DNA of 52,257 bases from positions 1 to 52,257 of the forward strand of contig JAQBRI010000001.1 in assembly GCA_028286585.1 (NCBI GenBank), written 5' to 3'. Below, piece by piece: positions 1 through 52,257 of the stretch. Position numbers and translations under genes: made by a program. Below the pieces are notes generated by a model. The model made no database searches. It was given only the letters and a program-made list of their open reading frames with translations, and was not told the DNA's origin. The DNA comes from Candidatus Kaiserbacteria bacterium (GTDB taxonomy: Bacteria; Patescibacteriota; Minisyncoccia; Phycocordibacterales; UBA2100). Each line of letters opens with the position of its first letter. Within the stretch, counting starts at the first letter, position 1.

Positions 1-551
1 AAAGACTCAAAAACATCGACGGATCATTCACCCGAGGACTCTCAGACATTATGAAGCTCTCTCCCATTAGCTACCACTGGAATCAACTCTCAGGACTCGA
101 TACCACAACCTCTTACTCTGGCTTCTCTGCACAAAATGTCCGGTCGGCAATACCAGAAGCTGTCGGCACCACCAACAACAACGGCTATCTCACACTCCAG
201 GATCGTCCGATACTTGCTGCGACCGTGAATGCGATTAAGGATATTGGATCAATTGGAGGAGTATTCAAAGACAATCTAATTGCGTGGTTGGGGAATAGTG
301 CCAATGGGATTACGAGCATTTTTGCAACGCGCGGTCATTTTTCAAATGAACTTTGCGTAGGAGATACCTGCGTTACACCCGAGCAGTTCAAGGCAATGGT
401 CGCTGCAAGTCAGCAGTCTGCAGGAATTGGTTCTACGCCTGCCCCCGCGCAAGTAAATCCTCCACAGCAAGACGCAACCACTACTACTATTGATACTACT
501 GATACCGAATCCACTTCTACTCCGCAAGCGGATTCATCCACAACAGAATAG
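1..551 (+). CDS. 3' fragment (5' end off-window) of a tail-fibre-like surface protein; peptidase S74 / intramolecular-chaperone autoprocessing domain
   Basis: Frame 3 is open from nt 3 (RLKNIDGSFTRGLSDIMKLSPISYHWN...LTLQDRPILAATVNAIKDIG), with the stop at 549-551. It is the same domain as the 3' end of CDS 50529..52257. Thr/Ser-rich C-terminal tail. Confidence 0.75.
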   Translation, partial: RLKNIDGSFTRGLSDIMKLSPISYHWNQLSGLDTTTSYSGFSAQNVRSAIPEAVGTTNNNGYLTLQDRPILAATVNAIKDIGSIGGVFKDNLIAWLGNSANGITSIFATRGHFSNELCVGDTCVTPEQFKAMVAASQQSAGIGSTPAPAQVNPPQQDATTTTIDTTDTESTSTPQADSSTTE

Positions 552-555
552 TTTT

Positions 556-1821
556 TTAATCAGACTTATTATTTGCCGCGGCAAGACCGGCAACATATCC
601 AGTCGTCCAGCACAGCTGTAAACTATAGCCACCCGAAGGGCGGTCGATGTCGAGAAGATCACCGATAATATATATATTTGAAAAAAGCTTTGAGCGCATA
701 TTTTTTGTATCAACTTCGGTGAGAGGTACTCCGCCCGATGTTATAACTGCCTTATCAGTACCCAAAAGGTGCAAAACCTGAAAGCTAAAATGTTTGAGTG
801 ATTTTCCAAGTGTGATGCGCTGATCCCGAGTAATGCTATTACAGGCAGTATCAGGATCAATCTTGGACAAGGTGAGAATAATCGACACGAGGCCGCGCGG
901 TATCAGATCAGACAAACTATTTTGAATTTTCTTTACGTGATTGATCTTAAATATTTCTTGGAGATGAGTATTCAAAGTCCCATAATCAAATTGGGGAAGA
1001 AGATCCAGCTCAATACGTACATCTCCATTGGGAATGAGCGAACCAATGGTTGAACTGCTGTTTAGTATTCCCGGACCGCTGAGCCCAACATGGGTAAAAA
1101 GCACTTTTCCTCGGGATGTATGGACTTTTTGTTCAAACTGAAAGAGAGAAATTTTGCAGTCCTGCAAACTAATTCCGGCAAGTTCTTGTATCCACGGTTC
1201 TCGCACGGCAACTGGTACCAATGCTGCATTTGCTGGATTTATGGTGTGACCAATAGTGCCAAGCATTTTAAATCCGTCGCCCGTTGATCCAGTTTCTGGA
1301 TGAGATAGTCCACCGGTTGCCAAAATATATGAACGAGCACGCAATATTGTTCCATCAGCAAGCTTAATACCAGATATTGCACCATCGCTCCGTTCAAGAA
1401 ACAGAGCAGGGGATTGTGAGCGAACTTCAACGCCATACGTATTCATTTCTTTAAAAAGTACATCCCATACCGATTGTGATTTGTGAGATGCTGGAAATGC
1501 ACGTTTCAAATCCTCTACAACTGTAGGCATGCCGCGGGAATTAAAAAACTCAATTGATTGTGTTGCATTAAACTGCGCAAACGACGAGGCGAGAAATTTG
1601 TCACTCGATTTGTACTTGGCTAAAAGCGTCCGAGTATCAAATTCAGCATTTGTAACGTTGCACCGTCCGCCACCACTAATGAGCAGCTTTTTACCAAGTG
1701 TATCGTTTTTTTCGAGAAGTAGGACTTTTGCACCGTTTTTTGCTGCCACTCCGGCCGTCATCATGCCCGCAGCGCCACCACCCACGACAATAACGTCCCA
1801 TAGTTCGGTATTTTGAGTCAT
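556..1821 (-). CDS. NAD(P)/FAD-dependent oxidoreductase, HI0933/YhiN (BaiN-like) flavoprotein family
   Basis: N-terminal dinucleotide-binding motif DVIVVGGGAAGMMTAG, followed by LLISGGGRCNVTN, typical of the HI0933 family. 421-aa intact ORF. Confidence 0.8.
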   Translation of the reverse strand: MTQNTELWDVIVVGGGAAGMMTAGVAAKNGAKVLLLEKNDTLGKKLLISGGGRCNVTNAEFDTRTLLAKYKSSDKFLASSFAQFNATQSIEFFNSRGMPTVVEDLKRAFPASHKSQSVWDVLFKEMNTYGVEVRSQSPALFLERSDGAISGIKLADGTILRARSYILATGGLSHPETGSTGDGFKMLGTIGHTINPANAALVPVAVREPWIQELAGISLQDCKISLFQFEQKVHTSRGKVLFTHVGLSGPGILNSSSTIGSLIPNGDVRIELDLLPQFDYGTLNTHLQEIFKINHVKKIQNSLSDLIPRGLVSIILTLSKIDPDTACNSITRDQRITLGKSLKHFSFQVLHLLGTDKAVITSGGVPLTEVDTKNMRSKLFSNIYIIGDLLDIDRPSGGYSLQLCWTTGYVAGLAAANNKSD

Positions 1822-1862
1822 TGTGGCATCCTAGCACGATTTGTGAGGCTGAGGATAACTAT

Positions 1863-1890
1863 TTGCATATATCGAAAAAGCGGTTATAAT
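1863..1890 (+). promoter_or_regulatory. Candidate sigma-70 promoter for rpoBC (TTGCAT-16 nt-TATAAT)
   Basis: TTGCAT at 1863-1868 and TATAAT at 1885-1890 with a 16-nt spacer, about 150 nt upstream of the rpoB ATG. A TGCGTA/TACGCA hairpin lies in the leader. Confidence 0.4.
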
Positions 1891-2039
1891 ACCGGTACAT
1901 TGCGTATTTGGAATAGTTCAAGCTGCATACTACGCAAAGTTTCTCCTCGGGCGGTTTTTGAAAGACGTTTATTAGTGATTTGGTGCCACTTTTATAAATG
2001 TTCATAACATAGATTTTGTCTTTCGGGACGCTATTCACT

Positions 2040-5000
2040 ATGAGTAAATCGCAACGCGCGGATCTTCCGCAAAAGTATTTTGGGCGCTACAACAAGCCTC
2101 TTGTTGAAATGCCAAACCTGGTTGAAGCACAATTGGAATCATTTCGCACCTTTGTCAAAGAAGGTGCCGGTCGCGTACTCAAGGAGTTTTCTCCGATGAC
2201 AGATCACGCAGGCAAAAAGTTTGAACTTACGATCGACTCGTTCTCTTTTGGAGAAATTCGTACAGACGAACAATATGCCAAGCGAATGAATAAAACGTAC
2301 GAAGCACCACTCTCGGTCAACGTTACACTTAAAAACAAGACAAACGGCGCAGAAAAAGAACAAGAGATTTTCTTGGCTGATGTACCATGGATGACCAATC
2401 ACGGAACATTCATCATCAACGGCGTCGAACGCATCGTCGTTCCACAACTCGCTCGTAGTTACGGCGTGTTTTTTGAGGGTATTCCATACAAGGCAAAGAA
2501 TTACTTTGCTGCAAAAATAATCCCAGCTCGCGGTGTTTGGATCGAAATTGAATCTGATGCTGATGGTGCTATGTACGTCAAAGTCGACCGAAAGCGTCGA
2601 TTTCCTGTAACTTCGCTTTTGCGCATCTTGGGTCTTGTTACCGACGCTGATATTGCAGCCGAATTTGCAAAGACTCCTGCAGCCGAGACGATTGCGATGA
2701 CACTTACGCACGACACTGCAAAGAAGCAAGAAGAAGCATATATCGAAATATACCGCCGCCTCCGCGATGGTGATATTGCAACACTTGAGACTGCTCGTGA
2801 ATACGTCAAGTCAATGCTTTCAGAAGACCGTTACGACCTTTCAAAGGTAGGACGATTCCATTTCAACCGACGTTTCGACCTCCCAACAGACGAGAAGAAG
2901 CACCAGGGAGCACTTTCTTTGAGTGATTTTGTTCGTATCATCACACATATCTCAGAATTGAATGCGAACCCACATGCAGAAAGTGACGACATCGACCACC
3001 TTGGACTTCGCCGCGTTAGATTTACGGGAGAACTCCTTGAACAGCGTATGCGTGTTGGACTTTCTCGTATGAAGCGAAACATCCAGGATCGTATGGCAAT
3101 TGTTGATCCCGATACCACAGCACCGGTATCCATGATCAACCCGCGTCCTTTCCAAGCTGCAATTCGTGAATTCTTCACCACAGATCAACTTTCACAGTTG
3201 ATGCAACAGTACAACGCACTCGACGAAATCGAACACCTTCGAACACTTTCGACATTGGGTCGTGGAGGTCTTACTTCGGAGCGAGCAGGACTCGAGGTTC
3301 GTGACGTGCACCCTTCTCACTACGGCCGCGTTTGTCCTATTCACACACCAGAAGGTAAAAACATCGGTCTCGTATTGCACATGTCTCTCTATGCTCGTCC
3401 AAACGAATTTGGAATCATCGAGACTCCATATGCCAAGGTCAAGAAGGGTATCATCAGTGATGAAATCGTATACCTAAACGCACTTGAGGAATCACAATAC
3501 GCTATCGGTCACGCTGCTATTCCACGAAGTGATGCAGGACGTATCACTGCAGACTTTGTTGAAGTTCGCCGACACGGTGACCCAACACTTGTCTCTCGTG
3601 AAGAAGTCGATTTGATCGAAGTTTCAACCAACCAACCATTCTCTGTTGCAACATCACTTATTCCGTTTGTTGAAAACGACGACGCTAACCGAGCACTCAT
3701 GGGTTCGAACATGCAAAAACAAGCTGTTCCTCTCGTTGTTCCAGAAGCACCAATCGTAGCAACTGGCGTCGAAAGCATCGCAGCTCGCGACTCAGGACGT
3801 TTGATTCATGCTGAAGAAGCTGGCGAAGTTACCGCAGCTGACGCTCGAATCATTACGGTCAAGGGAACCAGTGGCAAGAGCAAGGATTACTCTCTTGTTA
3901 ACTTTTCTCGAACCAACGGATTTACAACATTCCACCAGCGTCCAACAGTTTCTGTTGGCGACAAGGTAAAGCGAGGTGACTTGCTTGCAGACTCTTCGAC
4001 ATCGGTTGGAGGTCAGCTTTCTATTGGTCAAAACGTTCGTGTGGCATTCTTGCCTTGGTTTGGAGCAAACTTTGAAGACGCGATCGTTATTTCAGAAAAA
4101 ATGGCAAAGCTCGCAAAGTTTAGTTCTATTCACATGGAAGAGTTTGTTTGTGTTGTTCGCGACACCAAGCTTGGTCCCGAGGTAACAACCCACGATATTC
4201 CAAACGTTTCAGAATTCAAACTTCGTAACCTTGATGAGGAAGGAGTAGTTCGCATCGGCGCAGAAGTACGCCCTGGGGATATTCTCGTTGGTAAGGTTAC
4301 TCCAAAGGGAGAGACACAATTGTCTCCTGAAGAGCGACTCTTGCATGCAATCTTTGGTGAAAAGGCAAAGGATGTAAAAGACACATCAATGCGCATGGAA
4401 GGCGGCAAGCGAGGACGTGTCATTGGTATCAAGATCTTCTCACGCGAGGGAGGCGACTCACTCGAAAGTGGCGTTATCAAGCGAGTGCACATCGAAGTCG
4501 CACAACTCCGAACCATCTCGGTTGGAGACAAGCTCGCGGGGCGACACGGTAACAAGGGTGTCATCTCACGAATCTTGCCAGAAGAAGATATGCCATTCGA
4601 TAAGGACGGAAATCCTGTCGACATCATTTTGACTCCACTCGGCGTTCCATCTCGTATGAACCTCGGACAGATTTACGAAACACATCTTGGTCTTGCAGCA
4701 GAAATGCTTGGATACCAGGCGGTTGTACCATCATTTGCAGGAGCAACTGATACAGAAATCAAAGATGAACTTACAAAGGCGGGACTTTCTCCTGACGGTA
4801 AGCGAACACTCTTTGACGGACGCACAGGAGAAGCATTCGCACAGCCAGTTATGGTTGGCGTAATGTACATGCTCAAGCTGCACCACATGGTTGAAGACAA
4901 GATTCACATGCGTTCGATTGGTCCATACTCACTTACTACGCAACAGCCACTCGGCGGTAAAGCTCAGAACGGCGGTCAGCGCGTGGGAGAAATGGAAGTC

Positions 5001-5252
5001 TGGGCATTCTTGGGCTACGGTGCCGCACACAGTTTGCGTGAAATCCTCACCATCAAATCAGACGATATCGTCGGACGCTCAGCTGCCTTCGATGCAATCG
5101 TATCCGGAAACAGAATTACAGAATCAAATACACCAGCGACGTTTAATGTGCTTGTGCGTCACCTTCGAGGACTTGGTATTGATACCGAGTTTCAGGGTGG
5201 AGAAGAAATTATTAGAGAGCGCGCTCCACGACGAGCACGTAATGACGAATAA
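2040..5252 (+). CDS. rpoB: DNA-directed RNA polymerase subunit beta
   Basis: Unmistakable RpoB translation ([63 protein letters not shown]). ATG at 2040 is preferred over the in-frame TTG at 2016 used by the ORF track. Confidence 0.97.
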
Positions 5253-5264
5253 CCACAATCATCT

Positions 5265-8200
5265 ATGACTACACCAATAAAGAAAAAAGACTCGATCCCG
5301 ACAAACTTTGATGCGGTTACCATGCGTCTCGCATCTCCTGAGCGTGTTCTCGACTGGAGTTGGGGAGAAATCACCAAGCCAGAAACAATTAACTATCGTA
5401 CACAGCGGCCAGAAAAGAACGGACTCTTTGACGAGCGAGTGTTTGGTCCTGAAAAGGATTACGAATGTTACTGTGGTAAATACCGCGGTATTCGTTTCCG
5501 AGGAATTATCTGTGAAAAGTGTGGCGTTGAAATCACACGTGCAATCGTACGCCGTGAGCGCATGGGTCACATCGACCTTGCTACACCGGTCACACACATC
5601 TGGTTCTTGCGTGGTATTCCATCACGTATCGCTCTCATGCTCGGACTTTCTGCAACAGATGTAGAAAAAGTGGTCTACTTTGCTGGATACATTGTTATCT
5701 CGGTCAACGAAGATGAGCGCAAGCGAGTACTCAAAGATCTTGAACTCGAACTCTCAACCAAGTCTAAGTCAGCTGCAACCGACGAAGTGCGTACTGAACT
5801 TAAAGAAAAGGCACAAAAGGCAAAGGGCGAAATCGAATCAATTCAAAAGGGCGTCGTTCTCGACGAGGCGGCATACCACTCCTACGCTGTTAAGTACGGT
5901 GCAATATTTCGAGCTGCAATCGGAGCTGAGGCACTTTATAATATTCTCAAAGAAATCGACCTTGGTGCATTTGTAAAAAATGTACGTGAAGAGTTCGAGA
6001 AGTCAGGTGCAGCAGATCGCGACAAGCTTCGTAAGCGTCTTGCGCTTGCAGAATCACTTCAGCGTTCTGGCGTACGTCCTGAATGGATGTTCCTTACCCG
6101 ACTTCCTGTTGTTCCACCGGCACTTCGCCCAATGGTTGCGCTCGAGGGCGGACGACATGCTTCGTCTGATTTGAACGACCTCTATCGTCGTGTCATCAAC
6201 CGTAACAACCGCCTCAAGCGATTGCTTGCAATTCATGCACCTGAAGTTATTCTTCGAAACGAAAAGCGTATCTTGCAGGAGGCAATCGATGCTCTCCTCG
6301 ACAACTCAATGCGTCGTGGCGCAGGAGTAGCTGGTATTCTTGGCGGACGCCGCCGTGCACTCAAGTCACTTGCTGATTACCTTAAGGGTAAGCATGGATA
6401 CTTGCGTCAAAACCTCCTTGGTAAGCGCGTTGACTACTCTGGCCGATCGGTTATCGTTGTCGGTCCTGATCTTGCGCTCGACGAGTGTGGACTTCCAAAA
6501 CATATGGTCTTGGAATTGTTCCGACCATTCGTTATTCAGGGTCTTCTTTCTCGTGAACTCGCGTTTAACATTCGTGGAGCAGGACGTCTTATCGAAGACG
6601 AGGCACCAGAAGTATGGCCAATCGTTGAAGAGGCAATCAAGGGCAAGTATGTTCTCTTGAACCGCGCACCAACACTCCACCGTCAATCTATCCAGGCATT
6701 CCGCCCAGTTTTGATCGAAGGAAATGCTATCCAAGTACACCCACTCGTGTGTCCTGCATACAATGCGGACTTCGACGGAGATGCTATGGCTGTGCACGTT
6801 CCGCTTTCTGAAGCTGCTCAAATGGAAGCACGCAAGATCATGTCTGCTGCAAAGAACATCCTCAAGCCAGGTTCTGGTGACGTGGTTGTTGCATCAAAAC
6901 TTCTCGACATCGTGCTCGGCTGTTACTGGATGACAAAAGAAGTTCCAGGACTCAAGGGCGAGGGAAGTGCATTCCCATCAACCAATGCCGCTATTACTAC
7001 ACACGACTTTGGCGGTATCGACCTTCGTGCAAAAATCAAAGTGTTGCCAAGTGAACACGCTAAGTATGCTCAGTTCGAAGGCAAAATCTTTGAGACCACT
7101 GTTGGACGACTTCTCTTTAACTCGGTACTTCCACAGGACTTCCCATACATCAACGAAGAAATCACCAACAAGCGCATGAATGCGATGATTCAAAATCTCG
7201 TCGTTCACTACCAACTTGACGGTATTCCTGCGATTCTCGACAAGATCAAGAAGTTTGGATTCCGATACTCAACATACGCTGGTATCACATGGTCAATCTC
7301 AGACGTGCTTGTTCCAAAGGAAAAGGAGGCACTTATCGAAGAAGGTCGCGCAGCAACTGCTCGTGAACAGGAAAACTTTGATAACGGACTTTTGACCAAC
7401 GAAGAACGACGTCGAGCAACGATCGAAATTTGGGCGAAGACTTCGGTTGAATTGCGTAAGCATGTTATCGAGGCTATCGACGAAAACGGACCAGTGCATG
7501 ACATGATCACGTCTGGCGCCCGAGGTAACCAGGCTCAGCTTCACCAGATGGCTGGTATGAAGGGTCTCATCACCAACCCGCGTGGAGAAGTTATTGAATT
7601 CCCAATTACATCATCTCTTAAGGAAGGGCTTACACCGATCGAGTACTTTATTTCTACTCACGGAGCTCGTAAGGGTCTTGCGGACACAGCGCTTAACACA
7701 GCACGTGCCGGATACCTTACACGTCGTTTGTTCGACGTTGCTCATGACGTAGTTATTCTCGAAGCAGATTGTGGAGCAAAGGACGGTATCGTCATCAAGC
7801 GCCCAGGAAAGGAAAACATCGGAGGATCATTTGCAGACCGACTTCATGGCCGCGTATTGCTCGAAGATTGTATGGACGGAGATACAGTTGTCCTTAAGCG
7901 TAACACAATGATTCGTCGTGATGATGCCAAGGCGATCGAAGACAGTGGAGCAATTGAGGCATCGGTACGATCTCCTATGGTTTGTAAAGTTGCACGCGGA
8001 GTTTGTCAGAAGTGTTATGGTATGGACTTGTCCAACAGTGAACTCATCGACCTTGGAGAGGCAGTAGGAGTAGTCGCTGCACAAGCTATTGGCGAGCCGG
8101 GTACACAGCTCACTATGCGTACTTTCCACACAGGAGGCGTTGCTACAGCAGGCGGAGACATCACTATGGGTCTTCCTCGTGTTGAAGAAGTATTTGAAAC

Positions 8201-8954
8201 TCGAGCACCTAAGTTGCCTGCAACTATTGCACGTGTCTCAGGAGTCGTTGGTTCAATCGAAAATGACGGATCAGAAAAGGTCATTACACTTATTGCCGAG
8301 GCAAGTGATACCAAGAAAACTGCTCGCGGAATCAAAAAAGAAACAGAGTACCGAATACACCCACTTCGATCTGTAAAGGTAAAGGTTGGATCAGTCGTTA
8401 CTCGCGGAGATTTCTTGACCGACGGTTCAGCAGACTTGGATGAGTACTTCGAATTTGCTGGAAAGGAAAAAGCTCAGGAATACGTTATCAATGAAATCAC
8501 CCGAATTTACGAATTGCAGGGAGTTTCGACCGGACGTAAGCACCTCGAAATCATCGTTAAGCAAATGTTCAGTCGTGTAAATATCACGAACCCAGGAGAT
8601 ACCGGAGTTTCTGCTGGAGATATTCTTGCTGACTTTGAGTTTGATCGCATCAACAACATTGCAAAGGAGGCAGGACGTGAGCCAGCTCGTGGTAAGCAGT
8701 TGCTCTTGGGAATCACCGAGACATCACTTACTCGTGCCTCATTCTTGTCATCTATCTCATTCCAAAACACACCACGTAAGCTCGCTGAGGCATCAGTCTC
8801 TGGCGCAGTCGACCGATTGGTAGGTCTTAAGGAAAATGTCATCATCGGACGACTTATTCCAGCAGGAACAGGTTTTCCTGGAAGTAAGAAGTTTACAATG
8901 ATCGAGGATATGGAAGCTGATTTGCGAGCCACTGCTCCAATCATTACTGAGTAA
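5265..8954 (+). CDS. rpoC: DNA-directed RNA polymerase subunit beta'
   Basis: Zn-finger CYCGKYRGIRFRGIICEKCGVE, catalytic NADFDGD motif, NRAPTLHRQSIQAF. Lies immediately downstream of rpoB. Confidence 0.97.
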   Translation: MTTPIKKKDSIPTNFDAVTMRLASPERVLDWSWGEITKPETINYRTQRPEKNGLFDERVFGPEKDYECYCGKYRGIRFRGIICEKCGVEITRAIVRRERMGHIDLATPVTHIWFLRGIPSRIALMLGLSATDVEKVVYFAGYIVISVNEDERKRVLKDLELELSTKSKSAATDEVRTELKEKAQKAKGEIESIQKGVVLDEAAYHSYAVKYGAIFRAAIGAEALYNILKEIDLGAFVKNVREEFEKSGAADRDKLRKRLALAESLQRSGVRPEWMFLTRLPVVPPALRPMVALEGGRHASSDLNDLYRRVINRNNRLKRLLAIHAPEVILRNEKRILQEAIDALLDNSMRRGAGVAGILGGRRRALKSLADYLKGKHGYLRQNLLGKRVDYSGRSVIVVGPDLALDECGLPKHMVLELFRPFVIQGLLSRELAFNIRGAGRLIEDEAPEVWPIVEEAIKGKYVLLNRAPTLHRQSIQAFRPVLIEGNAIQVHPLVCPAYNADFDGDAMAVHVPLSEAAQMEARKIMSAAKNILKPGSGDVVVASKLLDIVLGCYWMTKEVPGLKGEGSAFPSTNAAITTHDFGGIDLRAKIKVLPSEHAKYAQFEGKIFETTVGRLLFNSVLPQDFPYINEEITNKRMNAMIQNLVVHYQLDGIPAILDKIKKFGFRYSTYAGITWSISDVLVPKEKEALIEEGRAATAREQENFDNGLLTNEERRRATIEIWAKTSVELRKHVIEAIDENGPVHDMITSGARGNQAQLHQMAGMKGLITNPRGEVIEFPITSSLKEGLTPIEYFISTHGARKGLADTALNTARAGYLTRRLFDVAHDVVILEADCGAKDGIVIKRPGKENIGGSFADRLHGRVLLEDCMDGDTVVLKRNTMIRRDDAKAIEDSGAIEASVRSPMVCKVARGVCQKCYGMDLSNSELIDLGEAVGVVAAQAIGEPGTQLTMRTFHTGGVATAGGDITMGLPRVEEVFETRAPKLPATIARVSGVVGSIENDGSEKVITLIAEASDTKKTARGIKKETEYRIHPLRSVKVKVGSVVTRGDFLTDGSADLDEYFEFAGKEKAQEYVINEITRIYELQGVSTGRKHLEIIVKQMFSRVNITNPGDTGVSAGDILADFEFDRINNIAKEAGREPARGKQLLLGITETSLTRASFLSSISFQNTPRKLAEASVSGAVDRLVGLKENVIIGRLIPAGTGFPGSKKFTMIEDMEADLRATAPIITE

Positions 8955-8979
8955 TAATTAAAAATACTCTATACGAAAA

Positions 8980-9000
8980 CCCGACGAAAGTCGGGTTTTT
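8980..9000 (+). terminator. Intrinsic terminator after rpoC
   Basis: CCCGAC-GAAA-GTCGGG hairpin followed by TTTTT. Confidence 0.75.
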
Positions 9001-9064
9001 GTATTTTAGAATCCCTAGAAGGGATTTGTAAGAGAGTTTCTATTTTCACCCTGCCGGGTGCATA

Positions 9065-10810
9065 ATGGGGGAAAGTATGGCAGAAAAAACCGACACAGTT
9101 CAACAAATCAAAGACCGGCTATCCATAGTCGACGTGGTTTCGCAGTACGTAAAACTGGAACGTGCTGGGTCAGCGCTCCGTGCAAGATGCCCATTTCATA
9201 GTGAAAGAACACCGTCTTTTAATGTCTCTCCTGAGCGTAATACCTTTCACTGCTTTGGCTGCGGTGTGGGTGGTGACATGTTTACCTTTGTGATGCTGTC
9301 CGAGGGAATCGATTTTAAGGGTGCACTCAAGGTGCTTGCAGAAAAGGCCGGCGTCGAATTGGTGTATTCTCAAAAGGATACCGGCGAAGAAGCTGCGCGC
9401 ATGCGGCTCTTTGAACTGCTCGAAGCAACAACCGTTTTTTATATGGGGCAGCTTTCTCCCGCAGCAAAAACATATCTCGAATCACGCGGTATAACACAGC
9501 AAACCATACAAGACTTTAGACTTGGCGAAGCAACCGACGCATGGAGCTTGTGCGTGGATTATCTCAAATCAAAAAAGTTTACCGAACAAGAAATGGTTGC
9601 TGCAGGTGTGGGGCGCAAAAATGAGCATGGAGGACTTTCTGACAAATTTAGAAACCGCATTATTTTTCCAATTGGCGATTCGGTAGGTAGAATCGTAGGA
9701 TTTTCTGGACGCATCTTCGGGCCCTTGGCTTCGCCAGACGCGCCAAAATATCTTAATTCACCCGAGACCGATGTGTACCACAAGTCGAGACTCTTGTACG
9801 GATACGACAAAGCAAAGCAGGCAATGCGAACACTCAACTGCGCAATATTGGTTGAGGGTCAGATGGATCTCGTAGCTTCGCACCAGGCGGGCTGGAGTAA
9901 TACGGTCGCAGTTTCAGGTACCGCGTTTACGGTAGAGCATACACAGATCATAAAGCGAATGACAGATAACCTCATTCTTGCGCTCGACGCTGATGCGGCA
10001 GGTATCAAAGCTGCTGCACGTGCCGCGCGCGTCGCATTGCAGGCAGGACTCAATGTCAAAGTGGTGCAATTGCCCGAGGGAAAGGATCCGGCGGACCTGA
10101 TATTACAAGAGGGAAGTGAGGCATGGAAACTGGCGATCAAGGATGCAAAAGACATAATAGTATTCTTGCTCGATATTCTTGAAAGCAGGTCAAAAGATAC
10201 CGATGGATTTAGACGCAGTGTCGAACTGTCGGTTTTACCTTTTCTTAATGACGTATCAAGCCCAATTGCGCGTGAACAATACACGACACTGATCGCGCGC
10301 CGCCTCAATGTTTCGGAGCATGCAATTATTGAAACGCTTGCACGCATTCCAAAAGAGCAAACGATAGCGCCCAAAAATACACAGACCGTACCCATAGCAG
10401 AAGTGGCACAGAGCAGATCAACACATTCTGATCGTGTACGAACAGCGTTCGCAATACTCCTGTGGCAGCAATCGGCAACTCATCCGCAGCTTGATCATGC
10501 TGTCTATGAAGCCTCATTGCGCGAAGCACTTGATGATACCCTGGATGAGCTGCACACGATGAGCGACAGCGACAAAGAAAAATTGCGATTTGAAGCAGAA
10601 CGAATTTATGGTGTATCCAATGTGCTCTCTGCAGAAGTTGAGTCATTGCTGCACAACCTCAAGAAGGACCGTGTCACAAAAAAGCTTCATACCATGTCCG
10701 AAATGCTCAAAAACGCCGAAGCCATATCAGACGAGTCGCAAATCCAAACTTTGATGGACCAGATAGCCCTGTTGACAAGTGAGATTGCGTATTTGCATAT
10801 AATGCGGTAA
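9065..10810 (+). CDS. dnaG: DNA primase
   Basis: CHC2 zinc finger (CPFHSERTPSFNVSPERNTFHCFGCGVGGD) and TOPRIM region (ILVEGQMDLV...LALDADAAG). Start could also be the ATG at 9077. Confidence 0.93.
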   Translation: MGESMAEKTDTVQQIKDRLSIVDVVSQYVKLERAGSALRARCPFHSERTPSFNVSPERNTFHCFGCGVGGDMFTFVMLSEGIDFKGALKVLAEKAGVELVYSQKDTGEEAARMRLFELLEATTVFYMGQLSPAAKTYLESRGITQQTIQDFRLGEATDAWSLCVDYLKSKKFTEQEMVAAGVGRKNEHGGLSDKFRNRIIFPIGDSVGRIVGFSGRIFGPLASPDAPKYLNSPETDVYHKSRLLYGYDKAKQAMRTLNCAILVEGQMDLVASHQAGWSNTVAVSGTAFTVEHTQIIKRMTDNLILALDADAAGIKAAARAARVALQAGLNVKVVQLPEGKDPADLILQEGSEAWKLAIKDAKDIIVFLLDILESRSKDTDGFRRSVELSVLPFLNDVSSPIAREQYTTLIARRLNVSEHAIIETLARIPKEQTIAPKNTQTVPIAEVAQSRSTHSDRVRTAFAILLWQQSATHPQLDHAVYEASLREALDDTLDELHTMSDSDKEKLRFEAERIYGVSNVLSAEVESLLHNLKKDRVTKKLHTMSEMLKNAEAISDESQIQTLMDQIALLTSEIAYLHIMR

Positions 10811-10822
10811 GATGTGCTATCC

Positions 10823-10847
10823 GCGTCATTTGTGACGCTTTTGTTTT
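10823..10847 (+). terminator. Hairpin plus T-tract after dnaG
   Basis: GCGTCA-TTTG-TGACGC followed by TTTTGTTTT. Confidence 0.5.
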
Positions 10848-10909
10848 GAAACTTTCTATTCTCCAAAGGTGTAACAGAGAATAATAGACCACCGTACGAT
10901 TTTTATACA

Positions 10910-12202
10910 ATGGCAAAAAAAATAACAAAAAAGAATAAGGTATCAGCCAAAAAAGCGCCTAAAAAGGCGTCTAAATCGGTATCTTCAAAAAAGACCGTCA
11001 AGCCAGCTACAAAGAAAGTGGCAGCAAAAGTAGCAAAACCAGTTGTAGTCCCAGTAACACTTCCAGTCAAAAAGCTCGGACGAAAGGAGCTCCCGCAGCT
11101 TGCCCGACTCGACACCAACAAGAACAAGGGTGAAAAGAAAATCACGACCCTTATTCATCTTGGACGTGAACGAGGATACATCACCTACGACGAAATCATT
11201 CGCGAATTTCCAACGATCGAATCCGATGTGGCAATGCTCGAAGACATGTACGAGCGCTTTACTGCTGCCGGCATCGACATTCTCGAAGGGGGCGGCATGC
11301 TCGACGATACGTATTCTGACAGTGTTCTCGAAAAGAAAAAATTGCAGCATCGACGCGTCGATAGTAATAGTTATGACTCGGTACAAATGTACTTGCGAGA
11401 AATTGGTCAATACCCACTTTTGAATGGAGATCAAGAAAAGGATCTTGCAAAGCGCATTATTGCTGGCGATGATGAGGCTCGCGGCGTACTTGCACGATCT
11501 AACCTTCGACTCGTTGTCTCAATTGCAAAAAAATACGTCAGTCGCTCACCGGATCTTACGCTCCTCGATCTTATTCAAGAGGGTAATCTTGGCCTCTTTA
11601 AGGCAGTTGATAAGTTTGACCACACCAAAGGATACAAGTTCTCGACCTATGCAACATGGTGGATTCGTCAGGCTATCACTCGTGCTCTAGCTGATCAGTC
11701 ACGAACTATTCGTATTCCGGTACACATGGTTGAAACAATCGCAAAATACAAACAAAAAATGCGTGAACTGAGTCAGCACTTGGGTCGTGAACCTCTTCCC
11801 GAGGAAATTGCCGCAGAAATGGGACTCGAGCTCGACAAGATTTATACCATCCAAAAAATCAATCAGGATACCGTTTCTCTCGAAAGCCCAATAGGCGAAG
11901 ACGACGATGAGCGCTCAACATTGGGTAGCTTTATTGCTGATGAATCGATTCAATCACCAGATCAAGACGCATCACATCGAATCCTTTCTGGTCAAATGCA
12001 GGCAATTCTTGAGGAGCTTTCCCCAAAGGAGCGAAAAATTCTTGAACTAAGAAACGGACTTACTGACGATGGTGTATGTCTTACACTCGAAGAAGTGGGA
12101 CGAGAATTTGGCGTTACTCGTGAACGCATCCGCCAAATCGAAGCAAAGGCTCTCGAGCGAATTCGCTTCCACGAAAAAGCAAAACAACTCCGAAGTTATT
12201 AA
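10910..12202 (+). CDS. rpoD: RNA polymerase primary sigma factor (sigma-70 family) with a Lys/Ala-rich N-terminal tail
   Basis: Region 2 ([38 protein letters not shown]), region 3, and region 4 ([24 protein letters not shown]). Classic dnaG-rpoD order. Confidence 0.95.
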
Positions 12203-12220
12203 AGTTGTGAATGTGAACAT

Positions 12221-12267
12221 ACGATAACTTATGACGACCGTCATAAGTTATCGTATATGGGGTTTTT
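12221..12267 (+). terminator. Perfect 14-bp stem hairpin after rpoD with a distal T-tract
   Basis: ACGATAACTTATGA (12221-12234) pairs with TCATAAGTTATCGT (12241-12254) around a 6-nt loop. The T-run lies at 12263-12267, 8 nt from the stem, so terminator function is less certain. Confidence 0.5.
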
Positions 12268-12316
12268 AATAGTAAAAGAACGAATACGGTGAAGGCTAAA
12301 ATGTTATAATGACAAT

Positions 12317-13222
12317 ATGACAGTTAGTAAGCATGCAAAGAAAAAGACTGCAAAAAGGAGCAAGAAAGAGCCTTTGATACCTACAGAGTATTTGATGGAT
12401 CCGCCTATCAAACATTGGAGCCATTCGTCGCTGCTCTCATTCTTGCGTAATCCATTGGTATGGTACAAGCGCTACGTTGCAAAAGTATTTGATACACCCA
12501 GCAACCCTTCGGGGATTATTGGCCGTTCTGCGCACGTTGCGCTGCAGCACTTTTATGGCGGTATCAGCAAGGAAGGGGCAATCGAACTGGGGCTCGAATA
12601 TTTGCGGAATGTGCCAGATTTCGAAATTAATTTTGGCAAGGCAAAATCCCGCAAAGCACAGCGAGAAAAGCGCCAAGCAATGGAGCGTGATTATATGCAA
12701 GCGATATCCTTTTACTTGGCAAAACCGCCGCGACACAAGGTACTCGCGGTTGAATTTTCAGGTGTCGCCCCAGTGCCTGGTTTATTACTGCCAGTAAAAG
12801 CTGTTTCGGATTTGGTTGTCGTTTCAAAAATCGATCCAACCGCAGTTGATATAGTCGACCATAAGTTTGTCGATAATTTTAGTGCACAGCGGGAGCGTAA
12901 GACACTTTTTATACTACAGGCGATATTTAATTACTACACGGTGCGCCAATATTTTGGCAAAGAAGTACGAAGGTTCATCGTATATGAGTGTAAAAAATCT
13001 CGCAACAAAAATGGCTCACCGCAGATGCGCAGATACATTATTGACTACTCTCTGCACAAAACAGAGTTTGAGCTATTTAGTCGTCTTATTCACGATGCCA
13101 CAACAGAAATTATGCGTAAGCGTTTGTACCTACCTAATCCGTCGGATATGTTTGATGGGGAACACTCGTTCGACTTGTACCGCCTCGGTATCGTAGGCGA
13201 TGATATTAGTTACGACTCTTAA
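12317..13222 (+). CDS. PD-(D/E)XK nuclease superfamily protein (RecB/Cas4-like fold, no Cys cluster)
   Basis: N-terminal WSHSSLLSFLRNPLVWYKRY, then SDLVVV...DIVDHKF (D...D-x-K) and LQAIFNYY (QxxxY). This motif order is typical of RecB-family nucleases. Assigned from motifs only. Confidence 0.55.
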   Translation: MTVSKHAKKKTAKRSKKEPLIPTEYLMDPPIKHWSHSSLLSFLRNPLVWYKRYVAKVFDTPSNPSGIIGRSAHVALQHFYGGISKEGAIELGLEYLRNVPDFEINFGKAKSRKAQREKRQAMERDYMQAISFYLAKPPRHKVLAVEFSGVAPVPGLLLPVKAVSDLVVVSKIDPTAVDIVDHKFVDNFSAQRERKTLFILQAIFNYYTVRQYFGKEVRRFIVYECKKSRNKNGSPQMRRYIIDYSLHKTEFELFSRLIHDATTEIMRKRLYLPNPSDMFDGEHSFDLYRLGIVGDDISYDS

Positions 13223-13736
13223 CCTTGAGCTTGGTCTGACGCTTTTTGTTGATCTTTGGAAGGCGGATGATAAGAACACCATGCTTTTCGCTCGCTTCTG
13301 CCAAGTCTACATCGACTTCTTCAGGAAGGAGAATGGTGCGTGTAAATGAACCCCAGTAAAGTTCTCGTTGGAAATAATTGTCCTCATCTACTTCGCGCTC
13401 GTCTTCGCGGGATCCCGAGATGGTAAGCATTTCGCGAGTAAGTGCAATATCTACCACTCCTGGCTGCACACCTGCAAGAAACGCTTTGATTACGATAGAG
13501 TCCGGAGTCTGATAGACATCCATAGCAAGTTCGCCAAGTGGCTCTGCTTCTTTGTTCCAGTCGTCGTGACTCGATACATGCGGATGTCGCTCGATTGTGT
13601 TGCCGCCAAATGATGAAGGGCGCGTATCTCGCGGCTCTGGGATGTCGTACTCTTCTTCGTACTGTGGTTCATCGGCAGATCCGGTGAGTCGTGAGAGAAA
13701 TGATGGTCTTTTCATACTTTGATTATTGCGTTTCAT
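13206..13736 (-). CDS. Hsp20/alpha-crystallin family small heat-shock protein
   Basis: Alpha-crystallin domain: MDVYQTPDSIVIKAFLAGV...LTISGSRE...GSFTRTILLPEEVD...GVLIIRLPK. Confidence 0.88.
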   Translation of the reverse strand: MKRNNQSMKRPSFLSRLTGSADEPQYEEEYDIPEPRDTRPSSFGGNTIERHPHVSSHDDWNKEAEPLGELAMDVYQTPDSIVIKAFLAGVQPGVVDIALTREMLTISGSREDEREVDEDNYFQRELYWGSFTRTILLPEEVDVDLAEASEKHGVLIIRLPKINKKRQTKLKVKSRN

Positions 13737-14439
13737 CTATAATAACATTATTTTGAGGCTTGATGCGTTTGATCCACTCGATGAGTGCAAACATAAGTAT
13801 AATACATACCCAGAGCACAATAAAAGTTTTCATAACTGATGCGCCTGGTGAATTAAGTATACGCACATTAAAGAGTGCGTGCAAAAGTCCTGCGAGGATA
13901 ACTCCCACGGTAGCTATTACTATCTTTTTTACGCGGCCGCCATAATAAGCAAGTCCAAGTGCTGCGCCAATAACGCTTGATGCTAGTACATGCAGCAATG
14001 TTGCACCCATAAATCGCAGATTGCCAGTGATGATAAGTGCCGCAAGTGATGTTCCTCCAAGCGGGCTCGACAAAAAGAGCGCGTTTTCTGCTGCTGCAAA
14101 ACCCAGCGCCACCACCACCATATAAATAAGTGAATCAATTGGTTCGTCGTCTTCATCGCGCCACAAGACGGTGAGCAATGCTGCGCCAAATTTTACAATC
14201 TCTTCGATATAAGCCCATACGGTATACAACTCGGTCTGGCCGGTAATATATGTTTGTACGAATTGTTCGACAGGTACCGCAATAGTTACGCTGGCCATAC
14301 CGGCAAGAAAGGCGAGAGCAATAAGCTTTCGCGGTTCAGGATGTTCGGCATCCTCGCGAAGCCAAAACCAAAGCCATAGAATGGCCGGGAAAAAGCCACC
14401 AATAAGTGCGACTCCTGCAACATGCAATGTGTTTTCCAT
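13723..14439 (-). CDS. prsW: PrsW-family intramembrane metalloprotease
   Basis: Multi-pass membrane protein with PEPRKL, EEIVKFGA, GFAAAENALF and TLLHVLASS motifs characteristic of PrsW. Overlaps the hsp20 start by 14 nt. Confidence 0.75.
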   Translation of the reverse strand: MENTLHVAGVALIGGFFPAILWLWFWLREDAEHPEPRKLIALAFLAGMASVTIAVPVEQFVQTYITGQTELYTVWAYIEEIVKFGAALLTVLWRDEDDEPIDSLIYMVVVALGFAAAENALFLSSPLGGTSLAALIITGNLRFMGATLLHVLASSVIGAALGLAYYGGRVKKIVIATVGVILAGLLHALFNVRILNSPGASVMKTFIVLWVCIILMFALIEWIKRIKPQNNVIIDETQ

Positions 14440-14442
14440 AGA

Positions 14443-16611
14443 TTACTTACTTGTTGGCCATTCAGCCACCATAAGTATATCAGTATCTTTTTGCGGTAGT
14501 TTCTGCCAAATAGCTTCTGTAACAAACGGCATAAACGGATGCAGAAGCTTGAGTGAGATGATAAGTATTTCGTAGAGCGCTTTCTGTTTTGATGCTTTTT
14601 CTTCTGATGCCTCACCTTTAAGTATATGCTTTGATTCTTCTAGAACTTCTGCAGCAAATCGGCCCCACACATAGTGGTATGTGGCATCTCCGGCAAGGTC
14701 AAGTCTGAATTTGTCGATATGAGTAGTAACTTCTGTAGCGAGCGTACGAGCTTCATCAACAAGTTTTTGATCCGCTTCGTTGAGACTAGTTTGAAGTGCA
14801 GCAACATCAAAGTTTTCCAAAACAAATCGCGTAATATTCCACAATTTATTTGCAAAGTGCTTAAACCCACGAACACGGTCTTCAGAAAGTTTAATGTCGG
14901 TTCCCGGTGCAGATCCCATAACGAGCGAAAGACGAGTAGCATCAGCGCCGTATTTTTCGATCATGACAAGCGGATCGATGATATTACCGAGACTTTTAGA
15001 CATCTTACGACCCTGCCCATCGCGAACTAAACCGTGGAGATATACATTTTTAAAAGGTACTTCGCCTACAAGATATGTTGACATAAGAATCATGCGTGCC
15101 ACCCAAAAGAAAAGAATGTCGTAGCCTGTTTCAAGTACGTTAGTCGGATGAAATGTTTTAAGGTCATTCGTTTTATCCGGCCAGCCGAGAGTTGAGAATG
15201 TCCACAAACCTGATGAGAACCAAGTATCAAGTACATCTTCGTCTTGCTGCCAGCCTTCGCCGGGTGAGTCGATTTGAACTTTGACTTCATCATTTTTAAA
15301 CCAGGCGGGAATACGATGTCCAAACCAGATTTGTCGTGAAATGTTCCAGTCACGTAAATTATCTATCCAGTGATAGTAGGTGCGCTCATACCGCTCGGGC
15401 ATAATATTGATACTTTTGTTTTCGACAACTTCACGCATCTTTTGTTTAAGACTTGCGAGTCCACCGTCAGGGAATGTGACCTCTTTGTTAACATCGATAA
15501 ACCACTGCTTTTTGATTTGCGGTTCGATAACACCTCCGCCGCGATAACTTGTCGCAATATTATGCACATAATTTTCATCAATTTTTACTACGAGACCTTT
15601 TGCCTGTAATTTTTCTACAATGAGAGAACGTGCTTTTTTGATGTGCATGCCCGCAAATTCTCCGGCGATAGGTAACAGTATTCCACGCTCATCAATAACC
15701 TGCTCAACATCAAGCCCATGTCGCTGCGCTATTTCAAAGTCTACTCCAGAATGTGCCGGTGTAATTGTCATCACACCCGTTCCTGTTTCCATGTCGGCAG
15801 CTTCGTCTTTGATGACTGTGGCCGTAAGCGGCCCGTTAATCCATTCGAGTTCTATTTTCTGCCCATGTGAGTATTGCGCGAACCTTTCATCTCGCGGATT
15901 CATCACAACATACTTGTCACCAAACTTTGTCTCGGGACGCACGGTACCTATAACAAATGGACCATATTGGAAATAATAAAACGGATCTTTTTGTTCGACA
16001 TACTCTATTTCGTCATCAGCTACAGTGGTCTGGCCTTTCGGATCCCAGTTTACTATTCGGTTGCCGCGATAAATAAGTCCGGCGTCGTACATGCGTACAA
16101 AGGCTTCCATCACCGCTTTGTAGCGTGTGTCATCGAGTGTATATGCGTAGCGACTCCAATCGAGACTGCTACCCATGTGTTTTACCTGGTTGATGATTGT
16201 TGTTTTGCTTTCATCGGTAAACTCTTCGATGCGGCGCAGTAGTTCTTCGCGGCCGAGTTCGTACCGTGTTTTCTTTTCTTTTTTGTAGATTTCGCCCTCT
16301 ACTTTTGACTGCGTAGCAATAGCGGCGCTGTCGGTTCCTGGGAGCCAAAGCGTGCGCTTTCCCTGCATACGTGCTGTTCGAATAAGAATATCTTCAATAG
16401 CGAGCATTGCGGCATGACCCATGTGTAGTGTGCCTGTTACGTTTGGCGGGGGAAGCACAATAGTGTACGCCTCTTTTCTGTTTCCCGGGAGATTATCGGG
16501 ATTAAAGTATCCGCTGCCTTCCCATATGTTGTAGATGCTCGATTCGTGGTCTTGTGAGTTGTATGGTTTAAGAAATTCCTCGGGGATATTATGCAAATTT
16601 TCCATTGACAT
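14443..16611 (-). CDS. valS: Valine--tRNA ligase (short form, 722 aa)
   Basis: PPPNVTGTLHMGHA (HIGH region typical of ValRS) and KMSKS. The ORF ends soon after the anticodon-binding helical region, with no long C-terminal coiled coil. Confidence 0.9.
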   Translation of the reverse strand: MSMENLHNIPEEFLKPYNSQDHESSIYNIWEGSGYFNPDNLPGNRKEAYTIVLPPPNVTGTLHMGHAAMLAIEDILIRTARMQGKRTLWLPGTDSAAIATQSKVEGEIYKKEKKTRYELGREELLRRIEEFTDESKTTIINQVKHMGSSLDWSRYAYTLDDTRYKAVMEAFVRMYDAGLIYRGNRIVNWDPKGQTTVADDEIEYVEQKDPFYYFQYGPFVIGTVRPETKFGDKYVVMNPRDERFAQYSHGQKIELEWINGPLTATVIKDEAADMETGTGVMTITPAHSGVDFEIAQRHGLDVEQVIDERGILLPIAGEFAGMHIKKARSLIVEKLQAKGLVVKIDENYVHNIATSYRGGGVIEPQIKKQWFIDVNKEVTFPDGGLASLKQKMREVVENKSINIMPERYERTYYHWIDNLRDWNISRQIWFGHRIPAWFKNDEVKVQIDSPGEGWQQDEDVLDTWFSSGLWTFSTLGWPDKTNDLKTFHPTNVLETGYDILFFWVARMILMSTYLVGEVPFKNVYLHGLVRDGQGRKMSKSLGNIIDPLVMIEKYGADATRLSLVMGSAPGTDIKLSEDRVRGFKHFANKLWNITRFVLENFDVAALQTSLNEADQKLVDEARTLATEVTTHIDKFRLDLAGDATYHYVWGRFAAEVLEESKHILKGEASEEKASKQKALYEILIISLKLLHPFMPFVTEAIWQKLPQKDTDILMVAEWPTSK

Positions 16612-16712
16612 ATACTACCATATTGAGCCATATTGTGGCTATTTCAAAGCATCTAAATATATGATACGTTGAATACAGAAATCCACTCCATAACCTCTGA
16701 AGGAGGTAACAG

Positions 16713-17585
16713 ATGTACGTTGACTTCCTTGCGGAGACACTCATATTCATGAGACATCCGGAATCACTCCTTAATCGTTTGTCCGACTTGGCAAAACAGG
16801 GAGATACAGGTTGGCTGGAATTGTTTAAACCAGTCCAGGTAAGTATCCCAGAACATGATCGAGTACTAGATGAGCGCCTTTTGCGGAACATTCAGAATAC
16901 CGATTATGGAAAACTTCCGCACGGTCCTTTAGACAGCCGTCTAACACCTCTTACGACTACGACAACCAAGAGTCGCAAACAGTATGCAGGAACAATAAAC
17001 GGGAAAAAGCAAGCAAAAAAGACCGGAAAATGGTTGAGGGAGCATTTTCCTCGTTGTGACCATGTATATGACTCTGGGTTTAAAAGAGTCAAAGAAGGCT
17101 TGCGTCTTATGGGATATACGGACTCAATCACAGACGAGAGGCTCGCCGAGTATGATCATGGTGATTGGGAGTTTCTTTCGCAGGCCGAACGACTGGCACT
17201 TGCAACTTCGAATGAGGCTTTTAGCGGATACATTACTGACCCGTATCACTTTGCACCTCCGAATGGGCATTCGTTTGCCTATGACGAACACGAGCTGGTC
17301 ATTCCATTCCTCAAGGATATCGCAAAAGTTGATGCAAAAATAATTCTTTGCGGAACGCATGGCATTAAGTTGCAGCTAATACGCAAATTGTTTGAGCATC
17401 AAACCGAAGAGGAATTTTTGCGGGATAACAATGACAAAGCAAAGCGCTTTGAGAATTGTGAATTGCTCATCTATACCCGTCGCTCACCAAAGAGTCAGCG
17501 CCTGTATAAAAAAATGCGATACGTGCGAAGGGTATTGCCTTGGAAAATGGAATCAACTACAGAATGGAGACTGATCATTACATAA
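16713..17585 (+). CDS. Histidine phosphatase superfamily protein (atypical RHPES motif)
   Basis: LIFMRHPES replaces the canonical RHGE. A second catalytic His lies in CGTHGIK. Strong RBS GAAGGAGG upstream. Paralogous to the next gene. Confidence 0.6.
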   Translation: MYVDFLAETLIFMRHPESLLNRLSDLAKQGDTGWLELFKPVQVSIPEHDRVLDERLLRNIQNTDYGKLPHGPLDSRLTPLTTTTTKSRKQYAGTINGKKQAKKTGKWLREHFPRCDHVYDSGFKRVKEGLRLMGYTDSITDERLAEYDHGDWEFLSQAERLALATSNEAFSGYITDPYHFAPPNGHSFAYDEHELVIPFLKDIAKVDAKIILCGTHGIKLQLIRKLFEHQTEEEFLRDNNDKAKRFENCELLIYTRRSPKSQRLYKKMRYVRRVLPWKMESTTEWRLIIT

Positions 17586-17586
17586 A

Positions 17587-17612
17587 ACCGCGCTGCTTGT
17601 CAGCGCGGTTTT
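17587..17612 (+). terminator. Intrinsic terminator
   Basis: ACCGCGCTG-CTTGT-CAGCGCGGT followed by TTTT. Confidence 0.7.
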
Positions 17613-17706
17613 CGTAGTATATGCAATATAATCTTTTCTTTTGACACTGATCAATTTTTTCTATATAGTCAAAATAGATACGGTAATAAGAGCGGGGGAC
17701 AAAACT

Positions 17707-18447
17707 ATGTCGGAATTACCAGAGCTGGTAGTCGCTATGCGGCATGCTGAGAGTGAAAGAAACAAAGCTGCTGCAGCTGCACGAAAAGGGGATCTTTCGC
17801 TGCATCTGGCAACGATCCAAACGCATGATCACCTCTGTTCGATAACTGAAAGAGGCAAAAGGCAGGCAAAAAGTGCGCAAGATTGGCTTGCTAAAAAGAA
17901 GCTACATTTTGACAAGATAATCCATTCACCAATTCAGCGTGTGCCGGAAACACTTACCGAAGTGTTTGGAAGTTACTGGAAAGGAGACGTTGATCATAGA
18001 CTCATGGAGCGTCGCTTAGGATCTCCGCTCGAGAATATGCTCCATGTCGATAGATTAAAGTTGGCAGCAACAGATTCGCGATTCTCTGCCTCCGTCGATG
18101 ATGCGTTTAATTATTCTCCGCCGGGAGGTAATTCATTTGCCACAATGCTCGAAGAAACAAAAGACTTCTTCGAAAGTCTCAAGAACTGTGATGCACATGC
18201 CGTCTTTCTTGGTACCCACAGCATGCGCATGCGAATAATTCGCATGTTTGTGGAGAACCAGACGCCAGATCAGATGATTGAACACATTGATGATTTTGAA
18301 CACGGGTTTCAGAACTGCGAGATGTATTTTATGTCTCGAGTTTCGCCGTTTGATGATAATCAGACATTCCCCAACTACCAATTTGTACGGCGGGTGAATC
18401 CTTACGACGAATCAAGAACGACAGGTTGGAGGCAATTGCTCTACTGA
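17707..18447 (+). CDS. Histidine phosphatase superfamily protein (atypical RHAES motif)
   Basis: LVVAMRHAESERN, ITERGKRQA, LGTHSMRM. ATG 17707 (RBS GGGGGA upstream) is preferred over the TTG at 17641 used by the ORF track. C-terminal FVRRVNPY...GWR resembles YVRRVLPW...EWR of the upstream paralog. Confidence 0.6.
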   Translation: MSELPELVVAMRHAESERNKAAAAARKGDLSLHLATIQTHDHLCSITERGKRQAKSAQDWLAKKKLHFDKIIHSPIQRVPETLTEVFGSYWKGDVDHRLMERRLGSPLENMLHVDRLKLAATDSRFSASVDDAFNYSPPGGNSFATMLEETKDFFESLKNCDAHAVFLGTHSMRMRIIRMFVENQTPDQMIEHIDDFEHGFQNCEMYFMSRVSPFDDNQTFPNYQFVRRVNPYDESRTTGWRQLLY

Positions 18448-18466
18448 TCTTCGGAGATTGCGACCT

Positions 18467-18499
18467 TCGCGCGGTACAAAAATGCCGCGCGATTTTTTT
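18467..18499 (+). terminator. Intrinsic terminator between convergent genes
   Basis: TCGCGCGG (18467-18474) pairs with CCGCGCGA (18485-18492), followed by TTTTTTT. Confidence 0.65.
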
Positions 18500-18511
18500 A
18501 TAATTCCTACA

Positions 18512-19708
18512 CTATGTTAATTTCAAATTTCCCTCGGCGCGCAAGGTGTTTGGGTCGGCGAATTCTTTTTTGAGTGCATGAAAATATCCGGCCATACCTA
18601 TCATGATCGCATTATCAGTCGCAAGCTCTGGTTGCGGCACGAGTAACTCCGCAGTGTTTTTGAGTGTTTCACTCAGTTGTCGTCGGATATGAATATTAGC
18701 AGAGACACCGCCGCCTACCACTACTGTTTGCACCCCAAATTCCTCGACCGCCTTTATTGTTTTTGCAATCAAAACATCTGCGGCAGCATCTTCGAATTCA
18801 CGAGCAAATTGCTGCAGCTCAACATCGGTAAATGTCTCTTTGGATTCAACAACACGTCTGACTGCGGTCTTAAGTCCTGAAAAAGAAAAATCATATGAAT
18901 TGTCATGAATCATTGGGCGAGGCAGAATCATACTCATAGGCGTTGCTTCAAGTTTGTTAGCGCGTGCAATTTCTGCAAGCCGACTGATCTCGGGCCCGCC
19001 GGGATAGGGGAGTTTGAGCAGTCGTGCAACTTTATCGAATGCCTCACCGACTGCATCGTCACGGGTTTGTCCAACTAGTCTGTAATGCAAAGGCACGCCA
19101 TGAGTATTATTTTCACTCGGTTCGGCTAATACTAGTTCTGTATGACCACCCGAAATAAGAAGCGCCAGAAGTGGATAGGAAATCGGCTTGAGCGAATACG
19201 TTTCATCATGCTGCTCGAGTGCAGAAATAATAATGTGACCCTCCATGTGATTAACTGCAACTATTGGAATATTCCAAGCGAGCGAAAGCGCCTTGGCAAA
19301 GTTGATTCCTACCCAAAGCGCGGGCTCGAGTCCAGGGCCGTAGGTTACTGCGATGCAATCAACTCTTGGTTTACCATACGTTTCCAAAAATACTTTTAGC
19401 TGCTCAAAGAGTTCAGGCTCGCGATCCAATATTTTTTGAATATATTCAAATGCATGTGGCAATTCTGCATTCTCAGTAAGTTCATCGGCTTGAGTAAGGC
19501 ATTGCGTGAGCATGGGAACAAGGTTATGAATATGTTCGCGTTTTGCCAAGTTGGGATAGACTCCACCATACTCTGCATGCACTGCAATCTGACTATAAAG
19601 CGCGTTTCCCAGGACTCGCGCCTCAAAAGGAGTAGTATCAGCTCCTGTTGCTTCTATAAGGGACACTGCTGTTTCGTCGCAGGAGGTTTCGATGGAGAGG
19701 ATTCTCAT
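18512..19708 (-). CDS. tsaD: tRNA N6-adenosine threonylcarbamoyltransferase (Kae1/TsaD family)
   Basis: MRILSIETSCDETAVSLIE, HMEGHI, LISGGHTEL, VVVGGGVSAN. Confidence 0.9.
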   Translation of the reverse strand: MRILSIETSCDETAVSLIEATGADTTPFEARVLGNALYSQIAVHAEYGGVYPNLAKREHIHNLVPMLTQCLTQADELTENAELPHAFEYIQKILDREPELFEQLKVFLETYGKPRVDCIAVTYGPGLEPALWVGINFAKALSLAWNIPIVAVNHMEGHIIISALEQHDETYSLKPISYPLLALLISGGHTELVLAEPSENNTHGVPLHYRLVGQTRDDAVGEAFDKVARLLKLPYPGGPEISRLAEIARANKLEATPMSMILPRPMIHDNSYDFSFSGLKTAVRRVVESKETFTDVELQQFAREFEDAAADVLIAKTIKAVEEFGVQTVVVGGGVSANIHIRRQLSETLKNTAELLVPQPELATDNAIMIGMAGYFHALKKEFADPNTLRAEGNLKLT

Positions 19709-19728
19709 ATGCCAGATTTTAGCGCATA

Positions 19729-21525
19729 ATGGTCTTTATGGAAACAAAAGTCATTGCCCCTGCATCTGATGTGTTCAAAAGGTTTGTTCCTGCAACAATA
19801 AAACATCCATTTCTTTTGTTTAGTGCACTAGGAAGTTCTATTGGTATCGAATTGGCTCAACTTGCGTCGCCTTGGTACATGCGGCAATTCTTCAATATTT
19901 TGTCACTCGGTCCAAACAGTTCCTTGAGTTCACAGTTGGTGCACCTCATTGCTATCATTGCGGGTTTTTTGTTCGTGGTCTGGTTTTTTAGAAGGACCCG
20001 CGGTTGGTCACAGGTATATTTGGAAACTAAGGTAATGAATGAGCTTTCTCAGAATGCATTTGAATATCTTTTGAGGCACTCTACTCACTTTTTCTCATCA
20101 AATTTTACGGGCACGCTTACGCGGAAAGTAACCAAATATAAAGATGCATTTGAGTCACTATTCGATGCCCTGATGTTTAGCTTTTTACCACTAACAGTGT
20201 ATGTAATTGGAGCGATTATTATTCTCTTCAGTCGAAGTCATTTGCTCGGTCTCATATTGGCATTTTGGACTGTTGTGCTGCTCATTTTTCAATATATAGC
20301 AACAAACATGCGTCAACCTTTGCGTGAGGATCGCGCAAATGCTGATAGCGCCGTAGTCGGCGTAATTTCTGACTCACTATCAAATCATAGCGCCGTTGTA
20401 GCATTTTCTGGAGCAAAAGATGAGAGTTTTTTATTCCAAAATGCTATTGCTCGATGGAAACGGGCTGCAACCCGATCTTGGATAGCAGATGAAAATATCT
20501 GGACGGTACAGGGACTTATTATGATTATTGTGAATGTGAGTCTTTTATATGGCACCTATATCTTTTGGACTCGAGGGGAGCTGCAAATAGGAGACTTCGT
20601 GCTTGTTCAAGCATACCTCATTGGGACCTTTGAACAGCTCATGTCTATCAACAGAGATTTACGTCGAGTATATGATGCGCTTGCCGATGCGGGGGAAATG
20701 GTCCACATATTAAATTCAACTCATGAAATTCTAGACATTCCTGGTGCAGATACACTTCATGTGGATACAGGCCTGGTTTCGTTTAAAGACGTATCATTCT
20801 ATTTCGATGAAAACAGAACCATTCTCAAAAATCTAACGGTCAGTTTGTTGCCTGGCCAAAAAGTCGCACTTGTCGGTCCAAGTGGAGCAGGAAAATCCAC
20901 CATTACCAAACTTCTACTGCGCTTATTTGACGTAAGGTCTGGATCCGTAACTATAGATGGGCAAAATATTGCTGAAGTAACTCAAACAAGCTTGCGTGAT
21001 GCGATAGGATTTGTGCCGCAAGAACCGGTACTCTTTCACCGATCACTCATGGAAAATATTCGCTACGGCAAGCGTGACGCTACAGACGAAGAGGTGATCG
21101 CCGCTGCAAAAAAAGCCCACTGTCATGAATTTATTTCTAAACTATCATCACAATACGATACGTTGGTAGGAGAGCGAGGTATCAAACTTTCGGGAGGGGA
21201 ACGCCAGCGTGTTGCTATTGCCCGCGCAATACTCAAGAACGCACCCATATTGGTATTGGATGAAGCGACATCGAGTCTTGATTCGGAGTCGGAATCATAC
21301 ATTCAAGAATCTCTTGCAATATTGATGCAGGGGAAAACGGTGCTCGTTATTGCGCATCGTCTTTCAACTATTATGAATATGGATCGCATTCTCGTTATCA
21401 ACCATGGTGCAGTTGTCGCAGACGATACTCATTCGCAACTGCTCAAACAAGACGGACTGTATCAAAAATTGTGGAATATACAGGCAGGGGGCTTTATTCC
21501 AGAAACAGAGGAATCAGACGTTTAA
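19729..21525 (+). CDS. ABC transporter, fused permease/ATP-binding (MsbA-like exporter)
   Basis: N-terminal 6-TM domain, then Walker A GPSGAGKST, signature LSGGERQR and Walker B ILVLDEATS. Start may be the ATG at 19738. Confidence 0.9.
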   Translation: MVFMETKVIAPASDVFKRFVPATIKHPFLLFSALGSSIGIELAQLASPWYMRQFFNILSLGPNSSLSSQLVHLIAIIAGFLFVVWFFRRTRGWSQVYLETKVMNELSQNAFEYLLRHSTHFFSSNFTGTLTRKVTKYKDAFESLFDALMFSFLPLTVYVIGAIIILFSRSHLLGLILAFWTVVLLIFQYIATNMRQPLREDRANADSAVVGVISDSLSNHSAVVAFSGAKDESFLFQNAIARWKRAATRSWIADENIWTVQGLIMIIVNVSLLYGTYIFWTRGELQIGDFVLVQAYLIGTFEQLMSINRDLRRVYDALADAGEMVHILNSTHEILDIPGADTLHVDTGLVSFKDVSFYFDENRTILKNLTVSLLPGQKVALVGPSGAGKSTITKLLLRLFDVRSGSVTIDGQNIAEVTQTSLRDAIGFVPQEPVLFHRSLMENIRYGKRDATDEEVIAAAKKAHCHEFISKLSSQYDTLVGERGIKLSGGERQRVAIARAILKNAPILVLDEATSSLDSESESYIQESLAILMQGKTVLVIAHRLSTIMNMDRILVINHGAVVADDTHSQLLKQDGLYQKLWNIQAGGFIPETEESDV

Positions 21526-21584
21526 GGGTGCGCCCATGTTTTACAAACGGTACTCCATTTAGAAAAACAGAAGTACTCCCGGGG

Positions 21585-21657
21585 TGCGCGATACAGGATT
21601 CGAACCTGTGACCTTCCCCACGTCAAGGGGACGCTCTACCAACTGAGCTAACCGCGC
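21585..21657 (-). tRNA. tRNA-Val (anticodon GAC)
   Basis: The minus strand reads GCGCGGT-TA-GCTC-AGTTGGTA-GAGC-G-TCCCC-TTGACGT-GGGGA-AGGTC-ACAGG-TTCGAAT-CCTGT-ATCGCGC-A. This is a full cloverleaf of 73 nt. CCA is not fully encoded. Confidence 0.93.
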
Positions 21658-21736
21658 GATGTGAGGCATACTATCATATTTTTGTGGGGGAGTTAAGATG
21701 TGGCGTAGGTGAAGATCTTTAGGATATACTATATGT

Positions 21737-22615
21737 ATGAACTTGGAATCTGGATTCACCAGTCAGCATAGATCTCCTGAATTAGGTGACACTATGGAAC
21801 ATGAAATCGATACGATTATCGACGATCTCCCTTCAGAAATCGGAAAAAAGTGGTCAAAACGTTTTGAGGATTCGTCGCATGCCGAGCTGCCGCATCTGCT
21901 AAAAGAATTAAAAGTTTTTTCTGAAAAACGCAATCATGCACTTACAGCAATGCCGTCTACATTTGAGGGGAGCAAATACCGGGTACAAGATGCCGAGGCA
22001 ATTAGAGAAACGTTGAACGAGATAGAGGGTCGCGACGACCTATTTATCAATGATGGCAAAACTGCTCATGTGTTTCTTGCAATGAAAGAAAACGAAAAAG
22101 GATTGTGCTACAAACTGGTGCACAATTTTGAAGAATACCAGGCATGGAACTCTATTGGTAAAGAAGCGCGGTTTCTTGAAATCCTTGAGGATTTGAATGT
22201 TGATGGTGCGCGCGTGCCGGTTATATCGCGATTCATCGACTTGCCCGACAACAAGGCAATTGTAATGGAATACATCAATGGGCCGAGTATCGACCAGTAT
22301 GTGCATGGTCATGGACCTGCCGTTGAGGATTTTAACTTGGAAGTCTTTATGAAAAAGCTCGAGGCATACATTACGGCAATGCATGAGCGAAATATTTTTC
22401 ATCGTGATTTGCATGCGGGTAATGTATTGATTGGTGCAGACAGTACACCCTATATTATCGACTTTGGACGGAGCACCATGGCGTTTAATCAAGAGACCGC
22501 CTATGAACATTGGGACACCAGCGGACAAATTCGGATCATTCTCAAATCGGACGATGACTACCTGAGGGACATTAGGTCGAGTCTACAGCAATTTGTGAGT
22601 CAAAAGAGCCAATAG
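21737..22615 (+). CDS. Protein kinase-like fold protein (RIO/Kdo-type minimal kinase)
   Basis: Catalytic loop HRDLHAGNVLI and IIDFG (DFG) motifs, with upstream GKTAHVF...CYKLV resembling a Gly-loop and Lys. Start may be the ATG at 21794. Confidence 0.65.
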   Translation: MNLESGFTSQHRSPELGDTMEHEIDTIIDDLPSEIGKKWSKRFEDSSHAELPHLLKELKVFSEKRNHALTAMPSTFEGSKYRVQDAEAIRETLNEIEGRDDLFINDGKTAHVFLAMKENEKGLCYKLVHNFEEYQAWNSIGKEARFLEILEDLNVDGARVPVISRFIDLPDNKAIVMEYINGPSIDQYVHGHGPAVEDFNLEVFMKKLEAYITAMHERNIFHRDLHAGNVLIGADSTPYIIDFGRSTMAFNQETAYEHWDTSGQIRIILKSDDDYLRDIRSSLQQFVSQKSQ

Positions 22616-22669
22616 CTTGCATTAATTAGGAATCCGTGTTATAACTATGGTAGTAAAAGGAGTATTGTC

Positions 22670-22906
22670 ATGAACATGGTCCAGTTGGGATATGGCCTGC
22701 GAGTCGCTGCCCTCGAGGCGTATGATGCCGGCAAGTCCAGTTTTGTTCACGGTGGAGTCATCTACCTCGTTAGTACGAAGGCGGATGAGTCCGTCGGCGA
22801 CTACTGGGGTTCGCTTGAGTCCAGCAATGGGACCAAGCTCGTGCTCCATGTATATTTACCAAGGGAAGAAGTTCCCGAATCTTCTTCACAAAAGGAGAAT
22901 CACTAA
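22670..22906 (+). CDS. Small hypothetical protein (78 aa)
   Basis: RBS AAAGGAG lies 7 nt upstream of the ATG, and a strong terminator follows immediately. No recognisable motifs. Confidence 0.55.
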   Translation: MNMVQLGYGLRVAALEAYDAGKSSFVHGGVIYLVSTKADESVGDYWGSLESSNGTKLVLHVYLPREEVPESSSQKENH

Positions 22907-22907
22907 T

Positions 22908-22940
22908 GCGTGCCACAACAACTATGTGGCACGCTTTTTT
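22908..22940 (+). terminator. Intrinsic terminator
   Basis: GCGTGCCAC (22908-22916) pairs with GTGGCACGC (22926-22934), followed by TTTTTT. Confidence 0.75.
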
Positions 22941-22960
22941 ATTTGTGCTAGTCTGATTGT

Positions 22961-23734
22961 ATGAACAGTCGTTATGTATATTCAGTCATCGGCATAATCA
23001 TTCTCGCTATTCTTGGGTACGTATTCATAAGTATGCAGCCATCTTCGGTTGATACCACTAATTACCAAGCGACGTCCACATTACCAGCGCAAATGGTAAA
23101 TGTTGCAACATCTACCGACTACACAGTTGTGTCGGGCTCCTATCCACAGTTTGCAGATTTGCCAGCGGATTTTAACAAAAAGATCGTTGACGCAGTACAG
23201 GCAGCTATCGTAGACAATGTGAGTGCATCACAAGAAAATTGGCAGGCACGAGTAGACACAGCAACTCCAAGCGATCCAGTATCAAAAATTCCATCAGCAG
23301 ATGAGCGATTTTCGCTGGACTTCAAGACCGAGATAATTCGCAATGATAGTAATGTTGTAAGTGTGCTACTTACGATTGGGGGATTTAGCGGCGGTGCACA
23401 TGGGTTTGAAAATCTTCTCTCATTTAACTATGATCGCGCACACAAGCACGAAATAACTATTAAAAGTCTCGAGAATAACGATAGTAATTTTCTTAATAAG
23501 CTTTCTACCATTTCTCGCACAATGCTTGCGAAAGACTTGGCACAGCGAGCAAACGTATCTGTAAATGATATTGATCAGGGAATGCTCAACGATGGCACAC
23601 AGCCGAAAGAAGAAAACTTCTCTGTCTTTACACTTCCAAATGATCACCAGGTCACGTTTTATTTTACTCAGTACCAGGTTGCCGCCTATGTGTTTGGCGA
23701 CTCACGGATTACGGTTGATTTGCCGTTAAAGTAA
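22961..23734 (+). CDS. Membrane-anchored DUF3298/DUF4163-like (RsiV/PdaC-type) protein
   Basis: N-terminal TM helix, then YPQF...DFNKKI...GGAHGFENLLSFNYD and QVAAYVFG, resembling the DUF4163+DUF3298 arrangement. Assigned from memory of family motifs. Confidence 0.5.
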   Translation: MNSRYVYSVIGIIILAILGYVFISMQPSSVDTTNYQATSTLPAQMVNVATSTDYTVVSGSYPQFADLPADFNKKIVDAVQAAIVDNVSASQENWQARVDTATPSDPVSKIPSADERFSLDFKTEIIRNDSNVVSVLLTIGGFSGGAHGFENLLSFNYDRAHKHEITIKSLENNDSNFLNKLSTISRTMLAKDLAQRANVSVNDIDQGMLNDGTQPKEENFSVFTLPNDHQVTFYFTQYQVAAYVFGDSRITVDLPLK

Positions 23735-23754
23735 GTGTGCGGGTTAGGGTTTGA

Positions 23755-24333
23755 TTACCTGGATTCTCCTTCAAAATTTGGCACAACAATACCCCAACGC
23801 ATACTTGCTGGGTCGATCTTGAGATATACACTTTTGCCCACCGAGGGTTGTGCCGTCATCGGTTCGCCGGGCGCTCGGTCTGCATAATTAAATACTACGA
23901 CCTGCTTTTGATGCGGGTTGTCACTCAGGTTTGTATTTTGTGGTGCAATCCTGTCGCCAAGAAGATATCCATCTGATCCGATATACCCATGATCAGTATT
24001 AAGAGCAGCAACCGCATAAAAGAAAGTACCCGATCCTCCTCGCTCTTGAGTAAGAATAAACGCTATATCCTCGCGACCGTCTCCGTCGAGATCCGCTTTT
24101 AGTTCATTACCAAAATATCGCGTAATAATAGTTGAGGATGAACTTGCTGAGTTCTGTACCTCGGCCACGCCGTTTTTTAACGTAACATGCTGGCCTTCGA
24201 TTACATAGTCTGCGTTTTTATAATCCGTTGCCACGGCGCTTTGGTCTTCATTTTTTGCACATAATGTAAACATTAAAAACCCAGCCACTAGAATTGCTGC
24301 TATTACAAATGCACCCAAGAAAGTTTTATTCAT
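23755..24333 (-). CDS. Membrane-anchored hypothetical protein with a DLDGDGRED Ca-binding-like loop
   Basis: Signal/anchor MNKTFLGAFVIAAILVAGFLMF. DxDxDG motif. 192-aa intact ORF. Confidence 0.55.
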   Translation of the reverse strand: MNKTFLGAFVIAAILVAGFLMFTLCAKNEDQSAVATDYKNADYVIEGQHVTLKNGVAEVQNSASSSSTIITRYFGNELKADLDGDGREDIAFILTQERGGSGTFFYAVAALNTDHGYIGSDGYLLGDRIAPQNTNLSDNPHQKQVVVFNYADRAPGEPMTAQPSVGKSVYLKIDPASMRWGIVVPNFEGESR

Positions 24334-24465
24334 TGATCAAGTATATCAGGCTGGTGCGGCTTAAACAGAGGAAATATTTTATGCGACGCTCAAATGTGCG
24401 GTAGCTTGTGAGTACACAACTACACTTCTATTTTTCTAGACAGAGTACTGTCTGTAAAATATGGG

Positions 24466-24552
24466 CGGAGAGGGAGGGATTTGAACCCTCGATTCAGTTA
24501 CCCGAATGCCGGTTTTCGAAACCGGTGCCTTCGACCACTCAGCCACCTCTCC
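24466..24552 (-). tRNA. tRNA-Ser (anticodon CGA)
   Basis: The minus strand reads GGAGAGG...CCGGT-TTCGAAA-ACCGG-(long variable arm CATTCGGGTAACTGAATC)-GAGGG-TTCAAAT-CCCTC-CCTCTCC-G. Length 87 nt; a class II tRNA. Confidence 0.92.
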
Positions 24553-24554
24553 AA

Positions 24555-24590
24555 TGACCCGACACGCGATATATTGCGCGTCTCGGGTCA
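24555..24590. repeat. 36-bp imperfect palindrome abutting the tRNA-Ser 5' end
   Basis: TGACCCGACACGCGATAT/ATTGCGCGTCTCGGGTCA. By eye, 15 of 18 arm positions pair. Confidence 0.7.
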
Positions 24591-24751
24591 ACCGTTACTA
24601 AATTGACGCAACGGTGTAAATCAAAAAGATCTATGCCAGCGTCTAAGGTAACACATTTTATTTGATCGCTCCACCATTGTGGTAATGGTAAGTTGTGTTT
24701 GTGTACTAAATATCCTATCCTAAATAGAGGATCTCGATCAGGGAGAACATC

Positions 24752-25366
24752 ATGGATTTGCCCCTCATACCGCCGATTATAGTAAAGACGCTCACAAAGC
24801 CATTCGACGACCCGGAGTGGTCATTTGACCTCAAATACGATGGCTTTCGCGGTGTTGCCTATATTCAGAGTGCTGACGGCAAGATCATTTCGCGGGAAAA
24901 TCACCGGCTTTCGCGTTTTACGCCACTCGAACAAAAGCTTCCCAAGGTTCTCGGAGTCACGGATGCAATCTTTGATGGTGAAGTTGTTGTGTTCGACGAA
25001 TCAAAAAAATCGATCTTCAAGGAAATGCTCCGAACAATCTATGAACCAACGTATGTTGCGTTTGATTTGTTGTGGCTAAATGGCGTCGATCTGCGCGAAC
25101 TTCCGCTTTTGGAACGCCGCCGCAGACTGCACAAATTGCTTGCTAAAAAGGACGAGGCAATTCAGGAGGCTTTCTCGGTACCTGGGCGAGGAATTGCACT
25201 GTTCGATAGCGTTTGCAAATACGATTTCGAAGGCATCGTTGCAAAAAAGCTTTCATCTCCATATCGCAAAAAGGTAGAATGGTTCAAGATCAAAAATCCC
25301 GAGTATTCTCAAATGCCGAATCGCTCCAAGATCTTTAACGCAAATCGCACCCGTTCAAAAAAGTAA
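24752..25366 (+). CDS. ATP-dependent DNA ligase-like nucleotidyltransferase domain protein lacking an OB domain (204 aa)
   Basis: Motif I FDLKYDGFRG (KxDG, Lys28), motif III FDGEVVVF, motif IIIa YVAFDLLWLNG, motif IV EGIVAKK, motif V WFKIKN. The stop falls about 20 aa after motif V. RBS GGGAG upstream. Confidence 0.75.
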   Translation: MDLPLIPPIIVKTLTKPFDDPEWSFDLKYDGFRGVAYIQSADGKIISRENHRLSRFTPLEQKLPKVLGVTDAIFDGEVVVFDESKKSIFKEMLRTIYEPTYVAFDLLWLNGVDLRELPLLERRRRLHKLLAKKDEAIQEAFSVPGRGIALFDSVCKYDFEGIVAKKLSSPYRKKVEWFKIKNPEYSQMPNRSKIFNANRTRSKK

Positions 25367-25390
25367 GGCCGCCCCAGAGGCGGCCTTTTT
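25367..25390 (+). terminator. Intrinsic terminator directly after the ligase-like gene
   Basis: GGCCGCC-CCAGA-GGCGGCC followed by TTTTT. Confidence 0.8.
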
Positions 25391-25487
25391 GTAAGGTACT
25401 TTATTTTATCCTCAAATTGAGGTATAATACCGAAACTTCTACTTCGAATATCACTGAGCTTTCGCATCAGGGATAGAAGTAAAGAAG

Positions 25488-25559
25488 GGCCCCATCGTCT
25501 AACGGTTAGGACGCCGGCTTTTCAAGCCGTTAATCGGAGTTCGATTCTCCGTGGGGTCA
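25488..25559 (+). tRNA. tRNA-Glu (anticodon TTC)
   Basis: GGCCCCA-TC-GTCT-AACGGTTA-GGAC-G-CCGGC-TTTTCAA-GCCGT-TAAT-CGGAG-TTCGATT-CTCCG-TGGGGTC-A. Confidence 0.9.
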
Positions 25560-25617
25560 CAAAGCTAATTGTAATCAAAATGAAGATTATAAAAAATAAC
25601 AATCAAGTATCATCTAT

Positions 25618-26046
25618 ATGCCGAACAGCCAAAACAAAGTTCTTTTATTACAAGACTATATGCTTAAAGAACATGGGTTTGCACTATCTTCTCATCAGGC
25701 AGAATCAATTATAAATTCTCTCGCTCACTCCGCGACAGTTACGGACGTTGAAAATTGGGAAGGTAAAGAATATGTTATACAGGGATTTGGAAACGGCGCT
25801 ACGATTTTAATAAACGGAAAAGATATAACGGGTAATTTGGGCAACATAACATATGGAGACAAAAGCCCAATCATTAATGGAAGCTCAAACAATATTTCCT
25901 ATTCAGAAAGTAGTCAAAATTTACAGGAAAATAATCCTATTTCTGAAAGCGCCTGGTATCAAAGACCAATAGGCATTCTTTTTCTAATGATAGTGGGTGG
26001 CTTAATTATTGCGGCAATTGTCTATCGACTTGGCTGGAATCATTAA
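25618..26046 (+). CDS. Hypothetical tail-anchored protein (142 aa) in a visibly AT-rich segment
   Basis: C-terminal TM helix IGILFLMIVGGLIIAAIVY. Asn/Ser-rich middle region. No known motifs. Confidence 0.5.
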   Translation: MPNSQNKVLLLQDYMLKEHGFALSSHQAESIINSLAHSATVTDVENWEGKEYVIQGFGNGATILINGKDITGNLGNITYGDKSPIINGSSNNISYSESSQNLQENNPISESAWYQRPIGILFLMIVGGLIIAAIVYRLGWNH

Positions 26047-26159
26047 TTTAGCTATGTTCATGAGTGACACCTGGTCCCAACTGCGTGCATTTACGCTACA
26101 CAAATATTCATATTGCGATTGCTTGCGTTGACACCATAAAACTATATAATGCATGCCAT

Positions 26160-26630
26160 ATGGACACCGAATCAACGACATACCTTAGTAAAGAGAAGTT
26201 CGACGAATTGACACAAGAACTCGAACACATGAAAACCTCACGCCGACGTGAGATCGCAGAACAACTCGAATATGCACGCTCATTGGGCGACCTTTCTGAA
26301 AATGCAGAATACGAAGAAGCGCGCAATTTGCAGGCAGCTACAGAAGACAGAATTCGTATTATCGAAGAACAACTTTCTCACGCTCGTATTATCGAGCACG
26401 CAAAGGGAAGTAGTGTTAGTCTTGGCTCCACAGTAACGATACAAAAAGTAGGCGAGAAAGAAGAACATACCTATGAAATCGTCGGATCTGCAGAGGCAAA
26501 CATGCAGGAGCGAAAAATCTCACACCTTTCTCCGATGGGTGCAGCATTGATGGAAAAAAAGAAAGCAGATGTATTTACCTTCGATACTCCAAAGGGTTCA
26601 CAAAAATACAAAATAATCGCAGTCAAATAA
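26160..26630 (+). CDS. greA: Transcription elongation factor GreA
   Basis: YLSKEKFDELTQELEHMK...ARSLGDLSENAEYEEAR...ISHLSPMGAALMEKK. ATG 26160 fits the GreA N-terminus. The GTG at 26064 used by the ORF track would add 32 unrelated residues. Confidence 0.9.
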   Translation: MDTESTTYLSKEKFDELTQELEHMKTSRRREIAEQLEYARSLGDLSENAEYEEARNLQAATEDRIRIIEEQLSHARIIEHAKGSSVSLGSTVTIQKVGEKEEHTYEIVGSAEANMQERKISHLSPMGAALMEKKKADVFTFDTPKGSQKYKIIAVK

Positions 26631-26652
26631 ATAAGAAGTTTGAACTAAAAAA

Positions 26653-26677
26653 CCCGAGGTAAGACCTCGGGTTTTTT
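26653..26677 (+). terminator. Intrinsic terminator after greA
   Basis: CCCGAGG-TAAGA-CCTCGGG followed by TTTTTT. Confidence 0.8.
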
Positions 26678-26752
26678 GTAGTGACTTTTGAATATAAACG
26701 GTGTAAGGTGGGCAAGGAAAACCACATTGTGTGGAAACAAAGGAGATGTTGT

Positions 26753-27682
26753 ATGTCGAAGCGCAACTTTATGGAGCTCATCGAAGCCAAGTGGAACGCA
26801 GGCAAGTTTGTGTGCTTGGGTCTCGACAGCGAACTTAAGCGTGTCCCGCGCGAATATCTCAGGTCCGCCAGATTCTGTCGTGGCGCATATGCGAGCGATG
26901 CGGTTTTGGAGTTCAACAAAATAATCGTCGACATGACGCATAATATTGTGGGCGCGTACAAGCCGAATGCCGCCTATTACGAAACGCTTGGAGACCATGG
27001 AATGGTAATCCTGCGAAAGACGATCGAATACATTAATGAGGTGGCGCCAGACGTACCCGTTATTTACGATGCAAAACGCGCCGACATCGGCAATACAAAC
27101 CGCGGGTATGTCGTTTCTGCATTCGAAAAACTGTGCGCTGATGCTATTACGGTGAATCCATATTTTGGAGGAGAAGAAGCACTGAGCCCATTCTTGGCGA
27201 TGAAAGACAAAGGCATCATCGTGCTTTGTCGCACGTCAAACTCGGGTGCTGGCGAACTGCAAGATCTGCCGATTCTGATCGGCGAACGAGAAGCCCAGAT
27301 GACCAATTTTCGGAAGGGAACTACTGTTCCATTTTATCAATTCGTTGCTGCACGCGTAAGTCGATCTTGGAACAAGAATGGCAACTGTGCGCTCGTCGTG
27401 GGCGCAACTGCACCTCATGAACTCGGTGAAGTTCGCAACATTGTCGGAGAGATGCCAATTTTGGTACCAGGCATTGGTACACAAGGAGGCGACATCGCGG
27501 CGACGCTCACACAGGGACTCGATGCTTGTGGACAGGGATTGATAATCAACTCGTCGAGCGGGCTCATATTCGCGGATAATGGTCCCGACTTTGCCGAGGC
27601 GACCCGGCGTGCCACTTTCAGACTGCATCAACAGATTGGGGATATACGCACAATAGTTCTTGAAGAGCGAGAATCGGTATAA
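26753..27682 (+). CDS. pyrF: Orotidine 5'-phosphate decarboxylase (type 2)
   Basis: VCLGLDSE, AYKPNAAYYE, IYDAKRADIGNT, ITVNPYFG, LCRTSN. RBS AAAGGAG precedes ATG 26753. Confidence 0.85.
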   Translation: MSKRNFMELIEAKWNAGKFVCLGLDSELKRVPREYLRSARFCRGAYASDAVLEFNKIIVDMTHNIVGAYKPNAAYYETLGDHGMVILRKTIEYINEVAPDVPVIYDAKRADIGNTNRGYVVSAFEKLCADAITVNPYFGGEEALSPFLAMKDKGIIVLCRTSNSGAGELQDLPILIGEREAQMTNFRKGTTVPFYQFVAARVSRSWNKNGNCALVVGATAPHELGEVRNIVGEMPILVPGIGTQGGDIAATLTQGLDACGQGLIINSSSGLIFADNGPDFAEATRRATFRLHQQIGDIRTIVLEERESV

Positions 27683-27689
27683 ATCAAAA

Positions 27690-27725
27690 GGCTGCGGAAA
27701 TGATATTTCCGCAGCCGCTTTTTTT
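27690..27725. terminator. Hairpin terminator between convergent pyrF and the PRTase gene
   Basis: GGCTGCGGAAAT (27690-27701) pairs with ATTTCCGCAGCC (27705-27716), then GC and TTTTTTT. Confidence 0.75.
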
Positions 27726-27744
27726 GTCTCACACATGTGAGGTA

Positions 27745-28431
27745 TTAATACTTAGCTGTAAGGAGCTTCCAGTTATTATCGACGCGAGGCCGTAGTGCCG
27801 ATGATCCACCTCTGCACAGTTGACAAGAGAAGGGGTCCCAGGTGGGCATGGCACAATCGACAAGGCTCACAATATTACGGCCACGAATTTCTGAAAGTCC
27901 GTATCGATTGAGCAGCACACAGACCGTATCAACAATGTTGACCTTCAGTGGGCGCAGCGCGTCTTGGATAAGTTCAAAACTTGATCCGGTGGTAAGCGTA
28001 TCATCGCACATCAAAACAGTCTGTCCTCTTTGTGGGATGCGTTCCAGATCATCAAAGACAAACCATTTGTCGTTTCCATCATCATGCTTGGAAGGTGACG
28101 CCCATGAGCAGGCAAACCCGCGCTGATGCGCAATTGTGCTCGATAGAAATTCTGCAAATTTTGTACCGCCCTTTGCGGGACCGACAACGCAATCAACAGA
28201 TGTGAGATTGACACCGGTATGCATTAGAAGTTTTACACTATCTTTCGCCGCCTTTGCCAAAAGTTTTTTATTTTCTACCACTGACCTACTGTCAAAATAA
28301 TGGGCAGTATGCCTTCCAGTGGTAGTTACCGCATGCGGACGCTTTGGATTTAGGTCGCTAACCCAAAGTGCATTACTTTGAGTGAACCTATATACCCAGT
28401 CGGCTCTCAGTGGTTCAACTTTCTCGAGCAT
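27745..28431 (-). CDS. Phosphoribosyltransferase family protein, probably orotate phosphoribosyltransferase-like
   Basis: PRPP-binding loop VLMCDDTLTTGSS and VVGPAKGGTKFAEFL. Convergent neighbour of pyrF. Unusual C-terminal CQLC. Confidence 0.55.
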   Translation of the reverse strand: MLEKVEPLRADWVYRFTQSNALWVSDLNPKRPHAVTTTGRHTAHYFDSRSVVENKKLLAKAAKDSVKLLMHTGVNLTSVDCVVGPAKGGTKFAEFLSSTIAHQRGFACSWASPSKHDDGNDKWFVFDDLERIPQRGQTVLMCDDTLTTGSSFELIQDALRPLKVNIVDTVCVLLNRYGLSEIRGRNIVSLVDCAMPTWDPFSCQLCRGGSSALRPRVDNNWKLLTAKY

Positions 28432-28520
28432 GCCCCAGCCCTTTCAATGATCATGTGTGTTTTTTGTACACAACTTGCTGAAGAATACAGATATTATTAC
28501 CAAAATCAATTGCATATAAA

Positions 28521-29558
28521 ATGAGTTATACTGTAAACATGGTAAAAACACGTATTTTGACACTGTTCGGCTTGGGCGCGGCAATACTTCTCCCGTTTGC
28601 GCTTTTTGCACAAGTTACAAGCACAACAACAGTTGGTACAAGTACTACGCCGGTAGCTACTTCTACTGCCGCTACAAGTACAGGGCTCGCGATGGAAGAT
28701 CGCCCATACCTATTTCTGAGTGGTCCCGAATGTCTGGTTCTTTCACGTAATCTTTCTCTGGGAAAACAAGGCGCCGACGTATATGCGTTGCAGCGTGAAC
28801 TTATGATCACCGGATTTCTCCGCCTAAGTGATATTTCGGGCGTCTATGATGCAACCACGTCTGTCGCGGTTATTCAATTTCAATCCGCGTACAACATTAG
28901 TAATTCACTGTCAGGACTCGTAGGTCCTTTGACACGCGCTTACTTCAAAAATCTCTGCCCAGTTGTTTCTGTGATACAACAAATACAACAAATTGTGCAG
29001 ACACCCGTACCACCGGTAGTAAACAGTGTGACTGTGCCCGCAATAATAACGTCTGCAGCTTCTGCAACTGTTGCTAGTATCGATTCTGCTTTAAAGCTTG
29101 GAAATGTACCCACGCCTGCCGCTACTCCGTATAATCTTGGTACCCTTGCTTCGCAAATCTCAGCCAACATTCCTCTTGGAAGCAGTACACTTGCTGGTCT
29201 CGGATTAAATCTTGGTACGGCAACTTCAACAAAGCCAAATCTCACTGCTTCATCAACTATCGGGTTATTAACTGATATTGCTAATCTGCTCACCTTACAA
29301 AGTACAAATTATTCAAATTATCAGGCGCCACCAATTCCTTTAGGGCAATGTGTCGGTAACAGTAGTCCCGATGTAGCGTTTCTCAATTCAATTTTTAAGA
29401 GTTCGAATTGTATACAGTATTACCAGCCGCAAACACTAAATTACTTTCCAATTACGGTTCCGTTCCTTACTGCGCTAAAACAATTCATAATTACTATAGC
29501 AACATCAACGTCAGCTAACGGAAGCATACAACTGACTCCGCACATCCTCGGTCAATAA
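28521..29558 (+). CDS. Secreted protein with a peptidoglycan-binding (PG_binding_1-like) domain and a Thr/Ser/Ala-rich tail
   Basis: Signal peptide, then LSLGKQGADVYALQRELMITGFL...YDATTSVAVIQFQSAY...GLVGPLTRAY. Confidence 0.65.
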   Translation: MSYTVNMVKTRILTLFGLGAAILLPFALFAQVTSTTTVGTSTTPVATSTAATSTGLAMEDRPYLFLSGPECLVLSRNLSLGKQGADVYALQRELMITGFLRLSDISGVYDATTSVAVIQFQSAYNISNSLSGLVGPLTRAYFKNLCPVVSVIQQIQQIVQTPVPPVVNSVTVPAIITSAASATVASIDSALKLGNVPTPAATPYNLGTLASQISANIPLGSSTLAGLGLNLGTATSTKPNLTASSTIGLLTDIANLLTLQSTNYSNYQAPPIPLGQCVGNSSPDVAFLNSIFKSSNCIQYYQPQTLNYFPITVPFLTALKQFIITIATSTSANGSIQLTPHILGQ

Positions 29559-29584
29559 TCGCGTGCTTATATTGTAGGGATATT

Positions 29585-29593
29585 TGCTATACT
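29585..29593 (+). promoter_or_regulatory. Extended -10 element (TGCTATACT) ending 7 nt before ATG 29601
   Basis: TGnTATACT at 29585-29593. There is no SD sequence between it and the ATG. Confidence 0.3.
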
Positions 29594-29600
29594 CTTGTAC

Positions 29601-30233
29601 ATGCTTAACAAATCACGTCTCGAAAATTTGAGTGATGGTCTTTTTGCCATCGTACTAACGCTGCTCGTTTTTGATATCAAGCTACCTATCGAAGAGGGAA
29701 TCAAAACGAATGCCACGGTGTATGGAATCTTGATTAGTCTTGAGCCATTATTTATACAATTTCTAATAAGTTTTGTTGTATTGGCAATGTTTTGGATTTC
29801 CCATAATTTCTTCTATTCATATTTTGCACTCACCATCAACAGAACGCTGGTCTTACTTAATCTAGTATATCTGGGCCTTATTTCGTTTATTCCTTTCTCT
29901 GCTCGTTTGCTAGGATCTAATCTTCATGTACCTCTCGCTATCATGTTCTATGGATTTAATATTCTTCTGATCTCTTTTGTGAATGTAATCATCTTTAGGT
30001 ATGCACTCTATTCCCACGAAATAGACACTGGTGATCTTGAATCGGATTCACGACTTTTTAAGCAAGCGACTATTCGTCAAAATCTCACCGTCGTAAGTAC
30101 GCTCGCAGGAATAGTGGCAGCGTACTTTTCGACTGCAGCTGCACTTTTGCTGTACTCGTTTCCGATTATCTTTAATATCATTCCAGGGAGCCTGAACATG
30201 CTGGAAAGAATTTTTGGCTTTAAACTCGAATAG
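29601..30233 (+). CDS. TMEM175/DUF1211-family potassium channel-like membrane protein
   Basis: RLENLSDGLFAIVLTLLVFD matches the RxxxFSDGxxAxxxTLLV signature. Six predicted TM helices. Confidence 0.7.
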   Translation: MLNKSRLENLSDGLFAIVLTLLVFDIKLPIEEGIKTNATVYGILISLEPLFIQFLISFVVLAMFWISHNFFYSYFALTINRTLVLLNLVYLGLISFIPFSARLLGSNLHVPLAIMFYGFNILLISFVNVIIFRYALYSHEIDTGDLESDSRLFKQATIRQNLTVVSTLAGIVAAYFSTAAALLLYSFPIIFNIIPGSLNMLERIFGFKLE

Positions 30234-30331
30234 ATAATCTTACAGTTCAATGTATTGATTTGATATTTTTAAATTTTCTGTCATATTTTGTAGGGAATTT
30301 CCCACTGCGGGAACATGGAGGGCGCGAGATC

Positions 30332-31051
30332 ATGAGCATTACAAACTGCTTTACGCTCGAAAAGAGTGGCGCGATCGTTCAGGGTATCAAAGGCGTGGAA
30401 AAAGTCTGCGGGGTTTATAGGCTTACCGTTTCGCATGAGAAAAAAAGCATAACGGTACCTTTTCAGTTTCGTGATGGGCGATTGCCCGGAATCAGTATTG
30501 ATCGGACAAAACTATTGCATGCAGTTCCGTCTGCTGCCTATCTAAAAGAACACGGCCGCAAAAAGTTTGAGCTTATGCCTGCAAGTGAGTCACCAACTTG
30601 CCGGATTCTGCGCATTGATACCGACGGGCTTTGTTTCGATTTCGATCCGATTGCAGCCGACGACCTAAATCTGTGGCCGGGGTACAGCGGTACACCGGAG
30701 GCACTTTGCACCGTCGGTAAAAAATCAAGACATAAGGTGCAGCTCGTCGTATGCAATCCACATGCGGGAATTTTAGTCGTAGATTCGTCGCAGCGAGTGG
30801 CAAACATTATGTACAGTGATGCTGCACAAGAATTTATCGTGAGGCCGGCTTGGCCCATCGAAGTGATTCGGCAAATATATGCGTATGTTCTTTCTCAGTT
30901 AGCGAGTACCGATATCGAAAGGCGTAATAAGGTGCGAATGTTAGAGTGGGCTCGGCATACAATAGAGGCACTCCCGAACAAAGACGCAAAGATACGGGAT
31001 TATTTGAGCCTGGTCAATCGTCGCTACCGTGAGGTCATAAGTAGTTTGTAG
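30332..31051 (+). CDS. Hypothetical protein (239 aa from ATG 30332)
   Basis: Intact ORF with RBS GGAGGG 9 nt upstream of ATG 30332. The ORF-track start at 30260 is TTG. No recognisable motifs. Confidence 0.5.
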   Translation: MSITNCFTLEKSGAIVQGIKGVEKVCGVYRLTVSHEKKSITVPFQFRDGRLPGISIDRTKLLHAVPSAAYLKEHGRKKFELMPASESPTCRILRIDTDGLCFDFDPIAADDLNLWPGYSGTPEALCTVGKKSRHKVQLVVCNPHAGILVVDSSQRVANIMYSDAAQEFIVRPAWPIEVIRQIYAYVLSQLASTDIERRNKVRMLEWARHTIEALPNKDAKIRDYLSLVNRRYREVISSL

Positions 31052-31081
31052 ATTACACAAACTACAATTGGACAAAATAAA

Positions 31082-31112
31082 AAGGCCGTCGAAACAAGTG
31101 TTCGACGGCCTT
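31082..31112. terminator. 12-bp stem hairpin between convergent genes; the T-tract is on the minus-strand (purF) side
   Basis: AAGGCCGTCGAA pairs with TTCGACGGCCTT. Read on the minus strand it is followed by TTTTTATTTT. Confidence 0.7.
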
Positions 31113-31150
31113 CTAGTGTAAAGAAATTGGCTTGAATCTTAAAACAAAGA

Positions 31151-32473
31151 TCAGTGCCAGTATTTTCCGTCCATACAGGCGAAACAGGATCCGTTACCAT
31201 CCGGCAGTAGTTGTTTTAATGATATGAGCGGAAGAAAGTGTAGCGAGGTCGCGCCCATTTGTACTCGTATCTGTTCGGCAGAATGGTGTGCAGCGAGAAG
31301 TTCATTTTCCTCTGGGGTGTTTATGCCATAGTAACAAGGTTTTTTGATCGGAGGAGATCCGACCAAAAAATGCACTTCCTTTGCTCCAAGGGTCTTGAGC
31401 ATGTTCACAATTTTTGGACCTGTGGTACCACGGACAATAGAGTCGTCAACCACTGCAATACGTTTTCCTTGAATTGCACCTCTTGTAAAGGAAAATTTTT
31501 GTGCAACATCAAGATCTCGCAGCGCCTGGGTTGCCGCAATAAAGGTGCGACCGACATAATGACTTCGTATTATTCCCGGGTGATACAAGGTTCCTGTGCC
31601 CTGTGCATATCCTAGTGCAATAAATTTTGAGCTGTCCGGGATATCCATCACAACGTCAACGTCTACTGGAAATAATCGTGCCAACTCGCGTCCGATGTTG
31701 ATGCGAAATTGATCTACCTCAACTCCAAATGTGCTACTCGATGGATGTGCAAAATATATCAGTTCAAACGGACAGATTTTTAGATCGGGCTCTGCAAACT
31801 TAATAGTCCGAATACTGCTACTGGTAATGACACACATCGAGCCAGCAGGGACGTCGAAAAAAGTATCAACGCCAAATGTTGGGAACACACACGTTTCCGA
31901 ACTTACAAAGTGGCTTTGATCTTTGCTTCCAATCGAGAGCGGTCGATTACCAGACGCATCTCGAATAGCGATCATTTTTTGCGGAAGCATAACAACCAGC
32001 GCGTAACTCCCTTTGAGTAAAGGAAGAATTGTCTGCAGATCTTTTTCAATATCGCCAGTGTGGTGATGTGCAAGAAGGTGCAAAATATATTCAGTGTCCA
32101 TCGAAGTTGCATTTCTGCGCTCTTCGAGCTTGTTGCGCAATTCGGATACATTGGTGAGATTTCCATTGTGAGCGAGCACAATTGGCAACTTTCCATAAGA
32201 TCCCCGAACGGGTTGAATATTTATGCGCGTTGGATCGTCTGCAACGGTTGGATAGCGTATGTGACCCAAGGCATACCTGCCATGCAGCCGATTGAGCGCC
32301 TCTGCTTTGAAATTACGCGCTACTCCCTTTACATATTCGAAGTATGGATTTCCTGAACGATCGAACGATGTTACACCAGCATAGTCTATGGCCCTGTGTT
32401 GAATACCATGAAGGCCAATGACAGCCAATTCCGCTGCCTTTGGCATATTATAAACCGCGAAGATTCCGCACAT
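31151..32473 (-). CDS. purF: Amidophosphoribosyltransferase
   Basis: N-terminal nucleophile MCGIFAV, PRPP loop VVDDSIVRGTT, and Cys residues including a C-terminal CFAC consistent with the Fe-S type. Confidence 0.9.
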   Translation of the reverse strand: MCGIFAVYNMPKAAELAVIGLHGIQHRAIDYAGVTSFDRSGNPYFEYVKGVARNFKAEALNRLHGRYALGHIRYPTVADDPTRINIQPVRGSYGKLPIVLAHNGNLTNVSELRNKLEERRNATSMDTEYILHLLAHHHTGDIEKDLQTILPLLKGSYALVVMLPQKMIAIRDASGNRPLSIGSKDQSHFVSSETCVFPTFGVDTFFDVPAGSMCVITSSSIRTIKFAEPDLKICPFELIYFAHPSSSTFGVEVDQFRINIGRELARLFPVDVDVVMDIPDSSKFIALGYAQGTGTLYHPGIIRSHYVGRTFIAATQALRDLDVAQKFSFTRGAIQGKRIAVVDDSIVRGTTGPKIVNMLKTLGAKEVHFLVGSPPIKKPCYYGINTPEENELLAAHHSAEQIRVQMGATSLHFLPLISLKQLLPDGNGSCFACMDGKYWH

Positions 32474-32593
32474 GTTTGTATCCCTATTTCAAGGATCAGA
32501 AATTTGATTCCATACCAATTAGAGCAAATGTAATGATTCATAACAAGTCGTGGGTCTTTTTTCGTACCTCGGAGTGAATAATTTCTTTTATTT

Positions 32594-32658
32594 GTGTGGA
32601 TAACTGGTTTGTGGTGGGGAGAAGTGTATTAATATGTAACCTAGTGGGAGAAAGTGGT
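32594..32658 (+). promoter_or_regulatory. Candidate MraZ operator: seven 10-bp-phased TG(G/T) boxes overlapping an extended -10 (TGTATTAAT)
   Basis: TG occurs at 32595, 32605, 32615, 32625, 32635, 32645 and 32655, in the contexts GTGTG, CTGGT, GTGGG, GTGTA, ATGTA, GTGGG and GTGGT. TGtATTAAT lies at 32625-32633. Confidence 0.5.
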
Positions 32659-32716
32659 ATTTTGTCCGTTCGGCGCACGAGCAGATAGAGTAGTGCGATC
32701 TCCCACCTGGACTCTC

Positions 32717-33151
32717 ATGTTAATCGGCGAATTCGAACACACATTGGATGAAAAAAAGCGGGTTACGTTGCCTAAGTCGTTTGTGAAGGAATTAGGAAAG
32801 AGAATGTTCCTCACGAGGGGACTCGACGGTTGTTTGTTCCTTTTTTCCCTCAATGGTTGGGAGAAAATGTCGAGCAAGTTACAAGCACTCTCGTTTGCAC
32901 AAGCCGACACACGAGGATTCAACCGTTTTTTGCTTTCGGGTGCTATCGAAGTAGAGGCTGATTCTGCAGGAAGAATACTCATTCCTGATCATCAGAAGCA
33001 GTTTGCTTCACTCAAGAAGACTGTCGTGTTTGCAGGAGTTTCCGACAGGGTCGAAATTTGGGACGCTTCACAGTGGAAACAATATAAGGCGCGTATCGAA
33101 AAACAGGCTGATGCTATGGCAGAAAAATTGGGTGAAATTGGTGCGTTGTAA
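32717..33151 (+). CDS. mraZ: Transcriptional regulator MraZ
   Basis: MLIGEFEHTLDEKKRVTLPKSF...GRILIPDH (duplicated SpoVT/AbrB-like halves). ATG 32717 is preferred over GTG 32654. Confidence 0.9.
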   Translation: MLIGEFEHTLDEKKRVTLPKSFVKELGKRMFLTRGLDGCLFLFSLNGWEKMSSKLQALSFAQADTRGFNRFLLSGAIEVEADSAGRILIPDHQKQFASLKKTVVFAGVSDRVEIWDASQWKQYKARIEKQADAMAEKLGEIGAL

Positions 33152-33196
33152 GTGTAGGTTTTGATTACATCAAGCCGTTGGAGGATTTTATACGTC

Positions 33197-34147
33197 ATGC
33201 GCACGCGACTTTTACCATCCTCCAACGACTCGGTGTCGTCAGAAAAACCAGAAATGGTTAAAACTGGTCACCGTACAGTTCTTTTACAAGAAGCGATAGA
33301 AATACTTGAAATCAAAGTAACCGATGTTGCACTTGATGCAACGCTCGGCGGAATTGGTCATTCCCGTCTCATGGCGGATAGGCTAGGGAAAAAGGGAATG
33401 CTGATAGGCTTTGATCTTGATAGTGAGGCAATTGCACGCGCAAAGGATATTTTACATGGTTCAGCATCAGAGATGCTGTTTATAAACAAAAATTTTAGAT
33501 ATATAGAAAGGGAACTGCAGGCGCGTGAGATACCACACATAGACAAAGCACTATTCGATCTCGGATGGAGCGGCTTTCAGCTTACGGCAGGAAGGGGTTT
33601 TTCATTCCTTCGGGATGAGCCACTTCTTATGACCTACGGTGACGGTCTTACGGGGCTCACTGCCCGAGAGATCGTGAACGAATGGGACGAAGAGTCGATT
33701 GCGGACATTATCTACGGATGGGGCGAGGAACACTATTCTCGCGGCATTGCCCGCTCAATCGTAACGGAGCGCAGTATTAAGCCAATCGAAACATCGATGC
33801 AGCTTGCAGAGATTGTACGTAGCTCGGTTCCTGCTGCATATCGCAAAGGCCGATTGCATCCAGCAACAAAGACGTTTCAGGCACTGCGCATCGCCGTCAA
33901 TGACGAAATGGGAGCGCTTCGCGACGGACTAAATGGGGCGTGGAATATGTTACGTCCGGGCGGAAGAATCGCGGTCATAACATTTCACAGTATCGAAGAT
34001 CGGTTTGTAAAGCAGTATTTTCTAAAGCTCGAGACCGACGGATTGGGAGAACGGGTCACACGCAAAGTCATCGCACCGTCGCGCGAAGAGGTTCGCGAAA
34101 ATCCGCGTGCACGTAGCGCAAAATTGAGAGTTGTTACAAAAATTTGA
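33197..34147 (+). CDS. rsmH: 16S rRNA (cytosine1402-N4)-methyltransferase
   Basis: HRTVLLQEAIE, DATLGGIGHS, DLGWSGFQL, FQALRIAVNDE, ITFHSIEDR, NPRARSAKLR. Start is uncertain (33197 or 33254). Confidence 0.9.
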   Translation: MRTRLLPSSNDSVSSEKPEMVKTGHRTVLLQEAIEILEIKVTDVALDATLGGIGHSRLMADRLGKKGMLIGFDLDSEAIARAKDILHGSASEMLFINKNFRYIERELQAREIPHIDKALFDLGWSGFQLTAGRGFSFLRDEPLLMTYGDGLTGLTAREIVNEWDEESIADIIYGWGEEHYSRGIARSIVTERSIKPIETSMQLAEIVRSSVPAAYRKGRLHPATKTFQALRIAVNDEMGALRDGLNGAWNMLRPGGRIAVITFHSIEDRFVKQYFLKLETDGLGERVTRKVIAPSREEVRENPRARSAKLRVVTKI

Positions 34148-34155
34148 AAAAAATT

Positions 34156-34494
34156 ATGAAATCACATACAAAAAGTTTGAGTATTCAAAATCCCTGGGAG
34201 CGCGTGGCCTTGCGCGTTGTATGCGTCGCACTTGCGGCACTTGTCTGTACCTATTTATATTTGATTATATTTTCGATCACTAATGTCATGACGATGAAAG
34301 AGGCACAAGTACAAAGTCAGCGAATAGAAAATTCAATAAGTATGCTCGACACGCAGTATTTTAACCTCACAAAGAGTATTACTCCCGAAGACGGTATCGC
34401 TCTTGGTCTGGGCTCGGTGGAAGTGCCACAATATATTACACGTCCGGGCGTAATGACGATGGATGCAACTGCAGATCATTCCACATCCTTGTAG
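34156..34494 (+). CDS. ftsL: FtsL-like single-pass cell-division protein (assigned by position)
   Basis: One TM helix (VALRVVCVALAALVCTYLYLIIF) followed by a helical region. Sits between rsmH and ftsI, as in dcw clusters. Confidence 0.5.
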   Translation: MKSHTKSLSIQNPWERVALRVVCVALAALVCTYLYLIIFSITNVMTMKEAQVQSQRIENSISMLDTQYFNLTKSITPEDGIALGLGSVEVPQYITRPGVMTMDATADHSTSL

Positions 34495-34518
34495 TAGTGA
34501 TACTATTAAGTTGCGTCT

Positions 34519-36255
34519 ATGGGTAAGTCTACAAAAAGTTCCTCCAGTATGGTATTTCGTTCGAGAGTGTTGTGCGCTTTTTTTATACTTTTAGCATTAC
34601 TTATTATTGCGCGGCTTTATTTTGTGCAAATAGTCCACGGTGAGTCATATGCGGCACAGGCGCAAAGTCAGTATGTTGAACAAAATTCTGACCAGGAATC
34701 GCGAGGAACCATTTTTTTTACAAAAAGAGACGGTACGCTTGTTGCAGCAGCTGTTATGCAGTCGGGTTGGCGCATTGCAATAAATCCGTCTCAAATACTT
34801 GATGCGCACGCTGCGTATGCAGCTATGAATGCAGTGACACCAATCGATGAAGGAAAGTTTATGGATGCTGCAAGTAAGAAAAAAGATCCGTACGAAGAAG
34901 TTGCTTTTCGCCTAGATGACGCTACCGAAGCCAAGATCGCGGCCCTTAAACTTTCGGGGGTAATTTTGGTGCATGATCAATGGAGAAATTATCCAGGAGG
35001 CAATCTTGCAAGCCAAATACTTGGATTTATAAGCTATCGAGGAAATACTCGAGTAGGAATGTACGGGCTCGAGCGTCAGTACCAAAACACGCTTTCAATA
35101 TCAAACAACGGACTTTTTATTAATCCGTTTGCCGAAATTTTTTCCAATATTTCTGATGCGGTAAAAGTCGATCCTACAGATGGAAAAGGTTCCATCATTA
35201 CGACCATTGAGCCGGCGGTACAAACGCAGCTCGAAAAAGTTCTCAACAATGTTATGGATCAATACACACCTGATTTTGATGGTGGAATTGTTATGGACCC
35301 GCATACTGGGGCGATTATCGCAATGGCGGGCATGCCATCATTTGACCCTAATACATTTAATACGGTTGATAATCCAACGGTCTTTCAAGATAAGCTTGTC
35401 GAAGGCAGGTATGAGCTTGGTTCTATCATGAAGCCGCTTACAATGGCTGCTGGAATCGATTCTGGAGCAATCACAACGGCAACGACATACAATGATACCG
35501 GCTGTATTATACGTAGCGGCAAGCGTGTCTGCGATTTTGACTTTGTGCCGCGCGGAGTAATACCAATGCAAGAGATTCTCAACCAATCGCTCAACCTCGG
35601 CGCTACCTTTGTTGCTGATACAATGGGACATCCTACTCAAACCAAATATGTGCATGCATATGGATTTGGAAGCACGACTGGAATTGATCTGCCAAATGAG
35701 GTGATGGGTGACCTGTCACCCTTGGGCAATGGTAATGGGCCTGATGTAAACTATGCGACTGCTTCGTTTGGACAAGGGGTCTCGGTGTCGCCAATAGAAA
35801 TGGCACGAGCACTTGCTTCGCTAGCAAACGGAGGCGTATTACCAAGCCCGCATGTCGTGAGCGCGGTACAATACCAAAGTGGCATAATTCGGGCTGTGCC
35901 AATTGCACCAGGGGTCCGTGTACTTGCCACGTCATCTGCTGAAACCGTTACCAACATGTTGATTCAGGTGTACGACAAGGCACTCATGAAAGGAACACTG
36001 AAGCAGGAACACTATTCGATTGCCGCAAAAACGGGAACGGCACAAATCCCGGCAAAAGGCGGCGGATACTTACCACCCGGCACATATCTCCATTCATTTT
36101 TTGGATATTTTCCTGCGCATGACCCCAAGTTCATCATTTTCCTTTTTGCCTTTAAGCCGCATGGTCAGGAATATGCTTCGGCAACGCTTGCCAACCCATT
36201 TCTTAATATGGCACAATTCCTAATAAATTATTACAATCTACCACCAGACCGATGA
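34519..36255 (+). CDS. ftsI: Penicillin-binding protein 2/3 class transpeptidase (FtsI-like)
   Basis: N-terminal anchor, SxxK (GSIMKP) and KTGT (AKTGTA). dcw context. Confidence 0.85.
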   Translation: MGKSTKSSSSMVFRSRVLCAFFILLALLIIARLYFVQIVHGESYAAQAQSQYVEQNSDQESRGTIFFTKRDGTLVAAAVMQSGWRIAINPSQILDAHAAYAAMNAVTPIDEGKFMDAASKKKDPYEEVAFRLDDATEAKIAALKLSGVILVHDQWRNYPGGNLASQILGFISYRGNTRVGMYGLERQYQNTLSISNNGLFINPFAEIFSNISDAVKVDPTDGKGSIITTIEPAVQTQLEKVLNNVMDQYTPDFDGGIVMDPHTGAIIAMAGMPSFDPNTFNTVDNPTVFQDKLVEGRYELGSIMKPLTMAAGIDSGAITTATTYNDTGCIIRSGKRVCDFDFVPRGVIPMQEILNQSLNLGATFVADTMGHPTQTKYVHAYGFGSTTGIDLPNEVMGDLSPLGNGNGPDVNYATASFGQGVSVSPIEMARALASLANGGVLPSPHVVSAVQYQSGIIRAVPIAPGVRVLATSSAETVTNMLIQVYDKALMKGTLKQEHYSIAAKTGTAQIPAKGGGYLPPGTYLHSFFGYFPAHDPKFIIFLFAFKPHGQEYASATLANPFLNMAQFLINYYNLPPDR

Positions 36256-36256
36256 T

Positions 36257-37546
36257 ATGGACTTCATAAAAAAAATCATAGTAGCAATTCTTACACTCGA
36301 AGCACGCCTGGTGCTTTGGCGGTATAAGCCTCGCATTATTGCGGTCACCGGCAGTGTCGGAAAAACTACTACCAAAGATGCAATTTTTGCCGCACTTTCT
36401 TCAAATTTGCACATACGCAAAAGCGAAAAAAGTCTCAACAGTGACTTTGGCGTGCCGCTCACAATTCTTGGGCTTGAGAGCGGTTGGAATGATCCTTTAA
36501 AGTGGTTTAGTAATATATTCCAAGGATTATTACAAATTCTTATTCGCACTAATTATCCAGAATGGCTTGTGATAGAAGTGGGGGCAGACAGGCCGGGTGA
36601 CATTCGTCGCATCGCGCGCTGGCTGCGGCCAGACATTGCTGTGATTACTGCGATTCCAAAAATTCCCGTACATGTCGAATACTTTGCATCGCCCGAAGAA
36701 GTGTTTAAGGAAAAACGCGCGCTCGCAGAATATCTTAAGCCAGGCGGTACACTCGTATTGTATGGAGACGACAGTCGATTACAGAATGCTAGTACCCTTT
36801 TCCAGGGAGCGACTGTTACCTATGGTTATGATGATAAGAACACCTTTACCATCTCGCACGACGCCATACTGTATGAGGGTTCTACTCCGACCGGTATTTC
36901 ATTTAGGGTAGATTATGCTGGTGCGTCTATTCCTATCGTATTGTACGGAGCACTAGGAAGGCCACGAGCGTATGCGGGAACAGCGGCACTTGCAGTTGCA
37001 ACCATAATTCAAAACAACATGATCGAGGCAGGGCAGTCGCTGGGCAATTGGACACCTTCTCCTGGACGACTGCGACTAATTCCGGGAATGCATAACTCAA
37101 CTATCATCGACGATACCTATAACGCATCTCCCGCAGCTACAACAGCCGCGCTTGATACGCTCAAAAATGTTTCGGCACAGCGAAGAATACTTATGATTGC
37201 CGACATGATGGAACTTGGAAAATATTCTGCTGATGCGCATAAAGAAATAGGAGTCTATGCTGCAGCATGTTGTGACGTACTCATCACTGTTGGATTTCGT
37301 GCGCGAGCAATAGCCGAGGCGGCGCTTGATGCTGGCATGCGTGACGAGCAAGTACTGCAATATGAGCAAGGTGAAAGTGAGCGAGCAGGACTCGAGCTTG
37401 CCCCAAACGTGAAAGAAGGGGATGTAATTCTGGTCAAAGGATCACAGTCGATGCGGATGGAAAAGGCTGTCGCTGCTCTGCTTGCTCAGCCAGAAAAGGC
37501 AGCAGAACTTCTCGTTCGGCAGGATGAAGCGTGGCAAAATAGATAA
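36257..37546 (+). CDS. murF: UDP-N-acetylmuramoyl-tripeptide--D-alanyl-D-alanine ligase
   Basis: P-loop VTGSVGKTTTKD and Mur ligase middle and C-terminal domains (IDDTYNASP, VKGSQSMRME). Confidence 0.85.
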   Translation: MDFIKKIIVAILTLEARLVLWRYKPRIIAVTGSVGKTTTKDAIFAALSSNLHIRKSEKSLNSDFGVPLTILGLESGWNDPLKWFSNIFQGLLQILIRTNYPEWLVIEVGADRPGDIRRIARWLRPDIAVITAIPKIPVHVEYFASPEEVFKEKRALAEYLKPGGTLVLYGDDSRLQNASTLFQGATVTYGYDDKNTFTISHDAILYEGSTPTGISFRVDYAGASIPIVLYGALGRPRAYAGTAALAVATIIQNNMIEAGQSLGNWTPSPGRLRLIPGMHNSTIIDDTYNASPAATTAALDTLKNVSAQRRILMIADMMELGKYSADAHKEIGVYAAACCDVLITVGFRARAIAEAALDAGMRDEQVLQYEQGESERAGLELAPNVKEGDVILVKGSQSMRMEKAVAALLAQPEKAAELLVRQDEAWQNR

Positions 37547-37572
37547 AAATACGCTATTATCCTGAATACAAG

Positions 37573-37610
37573 GGCCCTATCGTCTAAAGGTTAGGACGGA
37601 TCCTTCTCTG
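37573..37610 (+). pseudogene. Orphan 5' half of a tRNA-Glu(CUC)-like gene (acceptor 5' strand, D-arm, anticodon stem 5' strand and loop)
   Basis: GGCCCTA-TC-GTCT-AAAGGTTA-GGAC-G-GATCC-TTCTCTG. Of the first 36 nt, 31 are identical to the intact tRNA-Glu at 37747. No 3' half follows. Confidence 0.7.
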
Positions 37611-37665
37611 GTTTGAATAGAGTGAGATGCGAATACTTGGAGCTTCGCAAGACCGGAGAGCGACG

Positions 37666-37691
37666 GCTCGAGGTGGGGTCGAGCAATTTTT
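37666..37691 (+). terminator. Terminator-like hairpin downstream of the tRNA half
   Basis: GCTCGA-GGTGGGG-TCGAGC, then AA and TTTTT. Confidence 0.6.
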
Positions 37692-37746
37692 CAGCAGAAA
37701 AATATGCGTGACCGATTCTGTGTTTTCGTAGTATAAATATCATATT

Positions 37747-37821
37747 GGCTCTATCGTCTATCGGTTAGGACACATCCTTCTCAAGGATGGAAGCAGGGTT
37801 CGACTCCCTGTAGAGTCGCCA
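37747..37821 (+). tRNA. tRNA-Glu (anticodon CTC), CCA encoded
   Basis: GGCTCTA-TC-GTCT-ATCGGTTA-GGAC-A-CATCC-TTCTCAA-GGATG-GAAG-CAGGG-TTCGACT-CCCTG-TAGAGTC-G-CCA. Confidence 0.92.
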
Positions 37822-37846
37822 CAGAAAAGTTTGCTATACTAAACAT

Positions 37847-38146
37847 ATGAAATGGAATCCTATATACAACGCCATTGGTGCAGCTGCGTATGTGTGGACT
37901 GTAGGAATTGTAATGAACTACGTTGGCCAGACACATAGTAATGTGCCCGACACTTTTATCGACCCAATTGTAGTACTTTCGCTACTTGTCTTTTCGGCAG
38001 CGCTGATGGGATTTCTTTTTTTCTATTATCCCGCAATACTCCTGATCGAAAACAAAAAGAAAGAAGCAGTAGATTTTTTCCTTAAAACACTTGGAGTATT
38101 TGGACTGCTTACGTTAGTTGCAGTACTCACCGTGCTATATACATAA
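37847..38146 (+). CDS. Small three-TM membrane protein (99 aa), function unknown
   Basis: Three hydrophobic helices; intact ORF right after the tRNA. Confidence 0.55.
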   Translation: MKWNPIYNAIGAAAYVWTVGIVMNYVGQTHSNVPDTFIDPIVVLSLLVFSAALMGFLFFYYPAILLIENKKKEAVDFFLKTLGVFGLLTLVAVLTVLYT

Positions 38147-38148
38147 AA

Positions 38149-38169
38149 CCCCGGCAATCTTTGCCGGGG
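38149..38169. terminator. Hairpin between convergent genes; the T-tract is on the minus-strand (GNAT) side
   Basis: CCCCGGCAA-TCT-TTGCCGGGG. Read on the minus strand it is followed by TTTTAT. Confidence 0.6.
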
Positions 38170-38213
38170 CATACATGGTAGAGCTGTGTTTTAAGATGGA
38201 AGGAAAGTGGCAA

Positions 38214-38705
38214 TCAGAGTTGCTTCGTCAAAATGAAATGCAAACCGGCACTTGCATTGTCAAAGCATGACGACGCAACATTCCATCCGTTCCTCTTATA
38301 AAATGTTACTGCTGGCTCTCGTGCATTGCACCACATCAGTTTGACGTGGCCAAGACCAACACATTTGGGTAGATGCCACTCCACTTGTTTAAGGATTCGT
38401 GCGCCGACACCACAGTTGCGATGATTTTCTTCGACGGCCATGCCGCGCAGTTGCCATGCTGGCTCCCGGTTATAGGAATTTAACATGACTGTGACGCAGC
38501 CAATTGGTTCTCCAACGGCACACATGTCATCGTTGCTCTGAAACGCCGCATAGTGAAGCGTAACAGGGTTATCATCGCCGTTGAAATGTATATCTTCGGA
38601 AGGCGATTCTGCGCGAAGCAGTAGCCGTCGCAAATTGATAATACGCTCTGGCCGCACAATCCCTATAAATAGGGGAATCTCTGCACGCATATTATTGAGG
38701 GGCAT
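38214..38705 (-). CDS. GNAT-family N-acetyltransferase
   Basis: Motif A region WQLRGMAVEENHRNCGVGARIL, plus NAREPAVTFYKRNGW. Confidence 0.8.
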   Translation of the reverse strand: MPLNNMRAEIPLFIGIVRPERIINLRRLLLRAESPSEDIHFNGDDNPVTLHYAAFQSNDDMCAVGEPIGCVTVMLNSYNREPAWQLRGMAVEENHRNCGVGARILKQVEWHLPKCVGLGHVKLMWCNAREPAVTFYKRNGWNVASSCFDNASAGLHFILTKQL

Positions 38706-38838
38706 GTTCTATCCTCCATTTGTTTCTAAGGAATACTATGCCTGAGACACGATGCACTGTAAAGCTACGCAGGCTCCGTCCTTGACCACAGGTAGTAGAA
38801 GAGTACACTTTTCTTCAGTACAACCAGAGGAGAATCTG

Positions 38839-39228
38839 ATGCTTAAATATGTCATTGCCGTCACGTTACTTCTCTATAGCTCTGTCAATGGATTTACTGC
38901 GGAGTCACTCGAACGACATCGTGAATTCACGAATATAGTTTGCTTGACTCAAGTAAGCGCGGAGAAGTTCGGTGCAATAGTCGAGACAGATGTCTTAGAA
39001 GAAGACGCAGCCAACGACGACCCGACACCGGCAGAGTGCAAGAAGAGGACGTACGTAATTGTACGCAAAATAGAAATGCAGAAAATTGCGCGGCAAATTA
39101 GCACGATTTTTATATTCAAATTCGCTGCGCGGGGGAAAGATACACCCGATATTTGTTCCGCCGAACAAGACTGCATTTTATACTTTGTCTTCGTCGAAAT
39201 GAAGACACTGACACATATACGATATTAG
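38839..39228 (+). CDS. Small secreted hypothetical protein (129 aa from ATG 38839)
   Basis: RBS GAGGAG and signal peptide MLKYVIAVTLLLYSSVNGFTA. The upstream extension to 38752 in the ORF track is unlikely. Confidence 0.5.
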   Translation: MLKYVIAVTLLLYSSVNGFTAESLERHREFTNIVCLTQVSAEKFGAIVETDVLEEDAANDDPTPAECKKRTYVIVRKIEMQKIARQISTIFIFKFAARGKDTPDICSAEQDCILYFVFVEMKTLTHIRY

Positions 39229-39256
39229 ATTCATGATCCGGGTCTAATAAAAATGA

Positions 39257-39292
39257 ACCGCCCGAACTCAGTTGAGAACGGGCGGTTTTTTT
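39257..39292 (+). terminator. Intrinsic terminator
   Basis: ACCGCCCG (39257-39264) pairs with CGGGCGGT (39279-39286), followed by TTTTTT. Confidence 0.75.
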
Positions 39293-39448
39293 AAGTCATT
39301 ATCGTCAGTCTTATCTTGTGGCCTTTACAACCTATGGATATGTATGCAGAACAAATAATCCTTTGCGGAGGTACATATTGTCTATATACTTCAGGAGGTA
39401 CAAGTTCACACAGTTGTTCATTCACTCTAGAATAGTGAGGGTATCAAC

Positions 39449-40906
39449 ATGGACGCAATAGTTGCAAAGTCATCATCGACCCTAGTTCACAAGCCGTGTG
39501 CATTTAATCCCGTTAATGGTGCATCCAAGAGCTCGTGCACGTCGACGTCTCACGTCTATTCAAGAAATTCTCAAGGTTGTACACCTTCGGGATGCAAGTC
39601 TCCTTGGCGACTTTGCATTGTCTGCATTGGTCAAAGCGGGGAACCACATGTGGTCGTAGATCACAACAGCGGGCTGTGTGCCTTTCATAAGACGCATGGT
39701 AGTAACGTAGAGCGCCAAAAAGTAAAGGAGGAGAGTGTTTCTCTCGGCAGTGTTACAAAAAAAGCAGCACACACTGTAGAAAGAGTTCCGACAGCTCCTG
39801 CGCTGGCCAAAGCTCAATCAGTAGAAGCATATTCGACGATTCCCGAGAAGATGCTGCCTCCTGCGCCGGCATTGCACGTGGCCGCGGTGTCACAAGCTGT
39901 TGCCATAATCGAAAATCCCAAGCCAACTCTTCCTGTCGTTAAGACTAAGGAAGAAGGACGCGCTATTTTAGCGCGAATTAAAGTGGCCGTGAGTACGAGC
40001 GTTTACGAAATCGTTGATATCAAACGTATTCGGCCCATGCCCAATCAGCCGCGAAAATATTTTGATCCTGACGCGCTCGAGAGTCTTGCACAATCGATCA
40101 CTGAAGCGGGACAATTTACCCCTGGGTTTCTTAGGCGAGTACCCATAGACAAAAATGGATGTGACCTTGAATTGATAGATGGCGAGCGTCGCTGGCAAGC
40201 CATGTTGTCGGGGAATATCCCAACATTTCGCTCCATGATACTTGATATTGAAGACGGCGATATGCAGTTTGTTATTTCGGTCATCGCCAATTTCAATCGT
40301 GAGGGTCATACGACACTTGAGATCATCGATGCGGTGAAATCTATGCACGAAAATCTCAAGATTGGCTTTGTAGAAATTGGTGCAATCATTGGAAAACATC
40401 CAGTCTACACCAACAATCTGTATGGATTGTGTCGGTTGATTCCTGAGGTTCGCGCAATGCTCGATTCGAAGTCAGGAGACAAAAACTCAGACGACATGAA
40501 ATCGCGCGACAAGAATCGACAACTGGCCATCAATGTCGCCTTTGATATATCGCGAGTGCCAGCATCCGAACAATTGAATTTGGCACAGAAATATCTGAGG
40601 CGAGAATTAAATACACATTCGCTTCGTGAAGCGGTTGTGAATATTGCTGCTCGGCATGGTGTTCCTATCAAGGGGAGAATCGCACATCCAGCAGATCAAC
40701 GTCGAATGCTGTTGAGAAAAACGGATATAATCACTCAGCATGTTAGCGACTTAGAATCAAGATTTGGAACCACATCTCTGGGTGTTCTTGTTGGACTTTC
40801 GCACACAGAGCGATCGGCACTTCGGAATGAACTTGAGGCAGCGTCCTTAAAAATACAAAACTTGCTTCAAAAATTCGAAAGACGTCTTCTTCAGCCAGCT
40901 GATTGA
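39449..40906 (+). CDS. ParB/Spo0J-like (ParB N-terminal CTPase-fold + HTH) protein with a 185-aa Cys/His-rich and Pro/Ala-rich N-terminal extension
   Basis: IKRIRPMPNQPRKYFDPDALESLAQSITEAGQFTPGFL and LIDGERRWQA (GERRxxA box). The N-terminus carries 7 Cys and 6 His in 84 aa, including C56xxC59 and C77xxH80xxH83. RBS GTGAGGG upstream. Confidence 0.75.
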   Translation: MDAIVAKSSSTLVHKPCAFNPVNGASKSSCTSTSHVYSRNSQGCTPSGCKSPWRLCIVCIGQSGEPHVVVDHNSGLCAFHKTHGSNVERQKVKEESVSLGSVTKKAAHTVERVPTAPALAKAQSVEAYSTIPEKMLPPAPALHVAAVSQAVAIIENPKPTLPVVKTKEEGRAILARIKVAVSTSVYEIVDIKRIRPMPNQPRKYFDPDALESLAQSITEAGQFTPGFLRRVPIDKNGCDLELIDGERRWQAMLSGNIPTFRSMILDIEDGDMQFVISVIANFNREGHTTLEIIDAVKSMHENLKIGFVEIGAIIGKHPVYTNNLYGLCRLIPEVRAMLDSKSGDKNSDDMKSRDKNRQLAINVAFDISRVPASEQLNLAQKYLRRELNTHSLREAVVNIAARHGVPIKGRIAHPADQRRMLLRKTDIITQHVSDLESRFGTTSLGVLVGLSHTERSALRNELEAASLKIQNLLQKFERRLLQPAD

Positions 40907-40933
40907 AATGAACCTGTTTAATGTTTTAATACA

Positions 40934-40964
40934 AGACCGTCGGCGTTACCGGCGGTCTTTTTTA
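40934..40964 (+). terminator. Intrinsic terminator after the ParB-like gene
   Basis: AGACCGTCGG-CGTTA-CCGGCGGTCT (one G-T pair) followed by TTTTTT. Confidence 0.75.
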
Positions 40965-41018
40965 TTTCATTTTGAAAACACTAATTCTGTAATACAACCT
41001 TTATTTTTACAACTCAAA

Positions 41019-41789
41019 ATGCTACAATCGGCAACAATGGCATCATCGGCTATAGAAGTATCACTTTCATCAGGTGTCGTAGGACACCTCTTTGGCATAC
41101 CGATAACAAACACCCTCATTACGAGCTGGGTTTCTATCGCCGTACTCATTATCGGTGCAATCCTTTTGCGTAATCGACTCTCTTATATTCCAGGGCGATT
41201 TCAGATTTTGATTGAGGCAATCGTAACCTATATTCAAGATTTTATTCAGGAAACACTCGAGAGTGAAGTGTGGTCACGGCGCGCTTTTCCACTTCTCGCA
41301 ACCATTTTCCTTTTTATTGCCACTTCCAACCTTATTGAATTTACTCCGGGCATTGGATCAATAGTTGTAAATACTGGCGGCAAAATGGTACCGCTTTTAA
41401 GAAGTGTTAATACGGATCTTAATGTAACTCTCGCACTCGCGATCATTGTTGTGATTGCCATTGAAATATTTGGCATTGTTGGTTTGGGCTTCATCAAATA
41501 TGGCAGTAAGTTTTTTAACTTTTCATCGCCGCTCAACTTTGTTGTGGGACTTATCGAATTTATTAGTGAAATGTCACGATTTATTTCATTCTCATTCCGT
41601 CTCTTTGGAAACATATTCGCGGGCGAAGTATTGCTTGCGGTTATAGGATACTTTGCTCCCTATATTGTCCCGGTACCTGTTATGGCTTTTGAAACGTTTG
41701 TTGGAATCGTCCAAGCAGCTGTTTTTGCCCTCCTTACTTTGTTCTTCATTAAGCTAGCGATTACTGACATGCACGAGGTATCCCATTAA
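41019..41789 (+). CDS. atpB: F0F1 ATP synthase subunit a
   Basis: Multi-pass membrane protein with RLFGNIFAGEV (the essential Arg motif of subunit a). ATG 41019 or 41037 is the likely start, because the ORF-track start at 40908 would span the upstream terminator. Confidence 0.88.
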   Translation: MLQSATMASSAIEVSLSSGVVGHLFGIPITNTLITSWVSIAVLIIGAILLRNRLSYIPGRFQILIEAIVTYIQDFIQETLESEVWSRRAFPLLATIFLFIATSNLIEFTPGIGSIVVNTGGKMVPLLRSVNTDLNVTLALAIIVVIAIEIFGIVGLGFIKYGSKFFNFSSPLNFVVGLIEFISEMSRFISFSFRLFGNIFAGEVLLAVIGYFAPYIVPVPVMAFETFVGIVQAAVFALLTLFFIKLAITDMHEVSH

Positions 41790-42049
41790 AAACCTCAGAA
41801 ATTGGCGCATTTCCTCCTCCGCCACACTTGTAGCAATTGGCCAATGGCGCGGGGAATCTTTTGAAATAAAGAGCATAAGCTGAACGATGCATGGTTTTTG
41901 AAAGCCCCTCGGAAGGCGACGGCCTGAGAGGAGCAATTCGCGACCACGCGAATATGCGAGTTTTCAAAAATTATGCTGAGTAAGCAGTTTTGCGCATGAT
42001 CTCAGCAAGAGATTTTGAGTGGAATATCTGCCAACATATGCTACAATAA

Positions 42050-42307
<258 letters not shown>

Positions 42308-42322
42308 TACGGCTATTCTTGT

Positions 42323-42772
42323 ATGCAACAATTGTTCATGGCTTTTGGTCTCGACTGGCGCCTTTTGATAATTCAAATGGTGAACTTTGGAGTGCTCTTA
42401 GCGGCACTCTCATACTTTTTGTATGCACCAGTGACCAAAATCATTGACGAACGTCGCAAGAAGATCAGCGAGGGAATGCATGCATTCGAGGCGTCACAGC
42501 AGCGACTGCTCGATGCACAAACCGAGAGTGAGGGAATTGTCGGAAGTGCCGCGCGTGAGGCAGAATCAATGGTTGCCGGCGCTCGTGCACGTGCAGAAGC
42601 AAAAGGCGCAGAGATTGTAAAAGCTGCCGAAGAAAAAGCACAGGCAACACTCAAGGAAAATGCAATGCGAGCCGAAGAGGATCGTCGTCGTATTTTGCGA
42701 GAGGGTGAGAAGGAGATTGCGCACGCTGCAATGCTTGCAGCAGAAACTATTCTCCGCCAAAAAAAGGCATAA
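42323..42772 (+). CDS. atpF: F0F1 ATP synthase subunit b
   Basis: N-terminal TM helix followed by a long charged helix (YAPVTKIIDERRKKI...). Operon position fits. Confidence 0.85.
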   Translation: MQQLFMAFGLDWRLLIIQMVNFGVLLAALSYFLYAPVTKIIDERRKKISEGMHAFEASQQRLLDAQTESEGIVGSAAREAESMVAGARARAEAKGAEIVKAAEEKAQATLKENAMRAEEDRRRILREGEKEIAHAAMLAAETILRQKKA

Positions 42773-42775
42773 GGT

Positions 42776-43147
42776 ATGGAAAATGCGTATGCTCAGGTTA
42801 TTTGGAGATTAGTTGCAGGTGGCAACACCGCACACGCCGCTATTACCAAAGTAGAAGAGCATCTCAAGCAGACTGGCCGCCTCGGACTCTTGCCACGAGT
42901 CATGCATTCACTTGCTCGCATCGCCCAATCGCAAGCATCGCGCTCGAGTAGTATCGTTGTTGCAAAAAAAGAAGATGCAGCGCACGCAGCTCACGAAGCA
43001 GGAAATACACACGCCATTCAAGATCAGTTACAAACACGAGTCGACCCATCGCTCATAGGAGGCTGGCGACTCGAAACACCCGAATTACTTATTGATACCA
43101 GTTACAAAAAAGCTTTATTAGAAATCTATCGCAAGGCAACTTCATAA
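42776..43147 (+). CDS. atpH: F0F1 ATP synthase subunit delta (short, 123 aa)
   Basis: C-terminal OSCP-like DPSLIGGWRLE...LIDTSYKKAL. Lies between atpF and atpA. Confidence 0.7.
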   Translation: MENAYAQVIWRLVAGGNTAHAAITKVEEHLKQTGRLGLLPRVMHSLARIAQSQASRSSSIVVAKKEDAAHAAHEAGNTHAIQDQLQTRVDPSLIGGWRLETPELLIDTSYKKALLEIYRKATS

Positions 43148-43153
43148 TCCCGT

Positions 43154-44725
43154 ATGTCAGATCACACTTTTGTCGAAAAAATAATCAAAGAAATAGAAGG
43201 CTATAAGCCTACGCACACCGCGGCCAATATAGGGCACGTAATTTCAGTGGGCGATGGAGTCGTTGCTCTCGACGGACTTTCACAGTCAGTCATGGGTGAG
43301 ATTTTGACGTTTGATGAAGATGCCCACAAGGATCTCGATACCGCTCTGCGAGCCGAGACTTCTTTGTATGCACTTGTACTTAACCTCGAAGAAGATGGTG
43401 TAAAAGCCGTTATTTTGGGAGACAGTGCACGTGTCCGCGAAGGCATGATCGTCAAATCGACCGGCACCATTCTTTCTGTTCCTGCGAGTGAGGAGTTGCT
43501 TGGACGCGTGGTAAACGCTCTTGGCGAACCAATCGACGGCAAAGGTGCAGTCAAAAACACTACCATGATGCCAATCGAGCGTATCGCAAGTGGTGTTATC
43601 GACCGAAAGTCAGTTTCTACTCCGCTTCAAACCGGCATCAAGGCAATTGACGCCATGATCCCAATTGGTCGTGGTCAACGCGAACTCATCATCGGAGACC
43701 GATCAACCGGCAAAACAACTATTGCGATAGATACCATCATCAACCAAAAGTCAGAACCGGCGGAAACTCGTCCAATATGTGTCTATGTTGCGATTGGCCA
43801 AAAAGAGTCGAAGACAGCACGTATTGTGCAGCAACTTCGAGAGGCGGGAGCACTTGAGTACACAATCGTTGTTGATGCTGCGGCATCGAGTCCTGCAGCT
43901 TTGCAATTTCTTGCACCATTTTCTGGCGTTGCTATTGCAGAATATTTTATGGACAAAGGACGCGACGTCCTCATCATTTATGACGATCTCTCAAAGCAGG
44001 CAGTTGCGTATCGTCAGCTTTCACTCTTGCTCCGACGTCCGCCAGGACGCGAAGCATATCCGGGAGATATCTTTTATCTACACTCACGACTTCTCGAACG
44101 CGCTTGTCGATTGTCTGACGAAAAAGGCGGAGGTTCAATTACCGCACTTCCAATTATCGAAACACTCGAAGGTGACATCTCAGCATACATTCCAACCAAC
44201 GTGATTTCGATTACCGACGGTCAGATATTCCTTATGTCAGATTTGTTCAATAAAGGCATTCGCCCTGCAATTGATGTGGGTAACTCCGTCTCTCGCGTCG
44301 GCTCATCAGCGCAAACAAAGGCGATGAAAGGTGTCGCTGGAGGTATCAAACTTGAGCTCGCGCAATTCCGAGAACTCGAAGCGTTTATGCAGTTCGCACA
44401 AGACTTGGACAAGGCAACTGCGGACCGTATCGCGACTGGTCAGCGCATGGTTGAGGTACTCAAGCAGCGCAACGGTAATCCACTCTCTATTGAAAAGCAG
44501 GTTGCAGTACTCTATGCCGCAGGCAAAGTATTCTTTAAGGATGTTGCACTAAGTCGTGTGACAGAAGCCGAAGGACGTTTCTTGGAATATCTCGATGCAG
44601 AACACTCCGACATGCTCGCTACAATCAAAAAGACAGCACAGCTCAACGACGAAAGTAAAGAATCTCTTGGTCGCGCAATGGAACAATTCCGCATGGCGCA
44701 TGGAGATTTGTTCGAAGGAAAATAG
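43154..44725 (+). CDS. atpA: F0F1 ATP synthase subunit alpha
   Basis: Alpha-type P-loop [43 protein letters not shown]. Confidence 0.95.
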
Positions 44726-44734
44726 CACCCAATT

Positions 44735-45652
44735 ATGGCATCGCTTAAGAACATAAAGACCAAGATCCTGTCCTACAAGAAAACAGGAACCGTGACCCAT
44801 GCCATGGAAGCCGTTTCTGCGGTCAAAATGCGCAAGGCTCAAGAGCGTGCGCTCGGAACTCGTACCTATGCTGCTTCTGCACTTACGGTATTGGAGCGAC
44901 TCTCAAAAACAATCGATCTCTCAAAGCATCCACTTTTAAACGTTCGTGAAGGCAAACTCTGCATCATTGTTATAACAAGTGACAAGGGATTGGCCGGTGC
45001 GTTGAACAGTGGAGTTATTAAGCGTGCAGAAGAACAAATTCGTACAAGCGGATACGCTATTGAAAATGTAGTGATTGTTGCTATTGGCCGCCGTGGTGCA
45101 GAATATTTTGCGTCGCGCGGATACGATGTTCGTATTCGACGTGATAACTTGGGCGACGATGTTCTCGAAAATGATATTCATATTGTTGTGAGTGCAGTAT
45201 TGGGTTTTCATGCAGCAGGCGAGATAAGTACCTGTGTCGTTGCGTATACAAATTTTGTTTCGACTTTCGAGCAAGAGCCGGTTGTGCGACAACTGGTACC
45301 AATTACAGAAGAGGTAATCGCGAGCATGGTCAAAGGTATTCGACCTGCAAAAGGTAAATATGCTCCACAAGTTGAGGCTGTAAAACACACTAATATTTCT
45401 TACACAATCGAACCAAGCGCTGACGCTGTTTTTGCGATATTGCTTCCGCGACTTCTTTCGATTGCGGTATTTCATGCAACACTTGAATCAAAGGCATCAG
45501 AGCACAGTGCCCGCATGGTCGCCATGAAGTCGGCAACCGATAAGGCAAAAGACATGACCAAGAGTTTGACGAGAATTTTTAACAAAGTTCGTCAGGCAGC
45601 AATTACTCGCGAGGTTTCAGAAATTACCAGTGGAATGGAAGCAATGAAATAG
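44735..45652 (+). CDS. atpG: F0F1 ATP synthase subunit gamma
   Basis: MASLKNIKTKILSYKKTGTVTHAMEAVSAVKMRKAQ...SARMVAMKSATDKA...RQAAITREVSEI. Confidence 0.92.
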   Translation: MASLKNIKTKILSYKKTGTVTHAMEAVSAVKMRKAQERALGTRTYAASALTVLERLSKTIDLSKHPLLNVREGKLCIIVITSDKGLAGALNSGVIKRAEEQIRTSGYAIENVVIVAIGRRGAEYFASRGYDVRIRRDNLGDDVLENDIHIVVSAVLGFHAAGEISTCVVAYTNFVSTFEQEPVVRQLVPITEEVIASMVKGIRPAKGKYAPQVEAVKHTNISYTIEPSADAVFAILLPRLLSIAVFHATLESKASEHSARMVAMKSATDKAKDMTKSLTRIFNKVRQAAITREVSEITSGMEAMK

Positions 45653-45792
45653 TATGATTTACAAAATTGGCTCATTTCGTTGTCGCGCTTCAAAAAATAT
45701 CCTTCAACATACGTATAGTATGCCTCAGAATATTTTTTTCTCGCTCCTAGAACTAAGCTCAATTTTATAAATTATAAAATACTAGAAACAAT

Positions 45793-47016
45793 ATGCACTA
45801 CACACCATCACAAAAAATATTGGAACGATACGCAAATGTACTAGTCAACTTTGCGCTCAATAGCGGCAAGGGAATCAAAAAGGGTGACGTCGTGCGCGTA
45901 ACAGCAAGTGAAATCGCAAAGCCGTTGTATCGCGAGCTGCAGATAGCAATTCTCAAAGCCGGTGGCCACATGGTTGGGAATTTTCAACCAAATGATACGC
46001 TCGAAATCAACATGAGCCGAGATTATTACAATCATGCGAAGCCTGATCAGCTAGACTTTTTCCCGCGTAAATTACTCAAGGGAATGATTGAGGATGTTGA
46101 TCATACTATTTATATTATTTCAGAAACTGATCCGCAGGCACTTAAGGGAGTCGATCCAAAAAAGATGATGCGAAAAGGTATGGCCATGAAGCCGTTTATG
46201 GATTGGCGAAACGAAAAGGAGAACAAGGGCAAGTTTACCTGGACTATCGCGCTCTATGGTACGCCGGCGATGGCGCACGAAGCAAGTCTTACAGACGAGG
46301 AGTACTGGACCCAAATAATTCGTGCATGTTTCTTGGATGAGCTTGATCCGATCAAAAAATGGAAACAGGTCTATAAGCAGCTCGATGTGTATCTCAAAAA
46401 AATAAACACGCTCTCGCCACAAATCGATACATTGCACGTAGAGGGTGACGATGCTGATTTGCACATCAAGCTTGGTGAAAAGCGTAAATGGCTTGGTGGA
46501 AGCGGCCGCAACATTCCAAGTTTTGAAATATTTACTTCTCCTGATTGCCGCGGTACCAATGGATGGATTCGATTTAACCAGCCATTGTATCGATATGGTA
46601 ACAAGATCGAGGGAATTGAAATTGAATTTAAAAATGGAAAAGTAGTCAAAAGTTCAGCAGCGCACAACGAACCAGTACTCAAACAGATGATAGCAACGGA
46701 AGGCGCAAACATGGTCGGCGAATTTTCTCTGACCGACAAACGTTTTTCTCGCATAACTAAATTTATGGCAGACACACTCTTTGACGAAAATATGGGAGGC
46801 CCACAGGGTAATACGCACATTGCGCTTGGGAGGTCATACACCGACTGCTATTCGGGCAATGTAGCAAAACTTACGAAGGCTGGTGCTGCAAAACTAGGAT
46901 ATAACGATTCATCGGTACATACCGACATAGTCTCAACAACAGAGCGTACTGTTACCGCTCACTTAAAAAACGGCACCACAAAAGTCATCTATAAAAACGG
47001 CGAATTCGTGCTTTAA
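45793..47016 (+). CDS. Aminopeptidase, M29 (AmpS/PepS-like) family
   Basis: N-terminal LERYANVLVNFALNSGKGIKKGDVV and C-terminal NTHIALG...HTDIV, typical of M29 enzymes. Confidence 0.7.
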   Translation: MHYTPSQKILERYANVLVNFALNSGKGIKKGDVVRVTASEIAKPLYRELQIAILKAGGHMVGNFQPNDTLEINMSRDYYNHAKPDQLDFFPRKLLKGMIEDVDHTIYIISETDPQALKGVDPKKMMRKGMAMKPFMDWRNEKENKGKFTWTIALYGTPAMAHEASLTDEEYWTQIIRACFLDELDPIKKWKQVYKQLDVYLKKINTLSPQIDTLHVEGDDADLHIKLGEKRKWLGGSGRNIPSFEIFTSPDCRGTNGWIRFNQPLYRYGNKIEGIEIEFKNGKVVKSSAAHNEPVLKQMIATEGANMVGEFSLTDKRFSRITKFMADTLFDENMGGPQGNTHIALGRSYTDCYSGNVAKLTKAGAAKLGYNDSSVHTDIVSTTERTVTAHLKNGTTKVIYKNGEFVL

Positions 47017-47024
47017 TTGTAGGT

Positions 47025-47672
47025 ATGAAAACCATTTATCTCGTACGGCATGGTGAGAGTGTTTTTAATGCAGGAACTCACTTTGAAAAGAAAGAAGCCC
47101 CACTTACCGCAAAAGGAAAACTTCAGGTACAAGCCACAGCCAAGCGTCTTAATGCGATGACACCACAAGTAATCATTGCAAGCCCACTTGCACGCACTAA
47201 AGAAACAGCCGAAGCGATAGCAAAGGAAACAGGTGCAGCAATCGAATACACACCACTCTTTGCTGAGCGCGCATTTCCGCAAGAAATCCTCGGCTTAAAA
47301 CGCGACGAAGAATCCGCAATGCGCATCGAAGATCAATGGACGCGGTCACTCGACGGCCGTGCCGAATGGGATGGTGCGGGGGATACTTTTGAAATGTTAC
47401 GTGACAGAGCAGATGATGCGATTGAATACCTTGAAACGCGACCCGAGGAAACTATTGTACTTGTAACACATGGATATTTTATGCGTATACTACTTGCCCG
47501 AGTATTATTTGGTGCAAAAATGACCCGCGAACAGTTCGCGCCTTTCGCGTGGGGATTGCGGGTTGGAAATGCAAGTATAAGTAAACTCGTCTACGACATC
47601 GAAGATGATTCGCACTGGTCTTTGTGGCATCTCGAGTTTTGGTCCGATTGCTCCCACTTAGAAAATATTTAG
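47025..47672 (+). CDS. Histidine phosphatase family protein (canonical RHGES)
   Basis: IYLVRHGESVFN, LTAKGKLQ, SPLARTKETA, LVTHGYFMR. Confidence 0.82.
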   Translation: MKTIYLVRHGESVFNAGTHFEKKEAPLTAKGKLQVQATAKRLNAMTPQVIIASPLARTKETAEAIAKETGAAIEYTPLFAERAFPQEILGLKRDEESAMRIEDQWTRSLDGRAEWDGAGDTFEMLRDRADDAIEYLETRPEETIVLVTHGYFMRILLARVLFGAKMTREQFAPFAWGLRVGNASISKLVYDIEDDSHWSLWHLEFWSDCSHLENI

Positions 47673-47696
47673 TAATTCTGATATACTAAAAAACAT

Positions 47697-48242
47697 ATGA
47701 ATCTTTCAAATACTGAGAACAGAAATACTATCAAATACGCAATTACCTGGGGAGGAGTCTTTCTTTTTAGACTTATTTTGCTGCCTTGGCGTATGCCCAA
47801 CGTGGAACCGCTTATGGCCGCGGTCATGCCAACTTCTTCGCGCATGAGTGTGCTCCAGTCATTTTTGTTTGCAGCAAGCAGTATTGCTGTATATGACGCA
47901 GTAACATCCGGCTGGGGAGTTTGGACTGCTATTACTGCGGCTCTTTATGGCGCGACTGCGATAGGTGCGCACTTTTATTTCAAAAAGTTTGCATCGAATC
48001 GGCGTCACTTTTTAACATACGGCATTATTGCAACGCTTGCCTATGACGCACTCACAGGTTTTACGATTGGTCCGATATTTTGGGGACAAACGCTCTCGTC
48101 TGCAATCATAGGACAAATTCCATTTACCCTTATGCATCTCGCAGGTACGATACTTTTTGCTTTGGTACTTTCGCCGCTTCTTGCACGATGGTATGCGCGT
48201 GAGGCCGCACCTGCAGCAATTGCCGTCGCACAACATATATAA
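47697..48242 (+). CDS. Multi-pass membrane protein, function unknown
   Basis: Five to six hydrophobic helices in an intact 181-aa ORF. No motif I can name with confidence. Confidence 0.5.
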   Translation: MNLSNTENRNTIKYAITWGGVFLFRLILLPWRMPNVEPLMAAVMPTSSRMSVLQSFLFAASSIAVYDAVTSGWGVWTAITAALYGATAIGAHFYFKKFASNRRHFLTYGIIATLAYDALTGFTIGPIFWGQTLSSAIIGQIPFTLMHLAGTILFALVLSPLLARWYAREAAPAAIAVAQHI

Positions 48243-48246
48243 ACAT

Positions 48247-48810
48247 ATGAAAAAAATAATAAAAGCAGTAACACACTCCATTCCGTTTGCAGTGTGTGTG
48301 CTTGGGCTAGGGATGACACTTTATGTTGTACAGCAGCAGTGGATACGTCAGTCATTTAACGATTATCAAATGGAGGTTGCGACCGATGTCGCAAGATCGC
48401 TCAAGTCTGGCGCGAATCCGTCATTTATTATTCCCAACAAGTCGGTTATCCCGACAGACATACTTGCAAGTCGCTCAGCATGGATTGTTGTTCTGGACGA
48501 AAGCGGCAGCATGGTGGACACGACAGCAAACATGGGAGGTCAGCCTGTTCATCTTCCAGACGGGATATTAGGTTTTGCAAAAGCCCATGGTACCGATGTA
48601 GTAACTTGGCAGCCAAACGCTACGACTCGTCAGGCAATTGTAGTTATCTATGAACCAACATCAAAACTGTATGTTGTTACCGGAAAATCAATGATAGATA
48701 TCGAAAGCCATATTGCGCAAATGGGTGTACTTGTTGCGATTGGCATGTGTATCACCATCGCGGGAGTGTACGTAGTAAATTTTCTTCTGGTTGTTTCTAA
48801 AAAGATATGA
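48247..48810 (+). CDS. Hypothetical protein with N- and C-terminal TM helices
   Basis: ATG 48247 (MKKIIKAVTHSIPFAVCVLGLG...) lies 4 nt after the upstream stop. The ORF-track start at 48157 overlaps the previous gene. Confidence 0.5.
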   Translation: MKKIIKAVTHSIPFAVCVLGLGMTLYVVQQQWIRQSFNDYQMEVATDVARSLKSGANPSFIIPNKSVIPTDILASRSAWIVVLDESGSMVDTTANMGGQPVHLPDGILGFAKAHGTDVVTWQPNATTRQAIVVIYEPTSKLYVVTGKSMIDIESHIAQMGVLVAIGMCITIAGVYVVNFLLVVSKKI

Positions 48811-49352
48811 CACCCGTATTAGAATCCGCCGTGTTTGGAGGTGGATGCTTTTGGTGCACAGAAGCAGTGTTTACAATGCTCAAAGGAGTTACAAAGGTTA
48901 TGCCTGGATACACCGGCGGCCAAATAGAAAATCCTACATACGATCAGGTGTGTAGTGGAAAAACTGGGCACGTAGAAGTTGTGCATATTACCTATGATCC
49001 AAGCATCGTGCCGTATAAAACATTGTTAACAATCTTCTTTGGCAGTCACGATCCAACAACACCAAACAGGCAGGGCAATGACGTTGGTACCCAGTATCGA
49101 TCTGTTGTTTTTTATACTACTCCAGAACAAAAGGCCGAGGCCGAACAGTTTATCAGCGACATCAACGCATCAGCTCACGAAGGGGATCCAATAGTGACCA
49201 CTGTCGAACCATTAGGAAAGTTTTATGAAGCAGAAGATTATCATCAAAACTATTTTGCACGCAACAAGGGTGCATCGTACTGCCAAATAGTAATCAATCC
49301 AAAATTGCAGCATGTTGTGGAGGAATTTGGGGCATTATTGAAAACAACATAA
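48807..49352 (+). CDS. msrA: Peptide-methionine (S)-S-oxide reductase
   Basis: GGGCFWCTEAVF active site and EDYHQNYF. ATGA start/stop overlap with the upstream gene. Confidence 0.93.
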   Translation: MTPVLESAVFGGGCFWCTEAVFTMLKGVTKVMPGYTGGQIENPTYDQVCSGKTGHVEVVHITYDPSIVPYKTLLTIFFGSHDPTTPNRQGNDVGTQYRSVVFYTTPEQKAEAEQFISDINASAHEGDPIVTTVEPLGKFYEAEDYHQNYFARNKGASYCQIVINPKLQHVVEEFGALLKTT

Positions 49353-49490
49353 TTTTACCAAACTCATCGACATACAGACTCGAAAGAACGCTGTATTTTT
49401 CTGCTGAAAAATCAGCTCCCTCTCGTGCCGTCGCACTCCGAGAGTCTTTCTCACCTGTACGTCTCGGCGAGTTTGGTACATACTATATCT

Positions 49491-49907
49491 ATGCCAAAAA
49501 ACGAAGATGAATGGAAAGAAAAGTTGAATGAGGAGCAATACAAAGTGTTGCGTGAAAAGGGAACCGAACCGGCGTTTACCGGCAAGTTGTTGCATGAGAC
49601 ACGCGAAGGTACCTACAACTGTGCAGCATGCGGCAATCCACTCTTTAAAAGTGATGCAAAGTTTGAATCAGGCACAGGATGGCCAAGTTTTGATCAGGCA
49701 ATTCCAGGGAGCGTTGTCGAGACATCAGATGACTCGTTTGGTATGCGTCGCACCGAAATCACATGTGCGACCTGCGGATCACATCTTGGCCATGTCTTTC
49801 CCGATGGTCCAACAAAAACTGGCAAGCGATATTGCCTTAATTCGGTCTGTCTCGACCTCGATGCAGAACCAAAATCGGGTTCTACGGAGGCCGAAGCTGG
49901 AGCATAA
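49491..49907 (+). CDS. msrB: Peptide-methionine (R)-S-oxide reductase
   Basis: EQYKVLREKGTEPAFTG, CAACGNPLF...CATCGSHLGHVF (two CxxC), RYCLNS. ATG 49491 is preferred over GTG 49425. Confidence 0.92.
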   Translation: MPKNEDEWKEKLNEEQYKVLREKGTEPAFTGKLLHETREGTYNCAACGNPLFKSDAKFESGTGWPSFDQAIPGSVVETSDDSFGMRRTEITCATCGSHLGHVFPDGPTKTGKRYCLNSVCLDLDAEPKSGSTEAEAGA

Positions 49908-50070
49908 GCCTGCTTCACTAAAATAGTCCCTTTTGCGGTAGGGGATAACTCGCTTGCATTATTTAAACAATAGGGTACTATATTAGGGAATGTACGCTTT
50001 TTGGGTATTGTAATGATACACAAGAGGGTTGATCGAGACATGTTTACACATACAATACACAGAAAACACA

Positions 50071-50403
50071 ATGGCAACTAAGCTTTATGTAGGTGGTTTG
50101 CCTTACGCAACCACTGAAGATGAACTTCGCTCAGCATTCGCTGGCGCAGGCAACGTTACTTCTGTAGCTATCATCATGGACAAGATGACAGGCCGCTCGA
50201 AAGGGTTTGGCTTCGTCGAAATGTCTTCTGATGCAGAAGCTCAGACAGCAGTCGAAACTATGCACGGAAAGGATTTTGGTGGCCGAACTCTCACAGTAAG
50301 TGAAGCTCGTCCTCTCGAAGACCGACCTCGCACAGGTGGCAACGGTGGTGGAGGCAATCGCTTTGGCGGTAGCAGCGACCGCGGTCCTCGAAACTGGAAC
50401 TAA
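50071..50403 (+). CDS. RRM-type RNA-binding protein with a Gly-rich tail
   Basis: RNP2 KLYVGGL, RNP1 KGFGFVEM, and tail GGNGGGGNRFGGSSDRG. Confidence 0.88.
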   Translation: MATKLYVGGLPYATTEDELRSAFAGAGNVTSVAIIMDKMTGRSKGFGFVEMSSDAEAQTAVETMHGKDFGGRTLTVSEARPLEDRPRTGGNGGGGNRFGGSSDRGPRNWN

Positions 50404-50429
50404 CCTTCCAATTCGATCGCACACAAAAA

Positions 50430-50450
50430 CCCCACGCAAGTGGGGTTTTT
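50430..50450 (+). terminator. Intrinsic terminator
   Basis: CCCCAC-GCAA-GTGGGG followed by TTTTT. Confidence 0.8.
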
Positions 50451-50528
50451 GTTATACATACTTATCCCCAGCGCCTCTTAAAAATAAGGAAATTATGGCG
50501 ATGTGCGGTGCTAGAATTACATCAAACT

Positions 50529-52257
50529 ATGAAGTCTCTCAGCACTCTAAAACACTACATGTTTTCCGGGAGATGGATGTTCTCTTTTATAATTTTTTTG
50601 TCCCCAGTATTTGCCTTTGCCACCACGTACACTCCCGGCCAAACCCTTGATCCAAGTTGTACGCCATCCGACCCAACCTGTCTCGTCGTTGGCCCGGCAA
50701 CAAATGTCGCAGGAATATTTACCGCAACAAGCACAACGCAAGCCTCGACATTTCCATACGCATCATCAACTGCGCTCACTGTCGTTAACTTCTTTGGTAC
50801 CAATGCTCAAATATTTGGCTCCTCCACCATTGGCAATGGTACGCAAGTGGGTGGGCTTACTATCTCGGGCGGGGCGACGACAACAGGGCAGTCGCTTTTC
50901 ACGAGCGCGAACTTTCCAGTCATTAAGGTTCAGCGGACATTCACAACGGGCCTGGGGGTCCTGAACACGGTAGCTACATTTGATAAATACTCATCCAGTG
51001 GCGGAATGGCCGACGGCTTCGGTCCGGGCATCGGCCTTACCATCAGTACCGTTGGCTCGGAGAATAACCTCATTGCGCGGGTCGGCGCGGTACGCGACGG
51101 TGCAGACAATTCAGGCAAACTATCGTTCGCGACGTACAACGCCGGGGTCTCAAGCGAGAACATGGTAATCACCTCTGCCGGCAACGTCGGCATCGGTACC
51201 ACAACTCCGTGGGGTAAGCTTTCAGTTTCTGCAGCCGCCAACGCATCTAGTCCGCAGTTTGTTGTTGCTTCAACAACTGCGGTGAGTTTCATGGTTGATA
51301 AAAGTGGAAATGTTGGGGTTGGAACGACAACGCCAGATGCAAAGGTTGCAATTAGTGGAGATGCGCAAGGAGCGGTTAATTCAAATCTATTATTCCATGT
51401 CGGAGATACTGCTGCTCGAGCACTTACAGGCAGCGTGGCACAGATTATAAATAACTCACAATCACCGGGAGGACTTGAAGTACGTACTACACAAGCTAAT
51501 TCATTCAATGATGCGCGCATACTTGTTGTTGCCAATGACGGTTCATACTTGGGCATGGGTCAAGCGAGTTCCATATACGCAGGTAGTAACATATTCGGAA
51601 GCCCTCGCGCCTCTACATCATTCATATTCAACAGTTCAGGAAACGAGGGAGGTGCCGTACGCGACCTAGCAATAGGAACTGTAAATGCGAAAGATTTAAT
51701 CTTGGGTACAAATAATGCTGAGAGTATGCGAATCAAATCGGGCGGCTTCGTCGGCATCGGCACCTCCACCCCCACCGCCCAACTCTCAACCACCGGAACG
51801 GTCAGATTCAGTAACTTCGGCGCAGGAACCCTCACAACAGACGCCAGTGGTAACCTCTCAGTCTCCTCAGACGAAAGACTCAAAAACATCGACGGACAGT
51901 TCACTCGCGGACTCTCAGACATCATGAAGCTCTCACCCATTAGTTACCACTGGAATCAACTCTCCGGACTCGATACCACCACCTCCTACTCTGGCTTCTC
52001 TGCACAAAACGTACAAACTGCTATTCCAGAAGCAGTTGGCTCAAGTACCAATGGATTCCTCACCCTCCAAGACCGTCCGATTCTTGCTGCAACCGTGAAT
52101 GCGATTAAGGATATTGGAAGTGTTACGGGGATATTCAAAGATGGTCTTGTTACATTTCTTATCGGTTGGTTAGGGGATTCGAATAACCATCTCTCAACAA
52201 TTCATACTGACCGACTGTGTGTAGGCAATACTTGTCTCAACGAATCTCAGATACAGC
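50529..52257 (+). CDS. Secreted tail-fibre-like repeat protein with a C-terminal peptidase S74 intramolecular-chaperone domain (3' end off-window)
   Basis: A frame with no stop runs from ATG 50529 to the window end. It is absent from the ORF track, presumably because no stop codon is reached. Signal peptide MKSLSTLKHYMFSGRWMFSFIIFLSPVFAFA. Three G-x-V-G-(I/V)-G-T-(T/S)-T-P repeats. SSDERLKNIDG...LSPISYHWN...LQDRPILAATVNAIKDIG. Confidence 0.8.
   Translation, partial: MKSLSTLKHYMFSGRWMFSFIIFLSPVFAFATTYTPGQTLDPSCTPSDPTCLVVGPATNVAGIFTATSTTQASTFPYASSTALTVVNFFGTNAQIFGSSTIGNGTQVGGLTISGGATTTGQSLFTSANFPVIKVQRTFTTGLGVLNTVATFDKYSSSGGMADGFGPGIGLTISTVGSENNLIARVGAVRDGADNSGKLSFATYNAGVSSENMVITSAGNVGIGTTTPWGKLSVSAAANASSPQFVVASTTAVSFMVDKSGNVGVGTTTPDAKVAISGDAQGAVNSNLLFHVGDTAARALTGSVAQIINNSQSPGGLEVRTTQANSFNDARILVVANDGSYLGMGQASSIYAGSNIFGSPRASTSFIFNSSGNEGGAVRDLAIGTVNAKDLILGTNNAESMRIKSGGFVGIGTSTPTAQLSTTGTVRFSNFGAGTLTTDASGNLSVSSDERLKNIDGQFTRGLSDIMKLSPISYHWNQLSGLDTTTSYSGFSAQNVQTAIPEAVGSSTNGFLTLQDRPILAATVNAIKDIGSVTGIFKDGLVTFLIGWLGDSNNHLSTIHTDRLCVGNTCLNESQIQ
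51874..52150 (+). repeat. Diverged duplicate of window nt 1-277 (S74 domain coding sequence)
   Basis: By-eye alignment shows 11 mismatches in the first ~137 nt, one 3-nt indel later, and the same reading frame. Confidence 0.85.

Follow-up and report, generated by a model that had tools for sequence, protein, structure and literature searches.

A stand-alone LigD-type nucleotidyltransferase without an OB domain in a Candidatus Kaiserbacteria genome, a predicted member of a conserved and mobile short family

The gene between tRNA-Ser and tRNA-Glu

The window, by which we mean the whole 52,257-nt stretch of DNA that was analysed, contains a 204-aa open reading frame (protein P0001) lying between two divergent tRNA genes. 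The features of this locus are as follows.

24462-24553, minus strand: tRNA-Ser(CGA)
24554-25487, no strand assigned: spacer between the divergent tRNA-Ser(CGA) and tRNA-Glu(TTC) genes, insertion site of the P0001 gene; 934 bp, the same pair being 64-490 bp apart in at least 17 congeners
24740-24745, plus strand: Shine-Dalgarno-like AGGGAG, read from the sequence, 6 bases 5' of the ATG
24752-25366, plus strand: CDS for the OB-less LigD-type nucleotidyltransferase P0001; 204 aa, ATG start, stop codon included
24833-24850, plus strand: motif I, KYDGFR, with the predicted adenylylated lysine K28; K28 in 109/110, D30 in 108/110, and G31 and R33 in 110/110 family members
24974-24988, plus strand: motif III, DGEVV (from D75); D75, G76 and E77 in 110/110 members
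25052-25075, plus strand: motif IIIa, YVAFDLLW (from Y101); F104 and D105 in 110/110 members
25229-25246, plus strand: motif IV, EGIVAK (from E160); E160 and G161 in 109/110, A164 and K165 in 110/110 members
25280-25297, plus strand: motif V, WFKIKN (from W177); W177, K179 and K181 in 109/110 members
25298-25363, plus strand: family-specific basic C-terminal tail PEYSQMPNRSKIFNANRTRSKK, in the place of the OB domain; conserved in the 110-sequence alignment
25365-25392, no strand assigned: terminator-like hairpin AAGGCCGCC-CCAGA-GGCGGCCTT followed by a T-run; inverted repeat 100% complementary, overlapping the stop codon
25488-25560, plus strand: tRNA-Glu(TTC)

A first-pass annotation of this DNA had described a 204-aa ligase-like frame, set between tRNA-Ser and tRNA-Glu, with motifs I (Lys28), III, IIIa, IV and V in order, a stop about 20 residues past motif V, and a strong terminator at the stop. 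This description was correct in each detail that we checked. The frame occupies 24752-25366 on the plus strand, both tRNA genes were located at its flanks, all five motifs can be read in the translation and are conserved in the family, and the stop falls 22 residues after N182. The terminator is a perfect 9-bp hairpin overlapping the stop codon, with arms at 25365-25373 and 25379-25387, a 5-nt loop, and TTTTTG following. In a consensus terminator scan this hairpin was listed on the minus strand only, the plus-strand T-run being read from the sequence; runs of A and of T on opposite sides of it make the terminator look bidirectional. The space downstream of the gene is too small for an OB domain.

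The genome (885 kb in 20 contigs, 94% complete) encodes LigA. Ku (PF02735), the OB domain PF04679 and the LigD primase-polymerase (Prim-Pol) domain PF21686 have no match anywhere in it, which bears out the earlier remark that no non-homologous end joining (NHEJ) partner lies nearby and extends it, for Ku and PF21686, to the whole assembly. The same annotation had proposed to look for a stand-alone OB-fold frame elsewhere in the genome; a ligase OB domain of the PF04679 type is absent genome-wide, though a generic OB partner may be encoded.

Among relatives, a homologue occurs in 1 of 24 congeners and in 1 of 16 genomes of other families in the order. The congener's protein is an NTase+OB ligase of 313 aa with 34% identity to P0001, which is encoded at a different locus and belongs to another clade. 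Full-length, OB-bearing orthologs in close relatives, named in the first-pass annotation as evidence that would count against its reading, were thus not seen, as congeners are without the gene and the sole congeneric homologue falls in that other clade. The tRNA-Ser(CGA)/tRNA-Glu(TTC) pair is itself shared, and spacers of 137-488 bp were measured in the eight congeners checked by BLAST and ARAGORN. Because the spacer is 934 bp with the gene here and 64-490 bp in congeners, a one-gene insertion is indicated. Gene and window match in GC content (46% and 45.5%), which points to an insertion that was not recent or to a donor of similar composition; absence of the gene from nearly all relatives marks it as dispensable. 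These comparisons indicate horizontal acquisition of the gene, which came unaccompanied by others and carries a predicted ribosome-binding site and terminator of its own. For the genome itself, this would represent a clean one-gene horizontal insertion into the tRNA-pair spacer of a streamlined bacterium.

Domain content, fold and the short family S1

Pfam model PF01068 (DNA_ligase_A_M) matched residues 13-181 of P0001 over profile positions 12-204 of 204 (E 2.8e-22; 79.9 bits against a cut-off of 26.2). The NCBIfam model of the LigD ligase domain, TIGR02779, gave 140.3 against a cut-off of 227.75 and aligned over profile positions 5-186 of 302 only; the OB half is therefore missing. TIGR02776 likewise scored below its cut-off (123.2 vs 373.2). 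In the Pfam search, neither the OB domain PF04679 nor the phosphoesterase domain PF13298 matched, the mRNA capping enzyme model PF01331 reached 25.4 bits (under its cut-off of 29.6), and the RNA ligase model PF09414 gave no match at E <= 1. An AlphaFold2 model built with 110 homologues had a pLDDT of 88.6 and a pTM of 0.84, the last ~15 residues being less sure. The best 50 Foldseek matches of this model were all DNA ligases, with a TMq of 0.76 to the NTase domains of LigD (M. tuberculosis 6nhx/6nhz/1vs0) and of archaeal ligases, and the family profile found its best solved relative in the NTase part only (residues 21-188) of the M. tuberculosis LigD ligase domain (1VS0, 6NHX, 6NHZ). The HMM and AlphaFold/Foldseek analyses that had been proposed for this frame accordingly returned a stand-alone NTase domain with all catalytic motifs and without OB, and P0001 is predicted, from profiles and model alike, to be a LigD-type adenylyltransferase domain without any other domain.

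The ligase domain of M. tuberculosis LigD (PDB 1VS0/6NHX/6NHZ, TIGR02779) is thus the best match of P0001 by sequence, profile and fold. The two share motifs I-V at equal spacing and the N-terminal lead-in P-x-x-P...W-x-F-E-x-K-x-D-G-x-R. Unlike LigD, P0001 has no OB domain with motif VI and no polymerase domain, carries a tail of its own, sits in a separate clade and scores 140 bits where 227.75 are needed; unlike LigD in NHEJ, it also resides in a genome without a match to Ku or the LigD polymerase.

That separate clade, defined here as S1, consists of OB-less proteins of ~200 aa that end after motif V with a tail of the form Y-S-Q..G-R..L-F-N. P0001 scored 289.7 bits against the S1 profile and was placed inside the branch with 100% support. 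Within the size range 112-357 aa, a search recovered 817 homologous proteins; the best 120 have 46-53% identity and are nearly all 197-230 aa long. The longer entries among the best homologues owe their length to N-terminal start-codon extensions or to unrelated Pfam-free C-terminal run-ons, and none has an OB domain. Proteins of 358-2000 aa yielded only canonical LigD-like sequences with PF04679, at a maximum of 125 bits and 40% identity; short homologues of P0001 score 195-228 bits, against at most 125 bits in these OB-bearing relatives. When 1.84 billion cluster representatives were searched exhaustively with a profile, 664 matched at E <= 1e-30, and none of the best 150 (at least 160 bits) was longer than 328 aa. 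Several ESM Atlas clusters of 188-216 aa have PF01068 as their sole common Pfam domain. Grouped at 50% identity, the family amounts to at least 150 clusters, with members in phages and in several phyla; S1 is widespread in uncultured Acidobacteriota, Alphaproteobacteria, Latescibacterota and Gemmatimonadota and in a few Patescibacteria. Of 400 genomes sampled from the phylum, 89 had an ATP-ligase NTase, always in a frame of at least 260 aa and at best with 134.7 bits (289.7 for P0001), so S1 was not found among the genomes sampled; a separate scan located S1 members in five Patescibacteria MAGs. Pfam, NCBIfam and PHROGs contain no model dedicated to these OB-less proteins.

Catalytic residues are conserved almost without exception, K28, D30, G31, R33, D75, G76, E77, F104, D105, E160, G161, K165, K179 and K181 being present in 108-110 of the 110 aligned sequences. 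No sequence of the alignment diverges more than P0001, which departs from the consensus at 18 of the 87 columns with 90% conservation or more, where the median is 2. These 18 changes are mostly conservative, include the G85-R86-P87 loop and G190, and leave the catalytic residues untouched. Such divergence, together with the dispensability of the gene in the genus, would fit decay of this particular copy into a remnant without function, even in a family that is otherwise functional. We consider such decay most unlikely, given that the frame is intact and has a ribosome-binding site and a terminator, that every catalytic residue is kept among largely conservative substitutions, that the fold is predicted confidently (AlphaFold2 pLDDT 88.6), and that a GC content matching the window suggests long residence without decay.

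Recent truncation of a full-length ligase was also considered and rejected, since the nearest homologues are all short, room downstream is lacking and no OB remnant is present. The first-pass annotation had offered two readings of the missing OB domain, a truncated relic or a protein working with a partner or on another substrate. The former does not hold, because P0001 is closest to proteins that all measure ~200 aa and together make up a large conserved clade; the latter is taken up with the evidence below. On the sequence comparisons as a whole, P0001 is very probably an intact member of a distinct and conserved clade, derived from LigD and horizontally acquired.

The tail that stands in place of the OB domain follows motif V with the pattern N-P-x-Y-S-Q-x-E-G-R-x-x-L-F-N, which is conserved in at least ~90% of the 110-sequence alignment. 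Y185, Q187, R191 and F195 occur in at least 95% of the family and S186 in 88% (97/110). P0001 keeps Y185, S186, Q187, R191, F195 and N196, with N at the G190 position and I at L194, and its tail carries six K/R residues against one D/E. AlphaFold2 modelled residues 191-203 as a helix at low confidence (pLDDT 45-58).

Two possible origins for the tail were compared with shuffled controls. MAFFT set R191-x3-F195-x3-R199 in register with the LigD motif VI pattern R-H-P-x-F-x-G-x-R, but as a motif VI relic the tail scored 6.3 in hhalign against a column-shuffled null of 6.3 +/- 1.8, which is not significant. As a remnant of the start of the OB domain, or first OB strand (GFTEPEGSRKTF), it scored 8.9 against a null of 6.5 +/- 1.4, again not significant.

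Independent OB-less lineages and their genomic contexts

A tree of 93 NTase regions was inferred with an IQ-TREE quick search and SH-aLRT support. S1 (40 rows and one 373-aa frame with a Pfam-free extension) was split off by a branch whose SH-aLRT support is 100%. Another short clade, S2, was recovered from IMG/VR contigs of temperate phages, 12-216 kb long, where an integrase is often a few genes away. S2 is likewise 100% supported and is nested among OB-bearing LigD sequences. The 262-aa, NTase-only gp43 of Burkholderia phage BcepIL02 took a third position, beside OB-bearing ligases of Sinorhizobium phages. The short state requires three changes on this tree, and an AU test rejected a single clade of all short forms at p = 0.017, the group having been named after the tree was seen. 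By this phylogeny, the OB-less state is predicted to have arisen separately in S1 and in two phage lineages. That OB was lost repeatedly and durably at one and the same boundary, for the most part in mobile elements, speaks for a selectable function of the NTase-only protein.

The contexts of S1 genes vary, phage-like or integrase-bearing elements being frequent among them. On longer contigs, some lie in phage-like regions with an AAA_24 / Sipho_Gp157 / SSB recombination module, Uma2 nucleases and HNH genes; others adjoin tyrosine integrases, HTH_Tnp_1, AAA_25 or toxin-antitoxin genes, and further ones stand alone amid metabolic genes. Several MAGs have two S1 copies. All-against-all clustering of up to five neighbours per side, with gene calls that are crude in GC-rich loci, found no neighbour conserved across S1, and the conserved neighbours of S2 merely reflect related phages. 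PADLOC matched no known defence or anti-defence system. Cultured plasmid-borne examples were sought as well, and the matches checked were canonical NTase+OB proteins of ~295 aa or, in Methylibium, a broken fragment.

An OB HMM was built from 117 LigD OB segments and, as a control, detected OB in 39 long-form loci. With this model, no LigD-type OB frame was found within ~6 kb of the 80-odd short-family (S1/S2) loci or in the 52-kb window, and a Prim-Pol HMM found no Prim-Pol gene near short-family loci. These results bear on the possibility of a split ligase, in which the NTase works with an OB-fold protein in trans. An OB fold is normally required, SSB, which has an OB fold, is present in S1 phage contexts, and PMC4366279 provides a natural precedent, the trypanosome RNA-editing ligase REL1, which gets its OB fold in trans from KREPA2. 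REL1 and T4 Rnl2 resemble P0001 as covalent nucleotidyltransferases that work without an OB domain in cis; they differ in belonging to other branches of the superfamily and in acting on RNA, and the P0001 family has yielded no partner. Apart from the empty OB searches around the short-family loci and in the window, the split arrangement is disfavoured by the absence of PF04679 from the whole genome, by the want of any neighbour conserved across S1 loci and by the arrival of the P0001 gene here as a lone insertion, and we regard it as unlikely.

One subgroup of S1 is physically joined to another enzyme. P0390, P0392 and P0395 (565-570 aa) combine, in one chain, an NTase of the S1 type, complete with its tail motif, and a LigD Prim-Pol domain, OB again being absent. 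The NTase part of these proteins scores 234-247 bits against the S1 profile, the linker of ~90 residues is conserved, and the genes are located on elements that bear an integrase or DUF2958. Structure prediction of the fusion P0395 gave a pLDDT of 38. The fusion ties S1 to DNA-end chemistry and not to RNA or protein substrates.

This tie also weighs on the reading of S1 as an RNA ligase for RNA repair, for example tRNA repair as a phage counter-defence. Absence of the ligase OB domain is natural in RNA ligases, many family members have weak PF09414 matches, and the setting is phage-related, with the P0001 gene itself between two tRNA genes. A functional tie to tRNAs was nevertheless rejected, since tRNA adjacency is not a family trait: only one of 15 family loci scanned has a tRNA gene, there ~2.4 kb from the ligase gene. 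The tRNA neighbours of the P0001 gene are an insertion site and have no functional link to it. Beyond this, P0001 has no PF09414 match at E <= 1, its neighbours in sequence, profile and fold are LigD and other DNA ligases, no polynucleotide kinase or phosphatase partner appears among the called genes of the contexts examined, and the fused polymerase of the subgroup described above is a DNA primase-polymerase. An RNA substrate is for these reasons distinctly unlikely.

Candidate activities and known ligases

The reading that we prefer is that P0001 is an intact, mobile, OB-less NTase acting as an accessory stand-alone ATP-dependent enzyme on DNA ends, and for this explanation as a whole we estimate a probability of about 0.55. 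P0001 would bind ATP and form a Lys28-AMP adduct. The AMP would then be passed to a 5'-phosphate DNA end, so that nicks or breaks are sealed or at least adenylylated. The basic tail, possibly with self-association or a generic DNA-binding partner, might supply the DNA and leaving-group contacts that normally come from OB. The role envisaged is that of an accessory enzyme in mobile-element DNA transactions, beside the replicative LigA of the host. Taken by itself, a ligase or adenylyltransferase activity of P0001 on DNA is predicted from its sequence with a confidence slightly short of even.

Studies of model ligases caution against assuming more. Truncations have demonstrated that OB is needed for adenylylation and for clamping of DNA. 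Deletion of the OB domain or of motif VI is reported to abolish adenylylation by the Chlorella virus ligase, the NTase domain of T4 Rnl2 reportedly cannot carry out step 2 by itself, and the NTase domains of T4 Rnl2 and T7 ligase remain partly active in isolation. Since such deletions cripple the enzyme and isolated NTases are only partly active, full ligase activity cannot be assumed for P0001, and by analogy the OB-less protein, as a predicted enzyme, may be catalytically crippled.

A stronger version of the preferred reading holds that S1 proteins are true polynucleotide ligases that would perform all three steps without OB, the tail, with its nearly invariant R191 and F195, replacing motif VI in placing the leaving group of ATP, and DNA being bound through the basic tail or through dimerisation. 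From the sequences, we judge this version doubtful, though it would be the most far-reaching. A rival reading would have S1 act as an AMP-transferase or blocker, which self-adenylylates and then 5'-adenylylates DNA ends without joining them, or serves as a decoy at ends or nicks, and so protects mobile DNA or disturbs host repair. It would agree with the partial reactions that are all isolated NTases of other ligases retain, with the lack of an OB domain to encircle DNA, and with genes placed near integrases and at accessory-gene positions in prophages. The step 3 residues are all conserved as in true ligases, the fusion to the LigD polymerase suggests productive repair, and known defence and anti-defence models have no match, all of which speak against blocking; we assign it a low probability. 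The preferred reading, an accessory enzyme on DNA ends, leaves room for sealing as well as for adenylylation.

According to Williamson and co-workers (PMC8455567), all DNA ligases have a two-domain NTase + OB core, and minimal ATP-dependent DNA ligases (Chlorella virus ligase, Lig E, Burkholderia pseudomallei Bsp-lig) keep both domains. P0001 is like these minimal ligases in that they are small and accessory, in some cases of phage origin, and without extra DNA-binding domains; it is unlike them in that its family consists of the NTase only. P0001 lies outside the two-domain definition of a DNA ligase, and it does not qualify as LigD either, by its score below the cut-off and by the lack of an OB domain, of Ku and of a polymerase module. 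The full-text literature searched, the coverage of which stops short of subscription journals, contained no description of an OB-less LigD-type family. S1 is a large and diverse natural family without OB in which every catalytic residue is nonetheless kept, against the stated universality of NTase + OB.

If active, these proteins would be the smallest ligases known, a minimal scaffold and an informative system for what OB really contributes. If S1 seals DNA without OB, an NTase with a peptide of ~20 residues would constitute the smallest natural DNA ligase (~200 aa), and the statement that every ligase needs NTase and OB would be overturned, mobile elements having arrived at this solution at least twice independently. 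If S1 is inactive in sealing, it would represent an unrecognised use of ligase adenylyltransferase chemistry by mobile elements. In either case, database labels such as 'LigD' or 'ATP-dependent DNA ligase' overstate what is known of OB-less proteins.

The closest parallels in architecture come from phages. BcepIL02 gp43, a homologue in phage DC1 and the S2 proteins belong to lineages independent of S1, with ~30-35% identity to P0001 and without the S1 tail motif, and are, like P0001, LigD-type NTase-only proteins, of 209-262 aa.

Surroundings of the gene in the window

The protein-coding flanks of the tRNA-Ser/tRNA-Glu pair that encloses the ligase-like gene show no synteny with eight congeners, and the region around the pair is therefore variable. 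The following features lie near the gene:

21737-22615, Ser/Thr protein-kinase-like domain protein, 292 aa (Pkinase, 54 bits)
24555-24590, inverted repeat, 14 bp, 93% complementary, 8-nt loop
24648-24667 and 25391-25410, imperfect direct repeat, 20 nt, 75% identity
25618-26046, ORF of 142 aa just past tRNA-Glu

The two copies of the direct repeat enclose the 204-aa ligase-like gene together with its terminator, and could represent either the edges of the insertion or a chance likeness in AT-rich DNA. The inverted repeat directly adjoins the 5' end of tRNA-Ser. The 142-aa ORF has a GC content (36.6%; GC3 30%) markedly below that of its surroundings, and its product, which is hydrophobic at the C-terminus, had no Pfam match. 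The kinase-like protein also gave ABC1/RIO/APH-like matches; the genome that encodes it has a size of about 0.9 Mb.

Ligases of other architectures

One species of the genus (genome G020) encodes a canonical ATP-dependent ligase at a locus that differs from that of the window's gene. The presence of this enzyme shows that accessory ATP-dependent ligases of both architectures have been acquired sporadically within the genus.

L009:1474-2415 (contig C3 of G020), canonical ATP-dependent ligase, NTase and OB domains, 313 aa
L166:3885-5591 and L167:8001-9698, ligase-polymerase fusions

In the proteins P0390, P0392 and P0395 (565-570 aa), one chain holds both an OB-less ligase domain of the type found in S1, the clade of the window's protein, and a LigD primase-polymerase domain, with a conserved ~90-residue linker between them. 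The S1 tail motif is present in their ligase domains, and their genes are carried on elements with an integrase or DUF2958. These proteins look like an OB-less 'LigD' architecture.

NTase-only proteins of phages and a plasmid

L093-L129 (IMG/VR contigs), about 6001-6612, ligase ORFs of a second NTase-only clade
L135:2839-3627, gp43 of Burkholderia phage BcepIL02, 262 aa, NTase-only, 'putative DNA ligase'
L169:4049-4597, ligase NTase fragment, 182 aa, annotated 'hypothetical protein', Methylibium petroleiphilum PM1 plasmid RPME01

Temperate phage contigs carry an independent second clade of NTase-only ligase-like proteins (209-226 aa), usually with a tyrosine integrase a few genes away and with tail-assembly/DUF1353 genes nearby. 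The gp43 gene, which is shared by phage DC1, is flanked by TerL and a restriction endonuclease/methyltransferase pair. As a cultured phage, BcepIL02 offers a tractable system for tests of OB-less ligases. On plasmid RPME01, a stop codon closes the frame of the fragment just ahead of motif I (DGYR), so that the motif I lysine is missing, and the C-terminal end likewise falls directly after motif V. The fragment's gene adjoins umuD and a Y-family polymerase gene.

Follow-up and report, generated by a model that had tools for sequence, protein, structure and literature searches.

A tRNA-Glu(CUC) gene probably inactivated by a 91-nt structured repeat downstream of murF in Candidatus Kaiserbacteria

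The locus and its setting

The window (the whole stretch of 52,257 nucleotides that was analysed) is part of a Patescibacteria chromosome and carries the housekeeping genes rpoB/C, dnaG, rpoD, the mraZ-murF cluster, the atp operon and msrA/B. Its MurF homologues are Kaiserbacteria/Paceibacterota-like. No transposase, integrase or reverse transcriptase was found by domain searches in the 52-kb window. The gene murF (36257-37546) lies directly upstream of a promoter-like site, GTGGCA-18-TATTAT (37531-37560, plus strand), which was detected by a consensus scan and belongs to the native tRNA-Glu(CUC), here called copy 1. What is left of copy 1 is found on the plus strand in two parts. The 5' portion (37573-37621) was identified by alignment and by positions 1-34 of the nhmmer tRNA profile. 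The 3' part of the T-loop with the 3' strand of the T-stem (tRNA positions 56-66, CGATTCTGTGT, 37713-37723) was identified by alignment to the orthologous tRNA of a related genome, L001. Between the two lies one copy of a 91-nt repeat with four helices (37622-37712), which makes up the entire "tail" of the 5' fragment. G37622 and T37623 can be assigned to either the tRNA or the repeat. A spacer (37724-37746, plus strand), which reads as AT-rich and promoter-like (TATAAA), separates the remnant from an intact tRNA-Glu(CUC), copy 2 (37747-37821, plus strand; ARAGORN; 52.7 bits with the Rfam tRNA model). Copy 2 starts 34 nt downstream of the repeat. A reverse ORF of 50 aa at 37591-37743 is spurious.

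The interrupted tRNA-Glu(CUC) and its intact neighbour

The tRNA-Glu(CUC) 5' part at 37573-37608, first described in the earlier note, is real, with 31 of 36 positions identical to nt 37747-37782 of the downstream tRNA-Glu. It is closer to the tRNA of L001 than to the window's own downstream tRNA, 34/36 positions being identical to nt 4401-4436 of L001, an intact orthologous tRNA after murF. L001/L002 is the closest relative (MurF 90% identical in amino acids, murF 79% in DNA). Comparing the murF-tRNA-Glu locus with relatives, as the earlier note had suggested, was informative: in L001 the intact orthologous tRNA-Glu(CUC) follows murF after 26 nt and has the same promoter flank as the window. 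This flank, AAAAATACGCTATTATCCT...ACAAG at the copy-1 promoter, is shared with L001 and is looser in L003. In L123 (66%) a tRNA-Glu also lies directly 3' of murF. The position of the tRNA-Glu genes in L001 and L123 thus indicates that the fragment in the window is the native gene, copy 1.

The earlier claim that tRNA similarity ends right after the anticodon, with no T-arm before the next tRNA, did not hold. Positions 1-36 of copy 1 are well kept and are followed by a damaged anticodon loop of 6 nt. Beyond the loop, the 3' strand of the anticodon stem (GGTTT), the variable loop (GAAT) and the 5' strand of the T-stem (AGA(G)) can be read up to the repeat; the L001 counterparts are GGCTT, AAAT and, against AGAG, CAGAG. 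With the repeat removed, nt 37609-37621 (TGGTTTGAATAGA) align to the post-anticodon part of the L001 orthologous tRNA (AAGGCTTAAATCAGAG) with p = 0.02. On the other side of the repeat, CGATTCTGTGT is identical to CGATTCTCTGT of L001 at 10 of 11 positions, and the region test for 37713-37746 gave p < 0.0005. Copy 1 without nt 37622-37712 aligns to the whole L001 tRNA with a score of 107, as compared to 39 ± 5 for shuffles, and only the acceptor 3' strand is then missing from its tRNA parts. Its other lesions are the 6-nt anticodon loop and a T29×T41 mismatch, and it is this point damage that produces the apparent break at the anticodon.

Neither ARAGORN nor Rfam RF00005 called a tRNA at 37573-37746, even at E ≤ 10; only 37747-37821 was called. 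A regular expression for a separate 3' half with T-arm and acceptor strand, run on both strands of the window, found none; its matches were limited to the tRNA-Glu(UUC) 3' end and to a TGGGGTCG that occurs by chance within the repeat. Judged from its sequence, copy 1 (37573-37723) is a pseudogene that would be unable to make tRNA, because the acceptor 3' strand is lost and the anticodon arm is damaged. The spacer at 37724-37746 is possibly the decayed acceptor strand together with the native trailer of copy 1; its resemblance to the L001 trailer does not reach significance (p = 0.13).

The position of the repeat, exactly between the halves of the T-arm, invites the reading that it is an intron, spliced out so that copy 1 works as tRNA-Glu. 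A bulged A 8 nt from the 3' end and an AC end give the repeat a faint resemblance to group II/III introns. The supposed exons, however, have no acceptor 3' strand, the sole TGGGGTCG lying inside the repeat, and they would form a tRNA with a T-loop that is 1-2 nt short, a 6-nt anticodon loop and a T×T pair at 29-41. No tRNA or intron model matches, and an intact copy of the same tRNA always lies beside such insertions. An intron is therefore highly improbable.

Two more ways of completing copy 1 were considered and dropped. The TGGGGTCG at 37675-82 was tried as the missing acceptor 3' strand, with an insert of about 45 nt in the T-arm; it belongs to the repeat and aligns with other copies of it. 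A MAFFT alignment that placed 37620-37655 against the tRNA 3' half at about 59% identity suggested graded decay; this idea was abandoned when the repeat came to light.

Between copies 1 and 2 there are 13 differences, among them compensatory ones in pairs 4-69, 27-43 and 52-62. Owing to these compensatory pairs copy 2 is coherent, and an origin as a chimera of host and incoming tRNA is ruled out. It is predicted to be the functional gene that does the tRNA-Glu(CUC) decoding. In L001 the intact tRNA is followed by a gene for an MFS transporter and then by a 3' scrap of a second tRNA (CCCTGTAAGGTC). The scrap and a downstream flank shared with the window precede a gene of 99 aa, and this flank is that of the copy 2 3' end. 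The common ancestor of the window and L001 would thus have had both tRNA loci, each lineage losing a different one. No remnant of the MFS gene is recognisable in the window tail, and the covariance model of the repeat gives no support for a decayed repeat before the tRNA scrap in L001. The arrangement of tRNA fragment and repeat is absent from the closest relatives, and a locus-specific scan did not find it in the metagenome collection. Close relatives provided no pair of empty and filled sites for the locus, the nearest murF DNA being 79% identical.

Copies and distribution of the repeat

The sequence after the 5' fragment is not unique; it has two further copies in the window and others in more than 100 other genomes. 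The copy in the tRNA (copy A, 37622-37712, plus strand) is of the long form, with the ends GUGAG...GUGAC; it matches the covariance model R2 over its full length with 88.3 bits (E = 9e-22) and the model R1 with 70.5 bits. Copy B (49390-49454, minus strand; R1 83.7 bits, R2 44.2 bits) is of the short form and lies between msrA and msrB, whose products contain the Pfam domains PMSR and SelR. With the tail as query it was found by Smith-Waterman alignment (81 versus 27.6 ± 4.7 for shuffles) and by nhmmer (2e-5). It is flanked by imperfect inverted repeats (49356-49387 and 49445-49478). Copy C (41892-41962, plus strand; R1 82.1 bits, R2 32.4 bits) is also of the short form, lies downstream of atpB and shows covarying helices H1 (AGGC/GCCT) and H2 (AUUCGCG/CGCGAAU). 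The three copies have two hairpins in common, with compensatory changes, and a covariance model built from them matches just these three in the window, a density of about one copy per 17 kb. Reading the tail as a coding remnant was rejected, since copies A and B keep no common frame and differ by indels whose lengths are not divisible by three. Copies A and B as the ends of an 11.8-kb transposon were likewise rejected; syntenic housekeeping genes lie between them and the third copy lies inside.

Positions 37622-37711 of copy A are 92% identical to a sequence in L027 and 85-86% identical to sequences in L076, L065 and L083, genomes that share no DNA similarity with the window beyond the element. 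Homology between the genomes stops exactly at 37622 and at 37711/12. This bears on the possibility that copy 1 is one of two tandem tRNA duplicates which simply decayed, with no mobile element involved. Two ancestral tRNA-Glu(CUC) loci, of which L001 keeps copy 1 and a scrap of copy 2 and the window keeps copy 2, agree with such a history, as do the point lesions in the anticodon arm. Decay cannot, however, produce 91 nt inside a gene that are 85-92% identical to sequences of unrelated genomes and score 88 bits. The chance that decay alone made the locus is negligible; it explains only the secondary lesions of copy 1.

At least 119 stretches in a collection of species-representative genomes match a degenerate pattern of the element, all of them in CPR metagenome-assembled genomes (MAGs). 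By the MAG labels as deposited, the hosts belong to Paceibacterota, Kaiser-, Nomura-, Niyogi-, Yonath-, Harrison-, Taylor-, Vogel- and Zambryskiibacteria, and further to Minisyncoccia, one Levyibacteriota and many MAGs labelled Saccharibacteria. The model finds 115 copies in L004-L083 and 46 in L084-L122, often several per 8 kb, i.e. 161 copies outside the window in 119 CPR loci; these loci are pattern-selected 8-kb blocks, and the counts refer to the blocks and not to whole genomes. A pattern of the window subtype gave 37 more loci in metagenomes. The element pattern had no match in 2.9 million viral contigs. No Rfam 15 family matches any of the three window copies, even at E ≤ 10, apart from noise, and no description of the element was found in the open-access literature.

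Nearly all copies (115/118) are intergenic, and their orientation relative to protein genes is near-random (56:41), as would be expected of selfish DNA rather than of an mRNA element. Within 2.5 kb of 115 copies, genes for a transposase, integrase or reverse transcriptase did not recur.

Fold of the element

The long form was aligned from 32 copies (copy A and 31 others) over 90-92 nt. From 5' to 3' it consists of GUGAG; helix H0 (UG, a bulged A, 7 bp); CGCAAG; an outer stem of 3 bp; an internal loop GGA/GA; helix H1 of 4 bp with an invariant GACG loop; helix H2 of 15 bp with an AGCA loop and a bulged A; and the 3' end GUGAC. In copy A, H0 is formed by 37623-37632 and 37640-37649 and begins 1 nt from the 5' end of the element. 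The outer stem is formed by 37652-54 and 37672-74 (internal loop GGA / GA), H1 by 37658-61 and 37666-69 (GACG loop), and H2 by 37678-92 and 37697-37712 (AGCA loop, bulged A37704), at the 3' end of the element. The long form has 95.5% of its cells paired, with compensatory changes in 25 of 31 pairs; the covariation score is 0.644, as compared to 0.209 for shuffled alignments and about 0.1 with partners slid. The short model has 97.6% of its cells paired and compensatory changes in 16 of 17 pairs. GU/UG outnumber AC/CA by 28 to 6, and pair 65-93 is GU in 15 and AU in 14 copies. The excess of GU over AC, together with a pair that is GU or AU only, indicates that one strand folds. Short forms carry long flanking inverted repeats that are specific to the locus or subfamily, and the long form has no inverted termini. 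The invariant loops and the internal loop may point to a specific protein partner. Tandem GA pairs brought TIGR-Tas box C/D arrays into consideration; their architecture does not match.

Hairpins are indeed present in the tail, as the earlier note had stated; the helices proposed there are not those of the family fold. Of the two strands of its outer helix (37606-12 / 37652-60), one is tRNA sequence peculiar to this locus and the other is engaged in different, covarying helices in the family; its inner helix (TGCGAA/TTCGCA) is H0 in another register. A terminator-like pattern at 37664-37691 was recovered by a scan. Its helix GCTCGA/TCGAGC is not conserved, with 51.6% of cells paired versus 49.3% in shuffles, and the supposed U-run is the 5' strand of H2. 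Read as one RNA, the 123-nt stretch is no more stably folded than shuffled sequence (z = 0.05).

Association with tRNA genes

Copies within 300 nt of a tRNA gene are frequent (31/118), as compared to about 8% expected by an estimate from 111 tRNA genes in 895 kb, and 28 of these 31 lie on the same strand as the tRNA. A tRNA or tRNA fragment occurs within 450 nt of 53 of 164 copies. Many element copies are far from any tRNA.

Two layouts recur. The first begins with an intact tRNA and a terminator hairpin; next come the tRNA 3' end in inverted orientation (matching up to 18/18), an element of the short form and then, in direct orientation, the tRNA sequence from T-loop position 56 to 1-3 nt beyond the tRNA end. 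Examples are L039 (19 nt), L083 (21 nt), L004, L041 and L016. The second is that of the window: after a tRNA 5' part and the element the tRNA resumes for 10-18 nt, and an AT-rich spacer of 30-85 nt then leads to an intact copy of the same tRNA. It was found with tRNA-Arg (L021, anticodon stem), tRNA-Phe (L022), tRNA-Ser (L043, D-loop), tRNA-Ile (L052/L099/L107, D-stem), tRNA-Ala (L100/L113/L122, D-stem) and in L068. An intact copy of the same tRNA accompanies the interrupted one in all of these cases. Every left junction reads ...G|TGAG. The last base of the left flank is invariably G, and the flank often, though not in all copies, closes with AGAG. Relative to the intact copies, interrupted tRNAs have lost 1-3 nt, and a target-site duplication is absent. 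In the young cases L021 and L043 the spacer matches neither native flank. The insertion sites vary between D-loop, D-stem, both strands of the anticodon stem and T-loop. In L107 the outer tRNA-Ile has all its parts but is interrupted twice and so lies in three pieces: once by the element, and once, in the anticodon loop, by a related element in antisense which carries an intact tRNA-Ile between long inverted repeats. An origin of the duplicates from mature tRNA by reverse transcription was rejected, as the duplicated 3' ends carry gene flank and not CCA.

These layouts are relevant to two further explanations of the window locus. The earlier note had considered a chimeric non-coding RNA with its own terminator, in which the tRNA promoter would drive a stable RNA of tRNA 5' part and element (a decoy, regulator or guide). 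The promoter and positions 1-36 are conserved relative to L001, the element folds on the transcribed strand at this locus, and the layout of tRNA 5' part plus element recurs in other genomes. The junction position, however, is different in every case, the window junction is absent from all other sequences searched, and the element occurs in both orientations relative to genes, with many copies behind terminators. The tail is a repeat that stands in varied intergenic contexts, the whole RNA folds like shuffles and the proposed terminator hairpin is unconserved, all of which makes a chimeric RNA very unlikely. The copy-1 promoter and first 36 nt are unusually well preserved (29/33 and 34/36); this could reflect a recent event, or selection on a transcript.

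The second explanation is a scar of the integrase type, with the element as the conserved arm of a miniature integrative element recombining with tRNA genes and the tRNA fragments as duplications of the att site. For the window an unusual '5'-type' product would have to be assumed, the incoming DNA having brought a promoter and a tRNA 5' part. The earlier remark that 5' fragments are unusual for integrase scars is a fair one, and 5' fragments recur for this element family. Integrases that target tRNA genes classically leave a direct repeat of the tRNA 3' end, and many loci show tRNA, terminator, element and a direct repeat from T-loop position 56 (L039, L083, L004). The order tRNA, MFS gene and 3' tRNA scrap in L001 would also agree with it. 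Against it, both flanks of the element in the window are of the copy-1 type, and copy 2, coherent and different at 13 nt, is not a chimera of host and element. Insertion sites differ among tRNAs, many copies are remote from tRNAs, no integrase was found near any copy or in the window, and the 2.9 million viral contigs gave no match to the pattern. An integrase scar is accordingly unlikely, although its chances are better than those of the chimeric RNA.

Proposed origin of the locus

The reading preferred here, with a probability of about 0.8, is that nt 37573-37723 are the native tRNA-Glu(CUC) after murF, inactivated by a mobile repeat, the 91-nt copy A, in its T-loop. The remains on both sides of the element are of the copy-1 type. 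Of the insertion breakpoint suggested in the earlier note, the kind of event stands, a foreign repeat of 91 nt being present; the place was to be moved from the anticodon loop to the T-loop. The insertion in copy 1 would have been tolerated because copy 2 supplies the function.

The mobility of the element can be inferred from its distribution only. The element would be non-autonomous and mobilised in trans, the moving form most likely being a folded single strand; this is suggested by the strand-specific fold, the conserved GUGAG...GUGAC ends, the insertion after G and, in the long form, the lack of inverted ends and target duplication. Fold, termini and the lack of inverted ends and duplication point towards a mechanism like that of HUH/IS200-IS605 elements or towards a recombinase that acts on a folded substrate. 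The direct repeats of the first layout point towards integrase-like recombination. An insertion into a tRNA gene would last only if a spare copy of the tRNA is already there or comes with it. Simple insertion does not account for the loss of the acceptor 3' strand in copy 1, nor for the fact that only 10-18 nt of tRNA face the intact copy in other genomes. Against the preferred reading, some arrangements of tRNA and element (L014/L034/L005) are kept between species, which hints at retention for a function.

Relation to known systems and significance

Like MITEs and REP/REPIN repeats, the element is short (65-115 nt), non-coding, multi-copy, intergenic in either orientation and strongly hairpin-forming. 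The long flanking inverted repeats of short forms (copy B, L075/L037/L070) are MITE-like, whereas the long form differs from MITEs in having neither terminal inverted repeats nor target-site duplication. Unlike both groups, the element has an asymmetric core of four different helices with invariant GACG/AGCA loops, a GGA/GA internal loop and a bulged A, its sequence is conserved over many candidate phyla, and it is strongly tied to tRNA genes on the same strand.

The PATEs derived from IS200/IS605, which move as single strands by a Y1 HUH transposase, also lack inverted ends and target duplication. They resemble the element in its conserved sub-terminal imperfect hairpins and strand-specific fold, and its insertion next to a short conserved target (...G|TGAG, with only the final G of the left flank invariant) may be comparable. 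In contrast to PATEs, no TnpA or TnpB was found in the window or recurs within 2.5 kb of 115 copies, and in contrast to IS200/IS605 the junctions lose 1-3 target nt and the targets are truncated, with an intact target copy alongside.

Integrative elements that target tRNA genes (genomic islands, tycheposon-like elements) share with this element the preference for tRNA genes and, at many loci, the direct repeat of the tRNA 3' end from the T-loop that flanks the inserted DNA and leaves the tRNA intact. Here, however, the inserted DNA can be <200 nt and without integrase, 5' as well as 3' fragments occur, insertion points are spread over the whole tRNA, and the 5' flank in many cases repeats the tRNA 3' end exactly in inverted orientation. 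Split and intron-containing tRNAs (the split tRNA-Glu of Nanoarchaeum; bacterial group I introns in anticodon loops) likewise combine a tRNA 5' part with structured non-tRNA sequence. The window locus differs from them in having no matching 3' half in the window, no complementary leader and no match to an intron model, in its break in the T-loop, and in being a damaged gene that adjoins a complete one.

The window locus is a pseudogene plus a repeat, and no gene should be entered for it in annotation. Little selfish DNA is thought to exist in genomes of this size. The element, with its four strongly covarying helices, has no counterpart in Rfam and occurs in many candidate phyla of Patescibacteria, and its habit of hitting tRNA genes beside spare copies bears on the survival of mobile DNA in minimal genomes. 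It is also relevant to how tRNA gene fragments and duplicates arise there and to the annotation of tRNAs in metagenome-assembled genomes.

It is suggested tentatively, at odds of roughly one in three, that the element and its relatives are a class of CPR mobile elements new in kind, defined by structure, targeting tRNA genes and 'self-compensating', with a spare tRNA beside each interrupted one. At least one related element (L107/L052) has the spare tRNA inside it, between long inverted repeats. Self-compensation would let such elements colonise single-copy essential genes in minimal genomes, and their spread between lineages might use the conserved tRNA sequence as homology arms.

Repeat copies in the window

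Copy A of the repeat (37622-37712, + strand) lies in the T-loop of the tRNA-Glu(CUC) pseudogene, upstream of the intact tRNA-Glu(CUC) at 37747-37821. Its 3' end, GTGACC, is followed after 18 nt by TATAAA (37708-37737). The two motifs resemble a -35/-10 pair placed upstream of the intact tRNA gene, so that, judged from sequence, insertion of the element may have contributed part of the promoter of this gene. The pair was not called in the consensus scan.

The other two copies are short forms. Copy B (49390-49454, - strand) fills the msrA-msrB spacer (49356-49478) and is antisense to both genes. It is enclosed by imperfect inverted repeats of about 35 nt, by which the entire spacer could form a single long hairpin. 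Copy C (41892-41962, + strand) lies downstream of atpB, where a gap of 530 nt (41790-42322) precedes the next atp gene that was called. No + strand ORF of at least 50 aa was listed in this gap, the expected place of atpE.

The spacer between murF and tRNA-Glu is a hot spot for cargo, as two relatives show. A gene for an MFS transporter separates the tRNA from a 3' tRNA scrap in L001 (4496-5724), and a gene of 268 aa together with a MazE/PemK toxin-antitoxin pair is found between murF and the tRNA in L003 (4310-5745).

Repeats in other genomes

Some of the CPR MAGs contain dense tandem and inverted arrays, in which as many as six elements belonging to several subtypes share 8 kb. Such arrays were seen at several positions in each of L047, L060, L062, L012, L033 and L007, and their elements have extra conserved flanks in common, with TTTGTCATCCTCGTGAA lying 5' of the element and TACTC.CGGG 3' of it.

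In three different MAGs a tRNA-Leu(CAA) gene, a terminator and the element are arranged together (L014, ~4500; L034, ~1213; L005, ~5145). These loci can be aligned over about 250 nt with 73-76% identity, which points to long retention at an orthologous site. In a further MAG, L068 (2335-2700), an insertion of about 300 nt, possibly a group I intron, interrupts the anticodon loop of the intact tRNA that follows the element; this tRNA gene was missed by ARAGORN.

Related and possibly related elements

A related element, here type II, has the form GUGAG-H0-GCAAG-ACCUUUUGAG ... CCAAAAGGU-GUACAGNUCCUGUAAGG. In L107 (3000-3420) and L052 (~800-1130) an outer tRNA-Ile carries this element within its anticodon loop, in antisense orientation, and the element in turn encloses an intact tRNA-Ile with long inverted repeats on either side. 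Type II elements without cargo are present in L022 (~3854, - strand) and L122 (3648 and 6717, + strand).

In the relative L124 (3826-4075), whose MurF is 64% identical to that of the window, a tRNA-Glu(UUC) adjoins murF. After this tRNA comes a structured, GC-rich insert, and the tRNA 3' end is repeated on both flanks of the insert, once inverted and once direct. The layout is identical to that of the repeat family but the score against its covariance model is weak (7-9 bits), and the insert may therefore represent a divergent sister family.

Other genes in the window

The window also encodes a PD-(D/E)XK nuclease (12317-13219), a short ATP-dependent DNA ligase (24752-25363) adjoining tRNA-Glu(UUC), and an RRM-domain RNA-binding protein (50071-50400). 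A further gene (50529-52256), which extends past the window end, codes for a large protein that contains a Peptidase_S74 (endosialidase chaperone) domain.
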